Shown here: one piece after another, positions 1-32,804 of the stretch | Layout: the number at the start of each line of letters is the position of its first letter | How positions within the stretch are numbered: the first letter of the stretch is position 1 | Assembly: GCA_002256025.1 (NCBI GenBank) | Contig: NKIB01000410.1 | Coordinates: forward strand, 1-32,804 | Length of the DNA: 32,804 nucleotides | Direction of reading: 5' to 3' | Origin: Asterionella formosa | Taxonomy: Eukaryota | Program-made: the position numbers and the translations under genes | Notes under the pieces: model-generated | Database searches by the model: none | What the model was told of the DNA's origin: nothing | The model's input: the letters and a program-made list of their open reading frames with translations, nothing else

Positions 1-274
1 CTTGCATTCTTGGCTTCCATGCCGATGTGTTGATTGGTTCTAATGACTTGAGTGCGCTTCCAATGTCGCTGCCATAATCAAACACTTTCTTGATATGATT
101 GATGAGGTACTCAGTAGTAGTCTCATAGTCAGATGCCTGCTTCGATGATCCGAGGTAGTAGTTATAGTCATTGACTGACTTCTTGATGGAGTGAGAAGCA
201 ATATTGCTCCCTCCCTTGGCTTGAAACTTGCCCTTGGCTTGAGCCTTCTTGGTAAACTTTCCTTTGCCACTCAT
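1..274 (-). CDS. Gag N-terminus of a Ty1/copia-like (diatom CoDi-type) LTR retrotransposon, running off the left edge
   Basis: Not in the ORF track because it has no stop in the window. ATG at 274 gives an open frame: MSGKGKFTKKAQAKG...KKSVNDYNYYLGSSKQASDYETTTEYLINHIKKVFDYGSDIGSALKSLEPINTSAWKPRMQ. This resembles diatom copia Gag N-termini as I recall them, and it lies just inside an LTR. Confidence 0.75.
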   Translation of the reverse strand, partial: MSGKGKFTKKAQAKGKFQAKGGSNIASHSIKKSVNDYNYYLGSSKQASDYETTTEYLINHIKKVFDYGSDIGSALKSLEPINTSAWKPRMQ

Positions 275-392
275 GATGCGCCCTGTGCGACTTCTTCAGA
301 CTCTGGATGGTCTGGTACCCTCAGATCTTGTCTCCGGACTCTCAATTGTCCGCTTGTTGTTGATTGTGGTATCACGGCTCTTCCTGGCCGGC

Positions 393-407
393 TAATTCTA
401 TTAAAAC
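393..407 (-). promoter_or_regulatory. Primer-binding-site position, self-complementary to LTR nt 530-544
   Basis: Minus-strand GTTTTAATAGAATTA directly abuts the LTR end. It lacks the TGG of a tRNA PBS and is the exact reverse complement of minus-strand 544-530. Confidence 0.65.
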
Positions 408-673
408 TGTTGAAATTGCGTCCCGAAGCACTCTATGCTTTCTTGTATCCTGTAAGGACACGTCAGGGACCAAATAGGCTGTAGATATAACAACGATGTC
501 TCCGTGATCGATTGTAATCGTTCCTAAGCGTTTTAATAGAATTATGGGTTTTTATTGTTGGCGTAGATTGTTTTCGAATTCTCTGGTACCATATTCTTTC
601 TTGATTCATTCGATTCAATATGTAGTAGGTAATTTATACCGGGATTTTCTTTCCTAAAATATTTTCTCCAACA
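408..673 (-). mobile_element. 5' LTR (266 bp) of the Copia-like retrotransposon
   Basis: On the minus strand it starts TGTTGGAG (673) and ends TTTCAACA (408), giving TGTTG...CAACA termini. It contains TATAAA-like (~633-638) and AATAAA (~551-556) signals and sits upstream of gag. The second LTR is outside the window. Confidence 0.75.
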
Positions 674-710
674 TCATCAACCAGAAAAACATTTCTGGAC
701 GTTGGGACTC

Positions 711-1361
711 ATGAGCTCAGTAAGTGGTAATAATGATGACATTGTGGTTTCACCCAAAACCTCCCTTCCTTTCAATTTTGGTCAAGCATCGACGCGTGAT
801 CAAATCATTTACACTTGTGAACGTCCTGGAGGAGATCTACCAAACGTAAGCAAGATCAAACCGGAACCTTGTAAGAACCATATTGAATTCTTAAGGGAGA
901 ATGGAATAGCAATCGTCTTGATTCTTTTGGATGATAACGAAATGGATCATGTGAGTTTGAATGCCTTACAGATATATCGCTGCTTGTTCCATTAATGTGC
1001 CATACATGCATGGTGCATGCATGCGTTCACTCACTTTTTGCTTTCGCAGTATGAAGAACCAGGTCTTCTCAAAATGTACGAGGAGGCTGGAATTAGGTGG
1101 CATCGTCAACCAATGGGAAACGAGAAGGCAGCCACTAACATTATGAAGCTTCTTCAGGACTGTAAGGAACAGGACGAGAAAGTTGTTGTGCACTGTACTC
1201 ATGGTATGGGTCGTTCGGGTCGAGTTGCTGCTGGGTGGCTGGTCACCTTTTATGGTTTATCTCCTGAAGCAGCCACTCAGGAAGTGATGGAATATGCAGA
1301 GAAACATGGCATTCAGCGATTGGGATCAGTCCGTCAGCTTGTGAATTGGTTGAAGGTGTGA
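711..1361 (+). CDS. Small dual-specificity/tyrosine (CX5R) phosphatase; exons 711-950 and 1050-1361, 183 aa
   Basis: Active-site VVVHCTHGMGRSG and an N-terminal RPG motif. The GTGAGT...CTCAC...CAG intron (951-1049) joins the two track ORFs in frame (MDH|YEEP). Confidence 0.88.
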
Positions 1362-1764
1362 CGACCAGCACAACTCTTCCATCAGGTAATTGTGCAACTA
1401 TACAGATCACATATATATCTTGTGATGAATATACTAGACGATATAGTCGACACTGAAAAGTTATGTAGTGAGTCATAGCCGTACCACTATGGCTTCAGCC
1501 AAGTTCAACTCTTTTGCTTGTTTTCCTAGTGGTGTGAATAAATACTTAGCCTTATTTCTCAAGGATTCCATTGTTCTGATGGCTTGTTGGATTTGCTAAA
1601 TGTTATCCACTTTCTTGACTTAGTCCGACATGTATCCACTCAAGAGCATTACCTTCTCCTTGGTGAGCTTGAGGTATGCCTTTGCCTTCTTGAAGTCGTT
1701 TTCTACGTAAATCGGTAATCACTTCCTTCCTTCCATCCAATAGCTCGTCCATTTCATATTTCAT

Positions 1765-2376
1765 TTATTTGCTGCTCGATGAAAAAGCCAATTTGAGAAA
1801 TTCGTTCAGGTCAGCAGAGGCAGTCTTTGATCCACCAACACATCCGCTTTCACTCTTTTTCTGAGCAGCTTGACCGATCGCAATTACATCGTTCTTCACC
1901 TTCTTGGCTGCTTCCTTGACTGCCTCGGGACTTTTGGATGCAACTTGATTCATGGTGATTGCCAAGGTTCCGAGTGGACCTGTTAATACACCTTGGATTT
2001 GCGACCACTTTTTCTGTTCGGCGAGTGACGGAATTAAAGCCAGTTTCGAGTTGGCTTCCATAAGATGTTTTAGGACAACCTCTAGGTCGTCACCTTGGTA
2101 AAGAAACTTTGACGGGTCAATGGACTTATTCTTCTCCTCCAAGAATTCAATATAATTTGGAAGCTCCAAGTTACTTGAATCGCCATACTTGGCAACGACA
2201 GGTTGCACAATTTGGGACCATCCCGAAGCAAGGATTGATGCCGCCACAAATGATCGTCGAGTCTGAGGAATCATGTCAACACGACTCTTCGTTCGCTGAC
2301 CGTTAAATGCATTGGATCGATTACAATGCAGTGCGATGAGGATCAAGACGACAGCGGAAATCTTTCTCATCATCAT
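1765..2376 (-). CDS. PsbQ-like thylakoid lumen protein
   Basis: Signal peptide with an ASAFAP-like cleavage (SNA-F), then a twin-arginine lumen signal (RRSFVAAS...PVVA). The helical mature domain contains KKWSQIQGVLTGPLGTL, as in PsbQ-like proteins. Confidence 0.65.
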   Translation of the reverse strand: MMMRKISAVVLILIALHCNRSNAFNGQRTKSRVDMIPQTRRSFVAASILASGWSQIVQPVVAKYGDSSNLELPNYIEFLEEKNKSIDPSKFLYQGDDLEVVLKHLMEANSKLALIPSLAEQKKWSQIQGVLTGPLGTLAITMNQVASKSPEAVKEAAKKVKNDVIAIGQAAQKKSESGCVGGSKTASADLNEFLKLAFSSSSK

Positions 2377-2460
2377 GCTGCCCTCTGTTTTGTTATTTGT
2401 TACATGTGTGAGATATGAGACTATTTGATAGTACCGGTACCCCGGTATACGTGAGGCCGG

Positions 2461-2475
2461 CTAGGGTTAGGGTTA
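2461..2475 (-). repeat. Short telomere-type repeat / telo-box-like motif upstream of the PsbQ-like gene
   Basis: CTAGGGTTAGGGTTA on plus, about 85-100 nt before the ATG at 2376. Confidence 0.35.
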
Positions 2476-2545
2476 TGAGGCAATCAATTTTGAGATGTAT
2501 TCCCTACTTTGAATTCCAGCTTCATGTTAATTCACTTATGGACGA

Positions 2546-4177
2546 CTACAACTTAGCCACAGTAGATACGGAATTCATAATGTATGGATAACAAACCGAC
2601 GTAAGAAAGTCGTCAAGCTCGTCCTTGGTCAACATTCTACCAACAAGATGACCAGCCAACCTCCACCTTCCCTTTGCTATTCCTTTGGTCTGTTTGCAAA
2701 CTTCATCTTGTACAATTAGCCAAATTCTCTCGGTTGAAATGACTAGCCCATCATCCTGAGTAGATAGGCCATGATGGACCCATTGCCAAATCTGAGCTCT
2801 ACTTATCTCAGCCGTGGCTGCATCCTCCATCGCATTGTGAAGCGGGATGCAGCCTATTCCACGAAGCCAAGCCTCTGTGTAGGCGAGCACAATTGCGACA
2901 CCACGCTCCAGTCCCGCGCAAGTAATCGACTGACCGTGGGGGATCTCAGGAAGCCTCAATAAATCTGCTTCTGTGACTTTGGAGCCATCACTGCCTGGTT
3001 TAGAGCCAATCTGGTTTGCAGTTTTCATGTGCCTGTCAAACACGTTTTTGGCAACAGAGACTAGTGCTGGATGAGCAACCCATGTACCATCATGTCCAGC
3101 CAACACTTCACGCAGCTTGTCTTGCTCGACACTCTTCATTGCAGCATCATTCTTTTGAGGGTCGTCCTTGACTGGTATGGCTGCCGACATTCCACCCATT
3201 GCAAAGGTCCCTCGCTTATGGCAAATGTAGATAAGGCGTTTCACATAAGCCTCCATCAACGGTGTCGTCATGGTCAAGAAGGAACGATCGGGGGCAATCA
3301 TATTCTTCTGAAGCTTGAACTTTTTGATAAACGAGAATAGGTAATCCCATCGACCACAGTTGAGACCGAGGGAATGATCTCGAAGCTCATAGAGAATCTC
3401 CTCCATTTCAAAGGCAGCAGTAATTGTCTCGAGAAGGACAGTGGCGCGGATGGTTCCAACCGGAACTCCCAGGTACTGTTGAGCAGCTACGAAAACACTG
3501 TTCCACAACCTAGCTTCTTCGTGACTCTCCAACTTTGGAACATAAAAATAAGGCCCACTGCCTTTGGCAAGAAGATTGTAAACGTTGTGAAAGAAATAAA
3601 GCCCAAAGTCAACCAAAGAGCCCGACGCGCTTCGGCCGTTGACAATAATATGACCTTCGTCCAAGTGCCATCCTCTTGGACGAACAAAGAGGACCGATGT
3701 AGTTTTGTTCGGAGTGTACACCTTGCCATTTTCTCGGTTGGTGAAAGTGATTGTACCGTTCACTGCGTCTCTGAGATTGAGTTGACCATCCATGAGATTG
3801 TTCCAAGTTGGACTTGTCGAATCTTCAAAGTCGGCCATGTAGACACTTGCTCCACTATTCAATCCGTTGATTACCATCTTGCGATCCACGGGACCCGTAA
3901 TCTCAACCCGTCGATCTTGGACATTGGCGGGAATCGGAGCGCACTTCCAGTCTGGGTCTTTGGCCGCAGGCGAGTCAGCGAGAAAGCTGGGAAGTTCCCC
4001 TGCATCGTACTCCACAGCTCGTGCCTTGCGTTTGTCCAGCAATAGACGACGAGTATCGTCAAACTTGGCGCAGAGAAAACCAACAAACTGGAGAGCCTCC
4101 GGAGTGAGAATTTCCTTGGCCGTCGCGTCGATTGTTGCCGCCACTTTCACGTGAACTTCAGGGGATCGAAACTCCAT
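2546..4177 (-). CDS. MLS1: Malate synthase A (glyoxylate cycle), intronless, 543 aa, PTS1 -AKL
   Basis: Motifs RRVEITGP, MADFEDS, VRPRGWHL, LNCGRWDYLFS, GHDGTWVAHP and MEDAATAEISRAQIWQW. The first ATG is at 4177 (MEFRSP), and the protein ends in AKL. Confidence 0.96.
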   Translation of the reverse strand: MEFRSPEVHVKVAATIDATAKEILTPEALQFVGFLCAKFDDTRRLLLDKRKARAVEYDAGELPSFLADSPAAKDPDWKCAPIPANVQDRRVEITGPVDRKMVINGLNSGASVYMADFEDSTSPTWNNLMDGQLNLRDAVNGTITFTNRENGKVYTPNKTTSVLFVRPRGWHLDEGHIIVNGRSASGSLVDFGLYFFHNVYNLLAKGSGPYFYVPKLESHEEARLWNSVFVAAQQYLGVPVGTIRATVLLETITAAFEMEEILYELRDHSLGLNCGRWDYLFSFIKKFKLQKNMIAPDRSFLTMTTPLMEAYVKRLIYICHKRGTFAMGGMSAAIPVKDDPQKNDAAMKSVEQDKLREVLAGHDGTWVAHPALVSVAKNVFDRHMKTANQIGSKPGSDGSKVTEADLLRLPEIPHGQSITCAGLERGVAIVLAYTEAWLRGIGCIPLHNAMEDAATAEISRAQIWQWVHHGLSTQDDGLVISTERIWLIVQDEVCKQTKGIAKGRWRLAGHLVGRMLTKDELDDFLTSVCYPYIMNSVSTVAKL

Positions 4178-4732
4178 GGTCTCTCGTCGTTGCAAAGGAT
4201 CCTTTTCGGTACTGCCGAATTGATAAGTGTATCCCCAACATACTATGTGGGAGCAAATGGATGATGTGAATCGTTCGCTCTTTGATGACAACCGTGATCA
4301 TTCCAGCATACCGGTACATATATTCATATGTGTGAACATACACTGGAAAGCAGCTCGTCGACAAAGTGGTGTCAACGCGACATCAGATCGGTTCATGTAC
4401 CGGAATGCTCGTATGATCTTAACAAACAAGTGAGCTCATTTACGTACATCGTGCCCTGGTACTCCTACCAGGTACCAGGTACCTGGTACTACATACTCGT
4501 TGTTATGACTCACAATCGACTGAATCGAACGAATCGACTTTGATGTACCAAGCTCTCATTAACCACACATTATTACTCCAACTATAATCAGCCAGATGAT
4601 ATAAGCAATTCAGAAGACCAATAGTTTGAGTTGAATGGTTAATGGTTGATCCTGAACTTAAAATATATATTGAAAGCACGTCTTGCAAGGGCTGGCATGC
4701 TTCCATTGAGGCTTGGCTTGTGCTCTTTACCC

Positions 4733-4832
4733 TTGCTGCTTGAGTTAAAAGTGAATAGGCATTTGCTGCTTGAGTTAAAAGTGAATAGGCATTTGGTGCT
4801 TAAGTTGAAAGTAAATAAGAGTTTGGTACTTA
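4733..4832. repeat. 30-bp tandem repeat (TTGCTGCTTGAGTTAAAAGTGAATAGGCAT), about 3 copies
   Basis: Two identical units plus one degenerate unit. Related ~30-bp units occur at 5569-5650. Confidence 0.8.
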
Positions 4833-5823
4833 TTGCATAGGTAACTTATTTCCAAAGTTACCTAAACCTAGGATTTCATGTTGACTACTTAGAATGCAGC
4901 AAGAAGCACAAACTCAATTATTCTCATCTTCGAATCATTTTTTATTGTGTACGTGTTTAAAATTTACTCTGAGTATGGTGCCTTGGTGGTGGAAACAATG
5001 ATATGATGATGACAATCACATGATCCATATATTCTAAACAGATAAATAGTGATTTATAAATCAAGCTTTTGGGGGGCCTGATCCTTTGTAGACAACGGAG
5101 CATTGTAGAACGGCGTATATGTACGAAAAAGACGCGTTTCAATGCAATGACGAGGCATCGAGATATCGTTTCTGTTATTGAGCGCACTTGTGGTGGGTTT
5201 CCGATTTTACTGTTTCTGCTATATCTAAACGAAATGTACTAGCTACAATTAAAATCGTGTACTATACGCTAGCGACTATTTGATTCTATCTGTTTGACTA
5301 GTGTACAATGACAAATGAGGGGGAAGATGGCATGATCATTATCGACAAATCGTCAGCGATATGTTGTAGTTGTTGCTGACATAATTACATTTTTCATTAA
5401 ATTTTTGTCGTCCTACATCACAGTTGATGATTGGCAGTCAACGTTTAGGTTTTCCTTACATAGAAAAATTTACTTCTGAACACCGTCCTCGCATTGTTAG
5501 CTCCCCTACATCCGGCAACCAGTGGGCTGAAAATACATCCCCTAACCCAAATGTAATCAGAAGTTCGTCTGCTGCTTAAGATTAAGTAAGATTGACGTTT
5601 GCTGCTTAAGTTTAAGCAAGATGACAGTTTCCCGCTTAAGTTAAAAGTTTTCTCGGTGGGAAGGCCGGCGTGCATCATGCATTTCACCACGCCGGCCCAT
5701 CCCAAATGACGTTAAAGTATATCGCCTTTAGTTTTTGCAGAAATTAATAAACGTGCTGTTATCAAATATTCGATGTGTACAAGCTCGTTTTCCGTATGTT
5801 CCACCGACCAGGTTTGATAGATA

Positions 5824-7743
5824 CTCCCTCTGGGCGAAAAAAATTGCGTTGATTTGCAGCGAATCAAGTGCCGGAAAGCATCAGCTTATTTTAGGACGGA
5901 TTACGTGGAAAACATACCATTTTTCTTCTCTCTTGAAAAATTCCCGTATTTGAGGAGTTACATATCTGGTACTCCAGTAGTAGACAGGAACATTACTCTG
6001 TTTCTGTAATCAAATTATTAGAATCTAAATAAATTACCGTAAAGCATGGGGTCCTGTATCCCCCCCCCCCTTATTCATGTACCGGTACATCTGGTGCAAC
6101 ACTCCCAAATAATTTATGTCTACTGAAAAATAACAGCATGTTATTGTATTCTATTTGTTAATATATTTATGTCTATTAACTATAATTGTATTATTACTGG
6201 TCACCATCAAGAAATGGCAATCAACAACAAGACGAGCAACGCCAATGACATTTGTGATGATAATATCCTTGGCCTAAGAGTTATTTCAAGAAGTTGCAAG
6301 CTTGCTGTGGTGCGATTATCAAGATGAATGCTACAGGCTGAGACATTGCTGGCCTTGATGTTGTCAGCATGCCGGAAGCGTTTATAGAATCACTTTTGTC
6401 TGCTGCCTGATGATGCAGAAATGTTTCGTGCATGTAATATTTTCTGGTCCAATAATCATATAAGTGATGTTGTTGGCTTTTATAAATATCCATCACGATC
6501 CAAATTGTAGAACCTACACAAATTAATACAGTTGTAGGACTACTAGGTACAAACGTGTACACACTCTAGAAATTACTATTGATGTCATCACGAAACTTGG
6601 GCGCACGAGTGCACCAAAACATGAAATTCTATTGATCATAGAAACCGTTTGAACCGACAACAACAAATCTTTTAATGTTGCTATTAACGTTTTAGACTAT
6701 GGAGAAAACGGTGGTGAAGTTGGTTTGCTCATAATGATTGGAGATCAAAAATTGGCCAATATCTTTTACCCCTCTATAAGTAAAATCAGTTTTGGCTTTG
6801 TACATTGAGGGATACAGGACGCCAGGTTTACAGTAATCGAAACCAGTTGTTGAACATATAGAGATATACAATATAGTCTATGCATGTAAATAAATTAAGA
6901 AATGACATTTGATAGACTCATGGAAAGCAAGGGTCTGCTGTCTGACAACAATTTAGGAAGTTTTTGATGATGTGGTGGTTGGAAGGGAGCTGGATGGACG
7001 AGAGATTCTTGGGTTAGGTGCATGCAAAAATGGGAGGACACGCAAGTTCCAACACTATTCATGTGGAAGTGTGATCACTTTTTTTTATGTATGCAGCTTG
7101 GACTGCCTCAATCAACCCATCCATATCATGGTTGGCCTCCTCCACTGAATCCCATTGGCCATTCTGGGCGGAGTGCCTGAAAAATTGAGAGCATTGATGT
7201 TCATGTTTGGTAAGTTTTCTGTTTGCCCTGTTAACTTTATATTCCTTCCATGCCATCCTCAGCCGATGATTCTACAAATATGCAATAATTGCTTCCAAAA
7301 TGGGCACTCATATTGTCATGTTGTATGTAAATAGTCTTGTTCTTCCCTTCATTGTTGAGCAGCCATTTATCCTGGATAGCTGGTAAAACATTAATAATAG
7401 TCATGTCTGCGTTTTTCTGCTTTGTAACTGACAAATCTGTTGCATTTGCTGTCAGCCGATCTTGAATATCATATACCAGTCAAGGTAAAAGTAACCCACT
7501 ATGCTGACAAGCGAAATTCAAGTAAATTCAATAGCCCTAAACCATGCACATGTATTGCTATTTTTTGTCATAGACTACTCTGCTAAATTTACTGATCTAA
7601 CCAATGTACCCATTACCTGCATCGCCTCACGTAGAAAATGCATATTGCTTCTACTGCAGCATTCTTAAAAGGCTGTGGAACGTGCCGGATTAGTCGCTGA
7701 GCGTGTTGCAACTGCCGGTATACATGAACGGACACGGAGGGAG
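5824..7743 (-). mobile_element. Degenerate DD39D (Stowaway-related) mariner element
   Basis: TA|CTCCCTCTG at 5822-5832 and ACGGAGGGAG|TA at 7734-7745 give Stowaway-type termini with a TA TSD. They enclose a transposase relic. That the two ends belong to one element is inferred. Confidence 0.55.
7070..7440 (-). pseudogene. Mariner DD39D transposase fragment, frameshifted
   Basis: SVTK...VLPAIQDKW...TIYIQHDNMSAH (cf. IQQDNARPH), followed in another frame by QWDSVEEANHDMDGLIEAVQAAY. Confidence 0.75.
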
Positions 7744-8346
7744 TACATTGTTGTACACTAGCTAGAGGTCTATAGGTATACCGGTAGCTGCATGCGGGAA
7801 GCAATGTGTAAATATTGCATGCCGCATCATTTTGTGTCCGTGATGGTACCTGGTACCAGGGTACGACGGTACATACCGGTAATAGAGTATGGTACCAGGT
7901 ACTCCGTACCCACTGGTATACTTTATGCAAAACAGAATGACCGGTAGGTAGCGATACATAGCTATAATACTGGGGAGTAGAGGACATACATAAAAAGGAT
8001 TCGCTCCGGTGGTACCTTGTATACTGGTACCCTGGTAGTAAGTATCTAGCATTGGACTTATTTCAGGCATATTTCATTGGATTCCGCAAAGTACACTACC
8101 ACTTAATGGTACACGCTCATACGCATGGGCGTCTCGTCAGGTTTCAATGTATTATTAGACGACGGTACCTGGTACCTAATACCTGGTCCCCCTGGTACCA
8201 GGTACCAGTGTCAATACACGCTTGTATTTGGTTTTACGTTTTTTGTATCGCATCATAATGCAAGGCCTGTCGACTCCAAAAGCAAAAAGTGCTCCAACAG
8301 AAAGTGAACATCATATCTGTGCTCTCTAACCGAATTTTCTAGTAAA

Positions 8347-9677
8347 ATGTCATCCGTTGTCAAAACTCCTGGTCCATTCTTACAATCTGTCAATGCAGTC
8401 CTTCATAAGGAGCCCTTTTCCTTCCTGATTCGTGGCATCGTATGGTTTATTTGGTTGTTCATCGGAGGGACACTGGCAGGTACTACGTTGCTTATTATAA
8501 CTGCCGTGCGACTCCTTTTGTGGCTGAGTGGATGGAGTACACTGGATATAGTCGTCTCGAAAAATAAAGCAGTTGTCATTACAGGCTGTGACTCTGGATT
8601 TGGCAAGGATTTGGCGTTTTGTTTGGCAGACCTGGGTTTTACTGTCTTTTGTGGGTGCCTAACAAAAGATAGCTTTCAACAATACAGAGGTACGATAATA
8701 ATTAATTCCATGTCTGTATTATTGACATATTTTCCTTTACTACACTAACATCATGTCTGTTCTTTAGAAACTCCAAACACATATCCTGTAATGATGGATG
8801 TGACCAAGCAAAATGAGGTATTGGCAGTTTCCAAATTGGTTGATAATTGGCTCAAGGAATCGTCGGAAAGAACGTTGCATGCGCTCGTGAACAATGCGGG
8901 AGTTGGCCATTGTGGTCTAATTGATTGGATTAGCGATGATCTAGCTGCATACAAAATCGACATGGAAGGTGAGTTCGGTTCGTTCCTTCACAGTTTACAT
9001 TCAATTTTAACTCTCACATTTTGAGTTAGTTAATTTTTATGGCATGGTACGAACCACCAAAGCTTTCTTACCCATACTTAAACGTCAAGTTGGAAGCTCC
9101 CATGACTCTAGAATTATTAATATGGTTAGTATGGCAGGTCTTATCGTTGGTCCCCAGAATTCACCTTATAACTGTTCAAAATTTGCTGCTGAAGCCTTCT
9201 CTAATTGCCTTCGATTGGAAATGAAACAAATTGGTATCCAGGTTGTGACCATCAACCCATCGTTTCATGAAACGCCATTGACACGCAGTATGAGTCGGGA
9301 AGCCTCTGGCGTTTGGGAGGCATTGCCAGCAGCTACAAAGGAAGAATATGGTGAAGGTAAGAGTATCCTGTATTCGAAGAAATGGTTCAGCCCATGAATG
9401 AATAAAAGCTCATACTTGTGTTTCAACAGAGTATTTCAAAGGCTTCCACCGCAATGGCGTAGACCTTCCACAAGCAGTCATGTGGGATGCCACCATTGTG
9501 CAGCAAGAGATGCGAGCAGCCGTCCTCAGAAAACATGCAGTACATCAGATGATTGTAGGAGGAGATGCAATATGCTTCTATATGTTGGTAAGGATGCTGC
9601 CACCATGGATCAGAGATCATCTCATTCCACCTCTTCTTGCAAAACCTTACTTTTGTGATAAGAAAAAGGTGGATTGA
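8347..9677 (+). CDS. Short-chain dehydrogenase/reductase, retinol dehydrogenase/BDH1-like; exons 8347-8689, 8768-8968, 9030-9356, 9430-9677
   Basis: N-terminal hydrophobic anchor, ITGCDSGFG, LVNNAG, EVNFYG restored across intron 2, and catalytic YNCSK. Three GT-AG introns preserve the frame. Confidence 0.9.
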
Positions 9678-10430
9678 TAATCACTATGAACAACTTTGCT
9701 GCCTCACATCATAAATTTTTTGGTAATTATTTTACTTGTTACTAAAATGCAATTTTTTGTGACAATGAAGTGAGATATTGTTACTCCAAATGACCTGGTG
9801 CAGTAATTGAGGAGCATCTTTTTTTCATTGCTGTCCATTATTTAATTCACACCTTGATGAATGAGTTGGCAGTTGTCTTATAAGTTGGGAGTGTACATTT
9901 TTCAAGGAAGGTCCAGGTTTTTGTTGGTTATCTTAGTCCTGGCTTTTTGATGTGTGTCACTGTCAAAATCCAGTATATTATATTATACATTTAACATGGA
10001 TGGTGTTACATGTACTATTTCAGCTATTCAGAGAATTCATGAATCCAGTCCATCACAATATGTAGATTTTTTGTTGTGTGGTTTGACATTCACTTCAGAG
10101 AAGGAGTGTTGCAAGTACAGCAATGACCTGCAGGAGTTGAGGAAGGTTTCCTGTTGCCATCATTTGATGGTACAATATAAGTTGATGCTTTTTATTGAAT
10201 GTATGAATAGGTAGCTGCCAATGAAATATGATGATACTTGTGAAACCATTTTTTATTTGGCAATTGTTCTATAAACACAATGTGATGTGCAAATTGGCAA
10301 GCAAAGTTTTCAATTGCTTTGGCTTGAAGTTCACCTTTGCCATTTCGCGGTACCCAGCAGTGAGCAGAGGTTTTTTTCAAAAATTTCAATAAAAACGACA
10401 TTGGTATATCATATAATATCGGTAAGCAAT

Positions 10431-13038
10431 CTCGAACCTAACTATCATCTTGCTTTCGAGGGTATCTAAGTAATTTTTATATAGGGGCACAGTGGATTTT
10501 TCGGTAGTCCAATTTTAGGTTTGAGGAGGGACCAATCAAACAACGTCAGGAGCAGAATTTTGAAGGGAAATATTAGAAATCGAAATGCACCAGCCACAGC
10601 CATCAAAAATGCACGGAGCAAACGAAAAATGATCACACAAGAATGTGTGTAACAGAAAATGTCGAAAACTTCGACATGATTTTTTTAACCAACCAAAGTA
10701 TAAAATGGAAAATGAAAGGTTAGACGTGATGATGAAGAACAGGGAGAAGAATAAATAGTGAAAAACAAAATGAGTTAGTGGAAAATTCGTGTGAAAAATT
10801 GTCAATGCATGCTCATTAAAGTTGTCTACTTACACATTATTCTTGTGTTGTTGCAAGGAAAGTTCAGAAAGGTTCGAAACGGTCCTCGAGGAGCAACAAC
10901 TGATAAATTAATCAGTTTGCAGGGAATGGGTGATAGATCGACTATGACTTTAGGTGGCACAGGTTGAGGAAAAATAGCTGGATAATAGGCGTTGTTTGGT
11001 GCTGGTGCCTATTTCTGTTGGTAGTATCCGGCAGGAGGAGGATGGCTTGGTGTATATGTTCCACTTGAACGAAAGTCATATCCAGAATCAACGTTATTGA
11101 AATCGTTATCGTCACTCCAAAATTCAAAAGGAAGTGACAAATTATTGTCAGCGATAGCATGTTTGAGTTCAACTGTATGAATGAATGAGCGACTGGCTTT
11201 GCAATGCATAGGTATGGAATGATTTGGGATTGGATGGAAGCAAACTGTTAAAATCTTATTATGGAAACAAAACCGACAATAAATTGTTGACATACTTGTG
11301 CTCATCACCAGACAACAAACTGGTTCAACCAGTGGAAAGCGACTTCTTGGCAGCATCAGGAAAAGGAAGAGCGAGTAGCAGGACGGAGTGCTTTTTTCAT
11401 AGGTTTAAAGCAAAAGAAATTTTTACTACAATTAGTATTATCAACCATGGTGGGAACAAGTCAAACATGACAACAACAATCAAGCAGCACATCCCTGTCC
11501 TCTCTTACTTGTAAAATACGAGTTGATGTAGACTGCTGGTTCTCCTCATGTTCTGTCTACTTGGCTGAGTTTGAGATACTAGGGCATTGGGATTGACGAA
11601 TTTTCGTTGTCATTGTAGATGATAATATAAAAGTAACAAAGTAATATTGTGACAATTTAACAATGAAACACTACAATTGTGGAGCAGCAGGAAAAAGCAA
11701 ACACATGAGCACTAAACCTTGCTGCGGCTGAGATCTGATTTGAGGTAGTGGGAAATGTAGAAAACATGCCAAAGAATTATAGTTGTATTTAAGGGCTGAT
11801 CATCATATCTGACGAAAATACTGAAATATTGGCGCCACCACAAAGAAGCAAGAACAACACGACGATAAGAACCTGACCTATGGTACCTGGTACAGTATGT
11901 ACCACGCTACATATCCTATATCATTATTTAGATGGTATAAGTCCTATATAACTAGTCAACCTTATAGGCTCTTCTATACAGACCATTTACCGGTACTTGT
12001 TTGCTCTCACTGTACATAGAGATTTACACAATTCACAATGTGTATGTATACCACGTCAACCATAAGTGAAAGGTGTACCCTTTTACATTACGCACACGAC
12101 TACCATGGAACCCATACGTACTAGTACATATACATGTACATTAGAGTGATCATGATTAGTACGTGATGCTATACACACGGTTACTAGTATGTAGCTTGCA
12201 GTACATATTGCATTATGTATCGGCAGCTATATGTTACGTGAAAACTATTGGTACAGATGTATCGCTAGAATAGACGTACCAATGCTAGGCTAAAACATGA
12301 CACCTAGCATGGACTCTTGACACCTAGTACATACCCTTCTCATCAAGACCCTTGTGAGTCCCCTTGGACTAGGAGCTAATATAGATACTACACTAGTCAT
12401 TAAGCTCATAATAACCCAGAACCTACTTGTTGAATCCTGACAACCACCATAGGGCAGAACCCCACAAGAAGTCGAATCATCCAACAACCAGCCACATCCA
12501 TTTAATGATGAATAACTACTTGACTGATCAATGAACACACTTTGTACAAGTCTGAACATGCTGGAAGATAGCAGGGATGTATATACTAGTGGAATTGCCA
12601 ATAACACTTTACAGAAAACCATCACTTCGTGCTTTCACGTAGTTCATCCTACTCTCCTCCAAATTTGGCAGTCCATTTTCCTTAGCTAGTAAGTAAACGG
12701 TAGTCCATTGATGGGCCATAGATATCAGTAATCCATTTCCCTTAAATAAATGGCAGTCCATTTCAGCAGGCCAATCTAGGGTTTATTGAAAAGATTGAAG
12801 ATAGTTTGGCAGTCCAAAAACAGAGCATATGAAATTTACAAAATACGTTTTATATGAAGGGCAATTGCAGGATTGAGTAATCCAAAAACTGAACAAATGA
12901 AATATACAATATATGTTTTACATGAAGGGCAATTGGCTACTAGTTTGCATCCAACATACAAACTACTTAAAATAGGTTTTCAATGTTAACTGAAAGGGCA
13001 AATATAGTGGCAAAAAGCATGCCAATAGTTAGGTTGTG
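10431..13038. mobile_element. Non-autonomous TIR DNA transposon (copy A) with AAT TSD and subterminal repeats
   Basis: Left end is CTCGAACCTAACTAT...TGCTTT; the right end reverse-complemented is CACAACCTAACTAT...TGCTTT. AAT flanks both sides (10428-30, 13039-41). Subterminal repeats include GGCAGTCCA and ATGAAGGGCAATTG. It is homologous, inverted, to 24318-26241. Confidence 0.65.
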
Positions 13039-13564
13039 AATTGTCTAGTTAAGACCGTACTTGGGAGGAGTCTGCCTACTTGTAATCTTGCGTACTCGAC
13101 TTCAGAGGCCCTTGCAGGTTGACGTTGTTGAGTCTCCCAAGCCTCGAACACAAGAATACTCATAGGCACAGTCTCCACCCTTGGTTGTGTCTTACCTTCA
13201 GCAAGAAGAGTGTACATAAAATGGTGATGGACATGTCTGCCTGTCATCAAGCAAAGGATTGCTCAGCATCGTCCCCTGATTTGGAGCGCCAAAACAAACC
13301 AGCTAGTCCTCCTCGTGAGATCGAGCTCGATGTAAATTTTATCATAGCCATAGCGAGAGGATAATAAGTAAAAGCACACTCCTCCTGCTGTTCAGCCTTC
13401 TACTAGTCTACCCCTGGTACCGATAATGTTTTACACAATGACTTGTTCCATCGCACCGCGTCGATAGAGTTCACATACCACAGCCAGCTGCTACTTCACG
13501 TACCTTGCCAGTGCAACCACCTGAACAACAAAATCCCCATTTTCTCTCCTTTTGTCCAGTGACA

Positions 13565-14242
13565 ATGAATAGCAATGAGTCCAGAGATCTCCGTGCTGCC
13601 TTACAGTACGCTGTAGCCCAAATTTGCACCGAACAGGAGCTCAACGCTGGAATTGAAATGAGTTCTGGAGCTATTCAAGCACTTGCGGAATTGGCCTTTC
13701 AGTATGCCACAACATCACTTAGCAATGACCTGCAAGCTTTTGCTTCTCACGCTAATCGAAAGCTGATCAAGGCTGACGATGTCATGCTGGTCGCCAGGAA
13801 TAATGAATCTCTCAAGGAAAAGTTGCTACTTTTTTCAGAGTCAACTCTCACGCCCACGAAACGACCCGTGTCAACATTGTTGTCCAACCCTGCAGTGGAA
13901 GTTAGGAATGTTACCTCGTTTCGAGAGAAACTCATTCGGAATATGGATAGTACACAAGAATCAGATAATAGCGAAGACATCAAGAACCTGAAAGGTGCTA
14001 CCTCCGAGGGTGCGTTGAAACGCCAGGACTGGGACAATTCAAGCAACAGTGAGGCTGAGTTTGAAAAAGAAAATGAACCGAAGCCAAAGCGAAATGGGTT
14101 GGATCGAAGTATTGTAATGTTAGAAAGTAGCTCGGATGACGATCAACCAAAACCACCTATGAAGCGTCTCAAGATAAAGTCTGTTCCTCGGGCCAAGCTA
14201 AATTCACCATTGAATCTTTCTGACACAGATGAAAGTATATGA
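13565..14242 (+). CDS. CENPS: Centromere protein S / MHF1 histone-fold protein with a long charged C-terminal tail
   Basis: LRAALQYAVAQIC...IQALAELAFQY...LSNDLQAFASHANRKLIKADDVMLVARNNESL matches the CENP-S fold. The first ATG is at 13565. Confidence 0.88.
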   Translation: MNSNESRDLRAALQYAVAQICTEQELNAGIEMSSGAIQALAELAFQYATTSLSNDLQAFASHANRKLIKADDVMLVARNNESLKEKLLLFSESTLTPTKRPVSTLLSNPAVEVRNVTSFREKLIRNMDSTQESDNSEDIKNLKGATSEGALKRQDWDNSSNSEAEFEKENEPKPKRNGLDRSIVMLESSSDDDQPKPPMKRLKIKSVPRAKLNSPLNLSDTDESI

Positions 14243-14539
14243 TTCGTGAAGCAAAATTCATGGACAAGGATCGGCGATCTGACTTTTATTATCCACAGAG
14301 GTTCAGGTAGTGCGAAGTATGATGATGGTTTTGAATCGGTCCGGCTATTTGATATCAGTGACCATTGTGAGAAGAAAATGCGAAATTTCAGATACTTTTC
14401 TAGTTCGTGCGTATTTTTCTCCTAACGAGCACCCCTTCACGAATGATAAGTATTGCGTCAGCAAGGCTCTAAAAATGGACCGGACTATTAGTGCTCTGTT
14501 CCAGTCTACTATACACTGCACAGCATGGCGTCTCTAGGG

Positions 14540-15811
14540 TTATGACAGTGTTACTTTTCCAGTCCTCGCACATTTGGGGGAGCAAAACTTGTGGTCACCC
14601 TTGTCAAACCCACAGTCGAGAATTCCATGATGACAGCTGGCACATTGCATAGAAGCTGCCTTGCGTTCTGCTTCCAAATTGGCCAGGGTCAGCTTCTCCT
14701 TTACCTGTTTCGTGATTTCGTCCTTTTGAGCCCTTTTCCTTTCCTTTGCTCGTTTGCGTTTGGCAGCCAACTTGGCTGCTTTTTCTACTGATTGATTGAC
14801 TGAATTATTTTCGATTGCTGGCTGTGGAGCATTTTTGCCGATCTTTTGTTCTTGTTCATTACCGACAAACTTAACTTTTTCGCTAGATAGTCTCTTGGTT
14901 TTAAGTTGCTCGTCAGCGATTCTTTCTAGCTCATTCCATTGCTGTAATCGCCACGCTTGGATTTCCTTTCGAGCCAACGCGAGTACGGCTTGATCCTGCT
15001 TTTGTTGAATGCATGTCTCCTCATACCGTGACTTTGCCTCTTGTTGTTGCATCCGTAATTCGTCTTGACGTTGTTGTGCTGCTTGTTTCAACATGGCCTT
15101 GCCTTGCTCGCGAAAATAGTTTTGTTGCTCCTCTTGCAGATTAAGTGCTTGAGAATTTTGGTGAATTCTTTGCAACAAAGCAACATCCGCGGCTGTTGGA
15201 ACAGGTGTACTGGCAGCAGTGGACAAGGGGGGAAATGCTTTTTGTAAATCATTCCAGTCTTGATTTTCCGAATTCACAATGATTTGTTCATCATCATCTA
15301 TCAACGTGAAACCTTCCATGGAATCAGTGGCGGATGATTGCTTTGGTTTCCCATCAACATCGTACAGATGAAACCCAGATCTTGGTAGCGTTTGTTTTTG
15401 TTGTGGTGTCATGGTTGACTTCGTCGACGTTTCCGCTCGGTTCCGCCGATAAACAAACAACCCACACAGGGCAGCCGTGGCTTCGTTTCTTAAATATGCT
15501 GCTCGTCGAGGATCTCCTATCGCCTTGCTCTGAATATTAGAATGTAGCCCAAAGGCTTCTGAAACTGAAGTGGACTTTGTCGAGTGATATAGTTGTATAT
15601 AGTCATCCAATCGTCGGGCGTCTCCCCATGTCAATGGCTCTCGGGTTAATGGATTCAGAAAAACTCCTCGACTCACAATGTAGGATGCGAGTGCAACTCC
15701 ATCAAAATAATGATGATGAAGCGAAAATGGAGGATAACTGAGCTCCTTGAGGGGCTCTAGCGTAATGGGACACTCGTCGTCCAGCGAACTCCACCAAGGG
15801 GTAGTTGCCAT
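14540..15811 (-). CDS. Uncharacterised protein: U-box/RING-like N-terminus, coiled coil, C-terminal Cys treble-clef finger
   Basis: ECPITLEP...YFD...NPLTREPL at the N-terminus, a Q/K-rich coiled coil, and CASC...F...KFCSPKC at the C-terminus, in a 423-aa open frame. Confidence 0.75.
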   Translation of the reverse strand: MATTPWWSSLDDECPITLEPLKELSYPPFSLHHHYFDGVALASYIVSRGVFLNPLTREPLTWGDARRLDDYIQLYHSTKSTSVSEAFGLHSNIQSKAIGDPRRAAYLRNEATAALCGLFVYRRNRAETSTKSTMTPQQKQTLPRSGFHLYDVDGKPKQSSATDSMEGFTLIDDDEQIIVNSENQDWNDLQKAFPPLSTAASTPVPTAADVALLQRIHQNSQALNLQEEQQNYFREQGKAMLKQAAQQRQDELRMQQQEAKSRYEETCIQQKQDQAVLALARKEIQAWRLQQWNELERIADEQLKTKRLSSEKVKFVGNEQEQKIGKNAPQPAIENNSVNQSVEKAAKLAAKRKRAKERKRAQKDEITKQVKEKLTLANLEAERKAASMQCASCHHGILDCGFDKGDHKFCSPKCARTGKVTLS

Positions 15812-16020
15812 GACTCTAAATAATGGTACCTAGTCAGTTCGCCAGCATGCATTATTTCACGTGCACATTCAATGTTGCTGGGGTTCATCCAAAACCACAA
15901 AGCGTCGCAAACAAAAAAAGAAAAATGAGCTTCCACCAGGGGTGTTAGGCCATAGACAAACGAGAGTTGCGACAATTGTAAGATATATACGACAGTATAT
16001 ACATACACCATTACTCCAAT

Positions 16021-16125
16021 CCCCACCGTGTTGATATTGCCTTGCTTTTCGATCAGAAATAGGGTGTCTAAGTAATTTTTGTTATTTCTAAGTACATTTA
16101 TTTAGCGGCAGGAGGGGCATGACAG
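16021..16125 (+). mobile_element. Left terminus (copy C) of the same TIR family as 10431-13038 and 24318-26241
   Basis: CTTGCTTTTCG...GGTGTCTAAGTAATTTTT...ATTTAGCGGCA matches the CTTGCTTTCG...CTAAGTAATTTTT...TAGGGGCA end of copies A and B. No right end was found. Confidence 0.5.
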
Positions 16126-16394
16126 TTAAGGCTAAGGCTGGTTGCATCAAAAAAATGATTATAGTAGCTCACGTAGCGCTGGTACAACATATTATCCTTA
16201 TCCCTACCGTAGGAAGGAATATCGCGCCGATTTGTTTGCTTCGATTGGCTCACCATGTTGCTCATTATTGCCGCCGTTTCCTGTGCAAAAGTGATTCCCC
16301 GAAGGCTTTTATATTCGTTTGTATAGTCATGAGTGAAATGCTTTTGGGGAATCACTTTTTACATGATATTTAAAAAGTTATAGCAATATCTGTT

Positions 16395-17376
16395 ATGGCC
16401 GCCATCAGTGACCCTGCCATTCATGATGTTTGGTTGCCGGTCGATCAATTCAGGGAATATCTTCACAAAAAGTACTCTTTTGACAAACGCAATCAATGCA
16501 ATCAATGTTATTCAGAATCGATGACACCGGACCATTCTGGATGACTCAAGTTGAACGAGATCAAAAGCGCCATGACTTGGTACTGGAAGGACAAACAATC
16601 ACAAGACAATACACAAAGGATGAGCTCCTTAAACAACTAAGGCAAAGAGGAATGTTAGCAAAGGGTAAGAAGCAAGCAATACAGTCCTCTAAGGCGCAAG
16701 AACACAACTTACCAATTGAAGAGACTAAAGCAAAAGTTATCGAAGGATGGGAAAATAAACCAAAGGGTCTGTTGCAGGTACTTTGGGAGCGTGGATTTAT
16801 TGACGAATTGAGATTGGAGACCTACACGTTGAATGGAAAGCAGGATGCATTTGCATTTGTGCAGAAAGACTTTTCTTTGAAGTTGCTGAAGGGAAACTAT
16901 CTTGATTTCGAGGAAGTGGAGATACTATTGCAGTCAATGTGAAGGGAAATGGGAGTACTTGTTGACCGAACGCCGAAATGTCACTGTGAACTTGCAACAG
17001 AGGGAATCGAGTATTCTTGGGGTTGCGCCAAGAATTTTTATTGTCGGGTTTCTCTGAAGAGGAAAAAGGGTAAAGAGGACTTCAGGTCTGTGGTGCGAGA
17101 GAGCCTGTCAAAAGACAAAGTGTTAACAACAAAAAGGATAAGAAATTTTTCGAGGCGAGCAAGACAATATATATTTTATTTTGTGCATACTTAAAGATTT
17201 GGAAAGATCTGGAAGAACAACAACATGACAGGATGGACGCCGAAGTTGACACAACAACACATGAAGCGGACCCCATCAGTGTTGAGAAGCTTGTCAAACA
17301 ATTCAAAACACACCGCTGTGCTCTCAGTTTCGACACAACGTTCTGCAAGGCAGCCTATGTCAACGATCTAACATAG
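16395..17376 (+). pseudogene. IS630/Tc1/mariner-like DDE transposase remnant, C-terminal part
   Basis: GWENKPKGLLQVLWERG, TPKCHCELATEGIEYSWGCAK and EKLVKQFKTHR motifs. There is an in-frame TGA at 16940 and a frameshift near 17180. A short N-terminal piece from ATG 16395 suggests an internal deletion. Confidence 0.75.
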
Positions 17377-17755
17377 CAAACAAAAGAGCAACGGCACTCC
17401 CTCTATTCCGGTATAGTTGCAAGACACTCAGCGACTAACCCGGCTTGATCCACATCCTTGAAAGAAGCCTCTGTAGAAGAAATATAAAATTTCCACATGA
17501 GACGACGCAGGCTAATGGTATACCGGTTAGATTCGTATGTTTAGGCCGACTATCCAAGTGGGGTTAAGGCAGGACACATGCCCTTATGACGGTTGCAACG
17601 AATGCTGAGCTGAGCAAAGGGTTCGTGCGACCTGCAATGAAATCAGCGCCGACTGTAATGGCGGCATCGAGGACGATGTTACCAAAAGGATTCGACTTGC
17701 CTGGCAAGTTAATTTTTCTTCTCTGCTCCGTTGCTAAGCGGTGAGAACAAGGCTG

Positions 17756-17860
17756 ATCAACAATCAACAATCAACAATCAACAATCAACAATCAACAATC
17801 AACAATCAACAATCAACAATCAACAATCAACAATCAACAATCAACAATCAACAATCAACA
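17756..17860. repeat. Perfect heptanucleotide repeat (ATCAACA)15
   Basis: 105 nt counted directly. Confidence 0.95.
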
Positions 17861-19863
17861 ACAACAAATGTCCGAAACACTCATCAAAAAACGAAGAATT
17901 TAGGTGCATATATTTCATAATTTATTGCCACAATTCTGCAAGATGGAAGTGTTTCTACCATTTGCGGAGTCTGTACCACTTCCGTTGGTGTGCCGCACTG
18001 GTCCCTTTGTGTCGCCTTTCTTCGAGCACCCATAGTTGCATTACGCTCAGTGACTAACCCGGCTCAATCAAGGAAGCCCTCTGTTAAAGCAATATGCATT
18101 TTCGGCGTGAGACGATGCAAGCAATGGCTGGATGCATCATGAAACTACATTGGGTAGCCATCATAGCTACCGGTACAAAATAATTCTGGCTACCAGTACA
18201 ACATAATTTTAGCTTAAGTAAAATGTTCTATATAAATAATATACAGATGAATAAAGTTTATGTACACATGCATCCACGATCTCGTTGTTGTCGTTGTTGC
18301 ATTCATTCATGATGAACATGAAATCGAAATCCATTGTGCAGCGATGGGTGTGAAATCAATGTTGTGTCTTCATTGCAACTACTATATGATTTTTTAGACA
18401 TTCCTGTACAGTTTCAACTCCAGCTTGCCCACTATCAAGCTCAAGAGTGTGAGACATTGGTCATGATGTAGGCATGGATCTCCATTCCCAACAAGAAATA
18501 GTTCATATATAACAAAACAAATTGTGTCGTCCTGTGCCTCTTCCGGTGTTTAATAGTAGCGCTACTCATGGAGGAAAGAAAGCTATTTGAAGTGGCACGG
18601 AGGGATGTTCTATTGTTGAGTAAAGCAACAGAATAAAAACAACATGATGGATGTGATTATAACATGCCAATCCAGGCGCAAAATATTATATACCATAGGT
18701 TTAGGGTTCATGCTGATACCAGGCCTACAGGGTTTACCCAGTGGCCCAAAAATTGCATCCAGCCATATGGTTATGTCGGTTAGGTCAGTTTAGGCGAGAT
18801 AACGCTAAATAGCTGTATAAATGTGCATCATTTTGCTTTGAAACAATTTTGCTGCAGTGTGTCGTGTAGTCTACCGGTAGTCATGATTGTTGAACTATGA
18901 TATTTAGTGAAAGTATGTCTGTTTGCAGTACTGGTACTGGTACCAAGGTACTGTTTCGTTGCCGTGGAGGTGATACCAGTATTCTGAAGGAACTGCTATG
19001 TAGTTCAAGGTACTTACTCGCTCATCTCAAGTGCAATGTTAAAAGTACCTACAGGTTGCGGTCATTTTGCTCAAATTTACAATTTAATATCAGATAAAGA
19101 TAGCTAAATCTTTAGTTTAAGCAAAATTACCGCAGCTTGCCTGTTCTCCGGCTGACACATTCTTCGTAAGTAACGTAAATGACTACTTGAATGTTATGTA
19201 CAGGTATGATTCGTACTCCCTCAACTCAAATGCAATGTAAAGTACCTGATGGTGCTCTACATATCGTAACAGATTCGTGAATCAAGTAAATGACCAGTTG
19301 AATGAATGACCATGAATCACTAGGGAGAAACAACTGTGACTTTGCCTGGTAGTGCTCTACTGTAGGAAGATAGCTTGAATGGATGATTTCTGAAGGTGAA
19401 AATGATACTTAGCATAGAGTCATTTTTGCGTATGTACCAGGTACGCACAATCGACAAATCAAAATTGCCACTTGATACGATACATCGTAAATGAAATATG
19501 TCCTTTCATTGACATAATATGTGGTTTGATTTAAGGGTACCAGGTAACCTGGTACCAGTTACCGGTATGGAGTAAAACTGTATCAATGGAATCCCATATT
19601 CGGGCCAAACGACTAAATACCGGAACATCGATGTCGCGAAGTCGGATTAGTGATCCCGCGGTATTCAAATTTAACGACAGAGGAACTCTAGGCACTCCTA
19701 TTTCGCATAAGTCACATAACGATACAGGCGATTGATAGCTAACTATAGCATCCATCATGAAAACATGTCAACAACCCTGATCAATCAATGAAAATTCTCA
19801 TTCGCGAAAATTATACAGTATTCTCGAATTTCTACTCATTTCCGAACAACCTATCGATCAGCC

Positions 19864-20265
19864 ATGAGCTTTAATTCCTCGAGTAGCGCTTGTGAAACAG
19901 TTGAGCGCAAGAGATTAGAGGCCAAAGCCTTTCTCGCCAATGCTTGGAGCGAACAGAGGCAAGCAAACGATGAGGCAACAACTCTGGAACTTGAAAACGA
20001 AGCACTCAGATTACAGGTTACATCTTTTCCAACCATCTTTCAAATGAAGAATCAGGTTCGTCGGCTGACAAGGACCTGTGAGTCACTGGATTCCGAGATT
20101 CATGATTTGCAGAAGAAGCTTGCTATGATGAAGCATAAATCTATGAAGCTACTTCAGAGTCTGAAGACGCTGGCCAAGGCAAACACGACGAAATCAAAGG
20201 GACTATCTGGAGAAATGGCCGTTCGATCCCAAAGTTTGACTTCTTCAGCCTTGACTTGCTCATAG
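19864..20265 (+). CDS. Hypothetical coiled-coil protein, 133 aa
   Basis: ATG-started ORF with a heptad-like leucine pattern. No recognised domain. Confidence 0.5.
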   Translation: MSFNSSSSACETVERKRLEAKAFLANAWSEQRQANDEATTLELENEALRLQVTSFPTIFQMKNQVRRLTRTCESLDSEIHDLQKKLAMMKHKSMKLLQSLKTLAKANTTKSKGLSGEMAVRSQSLTSSALTCS

Positions 20266-21911
20266 ATTCATAGATTTTCCTTGATCCTGACTACTCTAGG
20301 TAGCTGGACAACAATTTTTGACATTTCATTGTGAACGAAATCCATTCTTCTTGCAAGCAAATAAACACAATAGATAGCTTGATAATAAATGTAGTTATTC
20401 GACAAAAGAGGCAGTCTAAAGCAAGGGGGTACAGTAAATAACAAAGCTGAGAAGGGTTCAATACTAGCATGATTATTTCCGGATTTTTAGATAGACGCTT
20501 ATGACTGTCTCATGTTATCATTTGATACCATTTTGTTGTAGCTCGTCCAAGACAATTCAATTGTTTGCCTACATGCGTCATTGCTTGCACAAAGGAACTC
20601 GTATCATTAAATTTAACAGTTCTGTGACGCCCCTGAGATAAATAAAATCCAGAAGTGATAAGACTTAAACAACCATATGAAATAAGAGTATATGCAGCCA
20701 GCATGATGGCAGCTTGCACCGGGATATACGTTTGCTCTATTGACTAGAGTCCCTACAGTGAAAACCCCTTCTGGCACAGAGCTCGTTGCTATCAGCAATC
20801 TTCTGAAAGTGGCAAGTGTGGTATTTCATATTGATTACTCATAACTGTACCCTGCTAAATTTGAAATCAAAACAAAATATAGAAGGCATTGGAACTTCCA
20901 ACAATGAAAATTGCAGTATCTGATCCAAGCAAGACACAATTGACTGGGTCACCAACTGACATTCTGTCGATGTCTACAAGTAAAATACATTAATTGAACC
21001 CCACTACCTTCTCTGCACCTTGCATATTGGCACCTTCTCTGGCAGTGACAAAATAAAATTCCCAGACATCTCTACCAAAACATACGAACGCACACTGACA
21101 AGGCAGGGAGTTTTTAGTGCAGAGGCACTGACGTCCAACAGGCTGAACAAGCAGCATCATTCTCGTGGTCTACTTTTTCTTTTCATTCAATGGGGGGCGT
21201 ACTAGTAGGACATGACCGAAAGAGGCTGACCCCCAGGGACTTATTGTTAGTTGATATATTTTGAGGTCCCATGACCTCAGAATAGCCTGGCACATGAACA
21301 TACCTGAAAGGCGTAAGAGATGAAAAGAAATCAAAGAAGAATGCACTGCATTGTTGGTGGAAATGGTTACGATTCGAATAAATTCCATGGTATTTCTTGT
21401 TACAATTGCATACCAACAACCTGTCCCACATAATCCAAGAACCCTGGTGTTGATCATATTCCAAAACACGATGGAGCAGCAGTGAAGGCCTGACCAGCAA
21501 AAAGAACATAAACATTGATCAAACACATTTTTGTTGACACACAGAATGCGCTTCCTTCGGGAGAGTGAGAATCCTTACTGGTAACTCTTGAGAACACGAC
21601 AAGCACTATAAGGAGAGCTGAAACGACGACATGCTTGTTCACTCATACTGAAATCTATATGTAGCAAACATGTGAACAAATTAGAAAACCAACAAACTTT
21701 TGACTTCTCTAATTTCAATGAAATTGCATTGCCAGTGGATATGATCGTTATCCAGATGTCTTAACTAATAAAAAGTGTGAAATAAGTAAGAGTTATTAAC
21801 ATCGTGGTTGCTATAAAATTAGATTGCTCCTTCATAATAGAAAGGAATATAAACGGACCAGCAAGTTTCATTTGATGTGATACCTGCTTCTCTAATCTCT
21901 AATTTTGCTTT

Positions 21912-23660
21912 TTATCGCTCCCCATCGTACGAGTATTTTGTTGAGTTTGAATTCATTTCAATCTTTCCTCCGTTTCTGGCAAATCCATTGAACGCACGCT
22001 TTCTTTTCGTCTTCTCATGTTGGAAGCGCTTTCCACGAGTTTGGAGGAGTTTCTCGCTCGACTTCGCTCCAAATCCACCGTCGCCAAAGACGTGCCCGTA
22101 GGAATTATCAGCCATTGCTCCTCCATCTTTCATGGCAACCTCCCCCCAAAAGTTATCGTCAACTCGTTGGAAGGGCTTCCCACCGGTCAAAACTTGAGCT
22201 CCGTCACTTCCTGCAATCGTCTTGATTTCTGCGGTATGAGTTGCCGCTTTGGGTGTCCAAGCTGCGGCTGCGGCAGATGCAGCCTTTGCCTTCTTTGCTG
22301 ATGCGTCTTTCTTAGCATTGACTCTAGCCGCAACTTCCTTCTCATCCTCTGAGGATTCATCTGAAGAACTATCGTCATCGCTCGACAATTCATCCCCTTC
22401 CTCGTCCGAGCTGGACACGTCAACAGAGGATACATCCGAGACATCAACGTCACTTACATCACTGTCACTTTCTTCGGGAGTGATAATCTTGGCATCGTCT
22501 GTATCAATCTTAGCCTTCTTTTTTGGTGGTTCGTGAGCATTTATATCATCGTCACTGCTACTTTCGGAGCTATCACTGCTTCTTTCGGAGCTATCACTGC
22601 CACTTGTGTCTTCCTCCTTTGAGGTTCCGATCTCCTTGTTCGGAACCTGTTTAGTCCCTTCATCGTCACTTTCGTCCGATTCACTGGAGCTTGAACTAGC
22701 CTCCTCTTTTCCGCTAGTCCCTTCGCACTCGTCCTCGCTACTGCTGTCACTAGACTTTCCTTTCTTTGACATTTTCTTTGCCGCTTTGGGCACCAACATC
22801 GCTGCTTTCTCATTGTCATCTGAATCACTGCTGCTAGAGCCCCCTTCTACCTCAGCTGTGACCTTCTTAGTCTCGGCCTTTATTTTAGCAACCTGTTTGA
22901 CCTTTGTTTCTTCGTCGTCGTCACTGTCTTCTTCGCTAGAAGATTCCGAATCCGAAGTGTCTTCTTTGGTGTTCTTGGTGTCGCTTTCGCTGCTACTTGA
23001 GCTGCTGGAAGTGGAGCTGTCGGAATCGCTACTATCGTTGTCCTTCTTGTTGTTCTTGGCAACAACTTCAATTTTTTTGGATATTATTACATTCTTCATA
23101 GCAACACTTTCATCTTCACTACTTTCGGAGCTAGATGAGTCGCTCGATTCTTTCTTCGCTGCTTCTCCTTTTCCGGAATCGTCGCTGTCACTATCGTCCT
23201 CACTACTGCTATCTTCAGAGCTAGAATCGCTGGATGACGCCTTTTTGGAAACATTCGCCTCTTTCGTGTTGCCTCGTCCGCCACTGCTGCTATCTTCAGA
23301 TGTTGTGGAATCGCAGCTTTCCGCTTTACTTGGAACTGGCGCCTCCTTCGTGGTTGTGTTATCGTGGCTATTATAGCTCTCCGAGCCATTAGCTACTGTT
23401 GCATCTAGGGACAACGTGAGCTTTCCCATAACGACATGACCATTTGTGTCTCCATAAATCTCCTCCAGCTCTTCGCCGAGGCTCTTGAAGGCCTTGGTGA
23501 AGCCCATTTTGTTCAAATGATGGAAAATGGCAAATGCCAGTTGCTTGTCGACTCCAGGTGTTTCTGTCTTTGCTTGAAGCTTCGTTTTGGGAGCTTTCAT
23601 AATTGGTTTGGCCTTGTGGGTGACCTTTCTGGGATTGGTGGAAATGCTGTGTTTGCCCAT
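21912..23660 (-). CDS. SRP40: SRP40/Nopp140-like nucleolar phosphoprotein, 582 aa
   Basis: LisH-like LAFAIFHHLNKMGFTKA and alternating Ser/acidic and Lys tracts. The SRP40 C-terminal domain reads PFQRVD...DNSY...RGKRFQHEKTKRKR...GGKI. Start is taken at MGKHSI (23660). Confidence 0.9.
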   Translation of the reverse strand: MGKHSISTNPRKVTHKAKPIMKAPKTKLQAKTETPGVDKQLAFAIFHHLNKMGFTKAFKSLGEELEEIYGDTNGHVVMGKLTLSLDATVANGSESYNSHDNTTTKEAPVPSKAESCDSTTSEDSSSGGRGNTKEANVSKKASSSDSSSEDSSSEDDSDSDDSGKGEAAKKESSDSSSSESSEDESVAMKNVIISKKIEVVAKNNKKDNDSSDSDSSTSSSSSSSESDTKNTKEDTSDSESSSEEDSDDDEETKVKQVAKIKAETKKVTAEVEGGSSSSDSDDNEKAAMLVPKAAKKMSKKGKSSDSSSEDECEGTSGKEEASSSSSESDESDDEGTKQVPNKEIGTSKEEDTSGSDSSERSSDSSESSSDDDINAHEPPKKKAKIDTDDAKIITPEESDSDVSDVDVSDVSSVDVSSSDEEGDELSSDDDSSSDESSEDEKEVAARVNAKKDASAKKAKAASAAAAAWTPKAATHTAEIKTIAGSDGAQVLTGGKPFQRVDDNFWGEVAMKDGGAMADNSYGHVFGDGGFGAKSSEKLLQTRGKRFQHEKTKRKRAFNGFARNGGKIEMNSNSTKYSYDGER

Positions 23661-24140
23661 TGTCGGATTTCTTGCTGAATTTCGAGGAAGGGTTGTAGGG
23701 TTGCGTGATGAAGCGACGAGAATGAAAAGGCCGAACGAAGAATTGCACCAGTGCAAAAATGGGCTGTGGTGTGGAGTACCTGGTACTATCCAATAGCGTC
23801 CACCATCATACACTTACTGTCTCTCACACACACGCCCTCCAAAAAGTTGGTAAATGATGGCTGGCGCCAGGTCAAAAGTGTCAGTACATCGACCGTTTCG
23901 ATCGACGCCACCATTGTCTCAGACTCTTATTTTAGTATAGAACACACAAATGTCACGAAATCAGGTATTTTTTGGTTGACCGAAAACCCGGAAACTATTT
24001 GAATTTCATTTTTTGCGATAAATCTCGTGCTATCAAAATGAGGATGGCGATCGCCGTTTTCTTCCTAGTTAATAGTAATTCATTCTCCCCTTTTTCGGAT
24101 ATGATCAAACAAACCATTGCTTAGAGTGAGTGTGAGACGA

Positions 24141-24293
24141 GGTGGTCTCTTGCCTACGAGTATACATGTGTTCGAGGCTGGGTGGCGCAAGTAGGTTGAC
24201 TGTACAAGTGGCACCCCCAGTTTTGCAAGAAGGTCACCCTACAAGTGCCATCCCAGCCGAGTACACATGTATACGAGAAGGCAAGTAACCGCC
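24141..24293 (+). other. 153-nt imperfect fold-back hairpin (structured RNA or MITE-like)
   Basis: Arms 24141-24200 and 24233-24293 pair over about 60 nt with small, mostly symmetric internal loops. Confidence 0.75.
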
Positions 24294-24317
24294 AAGAAGG
24301 GTATTGTTGAGGCAAGT

Positions 24318-26241
24318 TCCGCTCTAGCTATCGTCACATCATTCGCTTACCTACTGCCCACTCATCGAGTGTAAATGCCAATTTTAGCCTACTATCGCCC
24401 ATCATATAAAATATATTTCGTATATTTCCTATCTTCACCTCGAAAATTGCCAAAGGTCCGATATTGCCCATCATTAAAATATATTTTGTTTATTTCATAT
24501 GTTCGCATTTTGGCAAGACAACAGATGCCAATTGCCCCTCGGTTTTCCAGCCCTGGGATTGCCGAAATTGGCAAGGGGCCTACTTAAGGAAACCATTTAT
24601 ATACTATACAGATTTTAATAATTAATCTCTAGAATTCACCTCGTTTTTGTTCGTCTCCTGAAAAGTTGACTCTGGCAATTCAGCTTTCACCATGCCAATC
24701 GTCGTCTATCATGACCGGTTTGAAGCAAAATCAGTTAGCAATGACACTAGTAGCGATTCGTTGTCTAACGGATGTGGTTGGCTGTTGGATTGCTTGCCTT
24801 CTCGAGGGATTCATGTAGTCGCATCGTCCATATTTCGTCGGACAAACAATGATATCAATACATCTGATGTTGGTGGCAAGTTTTTGCTCCGGTCATGCAT
24901 GTGATGATGCTTAACGGATATTCTACCAGGACCGGCACCAGTCATCTGGTCTACATACGTATGTGGTACTAAAAAGACCATGCATGGTTTAAGCTATACT
25001 TTAACGCTTACTTTGAACACGTTATGCTAATATCTCTGTAGATTCGGTATTATTTTTACAAGACCTGAATGCTAAATTATATTGTTCACATATTCATTGA
25101 TTTTATGTACCGTAGTAGTATGCCCAATTTCGTCCTCACAATTATAGTTCTCACTCTATCTTACCTGCCTTTGCTCTATTCGGGCTTGCAATAGGCAATT
25201 TTCGTCTCTCTTTGATCCCATCTTCTGCTGCTTGTTATGATAGTTGAAGCGGATTGGTGAGTATAACAGTGAAACACTGAATGTGGATTGTAGATTGTAT
25301 TTATCGATCTTCCGATTTGATTGCTTCCGTGGTTTGTTTTGATTGCTTCCATCGTTGTTTGTCATTCCGTACTGTCGTTTTGTTTCGACTGTATATATCT
25401 ACATAAGAACCAATGCATTTATCAATGACTACTCATTGAAGATGTGGTATTGTGCCGTTGTTGATTGTATTTGTTGATTTGTATAGTTGTTGACAATGAT
25501 GTCAATATTGCTGCCAAGCAATGCTTTTCTTGTACTAACGCGTTTTGCTACATTTCTACTACGAGTTCGTATCAGAAGCTACATGAATACTCAGCTAGAG
25601 AGAGTCAATAGTGCTGGAGCAGCGTGGTGATCACGCTTGCTCAGAATGGAATGATCAGGGTTGCTTGTTTGGTGGGCAGCGGAGAGGAATGACTGTGGCG
25701 GAAATACTGCTACTGGTGTCAGGCTACTACAGCGATGCGCATGGTTGCAGCAACCAGACCATTTACGCTACATAACGATGCAGGTCTACGTTGGGTTCAG
25801 CTTTTTTCTTCTTCTTTCGGTCTTCGATTGTGTGGTGATGGAAAGTCAATGTTGCCTGTGTAAGTACCACTACAATGATTCACAATGCATACGTCTCCAT
25901 TGGAACTCTTATTTTTATTTCATTTCTAACTTAAAACAATTTTTTCTATTTCTCATTTGATGCTACTTATTACATCGCATTTCATACTTTGGTTGCTCCA
26001 AACATCTTGCTCAATTTTCATTGATGTTGCATGTTACAATCATACTCATGTGTTTTAATGCTTGTTGTACCATCTCTATGCAAATTACCATGATTGTGGT
26101 TGTCATGCGAAAATCGGCAATTTTAATTCCGAAAAATCGATGTGTCCCATATTGCCCCTAAATAAAAATTACTTAACAAATTACTTAGAGCCTAAAAATT
26201 ACTTAGAAGTACCCGAATGGCAAGATGATAGCTAGAGCGGG
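24318..26241. mobile_element. Non-autonomous TIR DNA transposon (copy B), inverted relative to copy A
   Basis: Imperfect TIRs CCGCTCTAGCTATCgTC...CATTCG match at 22/27. Flanks are AGT/AAT. AATTACTTA occurs three times subterminally. It shares the GGATGTGG(C/T)TGG(C/T)TGTTGGAT and ATTGCCC..CAT.AAA blocks with copy A. Confidence 0.65.
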
Positions 26242-26671
26242 AATTGCTGAATGACACAAAGAGAAAGTGAAGAACTGAGAACGTGATGTACAGTGCTGAG
26301 AAATCCTGTCCATCAGGTTAAATCAATTTATTAGTGACGTACTGAGAGAGTGACATACTGAAAAGGTGATGAGTTGCATTTCAGTTTTACCGGACACTTC
26401 GACATTTACGTAGGTCAGATATGAACAGGCTACATACAATATATTCCACACACGAGTGTACCACAGGACGGAATCCAGAATCCGTTTGTATGCCATACTT
26501 GATGTCGAAATCAACAGAACGACATCATAAATAATATGTATTATTTTTATTTCTATCATATACATGTCTATATTATGTTCAAGGAGCATGGTGATATGGT
26601 ACATTACCTGGAACCTGGTGGTACCAGCACCAGTAACAGGTGTATGCCAGGGGCAACTCACCACAAAGTAC

Positions 26672-26805
26672 TAGGCGATAGAATACGAAAATGATCACGT
26701 GACTACGACATATAGCTGTGCAAATGATGCTTTTGCTTTGGCTTTTGCTATCACTCCAGCATGTAATAGGCGATAGAATACGAAAATGATCACGTGACTA
26801 CGACA
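26672..26805. repeat. Perfect 39-bp direct repeat (26672-26710, 26767-26805)
   Basis: TAGGCGATAGAATACGAAAATGATCACGTGACTACGACA occurs twice, 56 bp apart. Confidence 0.9.
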
Positions 26806-26959
26806 AAAACCGCCCTGTGCAAATACTTTACCAGGAGGTACCAAGTACCTCCTGCATCCACACACTAATATACTGGGTAGTACATCAACTGGTACATACA
26901 TAGGAGCATCATTGGAAACACTGCAGCCTTGGTTTCATTACCATAAGTTTCAGATTTTA

Positions 26960-28400
26960 AAAACATAGGGGGAGAGGAAAAGAATCATGCAGGTAACATG
27001 CTGGGTAGACCACATAAGGACCTTCCCACAAATGCTCATACCACTGGAAATCAATGTCCTTGACTCTGCCCATTGATCACCCACCATTTACACTGATAGC
27101 TAGAACCTAATGAAGTTCCTTATACTGTGCATACTGATGTTGTTTGATTCAAAACCTTATTCAAACAGCTGTCTTTTCTAGGCTTCTGCTTTAAAATTGA
27201 TGGAAATCTCTTAAATTAATTGGGACCAGGTAATAAGCAACTATTTAATTTAGCAACATTACTAAATCTTCCCAAGTATACACCAAGATAAAATAAAGGA
27301 TACACTAGTACCCACTCAATGGGATTTGCATAAATATGTCTGGGATATTTTGATTGAGTCCCTTTCTGATCTGTCTTGGTGTTTGCAAAGTACTTATGCA
27401 AAGCATGGTCAGTCCACTCCATATGTGACAAGCAGATTTGGCTTGTATTATTGACCCTGCAAATCAATTCCAAGTAAAGGCCAGGAATAGGTGACCCCAA
27501 ATGCAATCACCAGTTCCTAACTCAATGAACCAAGTAGGGGAATGGCTTAATTGGCTAGCACATCTCATGAGGTAGCAGGTTCGATTCCTGCATTCTCCAG
27601 TTGTATTTCTTTTATGTAGCTAGTAGTCCCTAGGGATCTGGGGTTGAGGCTGATAAAGAGACAGGCACTGTTGTACCATAGGGATGAATAAACCTGGTAC
27701 TAATTGTTTCCATTTAAGTAGGCACGAATGCGACTATTGGATAGTTTTAACATACTATAAAAATCACTAAGTTTTAACTCAATGAACCAAGTACAAAGGA
27801 GGTGATATATTTGATTGTTCATGGTTTCCTTACCCTCATAAATCTCTCCTAACCCATAGTGATTCTCTACTGCAATAATCCGATAAAAACCATGCAAAAG
27901 GTTGCTAAGTTCCCGCTCAAAATCAACTGTGAAGCCTGTGCCATTATGTAGCACGAATAAGTTGAATAGATCTGATCGCTTATTCCCATAGCAGCTCTTG
28001 GACAGCCAATCTTGTGTCCAAGAATAGCAAAGGCTCTGGAGATATACCATATACCCTGCTGGAGTGATTGCAGAGAGCATCATGATGGCTTCCTCTGCAG
28101 CATGCTGAATCAATTCAACAAATCCGTTTCTAACACGATTTTTTCTTCCCTTGTACTACCTACGTCTGCTGCCTCCATCTCGGGAAGAATCACCTTGTTC
28201 TGGGCATATGCTGTAAGCCATCCTGGTTTGTGTTCAACACACCAGCAGCAAAAAGAGACCAAACTGTCAGAAATGTATTCCCAGCATGTACCCTTGTCCA
28301 TCATCATCTGCTCATTGAATTCCTGTAAAGGAATGCCATGAGAATGAAGAGGGACATGTGGCATCCTCATGATGGTGAGCACAAAGGGAAGAGGATGCAA
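26960..28400 (-). pseudogene. Crypton-like tyrosine recombinase, decayed and interrupted by a SINE
   Basis: Across stops and frameshifts it reads GKETM...LCTWFIEL|GTGDCIWGHLFLAFTWN/LICRVNNT...HMEW...AL...FANTKTDQKG...PRHIYANP. It continues ISMHSIRN (HxxR), GG*SMGRVKD and FVGRSLCGLP. This is the motif order of stramenopile Crypton recombinases. Ends are approximate. Confidence 0.75.
27537..27774 (+). mobile_element. tRNA(Ala)-derived SINE, 238 bp, 19-bp TSD
   Basis: TSD TAACTCAATGAACCAAGTA at 27518-27536 and 27775-27793. The head (27537-27599) has A box TGGCTTAATTGG and B box GGTTCGATTCC. It also has a T stem GCAGG/CCTGC and an acceptor stem GGGGAAT/ATTCTCC-A. Confidence 0.85.
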
Positions 28401-28816
28401 CCAAGAATGTGCAAATGAGCAATAAAAATGTGATAATGAATGTGCACGCAAAAATTGTAGTAGTTAATACAATGTTTATCATGTACTATACTTGTACTCA
28501 TAGAAATGGTATATGTCATACGTTAGAGTGATGTTGATTGATGCAATTCAAATTAATAGTTGAAGCAACGTATGTATCGCACTTGTTCCTGGGCGCGCTC
28601 TGATAATAAAAAATAATTATATATCATGTGTATAACACAAATCGTTGTACCCATAACCCCAAAATTTGGTCAACACAAACACAAATTTTTACAGTTATAA
28701 ATAACAGTGCATTATATAAAAAGATGTTTAGGCATGAATGACTATATAGAATTTCCCGGAATATTTCAAGACTTGCTTGCTCATACTCAAAATGGCTTGC
28801 TCTTGCCAAAATAGGT

Positions 28817-29878
28817 ATGCATATTGCATATCATTACACATCAATCAACTTCCTCAATACATCGATCGTCATCGCTTTTAGATTTCGAACATGTCTTCAT
28901 CTTCTTCTGGTCAAAGGAGAGCAGCCAGGGAGGGAGGGCTTCCCTTCCTCTCCAAGGCTGCTTGAATGTCGTCATCACCAACAAGAGCAACAACAGACTC
29001 AACCAGAAGAAGAGGATGACGACGACGACGACGACGACGACCACGAGGACGACGACGAGAATGAAGATGACACTGGTGCTGATGAGTTTGCCAGCAATGA
29101 TGAGGACAGTAGGATGGGTGTCCCACCAGGTGTTTCTCAGATTGGTGTTTCTGGGGTTACTCAGTCCCCATCAAGTAACAACAACTATATTTCACGTGCT
29201 CCTACTAGTTCAGTTGCAAGAACGGCAACTGCCAGGCGACCACCAATGTTTCCAAGGGCTTGCTGAAGCATGCAGAGTCGGGGTCAACAGTTAAGGATCA
29301 ATGAGATTCTTTCATTGCTTGACACCATTTCTACTCACCTGCCAATTGGGTCCCATAAATGGGAAATTGTTGCTTCACAGCACAACGAGATTTTCCCAGA
29401 CAAAGAACGGACAGGACCATTACTTCGCCGAAAGTTTACACAGCTGCACAAAGTTAAGAAAGCAAGAACTGGGGACCCGCCAGCATGCCCTGCTGAGGTG
29501 AGATATGCCAAACAAATTCTTCGAAGAATCGAGCAACGAGCAGATGCAAGTGCTGAGATTGAATCCACTGATCTTGGAATAGAGAGTAAGCACAATGAGC
29601 CCAATATTGATGAGCCAAATGTTGATGATGCTTTTATAGCATTTTCTGGGGAGAGTGAAGACAATGGAGGAGCAACATCTGCCGCTTATGCTAATTTCTC
29701 TGGTTCAAGATTTCCTCTACCTATGGTGTCCCCTCGATTTAGAGATAAGGCAGTGTCGAGCAATACTGGGTCAGTTGAGAAGTGCTTTCTCTTCTTTCGA
29801 TGCAGTTGCTTCACATGGCTACTCGAAATGATTCTAATAACCTGCAGCAGCAGCAACAACAACAGCAACAGAACATGA
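28817..29878 (+). pseudogene. Harbinger accessory Myb/SANT-like DNA-binding protein with an in-frame stop at 29264
   Basis: LLDTISTHLPIGSHKWEIVASQH...RTGPLLRRKFTQLH...TGDP. The two track ORFs share a frame separated by one TGA. The true start is uncertain. Confidence 0.7.
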
Positions 29879-30500
29879 TGAACATGATGATGGTGTCAAT
29901 CATGGCATCATTGTTGAATTGTGGGGTAGTACTATTTGACAAAGGAAGATGCATGTCGTAAATGAATTAGCCACAAGAGCAGGGTCTTAGTTGAACTTTG
30001 AAATGAATTATTTGAATCATCAACTAATTCAGTCTCGAGTTCAAAGTTTATTGTGAAATCTTCACATGAAACCGTTAAAACTTCACATGAAACCGTTAAA
30101 AGTAACCTTTTCTCCGGGAAGAGTGGCATTAATTCATGTGAAGTACCACATAATTAACACCCCTACGTAGAACAAATTTCGAAAAGTGGCGTATTTCGCG
30201 GCTTAGATGTATCTCAAACAACCACCTCCACTGACAGTGCTGATCCCATTCAGGCAACGAATAATTCAATTATTGCTTCGAACATGATTTCAATGCAGCA
30301 AACAATGCAAAGCCAAAATCCAACCTCAACAGCAGGTGCCTATACACAACAAACGTCGTCTGCCTCAACTCAATGTCAAACACCAAAAAACAACAGTGGT
30401 AGTAGTAGTGATAATGAATAACCTTAATTAATTCATTCTAATATAATATGAAAGAAGTGGTGGTAGATACTAATCATGAATGAATAGTAATTTCTTTGAA

Positions 30501-31656
30501 TTACATGGCATATCTATTAGCATTCCTATGCAAATAGGGCATATACACTAAAGCAATTTGGTTCTGACCAACTTTGCTAGCACGAAAGTTGTAGAGCAAT
30601 ACAATCATTTGGAGAATTAATTTTCTCTCTCTCTTTTTTCTTCATAACGAAATTTGTCTTTGATTCTTGGAAATGATCCCTGAAGGCATCGCATTCCCCA
30701 TTGCGACAGCTGTCAGATTGAGGTGGCTTGGCGATTCATACCAAATCTTTGTCGAGGATTACCATTTGCATCAACATTATTTTGATGCGATTTCAACATT
30801 GCATTTGATTTCTTAGATGCAAATGCTGAATCCACAGCTACTTTTTTACCTGTATCGCTGTAAACTGTTTCAATCTGATCATACATCGATGACCAAATTG
30901 CCATGGTAGAGTCATGTCGAACACCAGGTGCATTGAAATATGAGAAGCGAATTTTTCCATTAGGCAAAAAAGAAACAAGTTTGGCACATAGTGTTCATGA
31001 GTCCATCCATTGTAGAAGTTGTTCTGCTGTGTTTCATTTCCAGCCTGTTGCAGGGGGGTCAGTTTCAGACCATCCATTGCTCCCCAACAATTTGTTATAA
31101 GTGGGTATTTCTGATTGATCATGGTTGCAAACAAAGTGGCTTCGTCTGCAATAGGCAGTCTCACAACAGCATCTTCATGTGTCAGCAGTACTTTTACAAA
31201 CATTTGCCTTGAAAACCTCAACCAAACACTCAATGAACCATGAGTTAATCCGAAAATAATCTGAAGAATCATATAGGAACCACGAGTCCTGGTCCATCCT
31301 AACCCAAGCGCTGGACATCTGATGGAACAGAAGTATCTTTGCCGACCTTTCTTTGTTGTTGAATTTCTAACAATGAAATCCGTTTTTTTTCGACAGGGAG
31401 TAAAGGAATCATAAAAACAAGGTTTGAACAGCTGGTGTAGGAGCTCGAAAGAAGCATGGTCAAACCCACACAAGGTAATCAGAGCATCATCATGCTTGCT
31501 GTTGAACAAAGTCCAGAATGGACTTGATAATGGATGCTGTAGTGCATGGCGACGGATTTTGCCACTTCTTCTTCTGACCTCAAAAACAGTCAAACTTTCC
31601 CTGAACAATGGCGTTACTGGTGGATAGCACATTGCTAACAGTAGCAATGTGATCAT
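30501..31656 (-). pseudogene. Harbinger DDE (DDE_Tnp_4-type) transposase, frameshifted
   Basis: CWGAMDGLKL, FYNGWTHEH, NAPGVRHDS, VDSAF, and ATSI*QLSQWGMRCLQGSFPR, where the expected catalytic E reads Q. C-terminal LLYNFR...GQNQI. Confidence 0.85.
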
Positions 31657-32039
31657 AATGTCATCATCAGGAGATGAGATGAAAGTCTACATGGTCAGTG
31701 ACCAACGATGATGAATATATAGAACTTCTGCATATAATGAACAAGAGGCGGCGTAGCATACAAGAGGATGCATTGCTCGATATGAAAATTTAAGTTAAAT
31801 ATATATCTAATGTCAGAAAAGTAATCTAAAATATCTCTATTATCAGAGCGTATCAGAGCGCAAGGACAATATTATGTAGCAGATCACCAGAATAATTTGT
31901 GTTATAATACACACATGATATAATAATTTTTTATTATCAGAGCGCGCCCACAACTGACAGAAAAGGAACATTTTCGCTCAATCAGGATTCCATTTAAAAA
32001 TCACAGAATCCTGGTACTTTGTCCGGTAGAACTGAACTG

Positions 32040-32545
32040 ATGTTCAGTAGTGAGAAAATCACGTCACCAATTGATATAAATATATTAGTGACGTACACAG
32101 TACTGAGAAACCAGATGTTCGCAGAAGAACGCGCGACCAGAATTTCGCAAGATATTTAGAAACTATTCATCGAGGTCTGTAGACGAGAAACATAATGAAT
32201 TTTCCACATAGCAAGGAAGTACAACGTTTCCCGTACCTCCCAATATGCAAACTGTAGTGTATGAAGCTATAAACTGAGGAAGTGACGTTTGGAATAATGC
32301 AAACTGCACTGCATGAAGCTTTGACCACTTATGAAGTGACGTATAGAACTGAGAAAATCACGTCCACCACTCTAAATAAATTTGTCAGTGACGTATAATA
32401 TGTCCAACAGCTTACCGGTGCAGGAAATTACAGGTGACTTGCTACTAGGTACTGAGAAAGTGACGTACAGTACCTGGTCCTGAGAAATAACGTCCACCAC
32501 CTATAATAAATTTAAAAGTGACGTACTGAAAAAGGGACGTATAGT
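32040..32545 (+). repeat. Degenerate ACTGAGAAA/GTGACGTA repeat cluster, also present at 26273-26370
   Basis: Units of TGAGAAAATCACGTC(C)ACCA...TAAAT...AGTGACGTA at about 32050, 32349 and 32480, in the same orientation as the copy at 26295-26345. Confidence 0.75.
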
Positions 32546-32804
32546 ATATGTACAGAATACATCGCCTTACTGTATGAAGCTTTGAAATTTACTTTTATGT
32601 ACGGTATGTTCAAGATGGTACCCTGGTACCGTTTCTCGTACCTGGTACCTGGTGAGCGATCTTGCGCATCAATACAAATGTATATAGGGTTAGTGTTATA
32701 TCATATATGTATCAGAACTCAATAATGAGAGAACTCGACTAACCCTCATTGTATACTTTGGTGTCGACTTGGAGAACGAGTTACACACAAGGATTAACAA
32801 ATAA

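Follow-up and report, generated by a model that had tools for sequence, protein, structure and literature searches.

In the retrotransposon Tf1, the first 11 nucleotides of the mRNA pair with the primer-binding site (PBS), and RNase H cuts between nucleotides 11 and 12, which releases the primer (PMC7175516). Tf1/Tf2 and the Tf1/sushi group, which are Ty3/gypsy chromoviruses, have an LTR-derived RNA of their own that is complementary to a PBS behind the LTR, and they use no tRNA; self-priming has been demonstrated there experimentally. To our knowledge, bench proof of self-priming exists for Tf1 only, and the cases proposed outside Tf1/sushi are predictions from single sequences. Among Copia elements, self-priming was predicted for the plant TAR lineage by Neumann et al. 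2019, who asked for an LTR complement of at least 10 bp starting 0–5 bp after the LTR and cited an earlier proposal for Houba and Osr-1 (PMC6317226). TAR elements have an LTR-internal complement of the post-LTR site and are without a tRNA-type PBS (PMC6317226). The fungal GalEa Copia elements are also without a tRNA PBS; at its position they have a self-complementary feature called the Conserved Hairpin Site, a local palindrome that includes the last A of the LTR (PMC5445492). Copia-type elements of diatoms include the CoDi lineages. By a term search, the main text of the CoDi paper (Maumus et al. 2009; PMC2806351) mentions no primer binding site, tRNA, priming or PPT, and its lone 'PBS' is a buffer. 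The diatom passages of PMC3601003 mention these organisms only in passing. In the open literature, to which the search was confined, we found no report of self-priming in diatom elements.

We analysed a stretch of DNA of 32,804 nucleotides from the diatom Asterionella formosa (contig NKIB01000410.1), called the window below. Its bases 1–673 carry, on the minus strand, the 5' end of an LTR retrotransposon. We consider it likely that this high-copy diatom element of the Ty1/copia type primes its reverse transcription in the manner of Tf1, with its own RNA instead of a tRNA. Self-priming as such is not categorically new, since it has been demonstrated in Tf1 and predicted for the plant Copia lineage TAR. 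Its presence in an abundant diatom Copia clade is well supported and apparently unreported. In this case the prediction finds support in the covariation seen among eight diverged families of a diatom element of very high abundance.

The element differs from Tf1 in several respects. Its reverse transcriptase (RT) is of the Copia type (RVT_2), whereas that of Tf1 is of the Gypsy type. The duplex between the LTR and the PBS is 15–17 nt long and in the consensus includes the LTR-terminal A, while that of Tf1 is 11 nt long. Tf1 RNA forms a 'pretzel' of three duplexes (bioRxiv 10.1101/2022.12.06.519325). In the MFE folds of eight families, which are predictions and make this a weak comparison, we found no such three-duplex structure; instead, one stem closes a multibranch R-U5 domain. 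Compared with TAR, the host is a diatom and not a land plant, and we liken the two by the complementarity criterion. In GalEa, no LTR-internal complement was found by its authors (PMC5445492), whereas here the partner lies 65–136 nt upstream inside the LTR. The likeness to CoDi is one of host and RT type; Gag relatives of our element are named from Fragilaria crotonensis.

The features of the element are collected in Table 1. The element extends past window base 1, and its 3' end lies beyond the window. A repeat search and a sequence search of the window found no second LTR copy and no solo LTR elsewhere in it. For comparison, metagenome contigs were scanned with an alignment of Gag N-termini, which gave 17 loci (L001–L017), and Logan contigs of three RNA runs (X13, X6 and X7) and one DNA run (X1) were aligned to window positions 1–1000.

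Table 1. Features of the retrotransposon 5' end in the window and of the adjoining target site.
Feature	Position	Strand	Remarks
5' LTR	408..673	-	266 bp; TGTTG (669–673) ... CAACA (408–412); both edges supported by relatives or contigs
Invariant CA adjoining arm 1, initiator-like; candidate transcription start	545..546	-	putative start; alignment A2
Arm 1, candidate self-primer TAATTCTATTAAAAC	530..544	-	exact complement of 393–407; covaries with arm 2; contains ATTAAA
Copy-specific substitution: sense G, family consensus T	529..529	-	consensus T pairs with the LTR-terminal A
Conserved CTTAGG right after arm 1; possible context of the RNase H cut and start of the remaining template	523..528	-	putative role
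Conserved structured U5-proximal segment, CCTATTTGG...GCAATTTCAACA, with covarying stem GGTCCC/GGGAC	408..478	-	alignment A2, MFE folds
Arm 2, candidate primer-binding site GTTTTAATAGAATTA, adjoining the LTR end, without TGG	393..407	-	sequence read, covariation
Leader (5' UTR), 118 nt, with small hairpin CGGC...GCCG after the PBS	275..392	-	sequence, folding
gag start, 91 aa, ATG at 274, truncated by the window edge	2..274	-	ORF open to window base 2
Putative half of a 5-bp target-site duplication	674..678	.	position alone

Three of the loci (L001, L002 and L007) belong to the window's own family, with 95–98% identity, and their alignments to the window all begin precisely at 673. Upstream of the equivalent position, the pol stop codon and a polypurine tract ending in ...CAGCAGGAGTG are present in L001 and L002, and L007 has unrelated flank. 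The tract ...CAGCAGGAGTG adjoins TGTTGG in L001, L002, L005, L006, L009, L010, L011, L012 and L014, and in L015 the polypurine tract precedes TGTCG. That this tract abuts the 3' LTR is known from the relatives, the window copy being without that end. The inner edge of the LTR had been placed at 408 in the preliminary description. Across the three RNA runs, 16 contigs match from 408 upward and diverge below it (six in X13, six in X6 and four in X7). Elsewhere in these runs, diverging contig ends number one and two at 407 and are single at 403, 406 and 415. The alignment starts at 673 and the loose ends at 408 thus bear out both edges of the first reading, and the LTR is a TG...CA terminal repeat with a defined outer and inner edge.

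Seven loci (L001, L002, L005, L006, L009, L011 and L014) show the pol end, the polypurine tract, one LTR, the PBS and gag, in this order. L014 repeats 103 nt at both of its ends, and L009 repeats about 377 nt. Such single-LTR contigs might reflect two LTRs that were collapsed into one during assembly, or else tandem copies or circles with one LTR.

The 91-aa Gag start matches 39 proteins at E ≤0.001 among 81 candidates. Eight of these 39 matches are polyproteins of 1,600–1,649 aa with PF07727 (RVT_2), three being named from Fragilaria crotonensis; the 91-aa Gag start itself has no Pfam family. One of the polyproteins, P0003 (1,624 aa), is 96% identical to the window's 91 aa and carries RVT_2 at residues 1142–1372 (44.4 bits against a cut-off of 31.6), so the Copia-type RT is assigned through P0003, the RT itself lying outside the window. 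In P0003 there is no Pfam match to rve, and SH3_retrovirus at 814–867 gives a weak signal below the cut-off (E 0.039). As a lead, the language-model look-alikes of P0003 residues 600–900 include rve, SH3_retrovirus and gag_pre-integrs clusters, and the residues D655, D712 and E743 are invariant and fit a D,D,E core by eye. From the look-alike clusters and this triad, an integrase ahead of the RT is likely. The assignment of the element to Copia, made in the first reading, is supported by RVT_2 in near-identical full-length polyproteins and by the integrase-like look-alikes upstream of the RT. Since the RT is RVT_2 and the polyprotein is not that of a Ty3/gypsy chromovirus, the element would work like Tf1 but is not a member of Tf1/sushi.

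In P0003 and its relatives of about 1,600 aa, RVT_2 is the only Pfam model recognised, with no protease, rve or RNase H model; the lineage is therefore very divergent. Between their integrase-like part and the RT, these proteins also contain a long insert of acidic, low-complexity sequence. Sequence searches of the PDB with P0003 and with the polyprotein profile returned nothing relevant, a nucleophosmin match being at chance level. Viral contigs scanned with the Gag alignment gave 48 pattern matches, none of which was confirmed.

The observation from which the analysis started was a 15-mer directly after the LTR, GTTTTAATAGAATTA, with an exact 15-nt complement inside the LTR (544–530). Using a script check, we confirmed that plus-strand 393–407 (TAATTCTATTAAAAC) is the exact reverse complement of 530–544. 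By the operational definition of a self-primer (an LTR complement of at least 10 bp, starting 0–5 bp after the LTR, without a tRNA-type PBS), the window copy has a complement of 15 nt at 0 bp. ARAGORN found no tRNA genes in the window, and Rfam gave no matches in window positions 1–1000. The chance expectation was obtained by shuffling the LTR 20,000 times and recording the longest LTR complement of a segment starting 0–5 nt after the LTR end. A complement of at least 15 nt appeared in 0 of the 20,000 shuffled LTRs, one of 14 nt appeared once, and at least 8 nt were reached in 7.7%.

The length of 15 nt given for the duplex holds for the window copy, where the match extends on neither side, but not for the family. 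At position 529, a letter other than that of the window makes up 1,440,995 of the 1,459,628 depth in the DNA run X1 (116 contigs) and all of the depth in the RNA runs X13, X6 and X7. L001, L002 and L007 have T at the equivalent position. The G at 529 is therefore private to the window copy, and the duplex of the family consensus is 16 nt long, overlapping the LTR end by one base, the LTR-terminal A.

Covariation of the PBS with the LTR segment had been set beforehand as a test of the reading. In each of the 17 loci, inverted repeats of at least 10 nt were sought up to 900 nt upstream of gag, and the rest was inspected by hand. Both the LTR interior and the post-LTR site are visible in 14 of the 18 sequences (the window and the 17 loci), and these copies were taken as assessable. 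It turned out that 12 of the 14 have a perfect duplex of 15–17 nt at the homologous place (the window, L001, L002, L007, L004, L005, L006, L009, L011, L012, L014 and L016), made of eight different sequence pairs. The Gag identity of these relatives to the window is 44–92%. Within the window's family, the duplex is 15 nt in the window and 16 nt in L001, L002 and L007. It measures 16 nt in L004 (ATTATCTCAATAAACT / AGTTTATTGAGATAAT), in L005 and L006 (ATACTTACAATAAACT) and in L016, 15 nt in L009 and L014, and 17 nt in L011. In L012, 15 nt are paired; arm 1 belongs there to the 3' LTR and arm 2 follows the 5' LTR, both on one contig. The upstream scans returned three 10-mers as the only other inverted repeats.

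In the other two assessable copies the duplex was not seen. No complementarity was found in L013, a decayed copy whose gag has three in-frame stops. L015 has an 8-nt match only, which is at the chance level of the shuffles, and its LTR is incomplete on the contig. Four loci (L003, L008, L010 and L017) stand outside the assessable set. Among them, L003 begins inside the LTR past arm 1 and has the same arm 2, and L010 has a complete 3' LTR with the layout CA + 15 nt + CTAAGG on a contig without a 5' LTR or PBS.

Nine sequences were aligned with MAFFT (alignment A2), giving a helix of 17 pairs. In this helix, 95.8% of the cells pair, against 31–50% when the partners are slid by 1–3 columns. Changes on both sides are present in 12 of the 17 pairs and changes on one side only in none, and there are no G:U pairs. 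The observed covariation values were reached by 0 of 500 shuffles on four of five measures and by 3 of 500 on the fifth. RNAalifold recovers the same helix of arm 1 and arm 2 unaided, and the MFE folds pair the whole of arm 1 with arm 2 in seven of the eight families and 16 of its 17 nt in L011. The stem between the arms covaries as well (GGTCCC/GGGAC in the window, GACCCC/GGGGT in L004, GCCCTC/GAGGT in L005), and the small hairpin beside the PBS has one-sided changes. The PBS and the LTR segment thus co-vary while staying complementary. Covariation across eight diverged families makes the duplex clearly functional.

The ends of the duplex are conserved too. The CA that precedes or opens arm 1 (about columns 4–6) is invariant in all nine sequences of A2, and the last T of arm 1, the partner of the LTR-terminal A, is present in eight of the nine. 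Arm 1 is followed by CTTAGG, CTAAGA, CTAGGA or CTTAGT in 8 of 8 families. In the family consensus, arm 2 starts with the A of the LTR-terminal CAACA. TGG within the first 5 nt of arm 2 occurs in no family. Several arms consist of A and T only, and such arms are unlike segments of tRNA.

We know of no mechanism other than self-priming that places a perfect LTR-internal complement exactly at the position of the PBS, and self-priming is therefore the most likely reading here. The suggestion of the preliminary description that this lineage may self-prime gains support from an anchored perfect duplex that is kept with a different sequence across relatives. According to our model, transcription would start at or beside the invariant CA at 546–545. 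The first 15–16 nt of the RNA (arm 1, 544–530) would fold onto arm 2 (407–393, joined in the family consensus by the last A of the LTR), and this pairing would close the entire R-U5 region into one structured domain. By analogy with Tf1, the RNase H of the element may cut at the 3' end of arm 1, before CTTAGG, and synthesis from the freed 3'-OH would then proceed across U5 and R. This cut may take place in the context of the conserved CTTAGG, and the terminal T of arm 1 would serve as template for the last A of the LTR's CA end, which integrase requires. Copying of the primer by the plus strand would rewrite the progeny PBS from arm 1. The PBSs of retroviruses are copied from the tRNA. Rewriting from arm 1 would explain why the arms are perfectly Watson-Crick paired in every family despite drift, and a complete lack of G:U pairs and mismatches in eight diverged families is expected if the progeny PBS is copied from the primer in each cycle. 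If selection alone maintained the stem, wobble pairs would be tolerated, and the small neighbouring hairpin does have one-sided changes.

The family is polymorphic and very abundant. In the DNA run X1, 17,302 contigs align to positions 1–680 at a likeness of at least 90%, and their summed depth is about 0.3–2.1 million, compared with 863 on the unique flank. From this very high abundance, the self-priming design seems to work.

The depth of the RNA runs rises inside the LTR. Starts, ends and strand of the RNA are not readable from Logan contigs, and the following values are contig depths. In U3 (545–612), the depth of the RNA runs is 90–384. In X6, it is 89.7 at 555 and 3,518 at 529 (six contigs), and a contig of depth 2,365 ends at 536, inside arm 1. 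X13 has 169 at 529, 1,182 at 516, 3,853 at 506 and 18,763 at 488, and X7 has 341 at 500 and 27,891 at 488. The DNA run X1 is flat across the LTR, with a summed depth of about 0.9–1.5 million at 488–587. Contig depth thus places the 5' boundary of the abundant RNA between 555 and 488. The rise is a weak hint in favour of a start at arm 1: a start at 545/544 fits, and one at about 500–530 is also compatible with the contig depth. The TATA-like motif nearest to arm 1 (GGTATAAATTACC) is found some 90 nt upstream of it, a long distance for a start directed by TATA. With T/C and T/A behind it, the CA that borders arm 1 resembles the initiator consensus.

A start downstream of arm 1 would call for a different form of self-priming, one not from the 5' end. 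Arm 1 of the 3' LTR (U3), on the same or a co-packaged RNA, would then be cut and used as the primer, in a 5'-3' cyclisation or in a trans variant. Every full-length RNA contains arm 1 in its 3' LTR, and the single contig of L012 shows the two arms on different LTRs. The depth in X13 and X7 rises mainly at about 529–488, downstream of arm 1. However, the high-depth contigs of X6 cover 529 and reach 536, and the invariant initiator-like CA lies exactly at the 5' edge of arm 1 in every aligned sequence. Moreover, the region 489–529 differs among subfamilies (loose ends and an insertion at 488), and this variation by itself can stop contigs from aligning there. We therefore regard priming from the 3' LTR as unlikely and keep to priming by the 5' end of the transcript. 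The contig ends of L012 were also considered as transcript ends; this was dropped, as they show no overlap and are indistinguishable from assembly breaks.

Downstream of the rise, the summed RNA depth is 8,474–146,388 over 409–476, 120–5,140 in 375–408 and about 100–1,030 across the leader and gag. RNA-library depth is about 100 times higher in the U5-proximal LTR (409–510) than in U3, the leader or gag, and the DNA run is flat there. The RNA excess over 409–476 could stem from related families that have only the conserved U5 part in common, from transcription reading out of the LTR into its flanks, as the loose ends at 408 might indicate, or from a short product of R-U5. Contigs that bridge the LTR and the leader occur at lower depth (192–434 in X6 with depth 260; 192–432 in X7 with depth 1,031). 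Contig cover is absent at 341–374 in X13 and at 953–1000 in the three RNA runs, which carries no weight. The conserved CTGACG in U5 had by eye a hammerhead-like appearance; this reading was rejected, since the core does not fit and Rfam found nothing in the window.

It is also improbable that the duplex serves a different function as a conserved long-range RNA stem (packaging, dimerisation, translation or polyadenylation control) and that a separate primer is used. The duplex does close a conserved, structured R-U5 domain. In addition, AATAAA or ATTAAA lies inside arm 1 in four of the eight families, which would allow the stem to hide a poly(A) signal. Against this, there is no other candidate PBS after the LTR, and arm 2 begins exactly at the LTR end in 8 of 8 families. 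The perfect pairing, set against the one-sided changes of the adjacent hairpin, fits template copying better than structural selection alone.

We consider it very unlikely that a tRNA, a tRNA half or another host small RNA is the primer and that the LTR copy is incidental. Copia lineages such as Osser and Bianca are known to be primed by half-tRNAs (PMC6317226). Here, however, eight arm 2 sequences would require eight host RNAs, each of them mirrored in the element's own LTR, and arm 2 never has the TGG and is in several cases pure A/T; the tRNA and Rfam searches described above were also empty. A chance inverted repeat in AT-rich DNA, for which the AT-rich arms could speak, is already refuted by the shuffles and by the recurrence of the duplex at the same anchored place in eight families.

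It is possible, though we hold it as doubtful, that an entire clade of Copia elements in diatoms gave up tRNA priming. Each family would then have its own self-primer of 15–17 nt, reaching from the start-site CA to a terminal U that templates the LTR-terminal A, and its PBS would be rewritten in every cycle. If so, self-priming would have arisen a third time, independently of Tf1/sushi and plant TAR, or the clade would have retained the hairpin priming that was proposed for the ancestral LTR element (PMC3601003). The approximately 100-fold RNA excess over 409–500 could in that case be a short R-U5 product. The diatom element offers a clean system for asking how often LTR elements have escaped dependence on host tRNA, whether the primer acts as template for each new PBS, and what makes RNase H cut where it does (between the conserved T and CTTAGG). 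There is a consequence for annotation as well, since this abundant diatom family will be missed or misjudged by any LTR finder that requires a tRNA PBS.

The neighbouring genes in the window encode malate synthase, PsbQ, CENP-S and a dual-specificity phosphatase, a set that points to a photosynthetic eukaryote. The phosphatase gene (plus strand, ATG at 711, DSPc on 1017–1361) begins 37 nt from the outer edge of the LTR and is divergent from the element. In X13, an RNA contig of 1,406 nt begins at 644, within the LTR (644–1361, plus strand). Contigs from each of the three RNA runs depart from the window sequence at 950 and continue with that of about 1049, which indicates that an intron at about 951–1047 is spliced out. 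Other repeats are present farther along the window. A microsatellite with the 7-nt unit ATCAACA, about 18 units long, occupies 17742–17889. An inverted repeat of 44 nt (28590–28633 and 31907–31950; 89% complementary, arms 3.3 kb apart) possibly represents the ends of a DNA transposon. Two further inverted-repeat pairs link 7610–7713 with 17415–18127, about 10 kb apart (52 nt at 83% and 41 nt at 88%), which suggests an inverted duplicated segment. Dispersed direct repeats of 59–65 nt with 66–75% identity, ending in TAGTGACGTAC or AAGTGACGTAC, are located at 26284–26357, 32038–32096 and 32468–32541.

Follow-up and report, generated by a model that had tools for sequence, protein, structure and literature searches.

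A probable tRNA-derived SINE copy within a repeated, tentatively Crypton-like pseudogene of a freshwater diatom

Within the window that we analyzed (the whole stretch of DNA presented above, 32,804 nt), a perfect 19-mer occurs twice and encloses 238 bp that begin like a tRNA, inside a gene copy that is itself highly repeated. The locus therefore raises the question of what the enclosed DNA is, how it moved, and whether its other copies arose by the same route. The data makes it quite likely that the insert is a SINE copy, non-autonomous and derived from a tRNA, in the genome of a freshwater diatom, that it was moved by LINE-type retroposition, and that its host was copied afterwards. As in other SINEs, the 238 bp are non-coding, they start with a tRNA-like head that contains promoter boxes, and copies are found at unrelated sites.

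The direct repeat consists of two identical 19-mers (TAACTCAATGAACCAAGTA), a left copy at 27518-27536 and a right copy at 27775-27793 (plus strand), with a start-to-start spacing of 257 nt and an insert of 238 bp between them (27537-27774). When the 25 nt upstream were compared with the 3′ region, none of 2000 shuffles produced an equally good repeat; the sequence and this test together confirm the description of the locus, first given in a sequence-only reading, as a 238-bp insert bracketed by a perfect 19-nt repeat. Whether the T at 27775 closes the element's T-run or opens the repeat is ambiguous, and the target-site duplication is therefore 18 or 19 nt long. The element is crossed by short ORFs only, all of which are part of the host's reading frame. 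We also observed that the 13 nt directly left of the left duplication copy (27505-27517, AATCACCAGTTCC) resemble the last 13 nt of the element (27762-27774, AATCACTAAGTTT), agreeing at 8 of the 13 positions and sharing an exact 6-mer at the same offset. The tail of a related locus, L002, differs at the place equivalent to 27762-27774, and the likeness may be due to chance or to later conversion.

Two other kinds of insertion were considered and rejected. The ends of the element carry no terminal inverted repeats and the duplication is 19 nt long, a structure that speaks against a MITE or other DNA transposon. An introner was rejected because, on the minus strand, no offset within the 19-mer has the cut preceded by AG and followed by GT; the host copy, moreover, is a pseudogene.

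The insertion event itself can be read from empty sites. We placed the contigs of four public runs (X1, X2, X11 and X17, where X2 is DNA and X17 is RNA) on positions 27000-28300; the window's stretch occurs in runs from an 'algae metagenome' and from freshwater metagenomes. In one X2 contig, position 27517 connects to 27775, with 19 letters ambiguous at the joint, while one X1 contig reads up to 27536, continues with 17 letters that resemble 27794-27807, and resumes at 27808. Both contigs lack the insert and have the 19-mer just once. In addition, a homologous protein found via the right-hand flank (P0121) aligns to the minus strand on both sides of the element, with residues 122-246 corresponding to 28134-27763, residues 238-259 to 27532-27467 and, beyond a frameshift of one base, residues 260-282 to 27467-27399. 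P0121 and a second homologue, P0123 (56% identical), read ...MIELG(S/N)DDGIWGHLFL... unbroken at the insertion point. The empty sites in two runs and a homologue that reads straight across thus uphold the earlier claim that the element arrived by insertion.

It had also been claimed that excision restores the interrupted reading frame, and this holds across the junction but not far beyond it. Excision of 27537-27793 in silico leaves a minus-strand frame that reads ...TWFIELGTGDCIWGHLFLAFTWN, matching P0121. A stop then follows 23 codons past the junction, as a result of the one-base frameshift at ~27467, and a second host frameshift lies near 28149. Because of these frameshifts, the restoration of the frame is merely local, and the gene copy is otherwise dead.

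The interrupted gene (27216-28463, minus strand, delimited by tblastn of P0121 against the window) is a frameshifted copy of a multi-copy, recombinase-like gene, which the element enters in antisense between codons that read ...WFIEL and GTGD.... The host gene is highly repeated: it has 129 homologues at E ≤ 0.001, and 3103 contigs of run X1 were placed on 27000-28300. The homologues include P0121 to P0250, and their long members have 700-1083 residues. A consensus of 18 homologues contains the pattern R...K-DQ-G...H-x-x-R...W...Y, and the combination of R, K, H-x-x-R, W and Y is typical of tyrosine recombinases. Two long members match Phage_int_SAM_1, an integrase SAM-like domain, weakly and below threshold. 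A search of Pfam with the host gene returned no family above threshold, including the integrase and DUF3504 families, and a search of the PDB with the 18-homologue profile returned no recombinase, only weak and unrelated matches. Based on the consensus pattern together with the weak SAM-like-domain matches, we tentatively label the host as a probable Crypton-like tyrosine-recombinase pseudogene. The element is a passenger in a dead transposon gene and has no evident function.

The surroundings are those of a diatom nuclear genome. The window contains nuclear genes for PsbQ, malate synthase, a dual-specificity phosphatase, a short-chain dehydrogenase, CENP-S and an SRP40-like protein. All the named relatives of the malate synthase are diatoms (66-73% identity; Seminavis 73%, Amphora 72%, Odontella 70% and Nitzschia 69%), which bears out the initial impression of a diatom-like genome, and metagenome proteins reach 82-83% identity. 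Transposons seem to be abundant in the final 7 kb of the window. Next to the Crypton-like pseudogene, an ORF (29267-29875, plus strand) encodes a DUF6818 domain (E 7.4e-08); a strongly acidic stretch (28999-29136) precedes it, and the ORF could be part of the Crypton-like element or of another mobile element. Farther on, a DDE_Tnp_4 fragment of the Harbinger/PIF type of transposase (30716-31686, minus strand) scores 23 bits against a threshold of 24.8. A repeat of ~130 bp occurs three times (7583-7713, 17415-17544 and 18032-18127; 70-77% identity, one pair inverted) and is another small dispersed element.

The first 63 nt of the insert (27537-27599, plus strand) form a tRNA-like head. They match the Rfam tRNA family (RF00005) over model positions 1-71 with a score of 31.9 bits, against a gathering threshold of 29. 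The head has a 7-bp acceptor stem (GGGGAAT/ATTCTCC) with a G3-U70 pair, a D arm, an intact T arm (GCAGG/CCTGC) and a discriminator A at 27599, while its anticodon arm has collapsed to ~3 bp and a 3-nt loop (3 nt versus 11 in the Rfam tRNA model). An exact B box (GGTTCGATTCC) lies at 27578-27588 and an A-box-like motif (TGGCTTAATTGG), which is approximate only, at 27543-27554. The Rfam score and the sequence therefore agree with the sequence-only reading on the tRNA-like head, its Pol III-type B box, the G3-U70 pair, the discriminator A and the collapsed anticodon arm. ARAGORN predicted no tRNA in the whole window, a silence that fits the collapsed anticodon arm, and none in the metagenome loci described below. 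Folding was no better than that of shuffled sequences, either for the head (z = -1.58) or for the whole element (z = -0.32).

We scanned metagenome contigs with a 22-mer taken from the T arm and acceptor end and found six loci (L001 to L006). Full-length copies are present in L003 and L005, with 79.5% and 76.1% identity to the window copy and with flanks unlike the window's. L002 has the same element at the same position of the host sequence; its right-hand 19-mer is identical, and its contig starts at the element's 5′ end. In L006, a truncated copy continues into host sequence that starts at 28020, and in L001, which comes from a marine metagenome, the head is the same but the body differs. 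L004 was set aside as a chance match, a bare 22-mer inside an apparent coding sequence.

Besides these loci, a match that starts at 27536/27537 behind unlike upstream letters was found in 8 contigs of X1, 3 of X11 and 6 of X17 (agreement 0.45-0.53), further contigs carry variant heads that begin with the same GGGGAATGG, and many contigs in the four runs match the body. The element is a dispersed, multi-copy family whose 5′ end is sharp and shared and whose insertion sites differ. With L003 and L005 in unrelated flanks and a common 5′ end in contigs of three runs, the prediction that this is a multi-copy family, and not a one-off, has held. Within the window, neither blastn nor an nhmmer search with the family profile found a second copy. 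The 22-mer head pattern had 0 matches in genome contigs and 0 in viral contigs. A 19-mer body pattern had 2 matches in genome contigs and 21 in viral contigs, all of which we rejected as chance: the family profile recognized ~30 nt around the pattern in 4 of these 23 loci, one of which sits in a bacterial repeat array, and nothing in the remaining 19.

Candidate target-site duplications around L003 and L005 were not significant (593 and 118 of 2000 shuffles, respectively). Part of L003 (positions 429-817) resembles 12465-12941 of the window, including the tandem 55-mers at 12813-12935, with 72-83% identity. We rejected 12465-12941 as an orthologous empty site of L003, as the immediate flanks of the insertion have no counterpart there; the shared sequence is probably another dispersed repeat. 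In L006 (positions 1-348), the SINE is truncated at both ends, its 5′ side joins Asp-rich, coding-like sequence via a shared ATGAGG, and its 3′ side is joined to host sequence ~290 bp further on, so that L006 looks like a rearranged copy.

Comparison of five heads shows which parts of the tRNA-like structure have been kept. The B box and the final-column A are invariant, and G3-U70 is retained in all five. In the five-head cloverleaf, 88% of the cells pair, compared to 38-53% when the partners are slid, and there is no covariation (0 pairs changed on both sides). The Rfam tRNA scores of the L002 and L003 heads are 30.0 and 28.3 bits, respectively, on either side of the gathering threshold of 29. 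The acceptor stem and T arm appear to resemble those of eukaryotic cytosolic tRNA-Ala, and a CC that follows the discriminator in family copies other than the window's could be left over from a CCA end or could reflect chance. The head most likely descends from a tRNA, with tRNA-Ala favored on the basis of G3:U70 and A73 only. The proposed origin from tRNA-Ala is thus supported by these two features in all five heads but not by the anticodon, as the reduced anticodon arm leaves no readable NGC or other anticodon.

Downstream of the head, the element is divided into a trailer, a variable module and a conserved body. The trailer (27600-27615, plus strand) contains TTTT at 27610-27613 and looks, from its letters, like a tRNA-gene 3′ trailer with a terminator. 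Around the same position, L002 has a run of six Ts, L003 and L006 each have runs of five and four, and L005 has three Ts only; runs of 4-6 Ts thus lie 10-15 nt past the head in the window copy, L002, L003 and L006, and not in L005. The variable module (27616-27659, plus strand) appears as an alignment gap against L002, L003 and L005 and includes an 11-nt duplication in the window copy. In X1 and X2, contig depth over it drops ~tenfold and several joints pass it by. The conserved body and A/T-rich tail (27660-27774, plus strand) align with L002, L003, L005 and L006. In all, the body comprises ~160 nt that are unrelated to tRNA. The window copy contains a second run of four Ts at 27745-27748 and ends in a terminal T-run at 27772-27774, or through 27775. 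The tails end in AAGTTTT in the window, AAACTTTT in L002, CAATTTTTTTT in L003 and, in L005, AATATTTTT followed by a few A/T. Neither a poly(A) tail nor a simple-repeat tail is present in the element; the sequence-only reading was right about the poly(A) but had overlooked the terminal T-run and the T-runs after the head.

The family had also been called young, and here the data points the other way. Its copies are 76-86% identical pairwise and so differ by 14-24%, and host copies that already carry the insertion differ by 5-10%. Compared to the window, identity in the SINE and in the flank is 90.3% and 94.7% for L002, and 89.7% and 91.9% for L006. Since these diverged host copies have the same insertion, the SINE entered before the copies, or the species, diverged by 5-10%. 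The insertion is therefore not very young despite its perfect repeat; a perfect match over 19 positions rules out only divergence above ~15%.

The same comparison shows that part of the apparent copy number consists of host-repeat copies that carry the SINE, and not of separate retropositions. The SINE occupies the same host position in L002 and L006, where it and the flank have diverged to a similar extent from the window. The predicted proteins P0122 and P0191 follow the host frame through WFIEL into SINE-derived codons, and X11 contigs span both element/host junctions. These observations, together with an X1 depth over the body that is about that of the flanks, would also be expected if a real retroposon family had spread mainly as a passenger of the Crypton-like repeat, after one or a few old retropositions, and were effectively extinct as a SINE. 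We assign this explanation a low, though not negligible, probability. Against it, independent sites are shown by L003, by L005 and by the contigs whose 5′ flanks are unlike (8, 3 and 6), and the head's depth in X2 is 5-10 times that of the flanks, although summing depth over metagenome contigs gives an unreliable measure.

The explanation that we prefer, LINE-type retroposition of a SINE followed by copying of its host, can be stated as a series of steps. The head has kept a putative Pol III-type promoter of A and B boxes and has lost most of its anticodon arm, and the RNA would start at the first G of the head. This RNA would then be reverse-transcribed at a staggered chromosomal break, presumably by target-primed reverse transcription, with an autonomous non-LTR element supplying both the endonuclease and the reverse transcriptase. 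Such a process would leave a long duplication, in this case 19 nt. The SINE copy landed antisense in a copy of the repeated Crypton-like recombinase gene, and this host copy, with its SINE in place, later multiplied or was inherited. That reverse transcription took place at a staggered break is suggested by the long duplications, the sharp 5′ end at tRNA +1, the absence of inverted termini and the absence of coding capacity, while the copying of the host after insertion follows from the several diverged host copies that carry the same insertion. The sequence-only reading took the element to imply a partner LINE, which overstates the case; the window contains no LINE or reverse-transcriptase ORF. 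RTE-like non-LTR elements have been reported in Thalassiosira pseudonana (PMC2806351) and are a candidate for the type of partner.

The T-runs complicate a simple Pol III model. T-runs of this length stop Pol III in many eukaryotes, so that transcription of the window copy would be expected to stop after the head, before the body; the T-run at 27745-27748 presents a similar difficulty. Either diatom Pol III reads past short T-runs, or the master copies do not have them, like L005. These internal T-runs, together with the absence of poly(A), the unusually long duplications (19 and ~24 nt) and the RNA contigs that reach upstream of the element, would also suit a tRNA-headed element that was moved by a non-LINE reverse transcriptase (for example, Penelope-like) or transcribed by Pol II read-through. 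However, a sharp, shared 5′ end at tRNA +1 is what an internal Pol III promoter is expected to produce, variable and long duplications fit target-primed reverse transcription, and there is nothing positive for any other partner. We therefore consider this alternative improbable. As for the RNA itself, six X17 contigs extend upstream of the element's 5′ end by a median of 206 letters, which looks like read-through transcription or library DNA. The depth of X17 is higher over the head than over the flanks, but because the DNA run X2 shows the same excess, X17 depth is uninformative on expression.

Because the head, trailer and T-run resemble a tRNA gene with its terminator, the SINE family may go back to a read-through transcript of such a gene. 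The same resemblance, along with the CC that follows the discriminator outside the window, would fit a one-off retroposed pre-tRNA or tRNA-gene read-through whose body is merely the gene's 3′ flank, but the other copies refute that explanation, to which we leave a very small probability: L002, L003, L005 and L006 all have this body behind the head, the flanks of L003 and L005 are unrelated, and many contigs in four runs match the body.

The marine locus L001 bears on how widely this type of head is shared. At L001:661-893, a truncated tRNA-like head is attached to an unrelated body of similar length, within a degenerate repeat of ~24 nt. The repeat abuts the 5′ end of the L001 element and recurs ~233 nt downstream (2 of 2000 shuffles), and L001:661-893 may be a second SINE family with a common head. 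A broader proposal is that a diatom-wide or otherwise widespread SINE superfamily exists, in which a tRNA-Ala-like head with a deleted anticodon arm is combined with different bodies in freshwater (window, L002, L003 and L005) and marine (L001) lineages, with unusually long duplications of 19-24 nt and an oligo(T) end that resembles a Pol III terminator, in place of poly(A). We regard this proposal as tentative and somewhat doubtful. If true, it would imply an uncharacterized partner retroelement and the retroposition of primary Pol III transcripts, and diatoms would have their first SINE with a defined structure.

Among known systems, the host can be compared with Crypton elements, which are known from oomycetes and one diatom (PMC3212892). 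CryptonS elements and the host gene are both tyrosine-recombinase genes repeated in a stramenopile genome, with R, K, H-x-x-R, W and Y present in the host consensus; they differ in that the host has no above-threshold Pfam integrase or DUF3504 match and no recombinase match in the PDB.

The insert shares with the tRNA-derived SINEs, a class of SINEBase (PMC3531059), its short length, lack of coding sequence, multiple copies, A/B-box head, unrelated body, a sharp 5′ end at tRNA +1 and, in the window copy, a target-site duplication. Unlike them, it has an oligo(T) end without poly(A) or a simple repeat, and T-runs right after the head.

SINEs were long thought missing from most unicellular eukaryotes, and the authors of the Cyclotella cryptica paper note this earlier belief in their absence (PMC7466962). 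Within the diatoms, 13 'putative SINE' copies totaling 1,454 bp are listed for Phaeodactylum tricornutum (PMC5859163), and a SINE class is annotated in Cyclotella cryptica (PMC7466962) and in Pleurosigma (PMC12803021). These labels concern the same host group and the same nominal class as our element; in the searchable text of these papers they are pipeline labels that come with no described head, duplication or family structure, and the comparison with our element is by description only. The earlier remark that SINEs are poorly documented in diatoms is consistent with these searchable papers, which give pipeline annotations only. A literature search that joined SINEs, diatoms and tRNA derivation found no relevant paper, and a search for SINEs in six freshwater diatom genera had no such paper among the matches listed. 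Judged from the literature alone, the SINE family is probably undescribed.

The infSINE families of oomycetes are tRNA-related. In Phytophthora infestans, they have a presumed internal Pol III promoter, and infSINEm is present in 32 copies (PMC3429519). As far as their published description allows a comparison, infSINEs, which number in the low tens of copies, and the element are both stramenopile SINEs with a presumed internal Pol III promoter, while infSINEs belong to a different lineage; the two were compared by description only.

A parallel to the head is found in an unrelated host. The rodent ID elements, together with BC1 RNA, are tRNA-Ala-derived SINEs whose head has G3:U70. Like our element, they have a head that is thought to descend from tRNA-Ala, but they differ in having A-rich tails, in using L1, and in their unrelated hosts and independent origin.

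With its defined head, ends, empty site and duplication, the insert would serve as a reference element for annotators of diatom genomes, while the family would offer presence/absence markers for freshwater diatom populations and a handle on which reverse transcriptase is active in diatom genomes. Set beside these known systems, the element is of a well-known kind: it widens the documented host range and leaves the concept unchanged.
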